From assembly GCA_037190965.1 (NCBI GenBank), contig JBBCKI010000019.1:32001-96000 (forward strand): a stretch of 64,000 nt of DNA, in the 5' to 3' direction. The translations under genes were made by a program, and so were the position numbers. The number at the start of each line of letters is the position of its first letter. Within the stretch, counting starts at the first letter, position 1. Positions 1 to 64,000 of this stretch are shown piece after piece. Below the pieces are notes generated by a model. That model searched no databases. It worked only from the letters and a program-made list of their open reading frames with translations, and was not told the origin of the DNA. This stretch comes from Chthoniobacteraceae bacterium (GTDB lineage Bacteria > Verrucomicrobiota > Verrucomicrobiia > Chthoniobacterales > Chthoniobacteraceae).

Positions 1-105
1 AGGCCCAACAACCGTTGACCAATAAACGGAAAAAATCAGCCGTGCAAGGGGAAACTCGGGAGGGCGAGGTGACGGGAAAAGCGCCCGGTTTGAAGGATCA
101 GACAG

Positions 106-200
106 GTAGCCCGCTCTCGCCGAGAGCGCGGGATCGGTGAAGAGCCGCGTTCGGCGTCCGTCCCCCGCAGGACAGGCTGCTTCTGTTGGGATGCGGCCTT
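106..200 (+). repeat. GTAG-type REP doublet (REPIN-like) element, family 1, left part
   Basis: GTAGCCCGCTCTCGCCGAGAGCGCGGG followed by ...CCCCGCAGGACAGGCTGC...TGTTGGGATGCGGC; matches copies at 51517, 61364 (reverse) and 43373. Confidence 0.8.
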
Positions 201-210
201 CCTGAAGGGT

Positions 211-786
211 TCACTCTGGTTTATCGATCGTTGCCAATCCGTAGGCGGCGAGGTAGTTGCCTACGTCTGCCTTGGAATAGGCAGGCAAACGGTCGGGTAT
301 GAAGGTCGGATAAAAGGTGTTGCCGCAGAAGTATTGATTGCGTCCCTGGAATACCGATCCGCTTGGGCTGGACGGGTCTGCCTGAATAAGCGTCACTTCA
401 GAACTTCGGCTGAGAAATCGGTTCAACTCCTCGGTCGATAACACCAGGAGAGCTGGAGTGAATGTAACGCCGCGCACCTCAATACGAGAGCCATCGGTGG
501 CGAAAATGAGGTTGGGCGCGGCGATCGATGCCAATTGCCGAGCTGAATCGAGCACCGGACGGTTGTCGTGAATGGTGGCGGAGCCGAAGAACTTATAGCC
601 CGCAAAATGCGCGGTCAGAATGGCGATGCTGGCTGCTGCGGCTGCACCGCGAACGATGCGGCCACGCGACGGATCGATGGCAATGCGAACTCCCCAGATA
701 AAAACCAGGATGATCCATGCCAATTCGCCCAGGCCGATCAAGGCGGCGATGATAAAGCATGCGATGCCGGTAAGCGTGAATTTCAT
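211..786 (-). CDS. hypothetical membrane protein (N-terminal hydrophobic helices)
   Basis: 191-aa ORF with ATG start, co-oriented 31 bp after the FAD oxidoreductase stop. Confidence 0.6.
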   Translation of the reverse strand: MKFTLTGIACFIIAALIGLGELAWIILVFIWGVRIAIDPSRGRIVRGAAAAASIAILTAHFAGYKFFGSATIHDNRPVLDSARQLASIAAPNLIFATDGSRIEVRGVTFTPALLVLSTEELNRFLSRSSEVTLIQADPSSPSGSVFQGRNQYFCGNTFYPTFIPDRLPAYSKADVGNYLAAYGLATIDKPE

Positions 787-817
787 GAGCGATTTCCGTT
801 CACATCATGGCAGAAAA

Positions 818-2245
818 TCAATCAGGGCGGGCTGCGAAAAGACACTTGTGATGCCGGTACCAGTCGCTGGTGAAAAGTTCCCCGGGATCATGCTCCTGTT
901 TGAGCCGGAGAAATTCCCTGAAGCGCGGATGGCATGCCTCGACCTGTTCGCGCGAAGCCCAGCGATGATAGGTCAGGTAGTAGCTTCCGCCAAACTGGAC
1001 GGCGAGGTCAATCAAGCCTCGGAACGCTTTCTGTGCAAGGGCAATGCCCGGTTCGGTGTGCTCCACGTGCAGGTTGAAAATGATGCAGGCCCACGGCTCG
1101 CGCGCCCATGCGAGGAAACTTTCCGTATCGCGTTCGATCAGCCGGATCGTTCCGTAGATGACGGGCACTCTTTGGCAGCGTAGCCACTCGGCGGCGTTCC
1201 CCATGAAGGCGGCGAGCGTGTCGCGCGGCACATAAATTTCGGTAATCATTTCGCTCCCCCGGCACGGCGCGCCGAGGTGGCAGTCGAGCTGTGCATGGTA
1301 GTCATCCACGTAGGTCGTCAACTGGTGTGTGTCGCTCCAGTACCGCTGGCCGTGCGTCGATAGATAGTAACCGGCGTATTCGTCGAAGACCCGGCGGCGG
1401 TCGGTGTGCGCGAGATAGAGCAGCCGGGTCCAGTCCTCGCCACGGAGTTCCTGCTGCCCGGCGGGAACCGGCAGATCGTCGTCGATCCGGTGGTAGGCCG
1501 AAAAAACACCACGTTGCAGGAAATCTGGCGAATTCTCGTCGATGGAGAACTGAAAGTCTCCAAAAAGCCACTCGGTCGTATCGCGCTCCTCGGGCACGCG
1601 GACCAATTCCTCCAGCGTGATGATCTCCACGCGCCGTTCGACTTTCCGGCGCTGCATCAGCCGCAGGGTGACTTCCTCGATGATCCCAAACATTCCATAA
1701 CCGCCGATGGCGAGGCGGAAGAGATCGGCATTCTCCATGCGGCTGCAATGGAGTATCTCACCCTGGGCATTCACAAGGCTGAACGCTTCCACATCCGAGA
1801 TGATGGGAGGCATTCGCAATCCCCGTCCATGGATATTGGCGGCTAGCGCACCCCCAAGCGTCAGTGAGTCCGCGCCCGTCTGCTTTTGCCGGATGCCCCA
1901 TGCCGCCGCACTTGTCCCGGAACTGTTCTGAATCGCCAGATAGCCTTCGATCAACTCACGCCACTGGATGCCCGCGCAGGCGGTGATCAGCCCGTGTTGA
2001 ATATCGAAAGCCCGGATCGCGGAATGCCGCCTCATATCGACCAGCCACGTTTCCTCCCCGAATTGCTGGCCCCCCATCGCATGGCGTCCTCCGCAAATGG
2101 AGAGCTTCGCTCCGGCTTTCCTTGCCGCATCGATGATCCTCGACAGGTCTTCTCGCTTTTCCGGCTCCATGACCCGGCGAATGCTGGTTTCGTTTAGTCG
2201 CGAATGAATGTCGTTGGCGATCAATCCATCGAGAAAGGCATCCAT
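818..2245 (-). CDS. FAD-binding oxidoreductase (VAO/PCMH, aldonolactone oxidase-like)
   Basis: GGRHAMGGQ FAD-binding motif, TLGGALAANIHG, AIGGYGMFGII, C-terminal GSYYLTYH...DP..F.S. Confidence 0.85.
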   Translation of the reverse strand: MDAFLDGLIANDIHSRLNETSIRRVMEPEKREDLSRIIDAARKAGAKLSICGGRHAMGGQQFGEETWLVDMRRHSAIRAFDIQHGLITACAGIQWRELIEGYLAIQNSSGTSAAAWGIRQKQTGADSLTLGGALAANIHGRGLRMPPIISDVEAFSLVNAQGEILHCSRMENADLFRLAIGGYGMFGIIEEVTLRLMQRRKVERRVEIITLEELVRVPEERDTTEWLFGDFQFSIDENSPDFLQRGVFSAYHRIDDDLPVPAGQQELRGEDWTRLLYLAHTDRRRVFDEYAGYYLSTHGQRYWSDTHQLTTYVDDYHAQLDCHLGAPCRGSEMITEIYVPRDTLAAFMGNAAEWLRCQRVPVIYGTIRLIERDTESFLAWAREPWACIIFNLHVEHTEPGIALAQKAFRGLIDLAVQFGGSYYLTYHRWASREQVEACHPRFREFLRLKQEHDPGELFTSDWYRHHKCLFAARPD

Positions 2246-2261
2246 GGAGGTGGAGGCTAAA

Positions 2262-3161
2262 CTAGGCTTGTTTCACTAGCAAGGCTACGGATTCCCCCTC
2301 GGCAAGCGGCTCCTTCTCAAGACCGTGTGGCAAAAGAAAGCGGCGGCGCAACTCATCGGGCGAACTAAGGGCCGAAAGATGCCAGCCGTGGGTCTCGACG
2401 AAGGTGGCGACCTCCGCACGCGGGAGTTCCCATTGGAAGGGTTCTCTGCGCCAGCGTAACCACCAGTCGATGGCGCGACCGCTCTGGTGGAAGGCTAGTG
2501 GTTTGTTAGGATGCGCTTCCATCCATGTAAAAGCGAAGCGGCTGCCGGGAACGGCGAATGCGGCCAGATCCCGGAAGATTTCCGAGACGCGGGCGGGCGG
2601 CAAATACATAAGAAGCCCTTCGGCAATGAAGAGGGTCGATTGAGTGGCGTCGTAACCAGGAATCACACTGAGTATCGACGACGGGGAGGCGTGCATCAAA
2701 TCCGCCGGTGCCAGAACGGGCGTCTCCTTCGGAGAGGCGTCGCGCAGTGCGGTCTTTGCCCCCTGGGTTGCGGGGTGATCGAGTTCGATGCAGAGAATGT
2801 CCGGGTTGGCCGCCTGCAACCTCCAGGCAAGCGTATCGAGCCCCGCTCCGAGAATGACGATTTGGCGGCAACCTGCTTTCAATGCTTCTTGTGCGATTTC
2901 ATCCAGCAGACGCTTGCGTGCGAAAAAGTGGAGGAAAATTCCCGGCAGGAAATAGCGTTCTGCCGCAAACAACCGCGCGCGCCACCACTTATGGCGTAAG
3001 GCGAAATTGAACCACCAGGCCGGGCCCGCCATCGCAAGGAGTTTCCGGGTCAGTTCCGCGCTTCCCGGCAGGAGCATTGGGCGAAGCGAAGGGGTAGCGT
3101 CGGCCAATAGGATTGCTCTTGCGATCAAGAGCGCGGTTGAACTGGTTCGGTTGGCTTTCAT
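2262..3161 (-). CDS. class I SAM-dependent methyltransferase (LCM/TIGR00027-like)
   Basis: QIVILGAGLDT, ELDHP and AEGLLMYL motifs; start placed at MKANR. Confidence 0.85.
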   Translation of the reverse strand: MKANRTSSTALLIARAILLADATPSLRPMLLPGSAELTRKLLAMAGPAWWFNFALRHKWWRARLFAAERYFLPGIFLHFFARKRLLDEIAQEALKAGCRQIVILGAGLDTLAWRLQAANPDILCIELDHPATQGAKTALRDASPKETPVLAPADLMHASPSSILSVIPGYDATQSTLFIAEGLLMYLPPARVSEIFRDLAAFAVPGSRFAFTWMEAHPNKPLAFHQSGRAIDWWLRWRREPFQWELPRAEVATFVETHGWHLSALSSPDELRRRFLLPHGLEKEPLAEGESVALLVKQA

Positions 3162-3205
3162 CCGTGGAGGCCCTATCACGTTATGTCAGAATCGCCCCGC
3201 CTTCA

Positions 3206-3369
3206 ATTATCCTGAATTCCGAAGTTGCTCGCGGCGATCTTGCACAACCTCTTGGGCATAAACGGTTTCGTCGAAGGCTCACAAAGATACGGCTACGCTT
3301 CTCCTCAACCGTTTCTGCACTAAGATTTTGCACAAGCTCATCCGCTCCAACATCGGAATTCAGGATAAT
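3206..3369. repeat. long imperfect inverted repeat (MITE-like or hairpin element)
   Basis: arms 3206-3267 and 3307-3369; outer 17 bp (ATTATCCTGAATTCCGA) perfectly inverted, pairing continues ~60 bp with mismatches. Confidence 0.8.
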
Positions 3370-3435
3370 CGCGCAAAATGCAAACGATCGGGTGAGCTTC
3401 GCCCTGTGGGCCTAAAACACCCCTGTAAACACGAA

Positions 3436-3466
3436 GCTGGCGGAAGGAGGTAATCCTTCCGCCAGC
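3436..3466 (-). terminator. hairpin downstream of secA, probable intrinsic terminator
   Basis: GCTGGCGGAAGGA-ggtaa-TCCTTCCGCCAGC 13-bp stem; U-tract weak. Confidence 0.6.
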
Positions 3467-3492
3467 CGTATCATAATCAATCAGGTGTCAGG

Positions 3493-6438
3493 CTACGCCT
3501 GTCTGCCGCAGCAGCTCTTATATTTCCGCCCGCTGCCGCAAGGGCAGGGATCGTTGCGGCCGATCTTTTCCTCTTCGCGGCGAGCGGTCACGCCTGCGAG
3601 TTCCCTCGGGGAGGGGGAATCCGAGAACGGTTCGCCCATCGGATCTTCCTGATGCAGGAGGTTCTGCGGAAGGCTCGTGAGGAACTGCTCGAAGGCTTGC
3701 AGGTTCGAGGTGCTGCGGAACAGATTGCCGAGAACCTCGTTTTTGATCCGTGCCATCAAATCGACAAAGATGTCGTAGGCCTCCGTCTTGTACTCGACGA
3801 GCGGGTCTTTCTGCCCGTAAGCGCGCAGGTAAACGGCTTCGCGTAGCGAGTCCATGGCGAAGAGGTGTTCCTGCCAGAGGCGGTCGATGGCGTTGAGGAT
3901 GATGTAGCGTTCCAGCCCGATAACGGCGGTCGGCTCCTCGTGCTTGATCTTGAGCCCGTAGGACTCTTTGACTTTCTCTACAACCCATGAGGCAATCTCC
4001 CCGGTTTCCATTTTCTCGAAATGCGCCTTGTCCGGCGTAATCCCGAGCGGGAAGGTAGTGTTGATCCAGTTCAACAACGCGCCGTAGTTCGGGGTGTTGT
4101 CGTCCGTATCGGGAGCGAGAAGTTCGTTGACCTTCACGGGAACGGCTTCCTCGATGATCTCGAAGATCAGCTTGCGCGGTTCGTCCGTGTCGATGGTCTC
4201 GTTGCGGAAGCCGTAGACGACCTCGCGCTGTTTGTTCATGACGTCGTCGAACTCCAGGGTGCGGCGGCGCATCTGGTAGTTGCGTTGCTCCACGCGTTTC
4301 TGGGCCGTTTCCACGGACTTGTTGAGCCACGGGTGTTCCAGCTCTTCGCCCTCTTTCATCCCGAAGCGCTCCATCATCTTCGTCATGCGGTCTGCCGCGC
4401 CGAAGTTGCGCATCAGATCGTCTTCGAAGGAGACAAAGAAACGGGAGAGACCGGGGTCGCCCTGACGGGAGCAACGGCCGCGCAGCTGGCGGTCGATGCG
4501 GCGTGATTCGTGGCGTTCGGTGCCGATGACGTAAAGGCCGCCGACCTCCGTGACGCCGGAGCCAAGTTTGATGTCGGTGCCGCGACCCGCCATGTTGGTG
4601 GAGATCGTGACCGATCCCGGCTGGCCCGCGCGGGCGACGATCTCGGCCTCCTGCGCGTGGTACTTCGCGTTGAGGACGGTGTGCGGGATCTTCTCGCGCT
4701 TGAGCATGCGGCTCAGGAGTTCCGAAGCCTCCACGCTGACCGTGCCGACGAGCACCGGTTGCTGGCGTCCGTGCGCCGCCTTGATTTCGTTGACGACGGC
4801 ATTGTACTTCTCCCGCCGGGTCTTGAAGATCAGATCGTTGAGATCCTTGCGAATGCAGGGCCGGTTGGTCGGGATGACCACGACGTCGAGCTTGTAAATA
4901 TCGTGGAACTCGTTGACCTCGGTTTCCGCCGTGCCGGTCATGCCCGCCAGCTTGGCGTAGAGGCGGAAGTAGTTCTGAATGGTGATCGTGGCGAGGGTCT
5001 GCGTCTCTTTGTCGATCTGCACGCCTTCCTTCGCCTCCACGGCCTGGTGGAGCCCGTCGCTCCAGCGGCGGCCCGCCATCTTGCGGCCCGTGAATTCGTC
5101 AACGATGACCACCTTGTTCTCCTCGACGACGTACTGAACGTCTTTCTCGAAGAGGCAGTAGGCGCGGAGAAGCTGCGAGATGTTGTGCATCCGCTCGGCC
5201 TGCCGGTCGCAGTATTCCTGTTTCTCGGCCTTGGCGGCGATCTTCTGCTCCTCGGTGAGGGAGTTATTGGTGTCGATCTCCGCAAACTGCGTAATGAGAT
5301 CGGGCAGCACGAAGGCGTCGGGATCGTTCGGGTTGAGGAATTCGCGGCCCTGCTCGCTCAGGTCAGCTTCGTGGGCGCGTTCGTCGATGGTGAAGAGGAG
5401 GCTTTCCTTCAGCGCGAAGAGCTCCGTTTTCTGCGAGTCGCCATGCATGGAGAGCTCGGCCTTGTCGATCGCTTTGCGTTGGTCGGGCTCCTCCATCGCC
5501 CGCAGGAGCGCCTTGTGGCGCGGCTGGGCCAGCTTGATCTTGAAGAAAATGCGGCCTGCCTCTTCGTTCTTCCCTTGTTTGAAGAGTTCTTCGCCCTCGG
5601 CGGCGAGGCGGTTGGTGAGAATCGCCTGCCGCTTGACGAGTTGCTCCACCAGCGGCTTGTACTTGTCGAACTGGTGGCTGGAGACCGTGGAGGGGCCGGA
5701 GATGATCAGCGGGGTACGGGCCTCGTCAATCAGGATCGAGTCGACCTCGTCAACGATGGCGAACGAGTAGCCGCGCTGCACCTGCAACTCCCGGCTCGTG
5801 GCCATGCCGTTGTCGCGCAGGTAATCGAAGCCGAATTCCGAGTTCGTCCCGTAGGTGATGTCGCAGGCGTATTGCTCGCGGCGGAGTTCCGGCGGCTGAT
5901 CGTGCTGGATGCAACCGCAGGTGAGGCCGAGGAACCGGAAGAGCGTGCCCATCCAGTCCGAGTCGCGCCGTGCGAGGTAGTCGTTCACCGTGACGAGGTG
6001 CGCGCCGCGCCCGGTCAGCGCGTTGAGATAAAGCGGGAGCGTGGCGACGAGCGTTTTGCCTTCGCCGGTGGCCATTTCGGAAATCTTGCCGTTGTGCAGC
6101 ACCATGCCGCCGATCAACTGCACATCGAAGTGCACCATGTTCCAGGTGGCGGGTACCCCGCAGACCATGACTTCCTGGCCCACAAGGCGGCGCGCGCCGT
6201 TTTTGACGACGGCAAACGCTTCGGGAAGGATCTCGTTGAGGTATTTCTGCTGCGCGTCGTAATCCTCGATTTTGGCGAGCGCCTCTTTCCAATTGGCCGT
6301 CTTGGCCCGCAACTGATCGTCGGAAAGCGATTGAAGTTGTTTTTCGAGCTCGCTGATCTTTTCCGCAATCGGTCGCAGCCGGCGGATTTCCCGCTGGTTC
6401 TTCGAGCCGACGATTTTCTTCAGGATCCAGTTCACCAT
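3493..6438 (-). CDS. secA: preprotein translocase subunit SecA
   Basis: MATGEGKT, VDEVDSILIDEARTPLIISG, STNMAGRGTDI, C-terminal SEC-C GRNDPCPCGSGRKYKSCC. Confidence 0.99.
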   Translation of the reverse strand: MVNWILKKIVGSKNQREIRRLRPIAEKISELEKQLQSLSDDQLRAKTANWKEALAKIEDYDAQQKYLNEILPEAFAVVKNGARRLVGQEVMVCGVPATWNMVHFDVQLIGGMVLHNGKISEMATGEGKTLVATLPLYLNALTGRGAHLVTVNDYLARRDSDWMGTLFRFLGLTCGCIQHDQPPELRREQYACDITYGTNSEFGFDYLRDNGMATSRELQVQRGYSFAIVDEVDSILIDEARTPLIISGPSTVSSHQFDKYKPLVEQLVKRQAILTNRLAAEGEELFKQGKNEEAGRIFFKIKLAQPRHKALLRAMEEPDQRKAIDKAELSMHGDSQKTELFALKESLLFTIDERAHEADLSEQGREFLNPNDPDAFVLPDLITQFAEIDTNNSLTEEQKIAAKAEKQEYCDRQAERMHNISQLLRAYCLFEKDVQYVVEENKVVIVDEFTGRKMAGRRWSDGLHQAVEAKEGVQIDKETQTLATITIQNYFRLYAKLAGMTGTAETEVNEFHDIYKLDVVVIPTNRPCIRKDLNDLIFKTRREKYNAVVNEIKAAHGRQQPVLVGTVSVEASELLSRMLKREKIPHTVLNAKYHAQEAEIVARAGQPGSVTISTNMAGRGTDIKLGSGVTEVGGLYVIGTERHESRRIDRQLRGRCSRQGDPGLSRFFVSFEDDLMRNFGAADRMTKMMERFGMKEGEELEHPWLNKSVETAQKRVEQRNYQMRRRTLEFDDVMNKQREVVYGFRNETIDTDEPRKLIFEIIEEAVPVKVNELLAPDTDDNTPNYGALLNWINTTFPLGITPDKAHFEKMETGEIASWVVEKVKESYGLKIKHEEPTAVIGLERYIILNAIDRLWQEHLFAMDSLREAVYLRAYGQKDPLVEYKTEAYDIFVDLMARIKNEVLGNLFRSTSNLQAFEQFLTSLPQNLLHQEDPMGEPFSDSPSPRELAGVTARREEEKIGRNDPCPCGSGRKYKSCCGRQA

Positions 6439-6469
6439 AACAATTTGAGGAGAGAGAGTCCGGAGTGGC

Positions 6470-7039
6470 TTACTTGCTGCCCGGTTTGGTGCCAGGGGTG
6501 GCTGCCAGGTCGGGTGGAAGTTGATCGGGCTCGAAGGTTTCTATATCCAATTTAACCAGACTGACAAACGGGGCGCCGAAGTCGGGTGTCTGGCTCCCGC
6601 TCCGATCCACCAGCGTCCCGACCGCCGCGACGATGCCGCCACGGCTTCGGACGATTTCCAAGGTTTCCTGCACGCGGCCACCGCGTGTCACCACATCTTC
6701 AAGAACCAGAAAGCGTTCGCCAGGCCGAATTGTAAAGCCCCGGCGCAGAACCAGCCGGCCCTCTTCCTTTTCGGCGAAAATATGGCGCTTGTTGAGGCTG
6801 CGCGCAACTTCATGTCCCACGATCAATCCGCCAAGCGCCGGGGAGATCACGCTCTCGGCTTCGAAGCCGCAGAGCTTGGCGGCCAGCGCGGCACATACGC
6901 GGGCGGCAATGGCCGGGTTTTGAAGAAGAATCGCGCATTGGAGAAACTGGCGGCTGTGCAGGCCGGAGCGGAGGACGAAATGCCCGTCCAGCAACGCGTT
7001 GGTTTCTTTGAAAAGAGCGACGACTTCCTCGGGATTCAT
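6470..7039 (-). CDS. pyrE: orotate phosphoribosyltransferase
   Basis: GHFVLRSGLHS and PRPP-binding VLEDVVTRGG motifs. Confidence 0.95.
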   Translation of the reverse strand: MNPEEVVALFKETNALLDGHFVLRSGLHSRQFLQCAILLQNPAIAARVCAALAAKLCGFEAESVISPALGGLIVGHEVARSLNKRHIFAEKEEGRLVLRRGFTIRPGERFLVLEDVVTRGGRVQETLEIVRSRGGIVAAVGTLVDRSGSQTPDFGAPFVSLVKLDIETFEPDQLPPDLAATPGTKPGSK

Positions 7040-7101
7040 GGTGCCTGGTGCGGTCATTGTAATCGTTCTGCGCGTTCTGCGTTTTGGTCGTGGCAGGCTC
7101 T

Positions 7102-7482
7102 TTACTCCTTGATGGCGAGCGCCTCGATTTCAACCTGCGATCCCTTGGGCAGTCCGGCTACCTGGATGGTGGAGCGGGCGGGGAAGGGCTCGGAAAAATA
7201 GCGCGCATAGACTTCGTTCATCGCGGCAAAGTTGGCGAGGTCGGTTAGGAAAACGGTGGTTTTTACCACATCGGCGTAAGTCATGCCGTTGGCGCGAAGT
7301 ACCCCGCCAAGGTTCTCCAGGACGCGTTCCGTCTGGGCTTTGACATCGCCCTCGATCAATTCCCCGGTCGCCGGGTTCAGCGGGATCTGTCCGGCGCAGT
7401 AGAGGGTATTCCCCACGGCGATGGCTTGAGAGTAAGGCCCGACGGCGGTTGGAGCTTCAGGAGAGGCGATTACTTTTTTCAT
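7102..7482 (-). CDS. ridA: RidA/YjgF enamine-imine deaminase
   Basis: AVGPYSQA, CAGQIP, MNEVYARYF, PARS, VEIEA. Confidence 0.92.
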   Translation of the reverse strand: MKKVIASPEAPTAVGPYSQAIAVGNTLYCAGQIPLNPATGELIEGDVKAQTERVLENLGGVLRANGMTYADVVKTTVFLTDLANFAAMNEVYARYFSEPFPARSTIQVAGLPKGSQVEIEALAIKE

Positions 7483-7493
7483 GGGAAGTGGCG

Positions 7494-7521
7494 ACACTAC
7501 CAGAGACGTCCCCTGTGTCAA
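7494..7521 (-). promoter_or_regulatory. putative sigma70 promoter of ridA-pyrE-secA
   Basis: TTGACA-N16-TAGTGT ending 11 nt before the ATG. Confidence 0.55.
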
Positions 7522-7614
7522 CGCGTCGGCGCACTTGCTTTTTCGAAAGGGGCCTGGTCAAACGACCGCAAAAGATTGACGGGAGGTGAAGGGATATTGC
7601 AGAAAGCGGGAGGT

Positions 7615-8133
7615 ATGAAACGCTCCCTTCTTCTTGCGGGATTGTTATTGGCGCCATGGATTGTACAGGCAGCAGATAACTTTCAGGTCTCCGTTTTGCG
7701 TAAAAAGGCCGATGCCATTCGCGCGAAGGCGGCCCGGCCGGGGGAGGAGATCACGGCGACGGAGACAGTTTTTTATCAGGTCACCGTTGCCAACAGGGCT
7801 TTCAAGGAGACGGGGGCTGTGACGGCGAGGTACATTCTTTTCGTCGAACGGCAGGAACTCGGGGTGAAAGCCGGTTCAGAGCAAATCGACAAGGAAAAGG
7901 GGGAGAATGCCGTCGAAGCGCTCAAGCCTCAGGGGAAGGTGTCTTTCAACACTTCCGAGATCACTCTTCGCGAACAATCGCTGTCGGGGGGGAACTTTAT
8001 TTATCTCAATGGCGGGCGTATCAAGGCGAAGGACAGCCTTGTCGGGATTTGGGTCAAGCTCTTCGAAGGCGAGACCCAGGTGGGCGAGTACATCAACCCT
8101 TCGACCCTCTCCAATAAGTATAAGTGGAATTAG
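7615..8133 (+). CDS. hypothetical secreted protein
   Basis: GGAGG before ATG, signal peptide MKRSLLLAGLLLAPWIVQA, beta-rich mature part. Confidence 0.75.
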   Translation: MKRSLLLAGLLLAPWIVQAADNFQVSVLRKKADAIRAKAARPGEEITATETVFYQVTVANRAFKETGAVTARYILFVERQELGVKAGSEQIDKEKGENAVEALKPQGKVSFNTSEITLREQSLSGGNFIYLNGGRIKAKDSLVGIWVKLFEGETQVGEYINPSTLSNKYKWN

Positions 8134-8147
8134 CCTAATTCCCTTTT

Positions 8148-8936
8148 TTAGACCGTTCCCGACCAGATCAGCAGTCCCGGTAAAATTAGGAGGGCATCGG
8201 CGATCAACGGTCCCAGGATTTCCTGGCTGAGAAGCGCGGGAAACTGCGCCGCCAGAGCCAGTGCCGCTCCCGGGAGGGCGAGTTCCAGCGCGCCGCTGGA
8301 GGCCGAAAGGGCGATCGAGATCAGAAGAATCCCTGTGGCGATCCGGCACGCGGCGAGAGGGCCGAGCAGGACCGGAAGTGTCGGGACATGATTCTGCCGG
8401 TCGCGTTCCCGGTCTTTAAGGTCGCATAGGATCGCATTTGCCGCGATCATAAGGAACAGCGGCACCGGAATGGCAAGGATTGAGCTCAACCGGCCTGCGC
8501 CCGCAAAGGGAAGGGTGGCGCTTGCCCACGTCCATGCCAGGGCGATAGCCGCCGTTTTGGCCAGGGGCAGATGCTTGAGCCGTGGGTAGGCGAGGGAGAT
8601 TGCGGAAAGGATGAAGACGCCCGCCTGAAGGGAGTGCGGCATCTGGAGTGCGGCAAAGAGGGTGAGCCCCGCGAAAAGGATGGCAGCCTTCCAGAGGGTG
8701 CCTTGCAGCGGGGGCGGGTTCGAAGCCTGCGGCGGGTCAATCAGCCGATCCACCGTATAGGCGGCTCCGACGCCCGCCAGGAAAAGCGTCAACCCCCAGG
8801 AAGTAAACGGCGCACCAAGGGCGTGGCGCATGGTCTCCGCGAGTGACCACGCCACCGCGATGGGGAGCCCGCAGTAAACAAGCATCGCAAGGGAGCGTCC
8901 GCTCCGGCGCAAGCTGTCTTCAGAGGCGGATGGCAT
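8148..8936 (-). CDS. UbiA-like prenyltransferase family membrane protein
   Basis: multi-TM; Asp motifs YTVDRLID and NAILCDLKDRERDR...VPTLPVLLG. Confidence 0.7.
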   Translation of the reverse strand: MPSASEDSLRRSGRSLAMLVYCGLPIAVAWSLAETMRHALGAPFTSWGLTLFLAGVGAAYTVDRLIDPPQASNPPPLQGTLWKAAILFAGLTLFAALQMPHSLQAGVFILSAISLAYPRLKHLPLAKTAAIALAWTWASATLPFAGAGRLSSILAIPVPLFLMIAANAILCDLKDRERDRQNHVPTLPVLLGPLAACRIATGILLISIALSASSGALELALPGAALALAAQFPALLSQEILGPLIADALLILPGLLIWSGTV

Positions 8937-8939
8937 CCT

Positions 8940-9788
8940 CTATCGGGCCTTCCCTGTTATCTTTTCGCTCGGGGAGGGGGAAGAGGAAGGTTTTGGAATC
9001 TTGGGCGGAGTCTTGGGATGGGCCGCCGCCATATATCGCTGCGCTTCCAGGTTGAACTCACGGACGGCCGCCGGATCGTTGAGATCGAGCGATTGCCTTC
9101 GTTGCGCAAGGGCGTTGAACCAGCGTTTGAGGTCGTCCTCGGTTTTGGCGACCCCCTCGGCGGCAAGGTTCTGGCTTCCATCGAAGAAACAGGCCTGGGT
9201 GACATAGAAAAGTTCACCGGAACCGGGGCCGGTATCGTCGCGGACCAGGGAGGAACGCCAGAGGAAACTTCCCTTTCGCGCCTCGACCAGGCCGCCACGA
9301 AAATCCACGAGGTAACCGGGCTTCAGCTGCCCGAAAAGCGCCGCGATTTCCCGATTGGCGGGGATGAGATGCAGATTGGCGCTCTGCTTCACCGCTTCTT
9401 CCGCGGCAAGAAGAGGCTTCGCGTTCCAGCGGAAGGAATATTCGCGGCTGCGCTGTGAGAAAGTGAGGTCAGACAGCACCTTGGTATCAGACATCGGGCC
9501 CCATCCCAGAACCAGGTCGAAGGGGGCCAGTGCAGACTGCGTATCGTGGTAGCGCTGTACCGAGAGAACCCGTCCCTGAATATGGAACCCCGCCAGGCGG
9601 GTCAACTCATACTCTTTGATGGAGGCGGGGATGGGAGTGGCGTCGCCATCGGTTTGGATCGGGGCGTTCTGAATCAGGATCCCCGGCGCGTGGCGCACCG
9701 GGCTCAAAGCGAACCAGAGCCAGACTCCCGCCCCCAGCAGGGCCAGAAGGAGAAGCCGGAAGAATATTTTGGCGGCAAGGCTTTTCAC
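8940..9788 (-). CDS. conserved hypothetical protein with N-terminal anchor
   Basis: GTG start inferred because the upstream extension overlaps the divergent gene; motifs APFDLVLGWGPMSD, SANLHLIPA. Confidence 0.65.
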   Translation of the reverse strand: MKSLAAKIFFRLLLLALLGAGVWLWFALSPVRHAPGILIQNAPIQTDGDATPIPASIKEYELTRLAGFHIQGRVLSVQRYHDTQSALAPFDLVLGWGPMSDTKVLSDLTFSQRSREYSFRWNAKPLLAAEEAVKQSANLHLIPANREIAALFGQLKPGYLVDFRGGLVEARKGSFLWRSSLVRDDTGPGSGELFYVTQACFFDGSQNLAAEGVAKTEDDLKRWFNALAQRRQSLDLNDPAAVREFNLEAQRYMAAAHPKTPPKIPKPSSSPSPSEKITGKAR

Positions 9789-9888
9789 AACAGATCCGGA
9801 CACGGTTCTTTGCACAGCGATGGCGCAAACGCAATGGATTTCAGTGGAGTCCCCCGGCAAAAGCAGCCATGGTTGCCCACTTATTCTT

Positions 9889-11526
9889 ATGAACCGCACA
9901 GCGGCGCTCGCCGCGATCTTTCTGATTTGGGCCGCGATTTTTTTACCCGGCCTTGGGAGTCCCGAACTGAAGGGAGAGGAAGGTCGCCGGATCCTTCCCG
10001 CCCTTGCCATGCTCGACACCGGTAATTGGCTGGTGCCGTATCTCAATGGCGAGCCATATCTTCGCAAACCGCCGATGATCAATTGGTTGATCGCTGCTTC
10101 GGTCGAAGTGACGGGTGAACGGAGCGAGCGGGCCGCGCGGCTTCCCTCGGTACTGGCCGTGCTGGCTCTCGGGTTGACGCTGGTCTGGACCGGGAGTCGC
10201 TGGTTGCCGCCCGGCGGCGGATTCACGGCGGCGGTCTTCACTTTGACGAGTGTCGCATTTCTGGAGAAGGGGAGGCTGGCTGAAATCGAAGCCATTTATG
10301 TTTCATTGACGGGGATCGCTTTCGCTTTCTGGCTCGCAGCCTGGGCGTGCCGGGAGAGCGGGTGGCGGCTCTGGCTGATCCCCGGGATCGCTCTCGGGTT
10401 GGGCATGCTGACCAAAGGGCCGAGTCATCTGCTGCTCTTCTATGGAGTTATCATCCCGGTCCTGATCGCTTCGCGCGAGAAGCGGCAGCTCTGGAGCCCG
10501 GCGCATCTTGGTTCCTTCGCGCTGGCGTTGCTCATTTTCGCGGCTTGGGCCGTTCCGTATTTCCGGGCTGCGGCGGAGATGGGAGCCGGAGAAGTCTGGG
10601 CAAGCCAGGCGGGTAACGCGGCTGGGGGCGGTAGCCTCAAGTTGGGCGAATGGCTCCCCAACTTTCCCCGCGCGCTTTCCAACGGGCTCCCTTGGATCCT
10701 GTTGACGTGGCTTTGGTGGAACCGCCGCGCGCTTGAGGCTCTGGGAGCGCGTGATGAACGGCTCGTGCAACTCGTTCGGGCCGCTCGGTGGCCCTTGGTA
10801 ATCGGGTTTGTCGGGCTCATGATTATTCCGGGGGTGCTCCCGCGTTATACGCTCCCCCTCGTGCCCGCCGGCGCGCTTTTGCTGGCGGCGGTGGTCCCTT
10901 TCATTGCCCTTCCAGGGCTGAAGTTCTGGCAGTGGGCTAACCGGGTGTTGATGGGAGTGGTGCTGGTGGGGGCGGCGGCTTCTCCATGGATCGTCAAGCC
11001 TGCCGCTTTCCGGACTGAGTCGTGGCTCGACGTGGCAGTTCTGGTTGGGGCGGCGTTGCTGTTGCCGCCCACTGCGATCTGGATCTTTCGCAGGCGTGAG
11101 GCAAAAACTTCCACGTTGGCGGCAGAAAGTGCCTTATGCATCGCCGGGGCCATGATGGTCTATGCCATCGCCGTGCTCCCCAGGATGGACCTGCGGGACG
11201 ACCTGAGACCCATCGCAAAACAGATCAATGCGGCAGTTTCTGCCGGGCAACCCCTCCACGTGATCACCTCCGGCTACGAGCCGTTCTTTTTTTATCTGGA
11301 AATGCCCTGCATTTTCCAAAAGTCGCCAAAGAAAATCGCCGACAATGCCGAGCAAATCCTCTTCCCCGCAGGGGCGATGAAGAAAGTGAAATCGCGCTGG
11401 CCAGAGGCTTCGGATGCCATAAGGTTGGAACGTCGTGGCAAAAAAGATTTTTTCCTCTTGAAACTCTCGCCTGAAAGGGGGAAAAACCCCCGCCCAAAAC
11501 GGGACCATTCAGGCACTGGAGCTTGA
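9889..11526 (+). CDS. ArnT/GT-C (family 39/83) membrane glycosyltransferase
   Basis: EEGRR...AMLDTGNWLVPYLNGEPYLRKPP, ARLPS, GMLTKGP; many TM helices. Confidence 0.88.
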   Translation: MNRTAALAAIFLIWAAIFLPGLGSPELKGEEGRRILPALAMLDTGNWLVPYLNGEPYLRKPPMINWLIAASVEVTGERSERAARLPSVLAVLALGLTLVWTGSRWLPPGGGFTAAVFTLTSVAFLEKGRLAEIEAIYVSLTGIAFAFWLAAWACRESGWRLWLIPGIALGLGMLTKGPSHLLLFYGVIIPVLIASREKRQLWSPAHLGSFALALLIFAAWAVPYFRAAAEMGAGEVWASQAGNAAGGGSLKLGEWLPNFPRALSNGLPWILLTWLWWNRRALEALGARDERLVQLVRAARWPLVIGFVGLMIIPGVLPRYTLPLVPAGALLLAAVVPFIALPGLKFWQWANRVLMGVVLVGAAASPWIVKPAAFRTESWLDVAVLVGAALLLPPTAIWIFRRREAKTSTLAAESALCIAGAMMVYAIAVLPRMDLRDDLRPIAKQINAAVSAGQPLHVITSGYEPFFFYLEMPCIFQKSPKKIADNAEQILFPAGAMKKVKSRWPEASDAIRLERRGKKDFFLLKLSPERGKNPRPKRDHSGTGA

Positions 11527-11752
11527 AACCAAAATTTGTCTGGAATCAGAAATTCAAATGATTGACAGATTTTCGGTTTTCCGGCACCAATGCGGTTGGC
11601 TGAAGGTACTTTTTTGCCGACGTTTTTATTGTCCATCAATGCCGTTGAACATGCCGAAACATTTCGAACCCATTGCTTCCGAGGCCCTTGGCTCCGAATC
11701 GGCGCAAAGTTTTAAAAACCAGCCCCTCAATTTGACCCTCTCGTAAGCGACC

Positions 11753-12402
11753 ATGGCGAATATTTTCCCGCGTTGGAGTAACCTCCTTCCGCTCAAGCTT
11801 TTGATCTGCGCCGCTGTTTTGGGTGCTGGCTTGACGGGGGGGATCTGGTACTACTTCACCCCCAAGTACACCCGCGTCGGCTACATGCCGGTGCAACCGG
11901 TGCCTTTCTCCCACAAGATCCACGTCGGCCAGTTGGGGCTCGATTGCCGGTATTGCCACAGCTTCGTTGAGGTGGCGGCGCACTCGAACATCCCCAACAC
12001 CCAGACCTGCATGAACTGCCACTCGCAGGTGCAGAAGGAAAACCCGAAGCTCAAGCCGGTTCATGACTCTTGGGCCACCGGGAAGCCGATCGACTGGGTG
12101 CAGATCCACAAAACGCCCGATTACGTCTACTTCAACCACTCCGTTCACGTGAATCGCGGGATCAGCTGCTACAGCTGCCACGGACCGGTCAACGAGATGG
12201 AGGTCGTCTATCACCGCGAACCGCTCAGCATGGCGTGGTGTCTGGACTGTCACCGCAATCCCGAAAACCACCTCAGACCACCCCAGGAGGTCTTCAACCT
12301 CAACTGGCAGCCACCTGCCGGAACGACCCAGAGGAATATTGGTCTGGAGTTGAAAGACAAGTGGAACGTGAACCCGCCTGAGAACTGCGCTGGCTGCCAT
12401 CG

Positions 12403-12406
<4 letters not shown>
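11753..12406 (+). CDS. actA: alternative complex III pentaheme cytochrome c ActA
   Basis: five CxxCH (CRYCH, CMNCH, CYSCH, CLDCH, CAGCH), PVQPVPFSHKIH, N-terminal TM. Confidence 0.93.
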
Positions 12407-15542
<3,136 letters not shown>

Positions 15543-15543
<1 letters not shown>

Positions 15544-17018
15544 TGGCTAACGGCTCCACAATTTCAGCTCCCGACGAGTACGAGCAGCAGAAAGCTGCCG
15601 TCACCCGGGTTCCACTGGTCACCAATGACCGGAACATCCCCTGGGTCACCCAGCATGTCTCCGACATCGTCGAATCCAGGACGCCCATCTGGTGGTGGGT
15701 GTCGATCTTCTTCACCAGCCTCGTCGCCGCGTTCGGTCTGTTCTGCATCGCTTACCAGATCTCCACTGGCGTCGGCGTCTGGGGTGAGAACCACCCGGTC
15801 GGTTGGGCTTGGGACATCACGAACTTCGTGTTCTGGATCGGTATCGGTCACGCCGGTACCCTCATTTCCGCGATTTTGTTCCTGACTCGTCAGAAATGGC
15901 GTACCTCCATTAACCGCGCCGCCGAGGCGATGACGATCTTTGCGGTCGTTTGCGCCGGTATTTTCCCCGGCATTCACGTCGGTCGCGTCTGGATGGCCTG
16001 GTATCTCGCGCCGCTGCCGAACGCGAACGCCATCTGGCCGAACTTCCGCAGCCCCCTCCTCTGGGACGTGTTTGCGGTCTCGACCTATTTCACGGTGTCT
16101 CTGTTGTTCTGGTACGTCGGTCTGGTTCCTGACCTCGCGACGCTCCGCGACCGGGCCAAGTCGAAGGTTTCCAAGTTCGCTTACGGGCTCTTCGCCCTCG
16201 GCTGGCGCGGCGGCAACCGTCAGTGGCGGCACTACGAGATGGCCTATCTGATCCTGGCCGGTATCTCGACCCCGCTGGTGCTTTCGGTGCACTCCGTCGT
16301 GTCGTTCGACTTCGCGACCTCCGTTCTCCCCGGCTGGCACGCCACCATCTTCCCGCCTTACTTCGTCGCGGGCGCCATTTTCGGCGGGTTTGCCATGGTG
16401 TTGACGATCCTTCTTCCCGCGCGGCTGCTCTATCCGCAGCTCAAGGACATGATCACCCCGCAGCACATCGACAAGATGTGCAAGATCATCCTCCTGACCG
16501 GCAGCATCGTCGGTTACGCCTACGCGATGGAGTTCTTCATGGCATGGTACGGGGCGAACCCTTACGAGATCTGGGTCTTCCTCCGCAACCGCGTGGCGGA
16601 TCCCTACGTGTTCGGTCCGCTTTTCAACGTGCCTCCGGCTCCCTACTGGTGGGCCTACTGGGCCATGATCGGGTGCAACGTGCTTGCCCCGCAGGTCTTC
16701 TGGTTCAAGAAAAACCGCCACAACCTGATTCTCGTTTTCATCATCGTCAACCTGGTCAACGCGGGAATGTGGTTCGAGCGTTTCGTGATCATCGTCACCT
16801 CACTGCACCGCGACTTCCTCCCTTCCTCGTGGGGGATGTTCCACCCGACCTGGGCCGAGATCGGCCTCTTCGTGGGCACCTTCGGGATCTTCCTGACTCT
16901 GTTCCTTCTGTTCATGCGCTTCCTGCCGATGGTCACCATCTTCGAAGTGAAGACGGTATTGCCTGAGGCGGACCCGCACCATCACCCCAACACGCATAAA
17001 GGGGAGGTTTCACACTAA
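15543..17018 (+). CDS. actC: alternative complex III quinol-binding subunit ActC (NrfD/PsrC)
   Basis: [52 protein letters not shown]. Confidence 0.96.
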
Positions 17019-17563
17019 TGGCTGAGCATCGAAAAGTTTACGGTATCGCGGCGGAATTCGAGAGTTCCGCAGACCTCATGCACGCTGCCGAGAAGGTGCG
17101 CGACGCAGGGTTCAAACGCTGGGACGTCCACTCGCCCTTCCCGATCCACGGGATGGACGCCGCGATGGGGCTTGGAAAGTCATGGTTGAGCGCTCTCGTT
17201 TTTTGCGGCGGCGTCACAGGCCTGATTACCGCAGCGCTCCTGCAGTTCATTCCTTCGTCGATCATCTACCCGATGATCGTTCACGGAAAGCCGTATGACT
17301 TTATGACGGTCCCGGCGTTCTTCCCGATCATGTTCGAGTTGACGATTCTTCTCTCCGCTGCGGCTTGTATCTCCGGCCTCTGCGTGTTCACTCAACTGCC
17401 GAAGTGGTATCACCCGATGTTCAACTGGGATCGCTTCAACCGCGTGACCGATAACGGGTTCTTCCTCGTCATCGAATCCCGCGATCCGAAATTCTCCGAA
17501 TCAAAAACCCGCCAGTTCCTCGACGAACTCGGGGGATCGCATGTCACCCTGGTGCATGATTAA
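17018..17563 (+). CDS. actD: alternative complex III subunit ActD (DUF3341)
   Basis: DVHSPFPIHGMD, FELTIL, position after actC. Confidence 0.92.
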   Translation: MAEHRKVYGIAAEFESSADLMHAAEKVRDAGFKRWDVHSPFPIHGMDAAMGLGKSWLSALVFCGGVTGLITAALLQFIPSSIIYPMIVHGKPYDFMTVPAFFPIMFELTILLSAAACISGLCVFTQLPKWYHPMFNWDRFNRVTDNGFFLVIESRDPKFSESKTRQFLDELGGSHVTLVHD

Positions 17564-17590
17564 GCCCCGCAATAAGCGTCACTAAGACCA

Positions 17591-18277
17591 ATGCTCAGAT
17601 ATTTCTTTATCAGTTTTACTCTGGCCGTCATCGCAGTGATGGCGATCGCCGGGTTCCGGGGCGAAAAGAGCCGCAAGGCTCCGATCGAGATCTTCCCCGA
17701 CATGGATCGGCAGCCGCGCTATAACGCGCAGCACAAGAGCGACTTCTATGCCGACGGGCGCGCAGCCCGGCAGCATGTGGAAGGTACCGTGCCGCAAGGT
17801 TTTGTTCAGCCAGGGCTGTACTCCACGACCCAGGGAAACAACGCCCGTAAGCTGACGGGGCCGGCGGGATTCGGAAACTTCCCGACTTACGCCGACACCG
17901 GCAAGATCGGCGAAGTTTGGGGCGATGGGATTCCGCTTCCTGAGTTGAACGTTGCCGTTCTTGAACGCGGCCGCGAACGTTACAACATCAGCTGCGCCGT
18001 TTGTCACGGCGAAGTGGGCGATGGCAACGGGGTCGTCTCCAAGTACGGGTTCGGCGGCATCGCCAACCTCCAGGAGGCCCGGTTCCGCACGATGGCCGAC
18101 GGCCATATCTTCCAGACCATCACCCATGGTAAAGGCAACATGGGAGCTTACGGCTCGAACATCACCGTTGAAGACCGTTGGGCAATCATCGCCTACATTC
18201 GCGCGCTGCAGAAGAGCCAGAACGCCAGCATCAACGACGTCCCCGCTCAAATTCTTACAGATTTGGAAAAGCAATGA
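17591..18277 (+). CDS. actE: alternative complex III monoheme cytochrome c ActE
   Basis: DMDRQP, FYADGR, CAVCH, MGAY...DRWAIIAYIRALQ. Confidence 0.9.
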   Translation: MLRYFFISFTLAVIAVMAIAGFRGEKSRKAPIEIFPDMDRQPRYNAQHKSDFYADGRAARQHVEGTVPQGFVQPGLYSTTQGNNARKLTGPAGFGNFPTYADTGKIGEVWGDGIPLPELNVAVLERGRERYNISCAVCHGEVGDGNGVVSKYGFGGIANLQEARFRTMADGHIFQTITHGKGNMGAYGSNITVEDRWAIIAYIRALQKSQNASINDVPAQILTDLEKQ

Positions 18278-19488
18278 GTGATCATTCTCACACACCGGAA
18301 CTTAAGTCCGACTTTTTTGACGGCAGGAAGGCGAACTCCCTCGCGGCCATTTTTGGCGGCGTAGGCGTGGCGGCCCTGATCATCTCGTTGTTTCTCGGGC
18401 TCTACACCGGGGAGGATCTGAGCTTCCGGCAACTCTCCTTTTCATGGCTGTTTGCGGTTGTCTATTTCTTCGCCATTGCTTGCGGTGCGCTGTTCTGGAC
18501 CTTCGTCCACTACGCCACCGATGCAGAGTGGTCGGTTGTCGTTCGCCGTCAGTTGGAGAATCTCGGAACGGTGATGCCGGTCCTCTGTGCGTTCTTCTTC
18601 GCGGGGATCATCTTCTTTGCGCCCTATCTCTTCAAGTGGTGGACCATCCCGCCAGGGGCCGACGAGCTTCTCGACAAGAAAATCGCCTACCTGAACCCGT
18701 CGTTCTTCCTTGGCCGCGCGGTGTTCTACTTCGTCGCTCTCAGTCTGCTCGGAATCTTTATCCGGCGGAACTCGATTAAACAGGACATCGATGGGCACCC
18801 CGCTTACACGGTCCGCAATCGCGTGCTCTCCTTCATCGGGATTCCCGCCGTCGGTCTTTCGCTGACCTTTGCGGCAGTGGACTGGCTCATGAGCCTGGAC
18901 TTCCACTGGTTTTCCACCATGTGGGGTGTCTACATCTTCGCCGGTGGCGTCGGGGGCGCAATGGGAACGCTCGTCCTTCTTGTGACGTGGCTCCGGTCCA
19001 ACGGGCACCTCAAAGGGGTGACCATTGAGCACTACCACATCATGGGCAAGCTGATGCTCGCCTTCTGCGTCTTCTGGGCTTACATCGGCTACAGCCAGTA
19101 TATGCTCATCTGGTACGCGAACATGCCGGAGGAAACGGTTTACTTCATCCGCCGGAATACTGAAACGTGGTGGTACCTGAGCTTGGCTCTCGTGATCTTC
19201 CGCTTTTTCCTTCCTTTCCCTGTTCTCCTCTTTCAGGCGACCAAGAAGAATCCAAAATGGCTCTGCCTCGTCGCGGCGTGGCTCCTCATCATGCAGGCCC
19301 TCGATCTCTACATCGTCATCATGCCGATGTTGCATGTGAAGGGTGTTGATTTCACCTTCCTCGACGTGACTTGCTTCGTGGCTGTAGGCGGCATCGTGGC
19401 GGCCTACTTCCTCTGGAGACTTCCCAAAACCAATTTGTTCCCGGCTCGCGATCCGCGTCTCCCGGAATCCCTCCGTCTTACCAATTAG
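18274..19488 (+). CDS. actF: alternative complex III membrane subunit ActF
   Basis: DWLMSLDFHWFSTMWG, YSQYMLIWYANMPEE; ATG overlaps actE stop. Confidence 0.92.
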   Translation: MSDHSHTPELKSDFFDGRKANSLAAIFGGVGVAALIISLFLGLYTGEDLSFRQLSFSWLFAVVYFFAIACGALFWTFVHYATDAEWSVVVRRQLENLGTVMPVLCAFFFAGIIFFAPYLFKWWTIPPGADELLDKKIAYLNPSFFLGRAVFYFVALSLLGIFIRRNSIKQDIDGHPAYTVRNRVLSFIGIPAVGLSLTFAAVDWLMSLDFHWFSTMWGVYIFAGGVGGAMGTLVLLVTWLRSNGHLKGVTIEHYHIMGKLMLAFCVFWAYIGYSQYMLIWYANMPEETVYFIRRNTETWWYLSLALVIFRFFLPFPVLLFQATKKNPKWLCLVAAWLLIMQALDLYIVIMPMLHVKGVDFTFLDVTCFVAVGGIVAAYFLWRLPKTNLFPARDPRLPESLRLTN

Positions 19489-19489
19489 T

Positions 19490-19990
19490 ATGGCTCAACC
19501 AAGAACAGCGCGTATCGGCCTCGGCTTTATCTGGGGTATATTGGGCTTCTGCCTGCTCGGACTGCTTGTCGCGATCTTCCGCGGTGGGCCTACCCCCGGT
19601 GACGCTTACGAAGATCAACGTGCCGCAGAGCGGACCAAGCGGCTTGCCGAGCTGCGCGAGGAAGCGCATGCGAAGCTTACGAAGTATGCGGTCGATAAGG
19701 AGAAGAAGACCGCACAGATCCCGATCGAGCGCGCCATGGAGCTGACGCTCAAGGATCTGGTTGCCAAGGGAATTTCCCCCAGTGCCGAGAAGGCCGAGAT
19801 CGTCCCGAGCCTCTTGGTTCCTCCGTATCTGAAGCCAGCCGTCGCAACCGAAGCTGCTCCGCAAGAAGCAGCGCCCGCTGCTTCGGCGGCTCCCATCCCT
19901 GCCGCTGCCGAACCGACGCCCGCCAGCCAGCCCAGCCCGGCTGCCGAGCCCCAAACTCCCGCCACCCCGGCTGCTCCCAGCGAGAACTAG
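19490..19990 (+). CDS. single-TM protein, probable ActG, with Pro/Ala-rich tail
   Basis: one TM helix, IPIERAMEL motif, position directly after actF. Confidence 0.55.
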   Translation: MAQPRTARIGLGFIWGILGFCLLGLLVAIFRGGPTPGDAYEDQRAAERTKRLAELREEAHAKLTKYAVDKEKKTAQIPIERAMELTLKDLVAKGISPSAEKAEIVPSLLVPPYLKPAVATEAAPQEAAPAASAAPIPAAAEPTPASQPSPAAEPQTPATPAAPSEN

Positions 19991-20001
19991 AATTTTTTTC
20001 A

Positions 20002-21519
20002 ATGAGCGTGCCTTCCACAGTTACTCGACAGTCCTCCGGGAGAGAAGTGATCCCCGGCGAACTCGAACAGGTTGAACGGGCGTCAATCGATGCCTCCGCG
20101 CGGGTCCCCGTGCTAACCTTTTATGCCTCAGCGGTATTCTGGCTTCTGGTCCAGACCGTTCTCGGCGTGATCAACGCCGTCAAGGTCCAGTGGCCGGAGT
20201 TTCTCGACGGCTGCGCCTGGCTGACTTTTGGCCGACTCTTTCCGGTCCAGAACAGTCTGATGATTTACGGCTGGGCGAGCCTTGCCGGTATCGGCACCGC
20301 CCTCTGGATTCTTGCGCGCCTTTGCCGCGTTGCCCTTCCGAAGCCGGCGATGCTGCTCACGGGAACGATGCTCTGGAACGTGGCGCTGATCGCGGGCTCC
20401 CTCGAGATCCTCGCCGGGAACGGACGCGGGTTGATTTATCTGGAGTTTCCGAGGTACGTCTTCGGGCTTCTCTTCGTCGCCTATAGTATAGTGGCGGTGT
20501 GGGGAGTAATCCTGTTTTTCAATCGCCGCCCCGGGCATATCTACATTTCCGCGTGGTATCTCATCGCGGCGCTCTTCTGGTTCCCTTGGCTCGTCGGTGG
20601 CACGAACCTTCTGCTCGGCTCCGGGCTTCCCGGTGCGGCCGGTGTTCAGGGGGTGATGCAGGCGATCGTCAATGCGTGGTTCGCACAGAACGTGATCAAT
20701 CTCTGGTTGAGCGCGATTGGCTTGGGTGCCATTTACTACCTTGTTCCGAAGGTGGTTGGCCGCCCGATTCATAGTTATCACCTTGCTTCTGTCGGTTTTT
20801 GGTCGTTCGCGATCTTCTCGGTCTGGACCGGCGGCCAGCGCCTTGCCGGTGGCCCTGTTCCTGCCTGGGTCATCACCGTGGGGATCGTCGCGGCGATCCT
20901 GATGCTCATCCCCGTCGCCACCGTGACGGCCAATTACTTCATGACGATGAAGGGCAAGTTCAATCTTGTCTATCACAGCCCGACCATCCGGTTCGTGTTC
21001 TTCGGGGCCGTGGCTTACACGCTCGCCAATCTCGTGTTGGTGGCGGGTTCCTTCCGCAGCCTCAGCAACATCACCCAGTACACCTGGTTTACGGTGGGCA
21101 GCGATTACCTCTTCATCTACGGCTTCTACTCGATGGTGATGTTCGGGGCGATGTACTACATTATCCCGCGTCTGGTCGGCTGCGAATGGCTCTCCGCCAG
21201 TTTCATCAAGCTCCACTTCTGGGGCACCGCTTACGGATGGGGAATGACCATCGCCATGCTGCTGCTGGCCGGTTACTCACAAGGGCAGATGCTGGCGAAC
21301 GTGCATGAGGTTCATGCGACCAACGCCGGGGCTGACTTCATGCTTTCGGTATCCGCAGCGTTGCCGTTCCTCCGTGGACGCAGCATCGCCCAGATCCTAC
21401 TCTGCGTCGGCCAACTCTTCTTTGCCCTTAACTTCCTGCTGATGTTGCTGCGTCTTGGCCGTCCAAGCGGAGCCCAGCCCACCCTGTTCGCACCCATCCA
21501 CGAAGGAGCCAAGTCGTGA
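20002..21519 (+). CDS. CcoN-like (cbb3 subunit I fold) protein lacking all heme/CuB ligand histidines
   Basis: aligns by eye to CcoN motifs (FGRL, HIYISAWY, YYLVPK..GRP, AMYYIIPRL, LHFW) but ligand positions read Q83, Q229, Q279/R280, S367, Y369. Confidence 0.88.
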   Translation: MSVPSTVTRQSSGREVIPGELEQVERASIDASARVPVLTFYASAVFWLLVQTVLGVINAVKVQWPEFLDGCAWLTFGRLFPVQNSLMIYGWASLAGIGTALWILARLCRVALPKPAMLLTGTMLWNVALIAGSLEILAGNGRGLIYLEFPRYVFGLLFVAYSIVAVWGVILFFNRRPGHIYISAWYLIAALFWFPWLVGGTNLLLGSGLPGAAGVQGVMQAIVNAWFAQNVINLWLSAIGLGAIYYLVPKVVGRPIHSYHLASVGFWSFAIFSVWTGGQRLAGGPVPAWVITVGIVAAILMLIPVATVTANYFMTMKGKFNLVYHSPTIRFVFFGAVAYTLANLVLVAGSFRSLSNITQYTWFTVGSDYLFIYGFYSMVMFGAMYYIIPRLVGCEWLSASFIKLHFWGTAYGWGMTIAMLLLAGYSQGQMLANVHEVHATNAGADFMLSVSAALPFLRGRSIAQILLCVGQLFFALNFLLMLLRLGRPSGAQPTLFAPIHEGAKS

Positions 21520-22187
21520 AGCCTACGCCACTTCTTTTTGCCGGAATCTTTGCTTCGTTTGCCGCCGCCTGGCTTGGTCTGATCGTCGCGTCTGACACGC
21601 AGATCGGTAACCTCCAGCCGCAGGTTGACGAAGAGAACGCCGATGTTTACCCGATCAACGTAGCCGGACTCGCCGAGCAAGGCCGCCGCGTCTACATTGC
21701 CAATGGTTGCAACTATTGCCACACGCAATTGGTTCGCGAACCCCATGCCGGCCCGGACATCGCGCGGGAATGGGGCACCCGCCGCACGGTTGCCCGGGAC
21801 TACATTTACGAGAGCGGCGCTGTCATCGGGTTCATGCGAAACGGTCCGGATCTCGCCAACATCGGCGCTCCCAAGGCTGAGAATTCAAGACGGGGCTACG
21901 TCAATGATCCGAAGTGGCAGTACGCGCATCTTTACAATCCGCGCGCGACCACCCCGGCTTCAAACATGCCCGCCTATCGCTATCTCTTCGAGAAGAGGAA
22001 GATTAGTGGCGAGCGCTCCGAGAACGCGCTGAACCTGACGGAAGCCGACGGAGTTGAGGCCGGTTACGAAATGGTCCCCAACAATGACGCCAAGGCGCTC
22101 GTCGCCTACCTCCTCTCTTTGGATAGGAGCCATCCCTTAAAAGAAGTCAAAGGAGCCGCGCCTGCCCCCGCCGCTGCTGCCAAGTGA
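21516..22187 (+). CDS. ccoO: CcoO-like membrane-anchored monoheme cytochrome c
   Basis: GRRVYIANGCNYCHTQLVR, GPDLANIG, HLYNPR...SNMPAY (axial Met). Confidence 0.85.
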   Translation: MKPTPLLFAGIFASFAAAWLGLIVASDTQIGNLQPQVDEENADVYPINVAGLAEQGRRVYIANGCNYCHTQLVREPHAGPDIAREWGTRRTVARDYIYESGAVIGFMRNGPDLANIGAPKAENSRRGYVNDPKWQYAHLYNPRATTPASNMPAYRYLFEKRKISGERSENALNLTEADGVEAGYEMVPNNDAKALVAYLLSLDRSHPLKEVKGAAPAPAAAAK

Positions 22188-22906
22188 GCACGAAGAGCCC
22201 AGATCCTTTAATGCCCATGCAACCAGGAGAAGACGAAATTGATTATCGCGAAACGGCCGATGTGACGCGTGTCCACGGCGCAGTGAAGCGCGAGCACAAG
22301 GAACCGGAGGCGGGCATCGTCCCGGTGCCGGTCTGGTGGTTTGCCGTGGTCATCCTTGTGACCTTCGGAGCCGCCTTCTACTTCGGACAGTTCGGCGGCG
22401 GCTTCAGTGGGGAAGTCTTCAATGAACGCGAAGGTTCGCTGGCTGCCGGCGCGAAAGAAGGCGGTGCTGCCGCCGGGGCGGAAGCTGCCAAAGAGCAATC
22501 CCTCGCCGAGATCGGCAAAAAGGTTTTCAACCAGAACTGCGCTTCCTGCCATCAGGCTAACGGGCTGGGGCTCCCCGGCACTTATCCTCCCTTGGCGGCA
22601 TCGCACTGGGTCAGTGGTTCCACCAAGCGTCTGACGGCGCTCGTCCTTAAGGGGATGCAGGGGCCCGTTGTGATCGAAGGGAAGAGTTACAATGGAGCGA
22701 TGCCCGCCTGGGGCCGCGACTTCAACGACAAGAAGATGGCGGCCGTCCTGAGCTACATTCGCTCGGCCTGGGGCAACACGGCGGGAGAGATCACTCCCGA
22801 ACAGGTCGCCGTGGTTCGGGCAGAGTTCGCCAGCCGGACAGAGTCATTCGCTCCGCCGGAGTTGGAAGCCATTACGGAGGATATCCCCGCGGTACCCGCC
22901 CCTTAA
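22184..22906 (+). CDS. membrane-anchored monoheme cytochrome c (in the CcoP position)
   Basis: PVPVWW before TM, CASCH, YPPLA, GAMPAWG. Confidence 0.88.
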   Translation: MSTKSPDPLMPMQPGEDEIDYRETADVTRVHGAVKREHKEPEAGIVPVPVWWFAVVILVTFGAAFYFGQFGGGFSGEVFNEREGSLAAGAKEGGAAAGAEAAKEQSLAEIGKKVFNQNCASCHQANGLGLPGTYPPLAASHWVSGSTKRLTALVLKGMQGPVVIEGKSYNGAMPAWGRDFNDKKMAAVLSYIRSAWGNTAGEITPEQVAVVRAEFASRTESFAPPELEAITEDIPAVPAP

Positions 22907-22909
22907 ATC

Positions 22910-22937
22910 TTGCCATAATTAGTAGAATTTATATAAT
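22910..22937 (+). promoter_or_regulatory. putative internal sigma70 promoter for the aa3 oxidase genes
   Basis: TTGCCA-N16-TATAAT in an AT-rich patch. Confidence 0.65.
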
Positions 22938-23108
22938 CCCTGAAACCCCAGCCATCCCGGCGTCTTCTGCGCGGTATTCTGCAGCAAAAGCTCTCTCTTG
23001 AGCGAGCGTCTGGACGGCGTAAGTTCGCCCCGTCGAATTTGCTGCGGTCCTCAAAAGACCGCGGGTTTCACACATTTCAGCGTCGCCAAAGCCTCAGCAA
23101 TCACACCC

Positions 23109-24920
23109 ATGGAAATCTCAACGCACTCTTCGCACTCCGGTGCGGGACATGATGATGGTCATCACGACCATCACGAGCTCGGCTTTTGGAGCAAATATGT
23201 CTTCTCCACCGATCACAAGGTGATCGGTATCCAGTACGGGCTCTCCGGGCTTCTTTTCCTGTTCCTCGGCTTCTGCTTGATGATGCTGATGCGATGGCAG
23301 CTTGCCTACCCAGGCCAGGCACTTCCGTATTTTGGGGCCGTTCTTGCCAAGGTGTTTCCTCAAGAAATGCCCAACGGCATCATGACGCCGGACTTCTATA
23401 ACTCCCTCGGCGCCATGCACGGGACGATCATGGTCTTCCTCGGCATCGTTCCTGTCTCCTTCGCGGCGTTCGGTAACTATGTCGTCCCGCTCCAGATCGG
23501 CGCACCCGACATGGCGTTCCCCAAGCTGAACATGGCAAGCTTCTGGGTATTCTTTATCGGCGGCGTCATCATGCTCATCAGCTTCTTCGTTCCCGGCGGA
23601 GCGGCGAAGAGCGGCTGGACCTCCTATCCTCCTCTTGCCAACATTGCGGACACCGGCCCCGCGTTCCACCACATCTGGAACGGCCAGACGCTCTGGTTGA
23701 TGGGCATGGTCTTCCTGATCACCTCCTCGCTGCTTGGCTCGGTGAACATCATTACCACGGTGATCCAGCTTCGCGCTCCCGGGTTGACCTGGATGCGCCT
23801 CCCGTTCTTCACCTGGGCGATCCTGGTGACCTCCTATATTCTCCTCCTCGCGTTTCCTCCGCTTGAAGCCGCCGGCATCATGCAGTTGATGGATCGTGTC
23901 GCAGGTACCTCGTTCTTCAGTCCGAACGGCTTGATCGTCAGCAGCCTCGGTGGCCAGCTCGACATCAGCGGTGGCGGCAGCCCGCTTCTGTGGCAGCACC
24001 TCTTCTGGTTCCTCGCGCACCCGGAAGTTTACGTTCTTATTCTTCCCGCGCTAGGAATTGTGGCCGAAGTTATCGCCAACAACACCCGCAAGCCGCTCTG
24101 GGGCTACAAGGCGATGGTCTTCTCCGCCCTTTTCCTCGGGTTCCTCTCGTTCCTTGTCTGGGCGCACCACATGTATCTCACGGGCATGGGTACCAAGGTG
24201 AGCGCTTTCTTCCAGACGACCACCATCATGATTTCGGTGCCGTCGGTCATTATTCTCACGGCGCTTCTGATCTCGCTCTGGGGAGGGTCCATCCGTTTCA
24301 CCACGCCGATGCTCTTCGCGACGGCGTTCCTCCCGATGTTCGGCATCGGCGGTCTGACGGGTCTGCCCCTGGCGTTCAACTCGCTGGACGCCTACCTCCA
24401 CGACACCTACTACATCATCGGTCACTTTCACTATATCGTCGCGCCCGGTACGATCTTCGGCATCTTCGCAGGGGTCTACTACTGGTATCCCAAGATGACG
24501 GGCCGCACGATGAGCGACACGCTCGGTAAGCTCCACTTCTGGGGTTCGCTCATTACGATCAACGGCATCTTCTTCCCGATGTTCCTCCAGGGTATGGCGG
24601 GGATGCACCGCCGCTGGTATGACGGCGGCCATGTTTACGAACAGATCAGCGGGCCGATGCTCCACTGGAACAGCTTCATGTCCTGGTCGGCATGGTTGCT
24701 TGGCATTGTTCAGATCTTCTTCATCATCAACGTCTTCTGGAGCATCCGGAATGGCCGCAAGGTGAACACGAATCCCTGGGATGCGACGACCCTCGACTGG
24801 AGCACTCCGTCGCCCCCTCCTCACGGCAACTTCGACAAGCCGGTTACGGTTTATCGTGGGCCGTATGAATACAGCGTCCCCGGTGCCGCTAAGGATTTCT
24901 CTCCCCAGGCAGAAGCATAA
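23109..24920 (+). CDS. ctaD: cytochrome c oxidase subunit I, A-family (aa3)
   Basis: STDHK, MHGTIM, DMAFPKLN, GWTSYPPL, AHPEVY, WAHHM, HDTYYIIGHFHY, GMHRR; K-channel Lys absent (see findings). Confidence 0.96.
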   Translation: MEISTHSSHSGAGHDDGHHDHHELGFWSKYVFSTDHKVIGIQYGLSGLLFLFLGFCLMMLMRWQLAYPGQALPYFGAVLAKVFPQEMPNGIMTPDFYNSLGAMHGTIMVFLGIVPVSFAAFGNYVVPLQIGAPDMAFPKLNMASFWVFFIGGVIMLISFFVPGGAAKSGWTSYPPLANIADTGPAFHHIWNGQTLWLMGMVFLITSSLLGSVNIITTVIQLRAPGLTWMRLPFFTWAILVTSYILLLAFPPLEAAGIMQLMDRVAGTSFFSPNGLIVSSLGGQLDISGGGSPLLWQHLFWFLAHPEVYVLILPALGIVAEVIANNTRKPLWGYKAMVFSALFLGFLSFLVWAHHMYLTGMGTKVSAFFQTTTIMISVPSVIILTALLISLWGGSIRFTTPMLFATAFLPMFGIGGLTGLPLAFNSLDAYLHDTYYIIGHFHYIVAPGTIFGIFAGVYYWYPKMTGRTMSDTLGKLHFWGSLITINGIFFPMFLQGMAGMHRRWYDGGHVYEQISGPMLHWNSFMSWSAWLLGIVQIFFIINVFWSIRNGRKVNTNPWDATTLDWSTPSPPPHGNFDKPVTVYRGPYEYSVPGAAKDFSPQAEA

Positions 24921-24931
24921 TTTTCTCTACA

Positions 24932-25807
24932 ATGGAAATTCCATATACAGTCAAGCCGAGGCCGGACACGGGTCTCTGGAATGCGAAGATCGGCATCTGG
25001 CTCTTCCTCGCCTCGGAAGTGATGCTCTTCGGCGGTCTCTTTTCGGCATACATTTTCCTGCGTCTCGGCGCGGAACCGGGTTATTGGCCCAAGGGTCTTT
25101 TGAACGTTCCGGTCGGCACCATCAATACGGCCATCCTGATCGCCTCTTCGGTCAGCGTGGTTTTTGCCTGGGCGGCGCTCAAGATGCGGAACTTCAAGCG
25201 GTATCGCCTCTGCATGATGTTCACCCTGTTGTGCGGGGTGGTCTTCCTCGGGGTGAAGCTCGGTTACGAGTGGCCCGCCAAGTACCATCATTTCGGCGCT
25301 TTCATCAAACCGGAAGCCCGTGCCAAGTACGAAGAGTTCCTGGGCAACGAGCACCTGGCTGCGAAGGGGTTGCACCCCCGTGTCGAAATTAGCGGACACC
25401 TGGAGAACCACGACGCCCTGCATGACAAGGAGATCAAGGAATACCACATCCGGCTGGATGCGGTGAACGCGGACCCGACCTCTCCCGCCAACGATCACCC
25501 GCACTTCTGGCCTCGCCCGATGTCGGACAAGGTGGCGCACGTCGCGAAGGAAGACGTCCAGTGGGCAAGCATGTTCCTGCCCAAACACAGCACTTACTTT
25601 GCCGTATACTACACGATCACCGGTCTGCACGGGTTGCACGTCTTGGGCGGTCTGGTCATGTTTGCGTACTTCCTGCTTCCGGTCAGCACGCGCCTTTACC
25701 AGAAGGATCCCGATCATCTGGCGAACCGGATCGAAGTGGTGGGACTTTTCTGGCACTTCGTCGACCTCGTCTGGATTTTCGTTTTCCCGCTGTTCTATCT
25801 CCTCTAG
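24932..25807 (+). CDS. ctaE: cytochrome c oxidase subunit III with internal soluble insertion
   Basis: WLFLASEVMLFGGLF, TGLHGLHV, FWHFVDLVWIFVFPLFY. Confidence 0.93.
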   Translation: MEIPYTVKPRPDTGLWNAKIGIWLFLASEVMLFGGLFSAYIFLRLGAEPGYWPKGLLNVPVGTINTAILIASSVSVVFAWAALKMRNFKRYRLCMMFTLLCGVVFLGVKLGYEWPAKYHHFGAFIKPEARAKYEEFLGNEHLAAKGLHPRVEISGHLENHDALHDKEIKEYHIRLDAVNADPTSPANDHPHFWPRPMSDKVAHVAKEDVQWASMFLPKHSTYFAVYYTITGLHGLHVLGGLVMFAYFLLPVSTRLYQKDPDHLANRIEVVGLFWHFVDLVWIFVFPLFYLL

Positions 25808-25826
25808 CCGATTTTAATCCATCTCT

Positions 25827-26180
25827 ATGAGCGATCCTCATCAACACGGCTCTCCCGCTACCGCGGCCGATCACCCGGTTCCGCATGACGCCGCGCATTT
25901 CCACGACCATTCCAAGCTTTACCTCGGGGTTGGGGCAGCCCTGCTGGTCCTGACGGCGGCCACGGTCGGACTGTCGTATGTTCATTTCGGCTCCGAAGAA
26001 ATGAACATTCTGATCGGCATGCTCCTCGCGACCTTCAAGGCCTCGCTGGTGGCGTTGATTTTCATGCACCTCAAGGAAGAAAAGATGACCATTTACCAGT
26101 TCATGCTCGCGACGATGGTGTTCGTCACCGGGCTGTTCCTTTTGACGCTCCTGGCGTTCAAAGATCACATCGTCCTCTGA
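25827..26180 (+). CDS. ctaF: cytochrome c oxidase subunit IV (prokaryotic)
   Basis: KASLVALIFMHLK motif, three TM helices. Confidence 0.88.
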   Translation: MSDPHQHGSPATAADHPVPHDAAHFHDHSKLYLGVGAALLVLTAATVGLSYVHFGSEEMNILIGMLLATFKASLVALIFMHLKEEKMTIYQFMLATMVFVTGLFLLTLLAFKDHIVL

Positions 26181-26225
26181 TCTCACCCACGAATCACGGA
26201 ACCAAACCAAAGAAGAACCCATTTT

Positions 26226-26429
26226 ATGTCACTTCGCGGAGTTCATATCCTCTTCATCCTCCTCAGTGTCCTGCTCTCGTTCCTGCTGGCAGCTTTCGAG
26301 CTGACAGTATACCGGCAGGGTCACGCGTTGGTTGACGGGGTGGTCGCTTCGCTCTCGGCTGCAATTGGGTTGGGTCTCGCGGCTTACGGAATCTGGTTCA
26401 TCCGGAAATCGGGGAAATCCACCGTATGA
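26226..26429 (+). CDS. small two-TM protein in the oxidase operon
   Basis: 67 aa, two hydrophobic helices, stop overlaps the next ATG. Confidence 0.7.
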   Translation: MSLRGVHILFILLSVLLSFLLAAFELTVYRQGHALVDGVVASLSAAIGLGLAAYGIWFIRKSGKSTV

Positions 26430-26701
26430 ACCGCCCTCTGAACATCACGCTTCCTGCCCTTCTGATTTCCATATCGATGAAGGGGAACGCCCTTGCCTGC
26501 GCGGTATGCACCGGCTCGGCCGATGCTCCTATCGCCCCGGCGATGAACGCGTCGATGGTGTTTCTTCTCGCTGCCATCGCGGTTGTCGGCAGCATGTTTT
26601 TCGGTTTTTTAATCTATCTTGCCCGGCGGGACGGCCTGCCTGCAAACGTTAATCAAGAACTCTCCGGGGAGATGGAATCCCCTATCTCTCAACAAAGCTG
26701 A
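26426..26701 (+). CDS. small membrane protein with CxxC (CAVC)
   Basis: signal-like N-terminus, ALA-CAVC, one TM; translationally coupled on both sides. Confidence 0.7.
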   Translation: MNRPLNITLPALLISISMKGNALACAVCTGSADAPIAPAMNASMVFLLAAIAVVGSMFFGFLIYLARRDGLPANVNQELSGEMESPISQQS

Positions 26702-26702
26702 T

Positions 26703-27518
26703 ATGTTGAATAAATTGTTAGGAATGCCCCTGAATGCTTCCGAGCACGGGTTTCAAGTCGACCAGATGCTCGAGTTTGTGCACTGGATCATGCTGGTGCT
26801 CTTCGTCGGGTGGTCGACATTCTTCATCTTTACTTTGATCCGCTTCCACAAGTCGCGGAACCCGAAGGCGGATTACCACGGCGTAAAATCCAAGGCTTCC
26901 ACTCACATCGAGTTCATGGTGGTGCTGGTGGAGTCGGTCTTTCTGCTCGGGTTCGGTATTCCCCTGTGGGGCAAGCGAGTTAATGGACCAAAGCCGGAAG
27001 GAGGCGACGTGGAACGTGTCCGCGTGGTCGCCGAGCAGTACAAGTGGAACTTTCATTATCCCGGCGCAGACGGGGTGATCGGCCGCCGGAAGACTGAACT
27101 CGTGAGTGCTTCGAACCCTGTAGGGCTCGACTACACGGATCCTGCCGCGAAGGACGATATTGTGACCGCCAACGAGATGCACCTCCCGGTCAACAAAGAT
27201 GTCATCCTGGAGATCAGCTCCAAGGACGTCATTCATAGCCTTTCGCTCCAGTTCATGCGCATCGGCCAGGACGCGACGCCCGGCCTGGTGAGCCCCATCT
27301 GGTTCAAGCCGGTCAGGACCGGCGAGTTCGAGATCATCTGCGGCCAGCTTTGCGGTTACGGTCACTACCTCATGCGCGGAAACATGGTCATTGATTCCGC
27401 CGAGGATTATCAGGCCTGGTTGAAGGAGAAGGCGGCAAATGCCGGCGCTCCTGCTGCACCGGCTGCCGGCGCCGCAACTCCTGCTCCTGCCGCCCCTCCC
27501 GCAGGGGCCGCGCACTAG
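26703..27518 (+). CDS. ctaC: cytochrome c oxidase subunit II (CuA, no fused cytochrome c)
   Basis: two TM, AEQYKWNFHY, SKDVIHS, CGQLCGYGHYLM CuA motif. Confidence 0.93.
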   Translation: MLNKLLGMPLNASEHGFQVDQMLEFVHWIMLVLFVGWSTFFIFTLIRFHKSRNPKADYHGVKSKASTHIEFMVVLVESVFLLGFGIPLWGKRVNGPKPEGGDVERVRVVAEQYKWNFHYPGADGVIGRRKTELVSASNPVGLDYTDPAAKDDIVTANEMHLPVNKDVILEISSKDVIHSLSLQFMRIGQDATPGLVSPIWFKPVRTGEFEIICGQLCGYGHYLMRGNMVIDSAEDYQAWLKEKAANAGAPAAPAAGAATPAPAAPPAGAAH

Positions 27519-27619
27519 CGGCGGCGTCCACGATGTGGGGCGCCATAGTCGCCCCATCTTCCCACCAGGGGGGAGGCACCGCTTGCTTTCCGCGAAACGT
27601 GTTGAATTATTAGATCTCC

Positions 27620-28588
27620 ATGCAACCGGCTAAACTCTGGCTATCCCGCTACGCAAAGTTCGTCGTCGTCTTCACACTGTTTCTGATTTCAGTGGGTGGC
27701 ACGGTGACGACCAAGAAGGCGGGGCTGGCAGTGCCGGATTGGCCCACCAGCTTCGGGTACAACATGTTCACTCTCCCGTTCCACTTTTGGGAGGGGGACG
27801 CTCTTTTGGAGCATTCGCATCGCCTGGTTGGCTCCGTGATGGGGATGCTGGTCATTGGCCTTTTGATCTGGACGGCCTGCGTGGAACGACGCTCGTGGGT
27901 CAAGCAGCTCACCTGGGTCGCGTTGGTCATGGTGATTGTGCAAGGGATCATGGGCGGGCTGCGCGTCACGGAGCTCTCCATTGCCTGGGCCATCGTCCAC
28001 GGCTGCACGGCTCAAGCCTTTCTTTGTCTTTTGCTCCTGATCGCGGTTGCGCTCTCGCCGGAATGGGACCGTCCTCTGGCTGCTTCGGTGAGCCCGGCGC
28101 GCGTGGCGAATTGGCGGCACTGGGCCTGGATCGTCGTCGGTGCCGTTTTTCTTCAGTTGTTTTTGGGGGCCTTCATGAGGCACATCGATGCCGGGCTGGC
28201 GATTCCGACCTTCCCTCTCACCCCCGAAGGGACCTTCATGCCGACCGTGCATAACAAGCACGTCGATATTCACTTCGCCCATCGTTTCTGGGCTCTGGTG
28301 GTGACGGTGCTTGTTGGAATCCTGACCACCAAGGTGCTCCGGTCCGCATGGGCGGAAAGGCGCTTCCGTCGACCCGCATTGGGCCTCATCGTGCTTCTGA
28401 TCGTTCAGATTGCACTTGGAGCCTCGATTATCTGGACCCAACGCGCTTCCCATCCGACGACTCTCCACGTGGTGAACGGTGCCGTGGTGCTGGCATTGAG
28501 CTTTCTTCTGGGCATTCGGGCGAACCGTTTTTCCAAGGCCCATAACGATCAACCTTTTTCGGCCTCCCCCACGCCGCTTCAAGCATGA
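27620..28588 (+). CDS. ctaA: heme A synthase (CtaA/COX15)
   Basis: AGLAVPDWP, LEHSHR, QGIMGG, VHG, FAHR, LHV. Confidence 0.9.
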   Translation: MQPAKLWLSRYAKFVVVFTLFLISVGGTVTTKKAGLAVPDWPTSFGYNMFTLPFHFWEGDALLEHSHRLVGSVMGMLVIGLLIWTACVERRSWVKQLTWVALVMVIVQGIMGGLRVTELSIAWAIVHGCTAQAFLCLLLLIAVALSPEWDRPLAASVSPARVANWRHWAWIVVGAVFLQLFLGAFMRHIDAGLAIPTFPLTPEGTFMPTVHNKHVDIHFAHRFWALVVTVLVGILTTKVLRSAWAERRFRRPALGLIVLLIVQIALGASIIWTQRASHPTTLHVVNGAVVLALSFLLGIRANRFSKAHNDQPFSASPTPLQA

Positions 28589-29520
28589 ACGAAATCACGC
28601 AATTAGAGGGGATGGAGGGTAATCAGGCCCAGCGGCAGGGCTCCATCGAGGAGGCTGGCCTCGCCGGTTTCGTCGGAGACGTCATGCTTCTGGTCAAGGC
28701 GCGTCTGACGCTGCTGGTGGTTATCACCACGTTTGTCGGTTTTTGCATGGCGAGCCGTGGCTCCCTCGACTGGGCGCAACTTGCCCATACCGTGGTCGGC
28801 ACCGCCCTGGTGGCCGCCGCCGCCGCCGCTTTCAATCAGGTGTTGGAGATCAACGTTGACCGCCTCATGGAGCGGACCCGTCAGCGTCCGATCGCCGCGG
28901 GCCGGATGACCAAGAAGACGGCAATCCTGCTCGGTTCGATCATGGCCATCGGGGGCTTTGCCCAGCTCGCCATCGCCACCACGTGGGTCGCCGCTTATCT
29001 CTCGGCGGCTTCATTCCTGATCTACATTCTTTTCTACACTCCGATGAAGCGTCACACGGCGCTTTGCGTGACGATCGGCGCGGTTTCCGGCGCCATTCCG
29101 CCGGTGATCGGCTGGACCGCGGTGGATGGCTCTTTTGGCATCGGCGCGTGGGTGCTGTTCGGGATTCTCTTTGCCTGGCAGATGCCCCACTTTCTTGCGA
29201 TTGCCTGGATGTACCGGGACGAGTATTCGCAAGCCGGGTTTGTCATGCTGCCCAGGAAGGATTTTTCGGGGGCGTGGACAGCGGCTCAGGCGCTTCTTTA
29301 CTCTGTGGCTCTCACGGCCTGCACGCTGGTTCCGTTCTTTACCGGAGAAGGGGGAGCTCTTTATCTCACGGGAGCGCTCGTGTTCGATCTTTTGATGGTG
29401 GCCTGTTCGATCTACTTCATGGTGCAGCGGACACGGCAGGCGGCGCGGCTTCTCTTTTTCTCATCGATCGTGTACCTTCCCGGGCTGCTGTTGTGCCTGA
29501 TGGTTTTTACCAAACCTTGA
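28585..29520 (+). CDS. ctaB: protoheme IX farnesyltransferase (heme O synthase)
   Basis: DRLMERTRQRP, YTPMKR, GAIPPVIGW, WQMPHFLAIA. Confidence 0.95.
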   Translation: MNEITQLEGMEGNQAQRQGSIEEAGLAGFVGDVMLLVKARLTLLVVITTFVGFCMASRGSLDWAQLAHTVVGTALVAAAAAAFNQVLEINVDRLMERTRQRPIAAGRMTKKTAILLGSIMAIGGFAQLAIATTWVAAYLSAASFLIYILFYTPMKRHTALCVTIGAVSGAIPPVIGWTAVDGSFGIGAWVLFGILFAWQMPHFLAIAWMYRDEYSQAGFVMLPRKDFSGAWTAAQALLYSVALTACTLVPFFTGEGGALYLTGALVFDLLMVACSIYFMVQRTRQAARLLFFSSIVYLPGLLLCLMVFTKP

Positions 29521-29680
29521 TTCGGTCGGTTATAAGCCGGTTCTGAACCGGTCCGAACCTTGCCGCGGAAGGCGGCCTTTTGAAGTCCTGTCAGTGACAC
29601 AGGGGCGCGCGGTGAAACTGTGTGTAGACAGGGAGGAGGGGATCTTCTCCTCCTTTTAACCCTTGGGGAGTCAGCTTTTC

Positions 29681-30328
29681 GTGAAAAAAATCATCTACTT
29701 TATCGCGTTATTGGTGGCGGTTGGAGGGGTCTCCTTGCAGCTCTGGCTGACCAAGCTGAGCCGTGAGCGCTCTGATGTCATTGTGCGCTCCGTCCCCGCT
29801 CAGGAGGGTTTCAGGGAATACTCCACGGTGCCGGATTTCCAGTTTACCGACAGAAGCGGCAAGCCGGTATCGTTGGGCGACCTCAAAGGCAAGGTTTGGC
29901 TGGCGAATTTCATTTACACGACCTGCCCGACCACCTGCCCCATGCTCAGCAACCGGCTTTCGGCTCTTCAGGAAGCGGCGCTCGGAAAGGGAAACGGCGA
30001 CGAAGTCCGGTTGATTTCTTTTTCCGTGGATCCGGACAACGACACGCCGGAAGTGCTCCAGGGGTATGCCACTGCCCTGAAGGCGCAGGACCGCTGGCTT
30101 TTCCTGACCGGTCATAAGCAGCAAATCGAGCGCATCGCCCGGCAAGGGTTCCTGCTTGGGTTCGAGAAAGTCCCGGGAATTTCCAACGACATCAGCCATA
30201 GCACGAAGATCGCGCTGGTGGACCGGAAGGGAGTCGTCCGAGCTTTTTACGATGGGATCGGAGAGAACGACGAAACCCCGAAGATTCTGAAAGACATCGA
30301 CGCCTTGCTCAAGGAGGACGGTAAATGA
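29681..30328 (+). CDS. SCO family copper chaperone
   Basis: FIYTTCPTTCP (CxxxC), SVDPDNDTP, ISHS. Confidence 0.93.
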   Translation: MKKIIYFIALLVAVGGVSLQLWLTKLSRERSDVIVRSVPAQEGFREYSTVPDFQFTDRSGKPVSLGDLKGKVWLANFIYTTCPTTCPMLSNRLSALQEAALGKGNGDEVRLISFSVDPDNDTPEVLQGYATALKAQDRWLFLTGHKQQIERIARQGFLLGFEKVPGISNDISHSTKIALVDRKGVVRAFYDGIGENDETPKILKDIDALLKEDGK

Positions 30329-30768
30329 CGATCAGCGATCTCCCCGCGCTCAATGCCAGTCTCAACTCATTGAGCACACTGTTTCTCCTCTTCGGGTGGT
30401 GGTTCATCCGGAAGGACCGAAAGAAGCAGCACATCACGATGATGGTCTGTGCGCTGGTAACCTCCACGCTCTTCCTGGCCTCGTACCTTACCTACCACTT
30501 CAACGTCGCCGCGGTGACCAAGTTCGAAGCGGAGGGGATTATTCGCCCCATTTATCTGACGATCCTGGCGACTCATGTCGTCCTCGCCATGGTGATCGTG
30601 CCAATGGTGATCATGACCGTTGTTCCCGCGCTGCGCGCCCGATTCGATCGCCATCGGCGGATCGCCCGGTGGACCCTTCCGCTCTGGCTTTATGTTTCCG
30701 TGACCGGGGTGCTTGTCTACTTCATGCTCTACCAATGGTTCCCGCCATCGTCCGTCGCCGCTTCCTGA
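30325..30768 (+). CDS. DUF420 (CtaM-like) membrane protein
   Basis: LPALNASLN, FLASYLTYH, HRRIARWTLPLWLYVSVTG. Confidence 0.9.
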   Translation: MTISDLPALNASLNSLSTLFLLFGWWFIRKDRKKQHITMMVCALVTSTLFLASYLTYHFNVAAVTKFEAEGIIRPIYLTILATHVVLAMVIVPMVIMTVVPALRARFDRHRRIARWTLPLWLYVSVTGVLVYFMLYQWFPPSSVAAS

Positions 30769-30781
30769 CCCTTATCCCTGT

Positions 30782-32683
30782 ATGAGCGCACATTGGAGCG
30801 AAAAGACCTGGCGAGAACATATCGAGAATCGGCGGCAGCAGTCGGCAGTGTGGCAGTTCATCCATCTGTGCGGCTCGATGAGGCTGGCGATGGTGCTGCT
30901 TTTCACCATCCTCGTGGCGTGCGCGATCGCCACGCTTTACGAATCCAAGTTCACCGCCCAGATCGCCCAGGCTTATGTCTACAAAAGTCAGTGGTTCATC
31001 TTCTGGCTCGCGGTGCTTTGCATCAACCTGTTTTGCGTCACGCTGACGCGCTGGCCTTGGAGACCGAAGCATTGGGGGTTTGTGATCACCCATTACGGCA
31101 TCATTCTCCTGCTGATCGGCGCTGCCGTCGGGCAGAAGCTCGGGTTTGAAGCCAACGTCACGCTGCGGGTTGGCGGAGGGGCGACTCGGGACCTCATCAT
31201 CAACCGGACGATTCTCCAGGTGCAAAGCGGTCAGGACCGGCTGGCTTACAAGATCCCTGTCGACGTTCACATCCGGCCTCCGGTGCCGGAGCGCCCCAAG
31301 GCGATTGCCCTCCCGGCAAGCAAGCTCAAGTTGCGAATCGAAAACTACGCGGAACTCGGGGAAACCCCTGAGCTGGTGGAATCGCCCCTTCCGAAATCGG
31401 GCGCCGGGGTGGCGCTGGAGTTTTCTTCCGGCATGATGGCGCAGAGCGTCCCCGTCAACCTCACGCGTCTTCCGGAGACCGCCAGCAGCAATGACTTTTT
31501 TGGCCGGGCTCGGATCGAACTGGTCGATCAACTGCCGGATCGCTCGGGAGCGCAAGCCCCGGATCTCGCCTTTGAGGAATCGCAGATGGTCTTTGCGCAG
31601 TCCGAGCCGGTTATCTCCACCCGCAAGGGGAAGCCGAGCGGTTATCGGCTGGCGTTGATCATGGAGGGAGCCACGCCTCAGGTGGTCGTGGAATCGCCGC
31701 TTTCGACACCCGCCCCGGGTCACGGGGGCGGAGCGTCACCGCGCCGCGAGATGTTCGAGCTTTCCAAGATTCTCGGCAAGCCGTTCTCCCTTCAGGGGGA
31801 GGCGACGGAGATTCACATCCGGGAGTACTGGCCCGACATGGAATTGCGCGACGGCGTCCCTGTTTCGAAGTCCGACGAACCCAACAACCCCGCCATGCTG
31901 GTGTTGATTTCCGGACAGGGCGCAGGGGAGAAGCCGTTGTTGGAAATCGCAATGGCGGAAGGAGGCGGGATTGTCTATCAGATGAGCCGGGGTGGCGCGG
32001 TCGCGGCCTCCGGAAAGGCGGCGGTGGGGGAGAGTTTCCAACTCGGGTGGGCCGACTGGAAGGCGTTGGTCAAGCAGGCGCTTCCCAACGCGATGATCCG
32101 CAACCAGCTTTCGCCTGTCGATGAAAAGGCGGCAGCCGCATCCGGCCGAGAAAGTCTGACCCCGGGGATCTTCGCCCGTCTGGTGGACCGGCAGAAGGGC
32201 GAGGGAGAAGCGGAATGGATTCCCTCCGGACGCGGCACCATGTTGCGACTCGGCGACGAGACGGCTTTTGTCGGCTTCGGCCTGGAGGTTTACAAGCTTC
32301 CGTTCACCATTGAATTGTTGAAGTTCGAGGTGCCTCGCGACCCGGGGACTGAAACCCCGGCAGACTTCCAGAGCAGCGTCCGCTTTACCGACTCCGCCAC
32401 CGGACAGACAGTCGATTCGTTTATTCACATGAACAACCCGGCCAGTTTCCCGGAGGGGTTCTGGCGGGCGGCACTGGGACGCAATTTCAAGTTCTCTCAG
32501 GCTCAATGGAACGCCCGCGATCTCAACGAAACGACGCTGCAGATTCTGCATGATCCGGGCTGGCCGCTCAAGTGGATCGGCTCGCTGGGCATTTGCATTG
32601 GCATTGCAATCATGTTTTACGGCAAACCGGCGGGATCGAAGAACCGCAAGCAATCCACGCGCAAAAGCGCAAAAACCGCATAA
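30782..32683 (+). CDS. cytochrome c biogenesis protein ResB/Ccs1-like
   Basis: N-terminal TMs with GFVITHYG, large periplasmic domain, IHMNNP...FSQ...HDPG.P C-terminal TM. Confidence 0.85.
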   Translation: MSAHWSEKTWREHIENRRQQSAVWQFIHLCGSMRLAMVLLFTILVACAIATLYESKFTAQIAQAYVYKSQWFIFWLAVLCINLFCVTLTRWPWRPKHWGFVITHYGIILLLIGAAVGQKLGFEANVTLRVGGGATRDLIINRTILQVQSGQDRLAYKIPVDVHIRPPVPERPKAIALPASKLKLRIENYAELGETPELVESPLPKSGAGVALEFSSGMMAQSVPVNLTRLPETASSNDFFGRARIELVDQLPDRSGAQAPDLAFEESQMVFAQSEPVISTRKGKPSGYRLALIMEGATPQVVVESPLSTPAPGHGGGASPRREMFELSKILGKPFSLQGEATEIHIREYWPDMELRDGVPVSKSDEPNNPAMLVLISGQGAGEKPLLEIAMAEGGGIVYQMSRGGAVAASGKAAVGESFQLGWADWKALVKQALPNAMIRNQLSPVDEKAAAASGRESLTPGIFARLVDRQKGEGEAEWIPSGRGTMLRLGDETAFVGFGLEVYKLPFTIELLKFEVPRDPGTETPADFQSSVRFTDSATGQTVDSFIHMNNPASFPEGFWRAALGRNFKFSQAQWNARDLNETTLQILHDPGWPLKWIGSLGICIGIAIMFYGKPAGSKNRKQSTRKSAKTA

Positions 32684-32696
32684 GTCTTCTCACGCG

Positions 32697-34349
32697 ATGA
32701 AAACATATCTGTTGGCTTTCTTTCTGGCGTTGGCGGTTTCCGCCTCGGCCGCGATTACCGATTTCTCCGGTGTTGAGAATATCCCCATCCAGGGCGGTGG
32801 CCGCGAGAAGCCGTATTTCACCTACGCCACCGAAACACTCCAGACGCTCACCGGGCGGGCCACCTACCGCGACGGCGAAAGGAAGATCCCTGCGATGGAG
32901 GCGATCTTCGACATCGGTTTCCACCCGCACGCATGGGGCGAACGCCCGCTGATCCTGATCGATTACAAGCCGCTCAAGGAAGCCATTGGGCTCCCGACCG
33001 ATCGCAAGCTTTTCTCGCTCTCGGAGCTCGCCGCGAACGAAGGCCTCAAGGAACGGGTCGCGGAAGTTGAAAAGCTGTTGGGCGATCCTGCCAAGCCGAA
33101 GCTGAACCGCGAGCAGACCGAGGTCAGCGAGATCACCGCCCGCGTCAGGCTGGCTCACGCCTTGATGGAGGGCAACGCGTTCGCTTTTGTCCCGCATCCC
33201 TCGGGCCCGGTGTGGCTGCCTGTCGCGTTTGTCGCCAAGGCTTACCCCAACGCGGGGGGAGAGGCGGTTGCGCAGGGCTGGACGGAACTAGGAAACGCCT
33301 TTTTGAAGGGGGATGACACGGCCTTCAGGTCGGCTGCCGGGAAGTTTGCCAGCGGGCTTTCCGCGTTGCGTCCGGACGCCTACCCAAGCGCGGATGTCAT
33401 GAAGCTAGAGACCGTCTACGGCAAGGCTCATCCGTTCCGCTGGGCGTGGCTCCTCTACGCGCTGGCTGCAATCGTGCTTTGGGTGACCACGCTTTGGGCG
33501 AGGTCGGGCGGATATCGGATTGCCTGGGGCCTCATCTCCATCGGCTTCGTTCTCCAGATTGCGGGCTTTGTCGCCCGGATCATTATCGGCGGGCGGGGGC
33601 CGGTCACCAATATGTACGAGTCGGTGATCTGGGCGGCCTTCGGGACGATCCTCTTCGCCATGATTCTGGAGGCGATCTACCGTTCGCGGTATATGTTCCT
33701 CGGGGCGACTCCCGTGGCGGTGGTTTGCCTCATTCTTGCCGACACACAGACGACCATTCTCAAGCCTTCCATCGATCCGCTGGCGGCGGTATTGAGGAAC
33801 AACTTCTGGCTATCCACCCATGTCACCAGCATCACGCTCAGCTACGCGGCGTTTGCGCTGGCGCTCGGGGTGGGGCATATCGTGTTGGGAAAAGTGTTTT
33901 TCAGGCGGCCTGTTTCCGCCGCCCTTTACAACTATCTCTACCGCTCGCTCCAGATCGGGGTTCTGTTGCTGGCCATCGGGACGATTCTCGGCGGCGTCTG
34001 GGCCAACGTCTCCTGGGGCCGGTTTTGGGACTGGGACCCGAAGGAAACCTGGGCGTTAATCGCGCTGTTAGGTTATCTGGCAATCCTGCACGGTCGCATT
34101 GCCGGGTGGTGGAAAGGTTTTGGCCTGGCAGTCGGCTCGGTGCTGGCGTTCCAGTCGGTGCTGATGGCGTGGTACGGCGTCAATTTTGTCCTCGGCGAGG
34201 GCTTGCATAGTTATGGATTCGGGACGGGGGGCTTCCCTGCCGTGCTCGCTTATGTCATTGCCGAGGTCGTCTTCGTCGCCCTGGTTATTGCCCGTCGCAA
34301 GAAGGAGTCGGCGGCGGCCGAACCCGAGGTCGAAGAGATCGAGGCATAG
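32697..34349 (+). CDS. ccsA: cytochrome c biogenesis protein CcsA/ResC (system II)
   Basis: PVTNMYES, WLSTHV, WWD motif WANVSWGRFWDWDPKETW, GLHSY. Confidence 0.95.
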   Translation: MKTYLLAFFLALAVSASAAITDFSGVENIPIQGGGREKPYFTYATETLQTLTGRATYRDGERKIPAMEAIFDIGFHPHAWGERPLILIDYKPLKEAIGLPTDRKLFSLSELAANEGLKERVAEVEKLLGDPAKPKLNREQTEVSEITARVRLAHALMEGNAFAFVPHPSGPVWLPVAFVAKAYPNAGGEAVAQGWTELGNAFLKGDDTAFRSAAGKFASGLSALRPDAYPSADVMKLETVYGKAHPFRWAWLLYALAAIVLWVTTLWARSGGYRIAWGLISIGFVLQIAGFVARIIIGGRGPVTNMYESVIWAAFGTILFAMILEAIYRSRYMFLGATPVAVVCLILADTQTTILKPSIDPLAAVLRNNFWLSTHVTSITLSYAAFALALGVGHIVLGKVFFRRPVSAALYNYLYRSLQIGVLLLAIGTILGGVWANVSWGRFWDWDPKETWALIALLGYLAILHGRIAGWWKGFGLAVGSVLAFQSVLMAWYGVNFVLGEGLHSYGFGTGGFPAVLAYVIAEVVFVALVIARRKKESAAAEPEVEEIEA

Positions 34350-34459
34350 TTGCGTCCGAGCTTGAAGTTATTGCCGAGAGTTTCCAATTCTTCCGTTTCA
34401 AATTTGAATCTCAGATTTGAGATTGACCGCGAAGGGACTGGACGCTATAGACCTGTCTA

Positions 34460-34909
34460 GTGAGAGACGACGACACTGTTGGGAAGAAAGCATCAACTTC
34501 AATGAGTCACCAATGGCGCCTCAGGTACTATCGTCCTGCTTCGATCGGATTTGCGGGGGTTACCCTGACTATTCTAAGCCTCATTGCCCTGATGGCCTCG
34601 CCGTTTCTCCTGGTGTTTCAGCAGATGAACGGAGGCTGGGGTTATTTCCCGGATGTCAATCCTTTCTACGTGGCTGGGGCTCAGGCGGGGATCTCCGGAA
34701 CGCTCTGCATTCTGTCATTCTTTATACTGAGGGGACATAACTGGGCCCGTTGGGGGTTTCTTCTTTTCGGAGCGGCTGTGCTCGGTTTGCTGGTGATTCG
34801 GTTCGCCTCTCCTTGGGAAGGGTTGCCCGCCTTGGGATATGTGAGCTTTGCGGTGATTTTGTTTCGTCCGACTGCCAATGACTTTTTCAATCTCGCCAAG
34901 GCGTTTTAA
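34460..34909 (+). CDS. hypothetical membrane protein
   Basis: about four TM helices, GHNWAR motif; start may be ATG 34502. Confidence 0.65.
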   Translation: MRDDDTVGKKASTSMSHQWRLRYYRPASIGFAGVTLTILSLIALMASPFLLVFQQMNGGWGYFPDVNPFYVAGAQAGISGTLCILSFFILRGHNWARWGFLLFGAAVLGLLVIRFASPWEGLPALGYVSFAVILFRPTANDFFNLAKAF

Positions 34910-34951
34910 TGCGATGTCAGGCGAGTTCCTTGGATAAGAGGGAAGCGTTCT

Positions 34952-35099
34952 CTCGTTGCCAATCTCCAGATTGGTATTGCCAATATCCCCGAATCTCTGA
35001 TTCGAAAGTCTTGTCATCTCAGGGTGCCGAAACGGACAAGGGTTGCGAAACTGGAGTTTCGAAGATACGTGTCGTTCCCAAACAGAGTTTTGGAACGAG
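34952..35099. repeat. REP doublet (REPIN-like) element, family 2 (CTCGTT-type)
   Basis: left arm CTCGTTGCCAATCTCCAGATTGG...CGAATCTCTGATTCG; right arm (reverse) CTCGTTCCAAAACTCTGTTTGGGAACG...CGAAACTCCAGTTTCG; inside 16-bp direct repeat at 34895 and 35109. Confidence 0.75.
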
Positions 35100-35129
35100 G
35101 AAAATTTTGCCAAGGCGTTTTAATCGCAA

Positions 35130-36245
35130 CTAGCTCCCCGCATTCATGGCGGTAAGCCAAGCCTGGTAGGCGGCGGGCGAGATCTCGGAGGGTTTGATTT
35201 CGCTGCGTCCTCCCCAGAAGACGCTGGTATAGTTGACGGGAATCCCGCACTCCGCCAAATGCGCGTCGATGGCGGCTTTATGTTCCAGGAGGCGCGGTTT
35301 TTCCGTGCCGTGGGCGACGGCCATGATGTTGACGTTGCAAAAGTCCGGTCCTCCTTCGCGCCAGTAGCAGTGCGTCAGAATTTCATGACGGCCCACTTCG
35401 CCACCGGCCTCGATTTCACGCCCCGCCGGGACGGCCCAATGGAAGAGCCCGTTGAATCGCGTGACTCTCTGCCCGGTTTGTAGCGGTTTGACGTGCTCTA
35501 GGAACGTGGAGAACCGGCCAATGACTCGCCGCTTTTGAAGTGACTCGGCCACTTCGTAGAACGTCGGCAGCGACACTTCCGCTTCCAGCGCGCGCGCCTT
35601 CCAGGGGTGCGGGCCGATTTCTTCGAGGGCAAGCTCGCGCTTGAGGGCGACGAGAACGCGCCACTCCAGGTCGCCCAGGGTGACCACACCGGTTGGAATC
35701 ATGGAGGCGGGCTGCGGGGCTCGCGTGCCCGGTTCGACGCTTTTGCGCCGCACATGGCCCACTCCGAGCGTGAAGATCCCCCTTGCGGGCATCAGCCTGT
35801 ATTGCTCGCAACCGGTTCGCTCCATCAGTAAAGCGGCGTGGCGCTCCATCGAGACTCCTGCGGGGACTTTCAAGGTGGTCCAGAGCCGGTAGTCGGACCC
35901 GGCGGTGGCCTGGTCCGTGGAGCGCACGACGACGTGACCCGAGAACGGGTCTTCCTTCGACATGAAGTCGAACGCGGCGTTGAGTTTTTCCTCCGGCACT
36001 TTCCATGCCACCAGCGCCCCTTGCGCCAGGTTCGTGGCAATCAATGTCTGGCGAACCCGCCGGATCGTCCCCGCCGCAAGCATGGCGCGAATTCTCTCCA
36101 TGACGCTTTCCAACGGCACGCCGGAGCGTTCGGCAATGAGAAGGAACGGTTCGCGGACAAACCCCTGGATTTTATCTTCGGAGATGGAAAGAATCCGGGC
36201 ATTGAGGGGGTCGGTATGGTCGATGGGTATGGCAGCAGCGCTCAC
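35130..36245 (-). CDS. fused AhbA-AhbB/NirDL-like siroheme decarboxylase family protein (two Lrp/AsnC-like modules)
   Basis: two HTH+RAM repeats; GALVAWKVP...GHVVVR and HWAVP...THCYWR...MAVAHG. Confidence 0.75.
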   Translation of the reverse strand: MSAAAIPIDHTDPLNARILSISEDKIQGFVREPFLLIAERSGVPLESVMERIRAMLAAGTIRRVRQTLIATNLAQGALVAWKVPEEKLNAAFDFMSKEDPFSGHVVVRSTDQATAGSDYRLWTTLKVPAGVSMERHAALLMERTGCEQYRLMPARGIFTLGVGHVRRKSVEPGTRAPQPASMIPTGVVTLGDLEWRVLVALKRELALEEIGPHPWKARALEAEVSLPTFYEVAESLQKRRVIGRFSTFLEHVKPLQTGQRVTRFNGLFHWAVPAGREIEAGGEVGRHEILTHCYWREGGPDFCNVNIMAVAHGTEKPRLLEHKAAIDAHLAECGIPVNYTSVFWGGRSEIKPSEISPAAYQAWLTAMNAGS

Positions 36246-36352
36246 GATGTTTTACAGTCGTTCGAAACTCGTTGATTTCCAGCGAGATGGATTTTTTTTG
36301 AAAAAACTCTAAGAAACCCCCGCGATGCCGCGTTGACTCTTTGAAAAACCCC

Positions 36353-36871
36353 ATGTCAACCAGCCCCCTGAGTTGGATCGAACCGATCCTGGAACGTTAC
36401 GAGCGGCCTCTGCTCCAGTACGCCGCCAGCATTTGCGGCAACGCCGAGAATGCCCGGGATGTGGTTCAGGACACCTTTGTGCGGCTGGCACGGCATGGCG
36501 CACCCGAGGCGGAGCATCTTGCCCCGTGGCTCTTCACTGTTTGCCGAAACCGCGCCCTGGATTGGCGTCGCAAGGAGGATCGAATCATGCCAATGAACCA
36601 CGAACCGCACGATGCGGAGACGGCCGCCGACGCGCCGAGTCCTGCCGCGTCGCTGCAACAAAAGGAGACGGCAGAGCGCCTCGCCGTTTTGTTGGAGCAC
36701 CTTTCCGAGAACCAGCGGGAGGTGATCCGGCTGCGCTTCCAGTGCGATCTGAGCTACCGGGAGATCAGCGAGATCACGCAACTCGGCGTCAGCAACGTCG
36801 GGTTTCTCATTCACACGGGCCTTAAAAAGCTGCGCCAGCTGTGGCCCGAAAATCTGGAGGTAAAATCATGA
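36353..36871 (+). CDS. ECF RNA polymerase sigma factor
   Basis: ARDVVQDTF, WLFTVCRNRALD (region 2); QREVIRL...LSYREISE (region 4). Confidence 0.93.
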   Translation: MSTSPLSWIEPILERYERPLLQYAASICGNAENARDVVQDTFVRLARHGAPEAEHLAPWLFTVCRNRALDWRRKEDRIMPMNHEPHDAETAADAPSPAASLQQKETAERLAVLLEHLSENQREVIRLRFQCDLSYREISEITQLGVSNVGFLIHTGLKKLRQLWPENLEVKS

Positions 36872-39117
36872 ATCTGGACGATCCCAAACTGACGGCTTAC
36901 GCCTTGGGGGAATTGGACGAATTGACCGGCGAGGAACGCCTCGCTCTGGAGAAGCTGCTTGCGGAATCCGCGGAGGCCCGCGCCTTTGTGGAAGAGACCG
37001 CCGCGTTTGCTCAAACCCTGAAAGGGGAGTTCCTCACGGAAATGCCAGCGACCGCGCTGAGGCAGGTAAGCCGCGCCGAGTTGCTCTCGGAGGTTGAGGT
37101 GGCGAGAAAAATCGCGCCTTTTTCCGCAGGACGGCGGGTGGCATGGGCCGTGGGGTTGAGCGCAATGGCCGCCGCGTTGGCGACGGTTTTTTACCTGCCG
37201 TTTGAGGCGAAGGAAGCGGAACGTTCGAAGGCGCGTTCGCGGAACGAACGGGTCTCGGTGCTCACGGAAGCCGGGGAGCGGAAAGTGGAAGGCAATCTGG
37301 TGAAGGCGAAGGCGATCGATGCCGCAATCGGAGACAACGTGGTTATGAATGAGCCGATTGACTCGGAAACAGCTCTAGCTCTTTCGAGCATAACGACTTC
37401 CGCTCCATCTGCAACGCTGGACAGTTTGGTAGTGACTCCTCCTATGGAGTTGAAGTCGCCTGCAATCCCGGCAGCAGTTCCTCCACCTATCGTTTCGGTA
37501 GCTGGGGTTTCGGCACCTGTGCTTGCCTCCAAGTTGACTGCTGCACAAATCAAAGAAGTGGCGGCATTTACCGGAGGTTGGGCGAGAAGAGAAGGAGCTT
37601 CAGATTTTCGGGGGAATGGGCTGGGCGCAATTCATGAGATGGAGAGGAATGTAAGGGAACGACGTGCATCGGAGGCCTTCAATACCGAAGCCTACGCCGA
37701 CCTGGACGAAAACCCGTTCCTCGCCGTTGGGCAGAACCCTCTCTCCACCTTCTCCATTGATGTCGATACGGCGAGCTATTCGAACGTGCGGCGGTTCCTC
37801 ACGGCCGGGCAGCGGCCTCCGGTCGGGGCGGTGCGGATCGAGGAGTTGCTCAATTACTTCCGTTATGACTACGCACCGCCGAAGGGTGACGCGCCGTTCG
37901 CTACGCATGTGGAGGTGGCCCAATGCCCATGGCAACCCGCTCACCGGCTGGTACGGATCGGGTTGAAAGGGCGCGAGCTTCGCGAGGAGGGGCGCGCGTC
38001 GAGTAACCTGGTGTTCCTGATCGATGTTTCCGGCTCCATGAACGAACCCAACAAGCTGCCGCTCCTCAAGCAGAGCATGCGCCTCCTTGTGGAGAAGCTG
38101 GGAGAGAACGACCGGGTGTCGATGGTCGTCTACGCAGGCGCGGCGGGCCTGGTCCTTCCAGCCACGCGCGGCGACAAGAAGGAGGCGATTCTCGCCGCGC
38201 TGGAACGGTTGCAGGCGGGCGGGTCCACCAATGGCGCGGGCGGCATCGGGCTCGCCTATGAAACCGCCGTGGAAAACATGATCCCGGGGGGAATCAACCG
38301 CGTGATTCTCGCGACCGATGGCGACTTCAATGTCGGCGTGACCAATGAGTCCGAACTGGCTCGATTGATCGAGGCAAAGGCAAAGACGGGGGTATACCTT
38401 ACGGTGCTCGGTTTCGGCCAGGGGAACTACAACGACGCCACGATGAAGAAGCTCTCCACCAAGGGGAACGGCAACTACGCCTATATCGATTCGCTGCGCG
38501 AAGGGCGCAAGGTGCTCGTGGAGCAGATCGGCGGGACGCTCGTGACCATCGCCAAGGATGTGAAGATCCAGGTCGAGTTCAACCCGCGCGTCGCCGGCAC
38601 CTACCGGTTGATCGGGTATGAAAACCGGCTCTTGAGGAAGGAGGACTTCAACGATGATAAGAAGGATGCCGGTGAGATCGGCGCCGGGCATACGGTCACC
38701 GCGCTTTACGAGGTCGTTCCGGTTGGAGTCAGCGCCGGGACCGGCAAGGTGGACGCCCTGAAATACCAGCCCGCGCCCGCGGAAACCGTGCGCGGCTTGG
38801 AAACGCCTGCGTCGGAAGAGTTGCTCACCGTCAAGCTGCGCTACAAGAAGCCGGACGGGGAGACCAGCTTGCTTCTCGAGCATCCGGTGACCGATCGCGG
38901 GGCGGCGATTGGAGAAAGCTCGAAGGACTTCCGCTTCGCCGCCGCCGTGGCCGAGTTCGGGATGCTACTGAAGAACTCGGCTCATGCGGGATCGGCAACC
39001 TGGGAAAGCGCCCGGGAACTGGCGACGGAAGGGAAGGGGATCGACGAGGGAGGCTACCGGGCCGAGTTCATCGAGTTGCTGGAGAAAGTAAAAGGGTTTG
39101 GTTTGCAGGATCGGTAA
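36868..39117 (+). CDS. anti-sigma-like N-terminus + TM + YfbK-type vWA protein
   Basis: LTAYALGEL N-terminus, TM, STFSIDVDTASY, DVSGSM MIDAS, ATDGDFNVG, FAAAVAEFG; ATGA overlap with sigma gene. Confidence 0.9.
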   Translation: MNLDDPKLTAYALGELDELTGEERLALEKLLAESAEARAFVEETAAFAQTLKGEFLTEMPATALRQVSRAELLSEVEVARKIAPFSAGRRVAWAVGLSAMAAALATVFYLPFEAKEAERSKARSRNERVSVLTEAGERKVEGNLVKAKAIDAAIGDNVVMNEPIDSETALALSSITTSAPSATLDSLVVTPPMELKSPAIPAAVPPPIVSVAGVSAPVLASKLTAAQIKEVAAFTGGWARREGASDFRGNGLGAIHEMERNVRERRASEAFNTEAYADLDENPFLAVGQNPLSTFSIDVDTASYSNVRRFLTAGQRPPVGAVRIEELLNYFRYDYAPPKGDAPFATHVEVAQCPWQPAHRLVRIGLKGRELREEGRASSNLVFLIDVSGSMNEPNKLPLLKQSMRLLVEKLGENDRVSMVVYAGAAGLVLPATRGDKKEAILAALERLQAGGSTNGAGGIGLAYETAVENMIPGGINRVILATDGDFNVGVTNESELARLIEAKAKTGVYLTVLGFGQGNYNDATMKKLSTKGNGNYAYIDSLREGRKVLVEQIGGTLVTIAKDVKIQVEFNPRVAGTYRLIGYENRLLRKEDFNDDKKDAGEIGAGHTVTALYEVVPVGVSAGTGKVDALKYQPAPAETVRGLETPASEELLTVKLRYKKPDGETSLLLEHPVTDRGAAIGESSKDFRFAAAVAEFGMLLKNSAHAGSATWESARELATEGKGIDEGGYRAEFIELLEKVKGFGLQDR

Positions 39118-39129
39118 CGGTCGCGGACC

Positions 39130-39168
39130 AAAAAAAAGCCCTCCCGCACAAGGATTGCGCGGGAGGGC
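39130..39168 (-). terminator. intrinsic terminator between convergent genes
   Basis: GCCCTCCCGC/GCGGGAGGGC stem with adjacent A8 (U-tract on minus strand). Confidence 0.75.
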
Positions 39169-39191
39169 GAAAATATTTTGGAGTACAACCG

Positions 39192-39809
39192 CTAGTACTT
39201 CACCCCGCAGCCGTATGACTTCGAGGTTGGGTGCGAGACCGGCTTGCCGGCGGCAAGCTCATCCAATGCTTGTGTTACGTAGTTTTTCGAGGCGGCGATG
39301 TCAGCCTGCTTGGGCGTGGGTTTGTCGTCAATGGCACCCGCGTAAACCAGCATTCCCTCGGGGTTGATGACAAACATTTGTGGTGTCGTCTTGGCCCCAT
39401 AGGCGCGGCCTACCTTGCCATCGCTATCGATCAGGCTCGCGGTGGCGGCGACTTCATGCCCCTTGTCATAGGCGGCCACCTGCTCGGCTGTCAGGGCTCC
39501 CTGCTTGCCGGGTGCGCCGGAGTTGATGCGGTACCAGACGACGCCCTTCGCCAGCGCGTCCTTCTGGAGTTTCTGCATGTCGCCTTTCTCGTAATACTTC
39601 TTCACGAACGGGCATTCCGGGTTGGTCCATTCGAGAACGACGGTCTTGCCTTTGGCGGAGGCGAGGTCGTGCGTTTTCCCATCCCCGCCCGGGAGGCTGA
39701 AGTTGGGAGCCGGTTTGCCGACTTCCGCCGGAGAGTCCGCGGCGTGCAGGACAGGAGAGACGGCGAAAAGGGCTGACAGGGCGAACGGAACGAGGAGGAG
39801 TGTTTTCAT
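39192..39809 (-). CDS. secreted redoxin (AhpC/TSA thioredoxin-fold) protein
   Basis: signal peptide, VLEWTNPECPFV, YGAKTTP, YAGAIDD, YGCGVKY. Confidence 0.9.
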   Translation of the reverse strand: MKTLLLVPFALSALFAVSPVLHAADSPAEVGKPAPNFSLPGGDGKTHDLASAKGKTVVLEWTNPECPFVKKYYEKGDMQKLQKDALAKGVVWYRINSGAPGKQGALTAEQVAAYDKGHEVAATASLIDSDGKVGRAYGAKTTPQMFVINPEGMLVYAGAIDDKPTPKQADIAASKNYVTQALDELAAGKPVSHPTSKSYGCGVKY

Positions 39810-39952
39810 AGTCGTGGGATTCCTTCGATTCGTGAGGGTTCTAGTGAATGGATGTTTTTTTCCGAGGCTCGAGCACGATTGCGAAAGCAGCCGGGCGCGA
39901 GCGTACCTTTTTTGGATTCCATTCCTGCCAAAACGTTCAAACTTTTTAGGGA

Positions 39953-40020
39953 GTTTCGTCACGAGAGGCGCATGGCAGCAGCAAGCCGAAGTGGATGGCT
40001 TGCGACACTCGTGACGAAAC
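39953..40020. repeat. inverted repeat immediately downstream of ruvB
   Basis: GTTTCGTCACGAG perfectly inverted (13 bp), 18 of 20 bp when extended; inner GCAAGCC/GGCTTGC stem. Confidence 0.7.
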
Positions 40021-40023
40021 GAC

Positions 40024-41040
40024 CTAGAAGAGCTCGTTGGGCCGGTTTGGCGGCGTCACCCCCACCTTGCGATACGCCGGGGCAAGAGCGACGCGCCCCT
40101 GCGGGGTGCGCTTGAGGTAACCTTGCATGATAAGGTAGGGCTCATTGACATCCTCCAGGGTGCCCGCCTCCTCGCCAATGGCGACAGCCAGCGAGTTCAA
40201 TCCTACCGGGCCGCCTTCGAAGGTATGGATCAGGGTTTCGAGAATCCGTTTGTCCATTTCGTCGAAGCCGTCTTCGTCGATGTCGAGCATGCGGAGGGCG
40301 CGGTCGGCCACTTCCCGGTTGATGGCCGAGTCCGCCCGGACCTGTGCGAAGTCGCGTACCCAGCGCAGGAGATTATTGGCAATGCGGGGCGTGCCTCGCG
40401 AGCGCGCCGCGATTTCCAGCGCCCCGGGACCATCGATGTCGATATTAACGATCCGCGCGCTTCGCTGGATGATCGCCTGGAGTTCGTCCGCCGTGTAGTA
40501 GTCGAGGCGGCTGGTCATCCCGAAGCGCGAACGCAGCGGTGCCGAGATCATGCCGGAGCGGGTGGTCGCGCCGATGAGCGTGAACTTCGGGAGGTTGAGT
40601 CGCACGCTCCGGGCGTTGGGCCCCTGGTCGATAATGATGTCGAGCTTGAAGTCCTCCATCGCCGGGTAGAGGTACTCCTCAATGGTCGGCTGGAGGCGGT
40701 GGATTTCGTCGATAAAGAGGACGTCGCCACGTTCCAGGGTGGTGAGCAGCCCCGCGAGATCTCCGGCTTTCTCAATAGTCGGCCCGCTGGTATTCTTGAT
40801 GCTCACGCCCATGGCGTTGGCGAGGATGTAAGCCAGCGTCGTTTTGCCGAGGCCGGGGGGGCCGCTCAGGAGAACGTGATCGAGCACGTCGCCGCGTTGC
40901 CGCGCCGCTTCGACGATCACCTCAAGGCGTTCGCACACCTTTGCCTGCCCGGCAAACTCGTTGAACATCGGCGGCCGCAGGGAGATGTCGAACGGGGTAT
41001 CGGGGGCGTCCAGGGTGCTTCTGACGAAATTTTCGGACAC
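40024..41040 (-). CDS. ruvB: Holliday junction branch migration helicase RuvB
   Basis: [36 protein letters not shown]...RTPQGR. Confidence 0.98.
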
Positions 41041-41118
41041 GCCGGAGATTCAAGTGCGGCCCGGGCCGGTTTGCAAATCCTTTCCGGTCTCCGGTCTCAG
41101 CTTTCCGGTTTTCTTCGT

Positions 41119-41520
41119 TTACTCGCGCTCGTCGGGGAGGTCGATCTCCAGACGGCATTGCAGCATTCGGTCGTGTTCGGCTTCGTCGAGCCCTTCGGCG
41201 ACAAGCTCTTCGCCAATGCTGGCGTTGCCGTCCACCTCCGTCCGGCCAACATGATGGCCGAGGGTTGGCGCGATCATGTCGCGTTCCGAGATGATCTCCG
41301 CCATCTGGTCGTCAGGACCGTTGAGATTGAATAGATCGGGGTCGTGATTGCCGCCGTGAAGTTCTCTGTAGGCGCGTCGCCAGTCGAGTTCAGTCTGATG
41401 ATCGCGGCCGTCGATGAGGGCGAGTTCACGGGCGCGTTGCCGGACGGTTTCGGGCGATGGGATCCCCATCCCTTCGGTGTGTCGCAGGATTTTCCCGGAA
41501 ACCGGCCGCTTCATTCGCAT
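41119..41520 (-). CDS. hypothetical protein with DUF2934-like segment
   Basis: PSPETVRQRARELA...DWRRAYREL. Confidence 0.6.
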   Translation of the reverse strand: MRMKRPVSGKILRHTEGMGIPSPETVRQRARELALIDGRDHQTELDWRRAYRELHGGNHDPDLFNLNGPDDQMAEIISERDMIAPTLGHHVGRTEVDGNASIGEELVAEGLDEAEHDRMLQCRLEIDLPDERE

Positions 41521-41591
41521 ACTTACCGATACTCAGAAAATGGCCGGGCGCAAGCGGCTCTTCAAGGGGGGGCGTTCGGCCACCGGATGAG

Positions 41592-41791
41592 CTAGGCACG
41601 AAAGGTACCGCGTTCAGTGTAGCGCACCGCCACGTCGCCGCCGTCCGCAATCATTCCGTCCACCGTCAGATTGATCGTAAAGCTCTCGATCAACTAGCTC
41701 CAGATTTCAAGGGCCTGGCCAATCGGCACCGCACCGAGCACCCCCGATTGAAGGCGGCAACGTAAGCATGAATCACGTCGATATCGGAGGG
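41592..41791 (-). pseudogene. SnoaL-like ester cyclase pseudogene remnant
   Basis: SDIDVIHAYVAAFNRG, frameshift, then VLGAVPIGQALEIWS*LIESFTINLTVDGMIADGGDVAVRYTERGTFRA*. Confidence 0.7.
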
Positions 41792-41956
41792 CCTATTTGC
41801 AGCGTCGAAGAAACATGAAACGCGCGGAAAGGAAAGTCGGGCGCGCCACCTCTGCCCGATTGGTGAAAAATTCATCCCGATCTATGAAAAAATAATCGCC
41901 GAAACGCCCGCTTTTACGGACGCGTGTCACAGACAAACGCAAGTGGAAATTAACCT

Positions 41957-43276
41957 ATGACACATAGAGTATTACTCAAGAATCTTTTTCAGCCTTCCGC
42001 TCCGGTGGCGCACCCGAAGGGTAGCTCTCTCCGTCGGCTCTCGGGCAGAATGACCCGACTGGCAATTTTTGGCGCTTCGCTGGCATTCATGGGGAAGGCC
42101 CACGCGGTTGATGCCACATGGAACACAGGGACCGGCTCATACCACCTCGGCTCCAACTGGGTTGGGGGAACCGCGCCAGCGGGCGCATCAGTCGCCACCT
42201 TCAGCAATTCCGGCGCAGGCACCGTCACTATCGTAGGTAACCTGGGGCTCAAAGGGATCACTTACACTGCGAACGCCAGCGCCTACACATTGTCTCAAAC
42301 AGACAGCCCTTATATCGAGTTCAACGACGGCACGATTCAAACGACCGGGACAGGCGCGAATAGCCAGAACATCACCGCCACCCTTGCAGTGGTAACGGGG
42401 CTCGTCCTGAGCAGTGGCTATACGTCTCCTTCGCATGTTCTCAATATTTCAGGCGCTGTTTATGGCCGCGCTGGCTTGACCAACACAGTCACCCTGACCG
42501 GTGCGAATACCGGCGCAAACAAGATCAGCGGCGTTATCAGCAACACCACTGGCACCACCGCCATTACCAAAAGCGGCGCGGGAACCTGGGTGCTATCGGG
42601 CGTCAATACCTACACCGGCGCGACCCAGGTGAACCAGGGGCTGCTCCTGGTCACCGGCACACACTCCGGGGCCTATACGGTCAATGGAGGTCAATTGGGT
42701 GGCGCAGGAGGCAAAATCACGGCGACCGGCATTACGTTGGGCAGTGCGGCAGGATCCGGAATCAACGTATCCGGGGCTGGCTTGGGCACCGTAGGATCGC
42801 AGAACGGCGTCGTGGCAACCGGAACTCTCGAACTTGTCCTGGGCGGCGGTTCGCTCAACATCAGCCAGGCGGGCAACAGTTCCCTGACATTCGCTCTGAA
42901 CACGCCGGGTAACAGCGATCAGGTAAAGCTCACTACCGGCACCCTGAATATCGGCGTCGGAGCGCTCAGCCTTGCGAGTTTCAACTTCGATATTTCCAAT
43001 TGGGAACCCACTGGCGCGCAGGGTACCTACAACCTGTTTACGACTTCTTCTCCCGGCGGTATCACCGGTTCGCTGGCAAGCAGCAACCTTACCGGAATCT
43101 GGGGCGGCTACAACGTGACGCTCACCCAGGGTTTTGATGGGGGCGGGAACGCGGCGATCCAGCTTGTCGTGGTTCCGGAGCCTTCCACCCTCCACATTCT
43201 GGGCGCAGGCCTGCTCGTGGGAATCGCGGCCGTTCTTCGCCGCCGCAAGAACGGTGTAGCCGTGTCTGTTTCGTAG
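41957..43276 (+). CDS. PEP-CTERM surface protein with autotransporter-associated beta-strand repeat
   Basis: signal peptide, TKSGAGTWVLSGVNTYTGAT repeat, C-terminal VPEPST-TM-RRRK. Confidence 0.92.
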   Translation: MTHRVLLKNLFQPSAPVAHPKGSSLRRLSGRMTRLAIFGASLAFMGKAHAVDATWNTGTGSYHLGSNWVGGTAPAGASVATFSNSGAGTVTIVGNLGLKGITYTANASAYTLSQTDSPYIEFNDGTIQTTGTGANSQNITATLAVVTGLVLSSGYTSPSHVLNISGAVYGRAGLTNTVTLTGANTGANKISGVISNTTGTTAITKSGAGTWVLSGVNTYTGATQVNQGLLLVTGTHSGAYTVNGGQLGGAGGKITATGITLGSAAGSGINVSGAGLGTVGSQNGVVATGTLELVLGGGSLNISQAGNSSLTFALNTPGNSDQVKLTTGTLNIGVGALSLASFNFDISNWEPTGAQGTYNLFTTSSPGGITGSLASSNLTGIWGGYNVTLTQGFDGGGNAAIQLVVVPEPSTLHILGAGLLVGIAAVLRRRKNGVAVSVS

Positions 43277-43327
43277 AACAGACGCCGCAGGGGGGATATG
43301 TGCCTCCCCGCTAAATAGGCTCAAATG

Positions 43328-43368
43328 AAAAGCCGGCTCCCGAGTGTGACCACTCGGAAGCCGGTTTT
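43328..43368. terminator. bidirectional terminator-like hairpin
   Basis: AAAAGCCGGCTCCCGAGTG-tgac-CACTCGGAAGCCGGTTTT between convergent genes. Confidence 0.7.
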
Positions 43369-43372
43369 AACT

Positions 43373-43439
43373 TGTTGGGACGCGGCCCTCATGAAGCCAC
43401 GGAAGTCGATACCCGCGCTCGACGGCGCGAGCGTGCTAC
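43373..43439 (+). repeat. REPIN-like family 1, right part
   Basis: TGTTGGGA...GATACCCGCGCTCGACGGCGCGAGCGTGCTAC followed by CGGTGCT as in the other copies. Confidence 0.8.
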
Positions 43440-43568
43440 CGGTGCTCCCGCACCATTTGTTTCTTTCTACCTCCCCTTCATGCACAGCGAGGAACCGTGA
43501 GGCTCGACGAAAGTCACTCGCGGCCAGCGGATTGCGCCAGATCGCCCCGATCTATTGACGTTTTTAGG

Positions 43569-44450
43569 CTAAGTGCCCGTGATCTGGCGGCACGCCTTGA
43601 CGGTGTTCGCCATCAGCATCGCAATCGTCATCGGCCCGACGCCACCGGGGACCGGGGTGATCCTGGAGCATTTCGGGGCGACTTCATCGAAATCGACGTC
43701 GCCGACGAGTTTGTAACCCTTGGCGTTGGAGGGATCTTCCACGCGGTTGATGCCAACGTCGATGACCACCGCGCCTTCACGGACATGCTTGGCTTTGACA
43801 AAGCCGGGCCTGCCGATGGCGGCGATCAGGATATCAGCCGAGCGGGTGATCTCCGCCATATTCCGCGAACGGGAATGGACGACGGTGACGGTGGCGTCTC
43901 CCCCTTTGCCCTTGGCCATGAGAAGGAGGGCCATCGGTTTGCCGACGATCATGGAACGGCCCAGCACGACGGCATGGAGCCCGGCGGGATCGACGCCGCT
44001 CGCCAGCAGCAAACGCTGGCAGCCAAGCGGGGTGCACGGGACGAAGCCGGTGGGGTCGCCCAAGGTCAGCTTGGCGACGTTGATCGGGTGGAACCCGTCG
44101 ACGTCCTTTCGCGGGTCGATGGTTTCCACCACTGCCGCCTCGTCGATATGGGGAGGAGGCGGCGATTGGACGAGAATGCCGTGGATCGCCGGGTCGGCGT
44201 TGAGCTGGCGCACGAGCGCGACAAGATCCTCCTGGCTGGTCTCTGCCGGAAGCTCGTGCTTCACGGAGTGCAGCCCGAGTTCGCGGGACATCTTCTCCTT
44301 GGAGCGGACGTAAGCGCGCGAAGCGGGGTCGTCCCCCACCAGCACCACCGCGAGCCCGGGGGTGATTCCCTTTTCCTTGAGCTTGGCGACTTCGGCGCGG
44401 GTTTCGGCGTGGACTTCGTGGGCGATCTGTTTGCCGTCGATCAATTGCAT
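43569..44450 (-). CDS. folD: bifunctional methylenetetrahydrofolate dehydrogenase/cyclohydrolase
   Basis: [43 protein letters not shown]. Confidence 0.97.
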
Positions 44451-44483
44451 GTGCGGATTCCTTGGTGGTTGCCTGTCTTTATT

Positions 44484-45779
44484 CTATTCCAGCCGGATTT
44501 CGGCGGAGCGGCCATGGGCGTCGAGCCCTTCAATGGTAGCGAAAGTCTGGATGACGGGAAGCGATTTGCGGAGCGACGCGGCGTCGAACCGGACAAGGCT
44601 CGTACGACGCTGGAACTGGTCCACGGTCAGGCCCGGGAACGATTTTCCGGCTCCGCCCGTGGGGAGTTCGTGCGATGGGCCTGCGACAAAGTCGCCGCCC
44701 GCGACGGGAGAATACCCACCGAGGAAAATGGCACCCGCCGTTCGGATCTGAGCCGCCAGCGCATCCTCGGTTTTGGCGTCCTTCGCGACGATGGAGACAT
44801 GCTCCGGGGCGTAAGCGTTGCAGAGCGCCACGGCATCCTTGAGGGTTTTTACGAGCACCAGGGTGGTGCTTTCGTTCAGGACTCCCGCGATGTGCGGGAC
44901 GCGGGAAAGCGTTTTGGCCTGTCGGGCGACTTCCTTTTCCACGGCGTTGAGAAGACGCGCGGAGTTGGTGACGAAGATCACTTCACTGTTGTGGCCATGC
45001 TCGGCTTGCGCGAGGAGATCGGAGGCGATCCAGGCGGGATTCGCGGAAGCGTCCGCAATCACGAGGATTTCGCTCGGGCCGGGGAGGAGATCGACGGCGA
45101 CACGGCCGAAAACCTGCCGTTTGGCTTCCACGACGTAGGCATTGCCCGGGCCGTAGATCTTGGCGACGGGCCGGATGGAGGCGGTTCCGTAAGCAAGAGC
45201 GGCGATGGCCTGGGCACCGCCGACTTTGTAGACCTCCGTGGCTCCGGCGACTTGAAGCGCGTAAAGAAGGGCGTCGTTAACCCGGCCATCAGGACCGGCG
45301 GGAGTGGCGACGACAATCTCCGGAACGCCTGCCACGGTGGCCAGCGTGCAGGTCATGATGGCGGTGGAGACGAGCGGAGCCGTTCCCCCGGGAACATAGA
45401 TGCCGACCCGCTGGAATGGATCGAAGCGTTCGCCGACTTTTACCCCGTGAGCATTGCGTCCGCTCCACTCCTTGCGGCGACTCCGTTCCGCGAAGCTCTT
45501 TACGTTGGCGTGGGAGGCGGCAACGGCCTCTCTCGTGGCGGCATCGACGCGGCCTGAGGCGGTCTTGAATTCCTCAGGGGTGACCCGCACTTTTTTGGCG
45601 GTGAGGCGGGGGCCTCCGAATTTTTCGGTCAGCTCGAAGAGAGCCTTGTCGCCTTCTTTTTGAATCCGCTCGACGATTTGCCCCACGGTGGCGTGAACTT
45701 CCGCGCTCGGCGCGGCGGCGCGATTAAGGGTGGCAATGGCTTTGGAGAAGCCGGGATCGGTGTATCGCAGGAGGCGCAT
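44484..45779 (-). CDS. hisD: histidinol dehydrogenase
   Basis: GIYVPGG, GGAQAIAALAYGT, GPGNAYV, GPSE, DLLAQAEH, APEH, GPSHELPT. Confidence 0.97.
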   Translation of the reverse strand: MRLLRYTDPGFSKAIATLNRAAAPSAEVHATVGQIVERIQKEGDKALFELTEKFGGPRLTAKKVRVTPEEFKTASGRVDAATREAVAASHANVKSFAERSRRKEWSGRNAHGVKVGERFDPFQRVGIYVPGGTAPLVSTAIMTCTLATVAGVPEIVVATPAGPDGRVNDALLYALQVAGATEVYKVGGAQAIAALAYGTASIRPVAKIYGPGNAYVVEAKRQVFGRVAVDLLPGPSEILVIADASANPAWIASDLLAQAEHGHNSEVIFVTNSARLLNAVEKEVARQAKTLSRVPHIAGVLNESTTLVLVKTLKDAVALCNAYAPEHVSIVAKDAKTEDALAAQIRTAGAIFLGGYSPVAGGDFVAGPSHELPTGGAGKSFPGLTVDQFQRRTSLVRFDAASLRKSLPVIQTFATIEGLDAHGRSAEIRLE

Positions 45780-45846
45780 GGACGAAAAATGAAGGAGAGG
45801 TGGCGAAAAACGGCAGCGGGATCAGACGAACGGCGATGAAACAACC

Positions 45847-45879
45847 CAGCGCGTCTTCCGCTTTGCGGGAGACGCGCTG
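45847..45879 (-). terminator. terminator-like hairpin downstream of the secreted helical protein gene
   Basis: CAGCGCGTCTTCCGC-ttt-GCGGGAGACGCGCTG. Confidence 0.55.
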
Positions 45880-45930
45880 TCGGTAAGGAAACCCGGGGTT
45901 TTTGAGGAATCCCGGGACTTCAAAGGCGGT

Positions 45931-46719
45931 TTATCCGTTGGTGACCGGGGTCTCGTGATGAATGATGTAGCCCGGAGGGAACATCACGTCATCCGACTTG
46001 AGGCGTTTCAAGCTCGCGCGGATCTGTTCGCGGATCGCCGGGTCATCGATCACGTCGAGGACGCCCCGTTCCACCTGGTCCAGTAAATCGTCGGGAACTC
46101 CGAGCGCCCGGAGGGTCGCGGTGAAAATCTCGACGATCTTGGCGGTGAAATCGAGTTCCGGGCCAACCAGTACCACGGCCTGAACCAATTGGATGATCAA
46201 AGCCTGGTTTGCGGGATTCGACGGATCGAGATGATAGGCAAGGATGGCGGCCACGTTTCCGATCTCCGTGGCGCAGGCGTCGGCGAGAGTCGGTGATTCG
46301 GGTTCGATGGTTCCCTTGAAGTCTGGCTCTCCGTCGGGGCGGAGCTTGTTTTTAATAGAGATGGTGATCTGCCGGGCGATTTCCACTACCTGAGCTGCAA
46401 GTGCCGGGTGATTCGGGAAAAGTTTGCCGATGGCTTCCGCGATTTCTTTGCCGCGTTCGAGAGGAGCTGCTTTTGCAAGAGCCCCGGCGATGGTGGGAGC
46501 CTCGCTGGCCGGATGGGCGAGGATTACGCGCTGGACTGCGTCTTGAAAAACCGAGGTCGGCGCGTTGTTGATATTCAAACCGGAGGGAAGCGCCTGATTG
46601 ACTTCCCGGACGTACTGGTACCGGGAGGCGGCCTGGACTGATGGAACGGCAATGGGGGCCATCAGCAGAGCCAGTGATAGCGCCGTATGCCGCACAAGCG
46701 TTTTCGTGAAAGTTGGCAT
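45931..46719 (-). CDS. hypothetical secreted Ala-rich helical protein
   Basis: signal peptide MPTFTKTLVRHTALSLALLMAPIAVPSVQA; start inferred because the longer ORF extension is antisense to the FGE gene. Confidence 0.75.
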   Translation of the reverse strand: MPTFTKTLVRHTALSLALLMAPIAVPSVQAASRYQYVREVNQALPSGLNINNAPTSVFQDAVQRVILAHPASEAPTIAGALAKAAPLERGKEIAEAIGKLFPNHPALAAQVVEIARQITISIKNKLRPDGEPDFKGTIEPESPTLADACATEIGNVAAILAYHLDPSNPANQALIIQLVQAVVLVGPELDFTAKIVEIFTATLRALGVPDDLLDQVERGVLDVIDDPAIREQIRASLKRLKSDDVMFPPGYIIHHETPVTNG

Positions 46720-46908
46720 GATTATAAAAAAAGCGTTTGTACAACGCGGGCTTACGCGGGTGGTGCACGGCGGTCCACGCCGGCAATGGTCAGCGGGAGT
46801 GTAAAGGAGGCGGGGCAGGGGTGTCCAACCTAAAAAATACGCCCCAATCATGGCATTCGCGGGAGTAGCACCCGCGAATGCCCCGCCGTTCGATTGGAGA
46901 TGTTTAGG

Positions 46909-48063
46909 ATGAGTCTCCATTGGAACACGCATTGGAAGCGAGCGATCCTGGCGGTGGCGATCGCCGGATTCCTGTTGGGAACCGCGGGTGCGGAACTTCC
47001 TTCGCCTCTCTCCGCCTTTGTCCCGACGGTGGAAAATGCTGCCGTGCCGCGCGAGTCCGGGCAGGGCCCGGAAGGGATGGCCTGGATCCCCGGCGGCGAG
47101 TTTTCGATGGGGTGCGATACTTGCGCCTCGGGTGTCTGCGGAGGGGGGCAGGCAGAAATGACTGATGCCCGGCCGGTTCATCGCGTTTACGTGGATGGCT
47201 TTTGGATGGACAGGACGGTGGTAACCAACGAGCAGTTCGCCCGGTTTGTGGATGCGACGGGTTATGTGACCGTGGCCGAGCGGCCTCCGCGCGCGGAGGA
47301 TTTTCCGGGAGCGCCGAAAGAGAGTCTGGTGGCGGGTTCGGTGGTGTTCGCGCCTCCCGACGGCCCGGTGCCACTGTGCAACCAGTATCGGTGGTGGACT
47401 TACGAGAAAGGAGTCAGTTGGCGGAATCCATCGGGTCGGACCGGGCAAGTGGGGAGCGATCTGAAAGGGATGCCCGTTGTCCATATTGCCTATGAGGACG
47501 CGCTGGCCTACGCCAAATGGGCCGGGAAGCGCCTTCCAACAGAAGCGGAATGGGAGTTCGCCGCGCGCGGCGGCCTTACCGGCAAAAATTACCCGTGGGG
47601 TGATGAATTCGTGCCGGGCGGGCGTTGGATGGCCAACACATTTCAGGGGCATTTCCCGTATCAGGATATCGCTGAAGATGGTTTTGCCGGGATCGCCCCT
47701 GTCGCCCAATACCCGCCGAACGGTTATGGGCTTTATGACATGGCGGGGAATGTCTGGCAGTGGTGCAGCGATTGGTATCGTGCCGATACTTACCAGGGTA
47801 ACGCCGCGTCCGACTTCGTCGCCCGTAATCCACAAGGCCCGGCTACTTCTCTGGATCCGTCCGAGCCATCGCAGAAAAAGCGGGTGCAGCGGGGCGGCTC
47901 CTTTCTTTGTTCCGATCAGTATTGCGCACGATACTTGGTGGGATCTCGAGGCAAGGGGGAGGAGAGCAGCGGCAGCAACCATATCGGGTTTCGCTGCGTG
48001 CGCGATGGGAAAGCTGCTTCTGCACAATCAGGAATCACAAACGTAAAGGGAATCATACCATGA
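46909..48063 (+). CDS. formylglycine-generating enzyme (SUMF1/FGE)
   Basis: RLPTEAEWEFAARGG, DMAGNVWQW, RGGSFLCSDQYCARY with catalytic Cys pair, HIGFRC. Confidence 0.93.
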   Translation: MSLHWNTHWKRAILAVAIAGFLLGTAGAELPSPLSAFVPTVENAAVPRESGQGPEGMAWIPGGEFSMGCDTCASGVCGGGQAEMTDARPVHRVYVDGFWMDRTVVTNEQFARFVDATGYVTVAERPPRAEDFPGAPKESLVAGSVVFAPPDGPVPLCNQYRWWTYEKGVSWRNPSGRTGQVGSDLKGMPVVHIAYEDALAYAKWAGKRLPTEAEWEFAARGGLTGKNYPWGDEFVPGGRWMANTFQGHFPYQDIAEDGFAGIAPVAQYPPNGYGLYDMAGNVWQWCSDWYRADTYQGNAASDFVARNPQGPATSLDPSEPSQKKRVQRGGSFLCSDQYCARYLVGSRGKGEESSGSNHIGFRCVRDGKAASAQSGITNVKGIIP

Positions 48064-49640
48064 GAGATTGGATCATCGCAGGGTTGGCATTGGGTTTTGG
48101 CTGGCTGTCCGCTGCGCAGGCCCAGCAGAAGCAGCCGAACATCGTGGTCATTATGGGTGACGATATCGGCTGGTTTAACATCGGCGCTTACCATCAGGGG
48201 ATCATGGCGGGCAGAACGCCCAACCTCGACCGGCTCGCCTCGGAGGGGATGCGGTTCACTGATTACTACGCCGAGGCAAGCTGTACGGCGGGCCGCGCCA
48301 ACTTCATCACCGGCGAACTGCCGATCCGCACCGGGTTGACCACGGTTGGCCAGGCGGGGGCAAAGATCGGTATTCCGGCGCAAGCCGTCACCATTGCCAC
48401 GGTGCTCAAGTCGATGGGATACGCCACCGGCCAGTTCGGGAAGAATCACCTGGGCGATCTGAATGAATTTCTTCCCACGGTGCATGGGTTCGACGAGTTT
48501 TTCGGCTATCTCTATCATCTCGACGCGATGGAGGACCCCGCCCATCCGAATTACCCGCAGGATCTTCTTGATAGGGTCGGCCCGCGCAACATGATCCATT
48601 CCTGGGCAACGGAGGTGGATGATGCCACCGTGCAGCCTCGCTGGGGAAAGATAGGCAAACAGAGAATCGAGGATGCGGGGACGCTTTTCCCCGAGCGGAT
48701 GAAAACCGTGGACACCGAGATCCTCGATCACACGCTCAAGTTCATCGACAAGGCCCAGAAGGACGGCAAGCCGTTCTTTATCTGGATGAACCCGAGCCGG
48801 ATGCATGTTGTGACGCACCTCTCCGAGAAGTATGAGAAGATGCGCAACTCCGAAAACGGTTGGTCGATCCAGGAGGCCGGTATGGCGCAGCTCGACGATG
48901 TTGTCGGCGCGGTGATGGAAAAGCTCAAGGAGGCTGGGCTCGATGACAACACCATCGTCGTTTTTACCACCGATAACGGAGCGGAAAACTTCACATGGCC
49001 CGACGGCGGGCAGACGCCGTTTGCCGGAGGGAAGGGGACGGCGCTGGAAGGGGGATTCCGTGTCCCCGCGTTGGTGCGCTGGCCGGGGAACGTGCCCGCC
49101 GGCAAGGTCGAAAACAGCATCATGTCGGGGCTCGACTGGTTCCCCACCTTCGTCGCCATGGCTGGGAATCCCAAAATCGCCGATGAGCTTAAGCAGGGAA
49201 AACAGTTGGGTGACCGGAAGTACAAGGTCCACCTCGATGGCTATAATCAGTTGGACTTCATCACGGGCAAGGGCCCTTCGCAGCGGCATGAGGTTCTCTA
49301 TTTCACGCAGAGTACCCTCGGCGCAGTGCGGATCGATGATTTCAAATATCGCTTCGTCGACCAGCCAAGCGGCTGGCTGGGCGCTACCGTCAAAGTCGAT
49401 TGGCCCATCCTCACCAATCTCCGGTTGGACCCGCTTGAGCGTACCGGAATCACCGGTTCACTCCAGTATGCGAACTGGTTTATCTATGAATTCTGGCGGT
49501 TTGTGTTCGTGCAGCAGCAGATCGAAAAGATCGGCCAGACGTTTGTGGAGTTTCCGCCGCTTCAGAGGGGCGCAAGCTTCAACCTCGAAGCGGTGAAGGA
49601 GCAAATCATGAAAGCCATCCAGTCTCGGGAAGGGAGCTGA
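48060..49640 (+). CDS. arylsulfatase (formylglycine-dependent)
   Basis: signal peptide, PNIVVIMGDD, SCTAGRA, GKNHLG, TTDNG, EGGFRVP; ATGA coupling to FGE. Confidence 0.94.
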   Translation: MRDWIIAGLALGFGWLSAAQAQQKQPNIVVIMGDDIGWFNIGAYHQGIMAGRTPNLDRLASEGMRFTDYYAEASCTAGRANFITGELPIRTGLTTVGQAGAKIGIPAQAVTIATVLKSMGYATGQFGKNHLGDLNEFLPTVHGFDEFFGYLYHLDAMEDPAHPNYPQDLLDRVGPRNMIHSWATEVDDATVQPRWGKIGKQRIEDAGTLFPERMKTVDTEILDHTLKFIDKAQKDGKPFFIWMNPSRMHVVTHLSEKYEKMRNSENGWSIQEAGMAQLDDVVGAVMEKLKEAGLDDNTIVVFTTDNGAENFTWPDGGQTPFAGGKGTALEGGFRVPALVRWPGNVPAGKVENSIMSGLDWFPTFVAMAGNPKIADELKQGKQLGDRKYKVHLDGYNQLDFITGKGPSQRHEVLYFTQSTLGAVRIDDFKYRFVDQPSGWLGATVKVDWPILTNLRLDPLERTGITGSLQYANWFIYEFWRFVFVQQQIEKIGQTFVEFPPLQRGASFNLEAVKEQIMKAIQSREGS

Positions 49641-49651
49641 TCGCCATCACC

Positions 49652-51439
49652 TCAGTCGCCCTTCGCCGTCTCTTTTTTCTCTGTCAGCTTGAGATGCTGG
49701 GCATAATAGGTCTGAAGGACTCTCAGCTTGGGATCCCACCGGAGTGCCATTTGATAGGCGTCTTTCGCTTCCTCGTGCCGGTTCAGCCCGTCGAGCGCTT
49801 GCCCGAGCCGCGTCAAAAGGTTGATGTCCTGAGGCACAAGACGAAGCCCATTTTTGTAGGCATCGACCGCTTCCTCAAAAAATGACGTTCGCAGGGTGGC
49901 TATCGGGATCATTGAGGCCCGGCTTCGGTGGGATTCTCCCAGGTAGAACCACGGGTCCGGGTTCTCCTGTTCAACGAGAATGGCGGCTTTGGAGTAGCGG
50001 ATGGCGTCGCTGAATTTCCTGTCACGCATTGCCACGCGGGCTTGTTCCGTTAGTCGCTCCCCTTCGAACCTGGGGATGACCGCGCTGACGAGGCAGGCCC
50101 CGATGACCGGCAGGGCGAAGCGGGCGAGAGTGACGGTCGAGGCGCGCGACGGTCTCAAGGCAGGGAGCGGACCGTCGCCCGGGTTGGCCAGAATCCCGAA
50201 GGCAAAAGCGTAGAGCAACGCGTTGCCGGGGATGTGCATGTTAAAATCCACGACGGAATGAGCCATCAGCGCGGCAACGACGCCGAGCGCTCCAAGGTTG
50301 AGCGCGAGGGTGTTGCTCCAGGGGGGGGACTGCGGATCGGTGAGTCTTTGCGTGGTTATTTTCCGCGCGCCGCGTATTCCGTTGGCAATGTGCATGACCA
50401 GGAAAAGGGCTGCCAGCGTTCCTCCGACGGTCCCGTACTCGGCCAGCATCTCCAGGTAGTCGCCGTGCGCATGGACGGGATCGGTCTGGAGCTCCGGGCG
50501 GCGGAAGAGGCGTCCGTAGATCAGGTGGGTTCCCGCGCCGGTTCCCCAGACGGGGGAGAGATGAAACTGATCCAGCGCGGCGGCCCAGTTCGCATAGCGG
50601 ATGTCGTTGGCGATGACTTTCTGGGCGCGAAGGCGAATTTTGTCGTTCCTCGCGCCGATGGAGAGCGCGGTGGCGAAAAGGGTCAGCAGGGTGAGGACCA
50701 CGACAAGCCCGGGGATGAACGCTTTCCCGGGCCGGACTCGGGAGATCATCCAGAGGAAGAGTGCCGCAAGGATCACCAGCGAGAAGGCGGAACTGAGATA
50801 GCCGCCACGGCTCAGGCTGATTGCCACGCCGACATAACAGAGAATCGCCACCGCCGCCGCCGTCAGTTTCTCCGCGATGGGCCAGCGGCTCCAGCAGGCA
50901 AGGGCCAGCGCAAACATGGCCGCCGCTTCCAGATAGCCCGCAAAGTGATTTGGGCTGATGAACATGCCGCTGGCGCGGTGGACCATCCCGTCGTTTGCCA
51001 TCGCGTCGGGCCGAAGAAAGCCGAACAGCATAAAGCCGCTCTTTTGGGTGAATTGAAAAAAGCCCAAAGTGACTTGAAACGCCGCGATGACCAAAAGGAG
51101 GGTGACGATGCGGAGGCGGTCGCGCGATCCCGTCAGGTAGAGCGCCGTCATCAGGTAGACGATGAGGCATCCCGCCGTCATGAAGAGATCGGGTCTTGCG
51201 AGGTACGGGTAGGGCGAGTACCAGGCGCGAATAAGCACGTAACCGCCGAGCAGGGTGGTGCTCAGCAAAGCGAGTCCGGAGGGTTTAGGAACGGGGCGGC
51301 GAAACGACGCAAGGGTGAGAAACGCGGCCGTTCCCAACAAGGCGTAGGAGGGATAACTGAAAAGCAATCGCGTGCCTCCAATGAGACACTGAATGACGAC
51401 GAACGCGATGGCAATGAGGAGGAAGTAGAGGAAATTCAC
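49652..51439 (-). CDS. O-antigen ligase family protein with C-terminal TPR repeats
   Basis: RASGMFISPNHFAGYL, SLSRGG, GTGAGT, HAHGDYLE, HSVVDFNMH; TPR-like C-terminus. Confidence 0.9.
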   Translation of the reverse strand: MNFLYFLLIAIAFVVIQCLIGGTRLLFSYPSYALLGTAAFLTLASFRRPVPKPSGLALLSTTLLGGYVLIRAWYSPYPYLARPDLFMTAGCLIVYLMTALYLTGSRDRLRIVTLLLVIAAFQVTLGFFQFTQKSGFMLFGFLRPDAMANDGMVHRASGMFISPNHFAGYLEAAAMFALALACWSRWPIAEKLTAAAVAILCYVGVAISLSRGGYLSSAFSLVILAALFLWMISRVRPGKAFIPGLVVVLTLLTLFATALSIGARNDKIRLRAQKVIANDIRYANWAAALDQFHLSPVWGTGAGTHLIYGRLFRRPELQTDPVHAHGDYLEMLAEYGTVGGTLAALFLVMHIANGIRGARKITTQRLTDPQSPPWSNTLALNLGALGVVAALMAHSVVDFNMHIPGNALLYAFAFGILANPGDGPLPALRPSRASTVTLARFALPVIGACLVSAVIPRFEGERLTEQARVAMRDRKFSDAIRYSKAAILVEQENPDPWFYLGESHRSRASMIPIATLRTSFFEEAVDAYKNGLRLVPQDINLLTRLGQALDGLNRHEEAKDAYQMALRWDPKLRVLQTYYAQHLKLTEKKETAKGD

Positions 51440-51516
51440 ACGGCGGGGATCGACCCGCGCCTATCGTGGCCTTGCGCGGAGGCGAAGTCAACGGGATCGA
51501 AAGGGGGGCTGGCCAG

Positions 51517-51658
51517 GTAGACCGCTCTCGCCGAGAAGCGCGGGAGATGAGCAGGAAACGCGTTTGACATTATCCCGCAAGGTGGGCTGAAGTTGTTGGG
51601 ATGTAGCCTTCAGGGAGCCGGGAGCCGATGCCCGCGCTCGACGGCGCGAGCGGACTAC
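51517..51658 (+). repeat. REPIN-like family 1, complete copy
   Basis: GTAG-hairpin...spacer...hairpin-CTAC, 142 bp. Confidence 0.85.
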
Positions 51659-51705
51659 CGGTGCTGCGCACCGATCGTTAGGGAGGCGTCGAATTTTTCT
51701 TCTTT

Positions 51706-52080
51706 TCAGGTTGATTCATCCGAAAGCGAATCGAGCTCCCGGCGTTCGCGCTTGGTGGGCCGGCCTGCGCCTTTTGGTCTCACGCCCGGCATCCGGAACG
51801 CGGCGTCCCGTTGTTTTTCGAATTCCTCGGGTGGCGTGAGGTCTTCGGCGAATTGAGGAACCAGTTTTGCCCCGACCCGGGAGGGGGGCATGGCTTCGAG
51901 CGCCCGCAGGGTGCGGGTGATGACCCCGGTGCGCGCGGTGATCAGTTCATTTGGCTTTACGGCATGGGATGGCTTTGCCGGGGTGCCGTTGACCTTCACG
52001 TGGCCGCCCTTGATGGCCGTGACGGAAAGGGCGCGGGTTTTATAAAGTCGAACCGCCCAAAGCCATTGGTCGAGTCGCAT
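51706..52080 (-). CDS. hslR: ribosome-associated heat shock protein Hsp15 (S4 domain)
   Basis: MRLDQWLWAVRLYKTR, GAGRPTKRERR. Confidence 0.92.
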   Translation of the reverse strand: MRLDQWLWAVRLYKTRALSVTAIKGGHVKVNGTPAKPSHAVKPNELITARTGVITRTLRALEAMPPSRVGAKLVPQFAEDLTPPEEFEKQRDAAFRMPGVRPKGAGRPTKRERRELDSLSDEST

Positions 52081-52092
52081 CGGTTGAAGGGG

Positions 52093-53613
52093 TCAATCCA
52101 GTGAGGGAAGCTCGTAGACTTCCAGCCCGGGGTGGAGGTAGATGACAGTGCTGCGGGGGCGTTTCCAGAGCGGTTGGTTGCCGTCCTGAAGCTCGCGGTA
52201 AAGCCGGATGGCCTTGCGGTGCGTCTCCTCCGCGCCGGGTTGCGGGCGCAGGCTTTTGAGCTGGTAGCGGCCGTAGGCGCTCTCGGAGAGGACGATGTGG
52301 GTGACGCCCTCTGCGCGCAGGGCGTCGGCATCGGCAAACGACTCGATGTTCCGGCCGATGATCTCGGCGGTGACGGGCGGCTGATACGCGTTGAACTTCC
52401 GGCGTTTCGGGGTGGGGAGCATGACCTTTCGGTCGACGGCCAGTTTGGCGTTGGGGAGTTCCGTGTTAAGCCACGCCGTCAGGTCGGTAAGGTCGTCTTT
52501 CCGGAAAGCTCGGTAATATTTTACAAGATCGGGCAATTGCACCAGCGCGAGCCCCACGATCAGGGCCGTCGCCGGAAGCTGCAAGGGCCATTGTTTTCGC
52601 AGGTAGTAGACGCCAAGCGCCGCCCCGCAGAGGAAAAGGGCGGTGGCGGGGAGGAAGTAGCGGTCGTTGGTTTTCGGCGAAAAAGAAAGAATCGCCAGAA
52701 AGACGATCGGGAAGAGCGTCAGCGTCCATTCGACGGCGGAGAGCTTCCTGCGCCGTTTCCAGCAGGTGATGTAATACCAGAGAAGCGGGACCCAGAGGAA
52801 GAAGATGACATTCTGCTGGAAGGCCGTGAGATAGACGTCGTGAGGGACGGAGCGCGTCGTTCCGCGCTGGCCTTCGATCACCATTTTCATCTCCCGATCG
52901 AGCCCGGCTTCGAAACCGGCCAGATTGGAGACGATGGGCCAGTTGATGAGTGCAAAGGCGAAGGCGAGCGTTCCGCCGAACGCGGCAAGGACTTTGCCTC
53001 GTTGTCCTTTTTCCACGGCGAAGGGGATCAGCACCAGGGAGAGGAGCGGGGCGAAAGCGCCCAGGTATTTCCCCGAAACGGAAAGCGCCGCCCCGATGCC
53101 GAGGAGCGCGGCGGTTCCAATGGAGGGCCGTTTCCAGTAAAGAGTGAGCGTGAAAAACCAGGCGCTGATGCCGAAGAGCAGGGAGGTGTCTTCCTTGAAA
53201 TAGTGCGCCAATTCGAAGAGCTGGTGATTGGTAAGCAGCAGCACTCCGGCGGCCAGCGCGGCGAAAGGTCCGGCGATCAGCCAGAGCATCAGCGAGAGCA
53301 GGACGACGGCTCCCGCGCAAAAAGCCGCCGAGACGAAACGCCCCGTTTCAACGACGTGCTGCCCGTTCTCCAGTTCGCCCGGCGTGCTGCTTGCCGCCGT
53401 CACGGCGCGCACCGTGGAGAGCATGAGCATCGGGTGATGGTAGTTCCACTCGGCGGTTTGGATCTGTTCCGCCTTTCCCGGTTCGTCGGGGTGATAGTAG
53501 AACGGGAACCGGTTCTCCCGCGTGAACAGAAAGAGCGCGGCGGCGAAGAGCGTCACCGCAAAGAGCCAGGTTTCAACTCGAACTCGGAAACATCTCATGA
53601 GGTTGGGCCGCAA
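52093..53613 (-). CDS. GT-C (family 39-like) membrane glycosyltransferase
   Basis: YHPDEP, HHP, AHYFKED, SGKY, DRYFLP; multi-TM; exact start uncertain. Confidence 0.75.
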   Translation of the reverse strand: MRPNLMRCFRVRVETWLFAVTLFAAALFLFTRENRFPFYYHPDEPGKAEQIQTAEWNYHHPMLMLSTVRAVTAASSTPGELENGQHVVETGRFVSAAFCAGAVVLLSLMLWLIAGPFAALAAGVLLLTNHQLFELAHYFKEDTSLLFGISAWFFTLTLYWKRPSIGTAALLGIGAALSVSGKYLGAFAPLLSLVLIPFAVEKGQRGKVLAAFGGTLAFAFALINWPIVSNLAGFEAGLDREMKMVIEGQRGTTRSVPHDVYLTAFQQNVIFFLWVPLLWYYITCWKRRRKLSAVEWTLTLFPIVFLAILSFSPKTNDRYFLPATALFLCGAALGVYYLRKQWPLQLPATALIVGLALVQLPDLVKYYRAFRKDDLTDLTAWLNTELPNAKLAVDRKVMLPTPKRRKFNAYQPPVTAEIIGRNIESFADADALRAEGVTHIVLSESAYGRYQLKSLRPQPGAEETHRKAIRLYRELQDGNQPLWKRPRSTVIYLHPGLEVYELPSLD

Positions 53614-53650
53614 GGCTCATTTGCGTTCTTCACCCCGCCAGGGAAGGTGG

Positions 53651-53724
53651 TGGCTACCCGGCATAGATTCGAACTATGACTAAGGGCTCCAAAGACCCCT
53701 GTGCTACCTTTACACCACCGGGTA
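53651..53724 (-). tRNA. tRNA-Gln (anticodon TTG), CCA encoded
   Basis: minus strand TACCCGG...GGGGT-CTTTGGA-GCCCT...CATAG-TTCGAAT-CTATG-CCGGGTA-G-CCA cloverleaf. Confidence 0.95.
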
Positions 53725-53771
53725 AAAACCCACGGAAATTCCGTGGGAGGCAAATGGATAATGGGTTCGGC

Positions 53772-55316
53772 TCAGGATTGCAAGCGGCGGAGAAGATTTT
53801 TTCCGGTCATTTCCGCAGGAACCTCCAAACCGAGCAGCCCCAGGAGCGTGGGAGCCACGTCGGCGAGGATTCCGTCCTGCACCTGCACCTTGTCAGCGTC
53901 GTCGCCCGCGTAGATGACGTGCACGAGGTTGGTGGTGTGCGCCGTGTTGGGGGAGCCATCCGCGTTGCGCATCTGCTCGCAGTTCCCGTGGTCGGCGGTG
54001 ATCAGGAGCTTGCCGCCCAGCTTGAGGGTCGCCTCGGTCACTTGTTGCACGGCTTTGTCGATGGTTTCCACCGCCTTGATGCCCGCCTCCACGACGCCGG
54101 TGTGGCCGACCATGTCGGGGTTGGCGAAGTTGAGGATGACGAGATCATACTTGGGCAGGAGTTCCTGAACGGCTGCCGAGACCTGCGCCGCGCTCATCTC
54201 CGGCTGGAGATCGTAGGTGGCCACCTTTGGCGAGGGGATGATCTCCCGGTCTTCGCCGGGGTGGGGGGCTTCGACGCCGCCGTTGAAGAAGTAGGTGACG
54301 TGCGGGTACTTTTCCGTTTCCGCGATCCGGAGTTGCTTGAGCCCCGCGCGGCTGACGACTTCGCCCAAAAGGTTGTTCATCGACTCCGGGCTGAACACCG
54401 CCGGGACGCCGTAGGTTTTGTCATATTCGGTGAGCGTCACGTAGCTCACCTTGGGGGTGACCTCGCGGTCGAAGCCATCGAAATCCGGACGCAGGAACGC
54501 TTCCGAGAGCTGGCGGGCGCGGTCGGCACGGAAGTTGAAGAAGAGCACCACGTCGCCCGTGCGCACACGCTGTTCGTTGGGGTGCGAGAAGATGAGCGGG
54601 GGCATGAACTCGTCGGTCACGCCGTCGCCGTAGCGGTCGCCCAGGGTTTCCGAGGGGGAAAGCGGGGAGAACGTTCCCCGGCCCAGCACGATGGCGTCCC
54701 AGGCGAGTTTGGTGCGGTCCCAGCGGTGGTCGCGGTCCATGGCGAAGTACCGACCGACGACGGTGGCGATCTGCGCACCGCTCGGCTTCAATCCCTGTTC
54801 CACGTGTTTGAGAGAGGCCGCGCCCCCGGTCGGAGAGCAGTCGCGCCCGTCGGTGATCGCATGCACCATGATGTCGTTCACCCCGGCTTCGTGCGCTGTG
54901 TTGGCGAGGGCGATCAAATGTTCCTGGTGGCTGTGCACGCCGCCGTCGGAAACGAGCCCCAGAAAATGGAGCCTCGCTCCCGGCTTGCGGGCTTTTGAAA
55001 ATGCTTCTTTGAGCACCGGGTTGTCGTGCAGCTTTCCTTCCGCCACGGCTTTGTTGATCCGGGTGAGATCTTGATAGACGATCCGTCCCGCGCCGAGGTT
55101 GAGGTGCCCGACTTCGGAGTTGCCCATCTGCCCGGCGGGGAGCCCGACATCCAGGCCGCTCGCGCTAAGGGTCGCGCCCGGGTAGCGGGCGTAAAGCTGA
55201 TCGTGAAAAGGGGTTTTCGCGAGGAGCGTGGTGTTGCCGTCCGCTTCCGCGTGGACGCGGCCACGTGGATTGATTCCCCAACCGTCACGAATGATGAGCA
55301 CTACTGGTTTCGCCAT
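53772..55316 (-). CDS. gpmI: 2,3-bisphosphoglycerate-independent phosphoglycerate mutase
   Basis: QMGNSEVGH, SDGGVHSH, AETEKYPHVT, NPDMVGHTG, TADHGN. Confidence 0.98.
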   Translation of the reverse strand: MAKPVVLIIRDGWGINPRGRVHAEADGNTTLLAKTPFHDQLYARYPGATLSASGLDVGLPAGQMGNSEVGHLNLGAGRIVYQDLTRINKAVAEGKLHDNPVLKEAFSKARKPGARLHFLGLVSDGGVHSHQEHLIALANTAHEAGVNDIMVHAITDGRDCSPTGGAASLKHVEQGLKPSGAQIATVVGRYFAMDRDHRWDRTKLAWDAIVLGRGTFSPLSPSETLGDRYGDGVTDEFMPPLIFSHPNEQRVRTGDVVLFFNFRADRARQLSEAFLRPDFDGFDREVTPKVSYVTLTEYDKTYGVPAVFSPESMNNLLGEVVSRAGLKQLRIAETEKYPHVTYFFNGGVEAPHPGEDREIIPSPKVATYDLQPEMSAAQVSAAVQELLPKYDLVILNFANPDMVGHTGVVEAGIKAVETIDKAVQQVTEATLKLGGKLLITADHGNCEQMRNADGSPNTAHTTNLVHVIYAGDDADKVQVQDGILADVAPTLLGLLGLEVPAEMTGKNLLRRLQS

Positions 55317-55403
55317 AAAAAATTTGAAATGCCGGGAGATCATTCATGGCGACAGGCCGATTTGCAACCGGCGATTGCGGGGAAACGCCCTGATTTTGCA
55401 GCC

Positions 55404-56210
55404 TCAATGGCCCGCGAGCCGCGCCTGGAGAAGCCTGAACTCATGCTCCGCCAGCACCCACCATGCGTACTGGAGGAATTTGAAGATCGGGTATGGCGGG
55501 CAGACCGTCCGGCAGGCTCCGGCTCGGATGGCATCGAAGATCGCCTCCGCCGAGGCGTCGTCTCCATTGTGCTCCGCCTTTACCAGGGTGTAATGACGGC
55601 CGAAGTAGTCGAGCCGGTGGGCGTCGGAGGTTGCCAGAAGCGGTTTGTTGAAGCGATGGGCAATGCGGAGCGCGGCCCGGTTCGGATTCAGGAGCCGGGT
55701 GTGAAAGTGACTCAGTTCGATGGCGTCGAAAAGGTCGATATGCTCGATGAGCCGCCGGTTCCCGATGGAGCCGCCCATAAGATAAAAGGGGTGAGGGGCG
55801 AAGATCAGAACGGAGCCGCCCCGCCGTCGCCGCAACGCCTCCAGATCGCGAAGGTGCCGCAGTTCCCTCGCTTCCTCTTCGCAAAGGTTGACGATCACCA
55901 CGTCGGCTCCGTCGAGACGCATCTCCGCGGCGGGAATGAGCAGGATGCCGAGTTGGCGCGCCGTCTCGAAGACTTCCGGTTTGGTCAGCACGTGATCGTG
56001 GAGCGTGATGGCCAGCGCCTCGAAGCCAAGGGCGTGGGCGCGGTGCAGGAGATCGATCGCGGAGTGTTCCAGCTCATCAAGCGGATCCTCGCTGGCGTGG
56101 AGATGGAAATCGATCTTCAGCCACGGCTCCGGCTCCCCGGAGGCTTCGGTATCATCCGGGGAGGTAGGGACTTCCGAAGATGGAAGGGGCGGGTTTCCTG
56201 CTTGGGGCAT
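55404..56210 (-). CDS. PHP domain metal-dependent phosphoesterase
   Basis: DFHLH, AITLHD, PAAE, APHPF, ATSDAH. Confidence 0.88.
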   Translation of the reverse strand: MPQAGNPPLPSSEVPTSPDDTEASGEPEPWLKIDFHLHASEDPLDELEHSAIDLLHRAHALGFEALAITLHDHVLTKPEVFETARQLGILLIPAAEMRLDGADVVIVNLCEEEARELRHLRDLEALRRRRGGSVLIFAPHPFYLMGGSIGNRRLIEHIDLFDAIELSHFHTRLLNPNRAALRIAHRFNKPLLATSDAHRLDYFGRHYTLVKAEHNGDDASAEAIFDAIRAGACRTVCPPYPIFKFLQYAWWVLAEHEFRLLQARLAGH

Positions 56211-56308
56211 GGCGGTAGTTTCAGCCGGAAAAAGAAATTCTCAAGTTTTGAAAAAAGTCGCTTGCGCCCCTGAAAACCCGTGGTAGAACTAACGGCCCAT
56301 CGCACAAG

Positions 56309-56389
56309 GCTCGGGTGGTGAAATGGCAGACACGTACGTTTGAGGGGCGTATGCCGCAAGGCATGGGGGTTCAAGTCCCCCCCCGAGCA
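56309..56389 (+). tRNA. tRNA-Leu (anticodon GAG), CCA not encoded
   Basis: GCTCGGG...TACGT-TTGAGGG-GCGTA, long variable arm TGCCGCAAGGCA, GGGGG-TTCAAGT-CCCCC-CCCGAGC-A. Confidence 0.95.
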
Positions 56390-56550
56390 CTTCTTCTAAA
56401 ATCTTGAAACTCCAATCGGGGTTTTACTGCAAGGGACCAATCTTACGGTCAGCTTCGGCTTCAGTTCCGATGGTTGCATGCTGTTCATCCAATCCGTAAT
56501 TTGTGGCGGGGGCCATGACGGGGGCGATGAAGGCTAAATCCTACCCTTGC

Positions 56551-57207
56551 ATGGAACCACTATTGCCGAAAGCGAAGGACGACCTTGCTGCAAGCAAGGT
56601 ATTGATTGTCGATGATCAAGCCGCGATCTCCGGACTGTTGCGCCTGCTGATGCGCGACTGGCCCGGGTTTGAGGTGGTGGGTGAGTGCGCTTCGGCGGAA
56701 GATGCGCTCTGTTTCTGTAGGCAGGAATCGCCAGACCTGATCATCATGGATGCGGCGGTGAACGGACTGCAGCCTTCCCAGTTTGTCCAAGCCGTTAAAA
56801 CGATCTCTCCGTCGATCCGACTGCTGGTTTTCTCGCGCTGGGATCATCCTGATTTCGCCCGCACCTTCACGGTGGCGGGCGTTCACGGGTTTATCTTCAA
56901 GCGGGACGCCCTGGAGATTCTTCAGGGGGCGGTCTGCACGGTTGTTTCCGGCGGAACGTACTTCTCGCCCCTCATCGAAGAAGCGCAGCGCACGCTCAAG
57001 CCAGGGAGACACCCTTTGACGGAACGGGAGATTGCCGCGCTACGCCTGATTGCGGAGGGGCATTCCACCAAGGAGATGGCTTCGGCGCTCGATATCAGCG
57101 TCAAGACGGCGGAGAAATATCGGGAGCGGATCATGCGGAAGCTCGATCTCCATGACGCCGTGCAACTGACCCATTTTGCGATCAGGCGGGGCATCGTTGC
57201 TCCGTAA
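56551..57207 (+). CDS. NarL/LuxR family response regulator (no kinase in the window)
   Basis: VLIVDD, DLIIMD, LTERE...GHSTKEMA...ISVKT HTH; start uncertain (56503-56551). Confidence 0.9.
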   Translation: MEPLLPKAKDDLAASKVLIVDDQAAISGLLRLLMRDWPGFEVVGECASAEDALCFCRQESPDLIIMDAAVNGLQPSQFVQAVKTISPSIRLLVFSRWDHPDFARTFTVAGVHGFIFKRDALEILQGAVCTVVSGGTYFSPLIEEAQRTLKPGRHPLTEREIAALRLIAEGHSTKEMASALDISVKTAEKYRERIMRKLDLHDAVQLTHFAIRRGIVAP

Positions 57208-57261
57208 TCTCTTCACGTCTCGCGGACGTGCCCCGTTAAGGAGGTGGGCGAAACGCCGGGT

Positions 57262-57289
57262 TTGACACTGGGCGTAGGTCCGGTAACCT
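57262..57289 (+). promoter_or_regulatory. putative sigma70 promoter of the phoH operon
   Basis: TTGACA-N16-TAACCT, 12 nt before the ATG. Confidence 0.6.
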
Positions 57290-57301
57290 CCTTTACCGAC
57301 C

Positions 57302-58282
57302 ATGCCGGAAAGTCAGACCTTGCAGTTTGAGAATGCCAGGGCGCTTCAATCCCTCTATGCGGGAGATTTGAAGCTGCTCAAAACCCTCGAAGAGGCGCTT
57401 TCCGTGCGCGTCACGACGCGGGAGGGATGGGTGCGTCTTGAAGGAGAAACGGAGAATATCGAACGCGCCAAACGGGTTTTCGAGCAATTGGAACGGGCCC
57501 GCCAGGGGGGGATGCCGATCCGGCGGCACGAGTTCAATTACGCGCTTATGTCCGTCATCGAGCCCAACGGAAGCGGCGAACTCCGTGAGTTGCTCGACAC
57601 AAAGCTGGTGACCTCGCCTCGCCGCTCGCCCATCGTCCCGAAAACGGCGACCCAGCGGGCCTACGTGCAGGCGATTCAGGAGCACGACCTCGTTTTTGGC
57701 CTCGGCCCCGCCGGGACCGGAAAGACCTACCTCGCCATGGCGATGGCGCTGGTCGCGCTCAGGAAGGAGCAGGTCAACCGGATCATCCTGACCCGTCCCG
57801 CCGTGGAAGCCGGGGAGGCGCTTGGCTTTTTGCCGGGAGATCTCAAGGAGAAGATCGCCCCGTATCTGCGCCCGCTTTACGACGCTCTCCAGGACATGCT
57901 GGAGGACGATGAGCGGGAGCGTTACGTGGAGCGGAACATTATCGAGATCGCTCCGCTGGCCTACATGCGCGGGCGTACCCTCAACCACGCTTTCATCATT
58001 CTCGACGAAGCCCAGAACACAACCACCGAACAGATGCTGATGTTCCTGACGCGTCTTGGGGTCGACTCCAAATGCGTCATCACGGGTGACACCACCCAGA
58101 TCGACCTCCCCAGCAACAAGCGTTCGGGGTTGATCGAGGGGGTTCAGGCGCTCAAGGACGTGAAGGGGATCGCCTTCACGACGTTTGAAGAGCGCGACGT
58201 GGTCCGGCACGAACTGGTCCGTCAGATCGTAAGGGCCTATAAACGCCATCGGTCGGGAGACGTCGCTCCCCGCCAGGACTAA
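57302..58282 (+). CDS. phoH: PhoH family ATPase (YbeZ-type)
   Basis: GPAGTGKTYLA, LTRPAVEAGE, GFLPGD, MRGRTL, LDEAQN, VVRH. Confidence 0.95.
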   Translation: MPESQTLQFENARALQSLYAGDLKLLKTLEEALSVRVTTREGWVRLEGETENIERAKRVFEQLERARQGGMPIRRHEFNYALMSVIEPNGSGELRELLDTKLVTSPRRSPIVPKTATQRAYVQAIQEHDLVFGLGPAGTGKTYLAMAMALVALRKEQVNRIILTRPAVEAGEALGFLPGDLKEKIAPYLRPLYDALQDMLEDDERERYVERNIIEIAPLAYMRGRTLNHAFIILDEAQNTTTEQMLMFLTRLGVDSKCVITGDTTQIDLPSNKRSGLIEGVQALKDVKGIAFTTFEERDVVRHELVRQIVRAYKRHRSGDVAPRQD

Positions 58283-58300
58283 GGGTTTTGAATTCTTGTC

Positions 58301-59893
58301 ATGTTTGAATTTTTCGAACGTCAACGTCTTGTTAAGAAGGGGCTAGCCTCCCAGAAATCCCGCCGCCGCCGAGCCAGCAGCGAGATGCTTCAAAGCGTGG
58401 AGGGGTCTTTCGGCCTGAAGATGCTGATTTTTATCGCCTTTGTTGCCGGCCTGGCGGCCCTGATTTATACCAGCGCCGAGCCGCGCCGCACCGAGGCTTT
58501 TTTCACGAGCCTGCTGATTTTCCTCACGGCGGTCGCCCAGCTTTGGATTAATCATCCCGAGACTTACGCCCGCAATTCCCGACTGGTGCTGGTGCTGGGG
58601 GTCTGCTTGACGCATCTTGCTGTCATCAAGGGGATTTTGCTTCTCTCCTTGAACGGAACCATCGATCGGAGCCTGGGGCCGCTTCTAATCCCCTTCGCCT
58701 TCGCCCCGCTGGTGCTCTCGGTACTTCTGGGGAAAAATCACGGTATTTTCGCGGCGATTTTCGTCAGTCTTTGGGGCTCTATCGTGGTGCGCGGCATCAA
58801 TCCGGCGGTTTTCATCGTCATCAGCCTGATCACCGGTTTTATCGCGGTTTTTGTAACTCTTCAGGTACGGCAGCGGAGCCGTTTGATTCGCGCGGGGGTG
58901 TTTGTCGGCCTTGCAACCTGGGTGCTCGCCATCATGTTCGGCCTGATCGGGCCGATCGTGATCGAGAACATCAACTGGAAAGTCCTTGTGCTCCAGAGCG
59001 TTGCCACCATCGGCAGCGGAGTGATCACCGCCATTCTTGTCAGCGGAGCGCTCCCGATCCTGGAGAGCCTCTTCCGGATCACCACCGATATTTCCTGGCT
59101 GGAAGCCGCCGACCTCAACCACCCGCTGCTTAAGCGGATGACCATCGAGGCTCCGGGGACCTATCATCATAGCCTTGTGGTGGCCAATCTTGCCGAGGCC
59201 GCCGCGGAAGCCGTCGGCGCCAACGCCACGATGGCCCGCGTCTGCTCGTACTTTCATGATATCGGCAAGCTGGTGAAGCCGGAGTATTTCACCGAGAACA
59301 TGGCGGAGCGCAACCCGCACAACGATCTTGCCCCGACGATGAGCGCGCTGATCATCATCGCGCATGTGAAGGAGGGGGTTGACCTCGGGCTCAAGTACAA
59401 ACTCAAGAAGCAGATCATTGACGTCATCCAGCAGCACCACGGCACCTCGCTGGTCTGGTATTTTTATCAGAGGGCGCTCCAGCAGCAGGAGGACGCACGG
59501 CAGGGCGGTAAGATCATGAACATTCGGGAGGAAGACATTCCCGAAGTTCGTGAAGAGAGCTTCCGCTACTCGGGGCCGCTGCCGCAGACTAAGGAATGCA
59601 CTATTATTTCCCTGGCTGATTGTGTGGAAAGCGCGTCGCGGAGCCTGGAGAAGGTGACCCCTCAGCGGGTGGACCAGATGATTCAGGATATTATCTCGGC
59701 CCGGATCGAAGGGGGACAGCTCGACGATTGCGATCTCACTCTCAAGGAACTCAAGATTATTGCCGCGACTTTCAAATCGACGCTGTTGAGCATGCTCCAC
59801 AGCCGGGTCGCCTATCCCAAGCAGAACGTCGAAGGGAAATCCTCGGACGGACAGGGAGACGGGAACGTGGCTTCGCCGGTTCCGGCGGCCTGA
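58301..59893 (+). CDS. 7TM-HD (HDIG) phosphohydrolase, PgpH-like
   Basis: multi-TM then EAPGTYHHS, YFHDIGK, IIIAHV, IQQHHGT, FRYSGPLP, LADCVE. Confidence 0.9.
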   Translation: MFEFFERQRLVKKGLASQKSRRRRASSEMLQSVEGSFGLKMLIFIAFVAGLAALIYTSAEPRRTEAFFTSLLIFLTAVAQLWINHPETYARNSRLVLVLGVCLTHLAVIKGILLLSLNGTIDRSLGPLLIPFAFAPLVLSVLLGKNHGIFAAIFVSLWGSIVVRGINPAVFIVISLITGFIAVFVTLQVRQRSRLIRAGVFVGLATWVLAIMFGLIGPIVIENINWKVLVLQSVATIGSGVITAILVSGALPILESLFRITTDISWLEAADLNHPLLKRMTIEAPGTYHHSLVVANLAEAAAEAVGANATMARVCSYFHDIGKLVKPEYFTENMAERNPHNDLAPTMSALIIIAHVKEGVDLGLKYKLKKQIIDVIQQHHGTSLVWYFYQRALQQQEDARQGGKIMNIREEDIPEVREESFRYSGPLPQTKECTIISLADCVESASRSLEKVTPQRVDQMIQDIISARIEGGQLDDCDLTLKELKIIAATFKSTLLSMLHSRVAYPKQNVEGKSSDGQGDGNVASPVPAA

Positions 59894-59935
59894 TCGCCGG
59901 GATTGAAGGAAACCCCCGCACGAACTTTTTAAGCG

Positions 59936-60388
59936 TTGGAAATCTCACTGCACAATCGCCAGCGAAAGGTCGCGATTCCCTTTCCCTGGCTCAAACGGTT
60001 TGCTCCTGTGGCTCTTGAGGAGTGCCTGAAGCACCCTCGGCACGGGAATGCCCCGCTGCCCACGCTGGGGGAGGTGGAAGTGACTTTTGTTTCCGATGCC
60101 ACCATCGCCCGGGTACACCGCGATTTCATGGAGATCCCCGGAGCCACCGATGTGATTACCTTCGACCACGGGGAGATCGTCATCAGCACCGAGACGGCCC
60201 GGGAAAACGCGAACCTTTATGGGCGGCCTCTTGAAGAAGAACTCGCGCGGTACATCGTGCACGGGTTACTGCACCTCAACGGATTTGAGGACAAAACCGA
60301 GGCTGAAGCCGCCGAAATGCACGAGCTTCAGGAAAAGATCCTCGCCGGTTGCCTCGCCACCCCTTTGATTTTGCCATCGCATGATTGA
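59936..60388 (+). CDS. ybeY: rRNA maturation endoribonuclease YbeY
   Basis: TDVITF, GEIVIS, HGLLHL.G; third His of the H3xH5xH motif appears replaced (NGFED). Confidence 0.88.
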   Translation: MEISLHNRQRKVAIPFPWLKRFAPVALEECLKHPRHGNAPLPTLGEVEVTFVSDATIARVHRDFMEIPGATDVITFDHGEIVISTETARENANLYGRPLEEELARYIVHGLLHLNGFEDKTEAEAAEMHELQEKILAGCLATPLILPSHD

Positions 60389-60656
60389 GACTGCTCCAGA
60401 AACTGAAGAAAAGGTCGCCCTCGACATCCCGTGGAACGTGGTCGTGCATAACGACCCGGTCAACCTGATGAGCTATGTCACCATGGTCTTCAAGCGGGTC
60501 TTCGGCTATTCAACCGACCGGGCCACCAAGCACATGCTGGAGGTACACCATCAGGGACGCTCAGTGGTTTGGACGGGGCCCCGGGAGCGGGCGGAGTTTT
60601 ACATCCAGCAGTTGCATTCGTACCTGCTCCTTGCGACCTTGGAGAAGGCGATCTAA
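60381..60656 (+). CDS. clpS: Clp protease adaptor ClpS
   Basis: WNVVVHNDPVNLMSYV, MLEVHHQG. Confidence 0.92.
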   Translation: MIETAPETEEKVALDIPWNVVVHNDPVNLMSYVTMVFKRVFGYSTDRATKHMLEVHHQGRSVVWTGPRERAEFYIQQLHSYLLLATLEKAI

Positions 60657-60705
60657 GGCCCTGAGACCCCGGGCCATCAGGACAGTTCTAAAAGGAGGAG
60701 TTTTT

Positions 60706-61182
60706 TTGCAGATCGAGCGCACCGAGGAAGGTTCATTTATTATCTCCGCATTGGAGCCGCCCCTGATTGGTCTGTTCATGGCCATCCCCGAGGCGGCGGA
60801 CCCGGGGGAGAATTCCGCCGCCAACAGACGGCTCTATCCGGAGCCATCCGCAGATCAGGAGATTCGGGAGGAGTGGCGTGAATACGTCGAGCCCGGCCTG
60901 CGGGAGTGGTTCGAGAGCGCGACCTCCACGGTGAAGGGCGATCTACAACAGTTGGAAGCGACGGAGACGCTTACCATCGACTTGGAGCACGTGGATGCCT
61001 GGTTGAGCGCCCTCAATCAAGCCCGGCTTGCGCTGGCCGCCCGTTTCGAAGTCACCGATGCCGACATGGAGCGCGCCGTTTCTCCAGTGCTACAGAACGA
61101 GCGCGAACTGGCGCTCTTCCAGATTCATTTTTACGGATTTGTGCAGGAATGCCTGATCCGGGGCATCGAAAGCGGGGATTGA
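60706..61182 (+). CDS. DUF2017-like protein
   Basis: AAGGAGG before TTG; RRLYP, DAWLSALNQARLAL, FYGFVQE; follows clpS. Confidence 0.7.
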   Translation: MQIERTEEGSFIISALEPPLIGLFMAIPEAADPGENSAANRRLYPEPSADQEIREEWREYVEPGLREWFESATSTVKGDLQQLEATETLTIDLEHVDAWLSALNQARLALAARFEVTDADMERAVSPVLQNERELALFQIHFYGFVQECLIRGIESGD

Positions 61183-61220
61183 TCGGCGAGGGTAGGGGCA
61201 TGACGGGTGCGGCAGCACCG

Positions 61221-61364
61221 GTGGTCCGCTCGCGCCGTCGAGCGCGGGTATCGGCTCCCGTGGTTCATGGGAGCCGCATCCCAATACCAGCAGCCTGTCC
61301 TGCGGGGATGGATGTTAAACGCGATTGATTAACCCATCCCGCGCTCTCGGCGAGAGCGGGCTAC
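61221..61364 (-). repeat. REPIN-like family 1, complete copy (reverse)
   Basis: reverse complement of the 106/51517 element, 144 bp. Confidence 0.85.
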
Positions 61365-61414
61365 CTTGCCTACCCTCGCATCTGGGTTACACGAGACGCT
61401 CGGTGAAGCGCTCT

Positions 61415-63517
61415 CTATACGGCTGCCGTGGCTTGCAGCAGCTCTTCCGTCGCTTTGAGTTGCTCTCCGGTGCCGAGCAGCAAGACGCGGTCGCCGTCGA
61501 GCAATTCCTCTTCGGGGCCGGGGTTGATGATGTTGTTTCCCCGACGTTCGATGCCCACGATGCTGACGCCCGTCTTCGTGCGAAGCTTAAGATCGGCGAT
61601 CATCTTGCCGACGACCCACGATGCCGACTCGATGGCGACGGTCAGCAATTGGGCTTCACGGAGCATTTGCGGAAGCGGGACGACTGGTTCCTCCTCGTGG
61701 GCGTGATGATGCTCGGGCGTTTGCTCGAAGGTTTCGATCAGGGCGATCTGCGCCTTTGCGTAGACTCTCACGAAGGCGCGGCGCAGGAGGATCACCGCGA
61801 CGACCAACGCGAGGCCGAGCACGATCAACATATTGCGTGAGGGCAGGATGGTGGAGCTCAGGAGCAGCGTCAGCAGCACGAGGGCGGCGCACCCGCCGGC
61901 CACCACGGTGGTGGAGATCAGACCGCGAAGAGGCGCGGTGTTTTGCCCTGCCGCAGCGCGGGTGACGCTCATTTCCGACACCAGCATCCCCGCTGCCTGA
62001 AGCTTGCGGAAAACGGCGATGAACATCGGGAGGCTCAGGATCATTGCGCCCAGCCACAGGATGGCCTTGATGCCGTTTTCGCCGATCGGGGCTTCCGGCC
62101 AGAAGGCGATGGCATGCTTGCGCATGGCTGCCGCCGCGATGAAGACCGCGGTGATCAGCAGGAGATTGAGGCCGATCTGAAGCCCCCATTTGCGAAGAAG
62201 ATTCATCCCGATGTTGCCGCGCCGTTTCTCGGAGACGGCCCCGAGCCAGCGGCTGTAGGCATCCGTCATCCGGTGGAACGACACCGGTGCGTGCTTGTCG
62301 ATCCAGTCGGCCAGCGGATCGGAGGCTTTGATCAGGAAGGGAGTCAACAGGGTGGTGATGGCCGAGACGGCCACCGCAATCGGGTAAATGAAAGGATCGA
62401 CCACTTTGAAGTGCAGCCCGAGCCCCGCGATAATGAAGGAGAACTCACCAATCTGCGCAAGGCTCATGCCGACCCGCAGGGAGGTGCGGATGTCGTTGCC
62501 CGCCACAAAGCTCCCGACGGAGCAGGCGATAATTTTGCCAAAGACCACCGCGCCGGTGATGACCAGAATGGGCGCCCAGTATTTGAGCATTTCGTTGGGG
62601 TCGATCAACAACCCGATGGAGACGAAGAACACCGCGCTGAAGAGGTCGCGCACCGGGTTCATCAGCATCTCGATCTTGGCGATCTGCCGGGCTTCCGCGA
62701 TGACGGCTCCGATGAGGAACGCGCCGAGCGCGACGCTGTAACCCATCTTCAAGGCAAGCAGGGAGATACCGAAGCAGAGCCCGATGACCGTGAGGAGCAG
62801 CATCTCGTTGCTCTTGAACCTTGCGACATAATCGAGCAGCCGGGGAACGAGGATCAACCCCGCAACGAGGACGACCCCGAGGAAGGCGCTCAGTTGGACC
62901 ACGGTGATGCCGATCTCCTTGGGTGCGAGCGAACCGGTCGCAGCGAAGCCGGAGATGAGCGCGAGAATGACGATCCCCAGGATGTCTTCGACAATCAGAA
63001 TGCCGAATATCAGGCCCGCAAAGCGTTCCTTGGTCAGGCCAAGTTCATTGAGCGCCTTGATGATGATCGTGGTGGACGACATCGCAAGGATGGCTCCCAG
63101 GAAGATCGCGTTGACTTTGGACCATCCGAAAAGAAGGCCGATCTCATACCCGAGGAAGGCCATCAGGAGGATTTCCGCCGTGGCGCCAATGACGGCCGTA
63201 GCCCCCACGTCGCCCAGTTTTCGCAGGCTGAACTCAAGCCCAAGCGAGAACATCAGGAGAATGACCCCAAGCTCCGAAAGCGATTCGATGGTCTTCCGAT
63301 CTTCGATCAGGGTGTACGGGGGGGTATGTGGCCCGATGATGAGGCCCGCCAAAATATAGCCGAGCACGACCGGCAATTTGAGTTGCCGAAAGAGAATGGT
63401 GACGATGCCCGCGACGATCATGACGGTCGACAGGTCCTGCAGGAAGACCTGGATATGTCCGGCGACGGCGAGGATCGGGAGCGAGAGCCCGGGAAGTGAT
63501 GTCAGGTGTGCAAGCAT
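61415..63517 (-). CDS. CPA2 cation:proton antiporter with C-terminal RCK_C (TrkA-C) domain
   Basis: LFSLGLEFS-like, SSTTIIIK, LIVED, GAFLIG, AQIGEFSF; C-terminal GKMIADLKLRTKTGVSIVGIERRG..IINPG. Confidence 0.93.
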   Translation of the reverse strand: MLAHLTSLPGLSLPILAVAGHIQVFLQDLSTVMIVAGIVTILFRQLKLPVVLGYILAGLIIGPHTPPYTLIEDRKTIESLSELGVILLMFSLGLEFSLRKLGDVGATAVIGATAEILLMAFLGYEIGLLFGWSKVNAIFLGAILAMSSTTIIIKALNELGLTKERFAGLIFGILIVEDILGIVILALISGFAATGSLAPKEIGITVVQLSAFLGVVLVAGLILVPRLLDYVARFKSNEMLLLTVIGLCFGISLLALKMGYSVALGAFLIGAVIAEARQIAKIEMLMNPVRDLFSAVFFVSIGLLIDPNEMLKYWAPILVITGAVVFGKIIACSVGSFVAGNDIRTSLRVGMSLAQIGEFSFIIAGLGLHFKVVDPFIYPIAVAVSAITTLLTPFLIKASDPLADWIDKHAPVSFHRMTDAYSRWLGAVSEKRRGNIGMNLLRKWGLQIGLNLLLITAVFIAAAAMRKHAIAFWPEAPIGENGIKAILWLGAMILSLPMFIAVFRKLQAAGMLVSEMSVTRAAAGQNTAPLRGLISTTVVAGGCAALVLLTLLLSSTILPSRNMLIVLGLALVVAVILLRRAFVRVYAKAQIALIETFEQTPEHHHAHEEEPVVPLPQMLREAQLLTVAIESASWVVGKMIADLKLRTKTGVSIVGIERRGNNIINPGPEEELLDGDRVLLLGTGEQLKATEELLQATAAV

Positions 63518-63943
63518 TGGTGTTTGGTGGGCAGTAGTTCCATCAAATCGAAAACCGATACCGAGTGCGGAGAGTAGCAGCGATCCGCCGGGCGCGGGTG
63601 CTTTGCAGTCAGGAACTCATCGCATCCAAAGATACGCTTTGTCCTTTCTTAGCATCCCGGCTCAGCCTCTGGCGCCAGCTCGTCCGACCCGTTACCGGAG
63701 ATCGGGTACAATTCGGGTAAGTTGGCGATGATTTGGAGCGACCCTGATACAATTCGCTAGTCGCAAGCAACTTACGTCGAGGCATAACCTCTGTGCCAAA
63801 CCCACACCCCATCGCCGTGGCTTAGGGTAAACGCGGGGACCGTGGGCGATCTAGTTTTTTGTGCAAAAAATTTTCAAACTATCGGAAAGCGGGGGAAAGC
63901 AGCTTGTTCGCGGCTTTCGCTTGAGGCACCGTATCGCGCTCCG

Positions 63944-64000
63944 ATGAGTCTCCTTACCAGCGATTATGATTATGCCCTGCCCGAAGTGTTGATTGCGCGG
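63944..64000 (+). CDS. queA: S-adenosylmethionine:tRNA ribosyltransferase-isomerase QueA (N-terminus, cut by window end)
   Basis: MSLLTSDYDYALPEVLIAR matches the QueA N-terminal D(F/Y)xLPxxLIA motif; only 19 codons visible. Confidence 0.7.
   Translation, partial: MSLLTSDYDYALPEVLIAR

Follow-up and report, generated by a model that had tools for sequence, protein, structure and literature searches.

A CcoN homologue lacking redox-metal ligands in ACIII operons of Verrucomicrobiae: a putative scaffold for cytochromes c

Introduction

What can the catalytic subunit of a haem-copper oxidase still do once it has lost every residue that binds its metals? The six His ligands count as an almost universal feature of the haem-copper superfamily, and a ccoN gene is taken to indicate respiration at low oxygen, an inference that ligand-less copies would affect. 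A first-pass annotation of the window, the whole 64,000-nucleotide stretch of Chthoniobacteraceae DNA analysed here, pointed to such a gene: an intact ORF with the CcoN pattern, coupled to ccoO, in which all six His ligands and the cross-link Tyr (the seven residues below) appeared to be replaced. Its product is called CcoN* in this work.

Results

ccoN* lies between ACIII genes and an aa3 oxidase

The gene order in the window is actA-F, an actG-like gene, ccoN*, ccoO, a ccoP-like gene, coxA, coxC, coxD, coxB, ctaA, ctaB and sco. The features of the locus are as follows.

11753-12406, + strand: actA, five CxxCH motifs (Pfam, NCBIfam)
12403-15543, + strand: actB (Pfam, NCBIfam)
15543-17018, + strand: actC (Pfam, NCBIfam)
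17018-17563, + strand: actD (Pfam, NCBIfam)
17591-18277, + strand: actE, one CxxCH motif (Pfam, NCBIfam)
18274-19488, + strand: actF, from its position and its similarity to the counterpart in a second act cluster; no family match
19490-19990, + strand: ActG-like protein with a single helix and a Pro/Ala-rich tail; no Pfam match, position kept, 31 aligned copies
20002-21519, + strand: CcoN*, a 12-helix protein of CcoN fold that lacks the cross-link Tyr and all ligands of haem b, haem b3 and CuB
21516-22187, + strand: CcoO-like monohaem cytochrome c, CNYCH and axial Met151 kept (PF02433)
22184-22906, + strand: CcoP-like membrane-anchored monohaem cytochrome c, CASCH and Met173 (PF00034, PF13442, partial TIGR00782)
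22910-22937, + strand: sigma-70-like promoter, TTGCCA-16-TATAAT, 11/12, a consensus match only
23112-29520, + strand: A-type oxidase genes coxA, coxC, coxD and coxB, then ctaA and ctaB, all intact

ActG is a name that we assume for the 19490-19990 protein. The ccoN* frame is intact over 505 aa and begins 11 bp past the end of the actG-like gene; ccoO overlaps by 4 bp both the ccoN* stop and the downstream ccoP-like gene, in line with the coupling first proposed. The promoter match sits between the act-ccoNOP block and the aa3 genes, in a region with 2 sigma-70-like sites versus 4.8 expected in shuffled sequences. Window CoxB has the CuA motif and no haem c domain, and the aa3 genes are the likely electron sink. 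The product of a small ORF before coxB (26426-26701) has a signal-like stretch followed by a CAVC motif, together with one hydrophobic helix; in Methylacidiphilum fumariolicum SolV, coxB is likewise preceded by a comparable small gene (MFUM_v2_0391), and our guess is that the window ORF is copper-related.

Elsewhere in the same genome, contig C23 carries a canonical CcoN-CcoO fusion with all seven residues, through which microaerobic capacity is plausible, and contig C66 carries a second ACIII-caa3 operon. The CoxA encoded at G000:C66:32215-33999 (L001) reads FWFYSPPAVY, in which a CuB His is changed to Pro by one base; this may reflect a mistake in the assembly or a genuine inactivation.

CcoN* keeps the fold and none of the ligands

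We take the ligand roles, and the P. stutzeri numbering of R57, E122, T215, S240, H337 and CcoO S102, as given; T215, Y223, S240, H243 and Y317 of P. stutzeri CcoN are presumably proton-channel residues, with T215 and S240 belonging to the K-channel. The closest solved relative of CcoN* is P. stutzeri CcoN (3mk7_A; phmmer, E 1.1e-39, query 37-478, about 25% identity). In this alignment, which has no gaps at the ligand motifs, the low-spin haem b ligands H60 and H347 are replaced by Q83 and Y369, the CuB ligands H207, H257 and H258 by Q229, Q279 and R280, the haem b3 ligand H345 by S367, and the cross-link Tyr of helix VII, Y251, by S273. The same seven pairs were obtained when CcoN* was put into a multiple alignment with the canonical CcoN from C23 of its own genome (G000:C23), so that the replacement of all six His and the Tyr was confirmed by both. 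The eight His of CcoN* (179, 257, 260, 325, 405, 435, 438 and 500) all lie outside the ligand columns. R57 and E122 are also absent, and T215, Y223, S240, H243 and Y317 correspond to S237, Y245, A262, G265 and Y339, while the non-ligand motifs HIYISAWY, YYLVPK, YYIIPRL and LHFW are present, as first reported.

An AlphaFold model from a 148-sequence alignment (pLDDT 92.3, pTM 0.92) retrieved cbb3 structures at the top of a Foldseek search (PDB 3MK7, TM 0.84/0.91, E 4.5e-23), which also bears out the CcoN assignment of the ORF. Matches in the ESM Atlas were only clusters named cytochrome c oxidase subunit I, and databases name the relatives of CcoN* "cbb3-type cytochrome c oxidase subunit I", the automated label that the first-pass annotation had anticipated. 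TIGR00780 scored CcoN* at 172.9 bits, below its cut-off of 583.15; intact ACIII-linked CcoN proteins, at 203-232 bits, likewise fall below it, so this cut-off cannot tell intact from ligand-less copies. CcoN* is thus closest to the CcoN fold, yet it has none of the ligands, nor the Tyr, of a C-family oxidase; with no His at the six positions, it also lacks the haem His and non-haem metal site of a NO reductase or NOD. From these substitutions and established ligand chemistry, CcoN* is predicted to bind neither haem b, haem b3 nor CuB and to be unable to reduce O2, and taking it for a low-oxygen oxidase is probably wrong.

The subfamily exists in two states

CcoN* had matches in 34 of the 41 related genomes. 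Across 301 genomes sampled from the phylum, 73 Verrucomicrobiae genomes have a strong ActD match (below 1e-40), and 72 of these carry the divergent CcoN subfamily. From the matches in these two genome sets, eighty loci were hand-picked for spread: 73 ACIII-type, 2 stand-alone intact and 5 distant CcoN outgroups. Act genes lie upstream in 71 of the 73 ACIII-type loci, the remaining two being at contig ends; ccoO follows in 73/73 and a third cytochrome in 71/73. CcoN* fits this ACIII-linked subfamily by its act(A-G)-ccoN-ccoO-cytochrome c order and by its clade placement.

Counting the window, 33 of the 74 ACIII-type copies keep all seven residues and 41, forming two groups (n=28 and n=13), keep at most two His. 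The 149 closer homologues comprise 138 with three or fewer of the seven residues, ten with all seven and one truncated sequence. The best 150 representatives at 50% identity include 139 that cover all sites, with at most two residues in 132, three or four in 3 and seven in 4, counts that are biased by a profile built from ligand-less sequences. One lineage (2/41 loci; 8/138 rows of the first homologue set) keeps H60 and H347 and is a possible haem-b-only intermediate; its loci L069 and L092 have lost the binuclear-centre ligands, and L069 also keeps R57.

This lineage bears on the idea that CcoN* binds another cofactor or substrate (a quinone, a lipid or a single haem) with new redox chemistry, which we regard as very improbable. 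The lineage may retain a haem-b wire, and a few other His are conserved, H405 being present in 149/149. However, H405 is common to canonical CcoN, where it is a non-ligand, the window protein has neither H60 nor H347, the three CuB His are kept in no ligand-less set (0/41, 0/135, 0/138), and the replacement residues vary between lineages. A conserved replacement active site, considered as a candidate, was rejected, and the sensor role first suggested for CcoN* found no support, there being no conserved replacement at the former ligand sites.

Several variants were observed among these loci. The intact ACIII-linked copies (L074-L118) differ from canonical CcoN by a Gly at H243 (33/33) and an E323 that is not conserved; judged by sequence, this intact subfamily may represent a variant of C-type oxidase not yet characterised. 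In the window's genus, two genomes that each have a ligand-less ACIII copy also carry a second, stand-alone copy with the seven residues and ccoO and without act genes (L086, L087; G002:C3, G001:C26). P0199 is a natural ligand-less CcoN*-CcoO fusion of 706 aa (one sequence, one contig), and P0268 has a long Lys/Ala/Pro-rich C-terminal tail. Some ligand-less operons carry an additional cytochrome c domain, either immediately before ccoN* or in the form of a second monohaem gene downstream of the ccoP-like one; loci with extra cytochrome c domains are L071, L119, L126 and L071-L073, L078, L079, L081, L090. A degenerate act cluster with weak ActD and ActF was seen at L159 and L160 (G101, G125; family f20, genus g40), where no actA or actB match was found in the region and a dihaem protein of about 900 aa follows the act remnant; G101 gave no CcoN family match.

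Ligand-less copies are under purifying selection

By the Nei-Gojobori method, with the window compared to its nearest relative (81% identical, dS 1.04), the dN/dS of CcoN* is 0.116; its neighbours gave 0.154 (ccoO), 0.140 (ccoP-like), 0.102 (actC), 0.181 (actF) and 0.102 (coxA). All 11 ligand-less pairs fell at 0.07-0.24 and the 5 unsaturated of 7 intact pairs at 0.06-0.14, dS being near saturation in many pairs; the unsaturated ligand-less pair of SolV and Methylacidiphilum sp. Yel (dS 0.19) gave 0.16. Mean identity is 0.37 among ligand-less versus 0.60 among intact copies. From these comparisons, ligand-less CcoN appears to be under relaxed constraint and far from neutral. The expectation of a dN/dS well below 1 thus held, whereas that of a clade-wide His loss did not, intact same-position orthologues being found at 47-51% identity. 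The first-pass annotation had itself named recent decay, with intact homologues beside a neutrally evolving copy, as the opposing case: intact homologues do exist, but this copy is not neutral, and together with the ligand loss its dN/dS supports a protein that is non-catalytic and yet kept.

It is accordingly hard to credit that ccoN* is decaying, or that it encodes an active oxidase which only looks ligand-less because of misalignment. Such a reading could appeal to the intact orthologues (33/74), to the faster evolution of the ligand-less copies and to the canonical CcoNO in the same genome. It is largely refuted by full-length open frames across families with dN/dS near 0.1, by the ungapped motif alignment and confident CcoN fold, and by transcription in SolV.

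The ligands were lost more than once

The CcoN tree has 2-3 state changes, and on it a single clade of ligand-less copies is not rejected (p-AU 0.33); under a mixture model with the lost columns removed (40 rows), 2 changes were found. Neighbouring genes, for which rows missing a gene were excluded, tell otherwise: a single clade is rejected by the ActC+ActF tree (65 rows, 12 changes, p 1.6e-57) and by the CcoO+P-like tree (62 rows, 6 changes, p 5.6e-9), and a four-gene tree has 10 changes, with ligand-less operons branching among intact ones at its starred nodes. One clade-wide loss, which the CcoN tree alone would allow, was therefore set aside. The direction is taken as loss from an intact ancestor because the outgroups are intact and regain of seven residues is unlikely, and the intact same-position orthologues likewise argue that an ACIII-linked C-type oxidase subfamily, originally intact, lost its ligands repeatedly. 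As the CcoN tree has only 2 changes, the 6-12 of the neighbour trees may include swapping of ccoN* between operons. Taken together, the trees suggest that the ligands were lost at least twice and perhaps about ten times.

Residues of the electron and proton routes were lost with the ligands

R57, E122, T215, S240 and H337 are invariant in 33/33 intact copies, whereas the 41 ligand-less ones have scattered residues at these positions; at S240, the two ligand-less groups have Ala in 22/28 and 13/13. Five glycines that are shared by 32-33 of 33 intact copies persist in just 3-10 of 41 ligand-less copies, the others having larger residues there; of the 18 remaining conserved glycines, 17 are present in 28-41 of 41. 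Two of the five lie one helical turn from H207 and H345, and we infer that the five line cofactor pockets. By contrast, the haem c motifs stayed: CxxCH is kept in CcoO in 34/34 ligand-less operons, with the axial Met in 28/34, and CxxCH plus Met in the CcoP-like protein in 34/34. The CcoO face did not, as T106, M107 and T109, near-invariant in intact operons, remain in 4, 5 and 0 of 34, and the window CcoO has GFMRNGPD where intact relatives have GTMRTGPD. As the CcoO face and the CcoN residues are both lost with the haems c kept, the CcoO-to-CcoN route would have decayed from both sides. The alignments thus indicate that propionate, Ca and proton-channel residues and the CcoO face were lost along with the ligands.

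CcoN* might also have taken on an ion-conducting, coupling or regulatory role in the membrane, such as that of a gated proton path or a CcoO redox sensor, an explanation that we find quite unlikely. Arg or Lys occupies the former H257/H258 in 18/28 and 12/13 ligand-less copies and 0/33 intact ones, Y223 and Y317 are retained in the window copy, and cytoplasmic loop motifs such as PRL..EW.S are strongly conserved. Nevertheless, S240 and T215 of the K-channel mostly became non-polar, which looks like closing, the basic residue is present in just 45/132 of the more distant ligand-less representatives, and no signalling domain or regulator linked to CcoN* was found.

Methylacidiphilum as a test case

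M. fumariolicum SolV and strain Yel have the same operon, and their CcoN reads SESSHFV at the seven sites. A family search of the SolV genome turned up six genes for subunit I. Two are A-type and two ba3-like, one resembles NorB by motif, and the sixth is the ligand-less ccoN. The supplement of PMC10205796 gives the name CcoN to a single protein, MFUM_v2_0384, which is this ligand-less sequence. In a SolV methane reactor, ccoN, ccoO and the ccoP-like gene reached 36, 49 and 58 TPM and the act genes 40-85, against 264, 552 and 454 for coxA, coxC and coxB; the ccoN/O/P transcript level therefore matches the act genes, unlike aa3. In the family of SolV, 14 of 15 genomes have the gene, ligand-less in all and split across two contigs in one; the fifteenth is G078. 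A canonical CcoN was not found in Methylacidiphilum-family genomes, the next match reaching at most 48 bits versus 231-300 for other types.

In the passages available from PMC6688271, these genes next to ACIII are called a cbb3 oxidase with a very high affinity for O2, and those from PMC8498564 and PMC10205796 list cbb3 as one of three oxidase types; in the same passages, all three sources count the Methylacidiphilum gene as high-affinity cbb3 and tie it to low-O2 growth. A probably wrong low-oxygen inference, of which the first-pass annotation had warned, is thus found in print. Since the sole SolV CcoN is ligand-less, the published "cbb3 oxidase" of these methanotrophs is probably no oxidase, and with no other CcoN found in SolV, the ba3 oxidases are the more likely source of the high O2 affinity. 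An excerpt of PMC8170126 describes a methanotroph whose genome has ACIII but lacks cbb3.

A scaffold for the cytochromes

We consider it probable, though well short of assured, that CcoN* is a cofactor-free putative scaffold that holds CcoO and the CcoP-like cytochrome as an electron outlet of ACIII to aa3. CcoN* would be the relic catalytic subunit of an ACIII-linked C-type oxidase, retained to anchor and stabilise CcoO and the CcoP-like cytochrome, which together would form a membrane-bound outlet of ACIII. Electrons could pass from menaquinol through ActC, ActB, ActA and ActE to the CcoP-like and CcoO haems on CcoN*, and from these to CuA of aa3 or to other periplasmic acceptors. To judge from the substitutions, larger side chains would occupy the empty cofactor pockets, and the proton channel would be closed. 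The scaffold is favoured because the CcoO and CcoP-like haem motifs are retained and the link to ACIII is tight. In model cbb3 oxidases, the stability of CcoO depends on CcoN.

The adjacent coxB has no haem c domain in 27/27 loci. Among ACIII loci of other classes, 7/9 have caa3, and none of these 7 has ccoNOP; ACIII-oxidase pairs employ an extra cytochrome c domain (PMC5928083, excerpted text). Nonetheless, caa3 with its own haem c is encoded elsewhere in five ligand-less genomes examined (G225, G272, G136, G228 and G098), so a missing cytochrome c domain is not the whole reason for keeping CcoN*. An A-type oxidase is present in 68/74 genomes, whichever the ligand state. The idea that the loss tracks adjacent aa3 genes was discarded, intact and ligand-less copies both occurring with and without them. 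Counting against the scaffold, 470 residues are costly for two self-anchored proteins, and the module is dispensable in at least one genome: G078, the lone exception among the 73 ActD-positive genomes, lacks N, O and P together and runs ACIII with aa3 and ba3. Its ACIII operon (L158, G078:C1) lacks ccoN, ccoO, the ccoP-like gene and coxA, with the actG-like gene directly before coxC, and its coxA stands alone on another contig (L170, G078:C31).

CcoN* might instead be a structural ACIII subunit or an ACIII-aa3 spacer that keeps the docking site of the intact oxidase, the cytochromes being secondary. Gene linkage and SolV transcript level go with ACIII, helices 1-3 and 11 are less relaxed (identity ratio 0.69-0.74) than helices 4-10 (0.43-0.64), and in the Rhodothermus marinus complex oxidase subunit I/III adjoins ActC (PMC5928083, in excerpt). 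This reading is nevertheless unlikely in our judgement, since ACIII functions without CcoN* in other lineages and in G078, and N, O and P are kept or lost as one.

More broadly, Verrucomicrobiae may repeatedly, perhaps about ten times, have made an oxidase catalytic subunit a cofactor-free integral part of an enlarged ACIII, giving an ACIII-CcoN*OP-aa3 chain in which one oxidase, itself dead, connects quinol oxidation to another; we advance this wider proposal tentatively, with slightly more doubt than belief.

Comparison with known systems

A description of this ligand loss was not found in a literature search with thin coverage of subscription journals. A widespread, selected and transcribed ligand-free member of the superfamily would be a respiratory pseudo-enzyme and, if our reading is true, one with living intact orthologues and partial-loss intermediates to compare. 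As intact, half-lost and fully lost forms occur in one operon type, function and origin are testable in cultured strains.

CcoN* resembles P. stutzeri cbb3 CcoNOP (PDB 3MK7/5DJQ) in fold, N-O-P gene order and the haem c motifs of O and P. It differs in lacking the His ligands, the cross-link Tyr, R57 and E122, in its altered K-channel, in a P-like subunit with one haem and in the position of the block inside an act operon. That operon position is shared with the Verrucomicrobia ACIII-linked C-type oxidase genes (Refojo et al. 2010, as cited in an excerpt of PMC8498564). Against the oxidase reading in that excerpt, 41/74 copies are ligand-less, including those of the window, SolV and Yel; judged by their seven residues, the other 33 belong to lineages in which the published reading can hold.

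As in the R. marinus ACIII-caa3 and Flavobacterium johnsoniae ACIII-aa3 supercomplexes, A-type oxidase genes come after those of ACIII. The proposed bridge between ActE and CuA is a haem c tethered to the membrane, which in these two organisms belongs to a domain of subunit II or of ActA (PMC5928083, here and below as far as excerpted). In the window, by comparison, ActA has five haem motifs, CoxB has none, and the three genes of a relic oxidase stand between. The haem-copper fold with changed ligands also recalls gNOR, NOD and nNOR, of which gNOR is named in PMC11214002 as the first member with one active-site His replaced, changes of a single ligand being presented there as the extreme. Whereas these enzymes, in the portion of PMC11214002 available, swap one ligand and stay catalytic, CcoN* has swapped six His and the Tyr.
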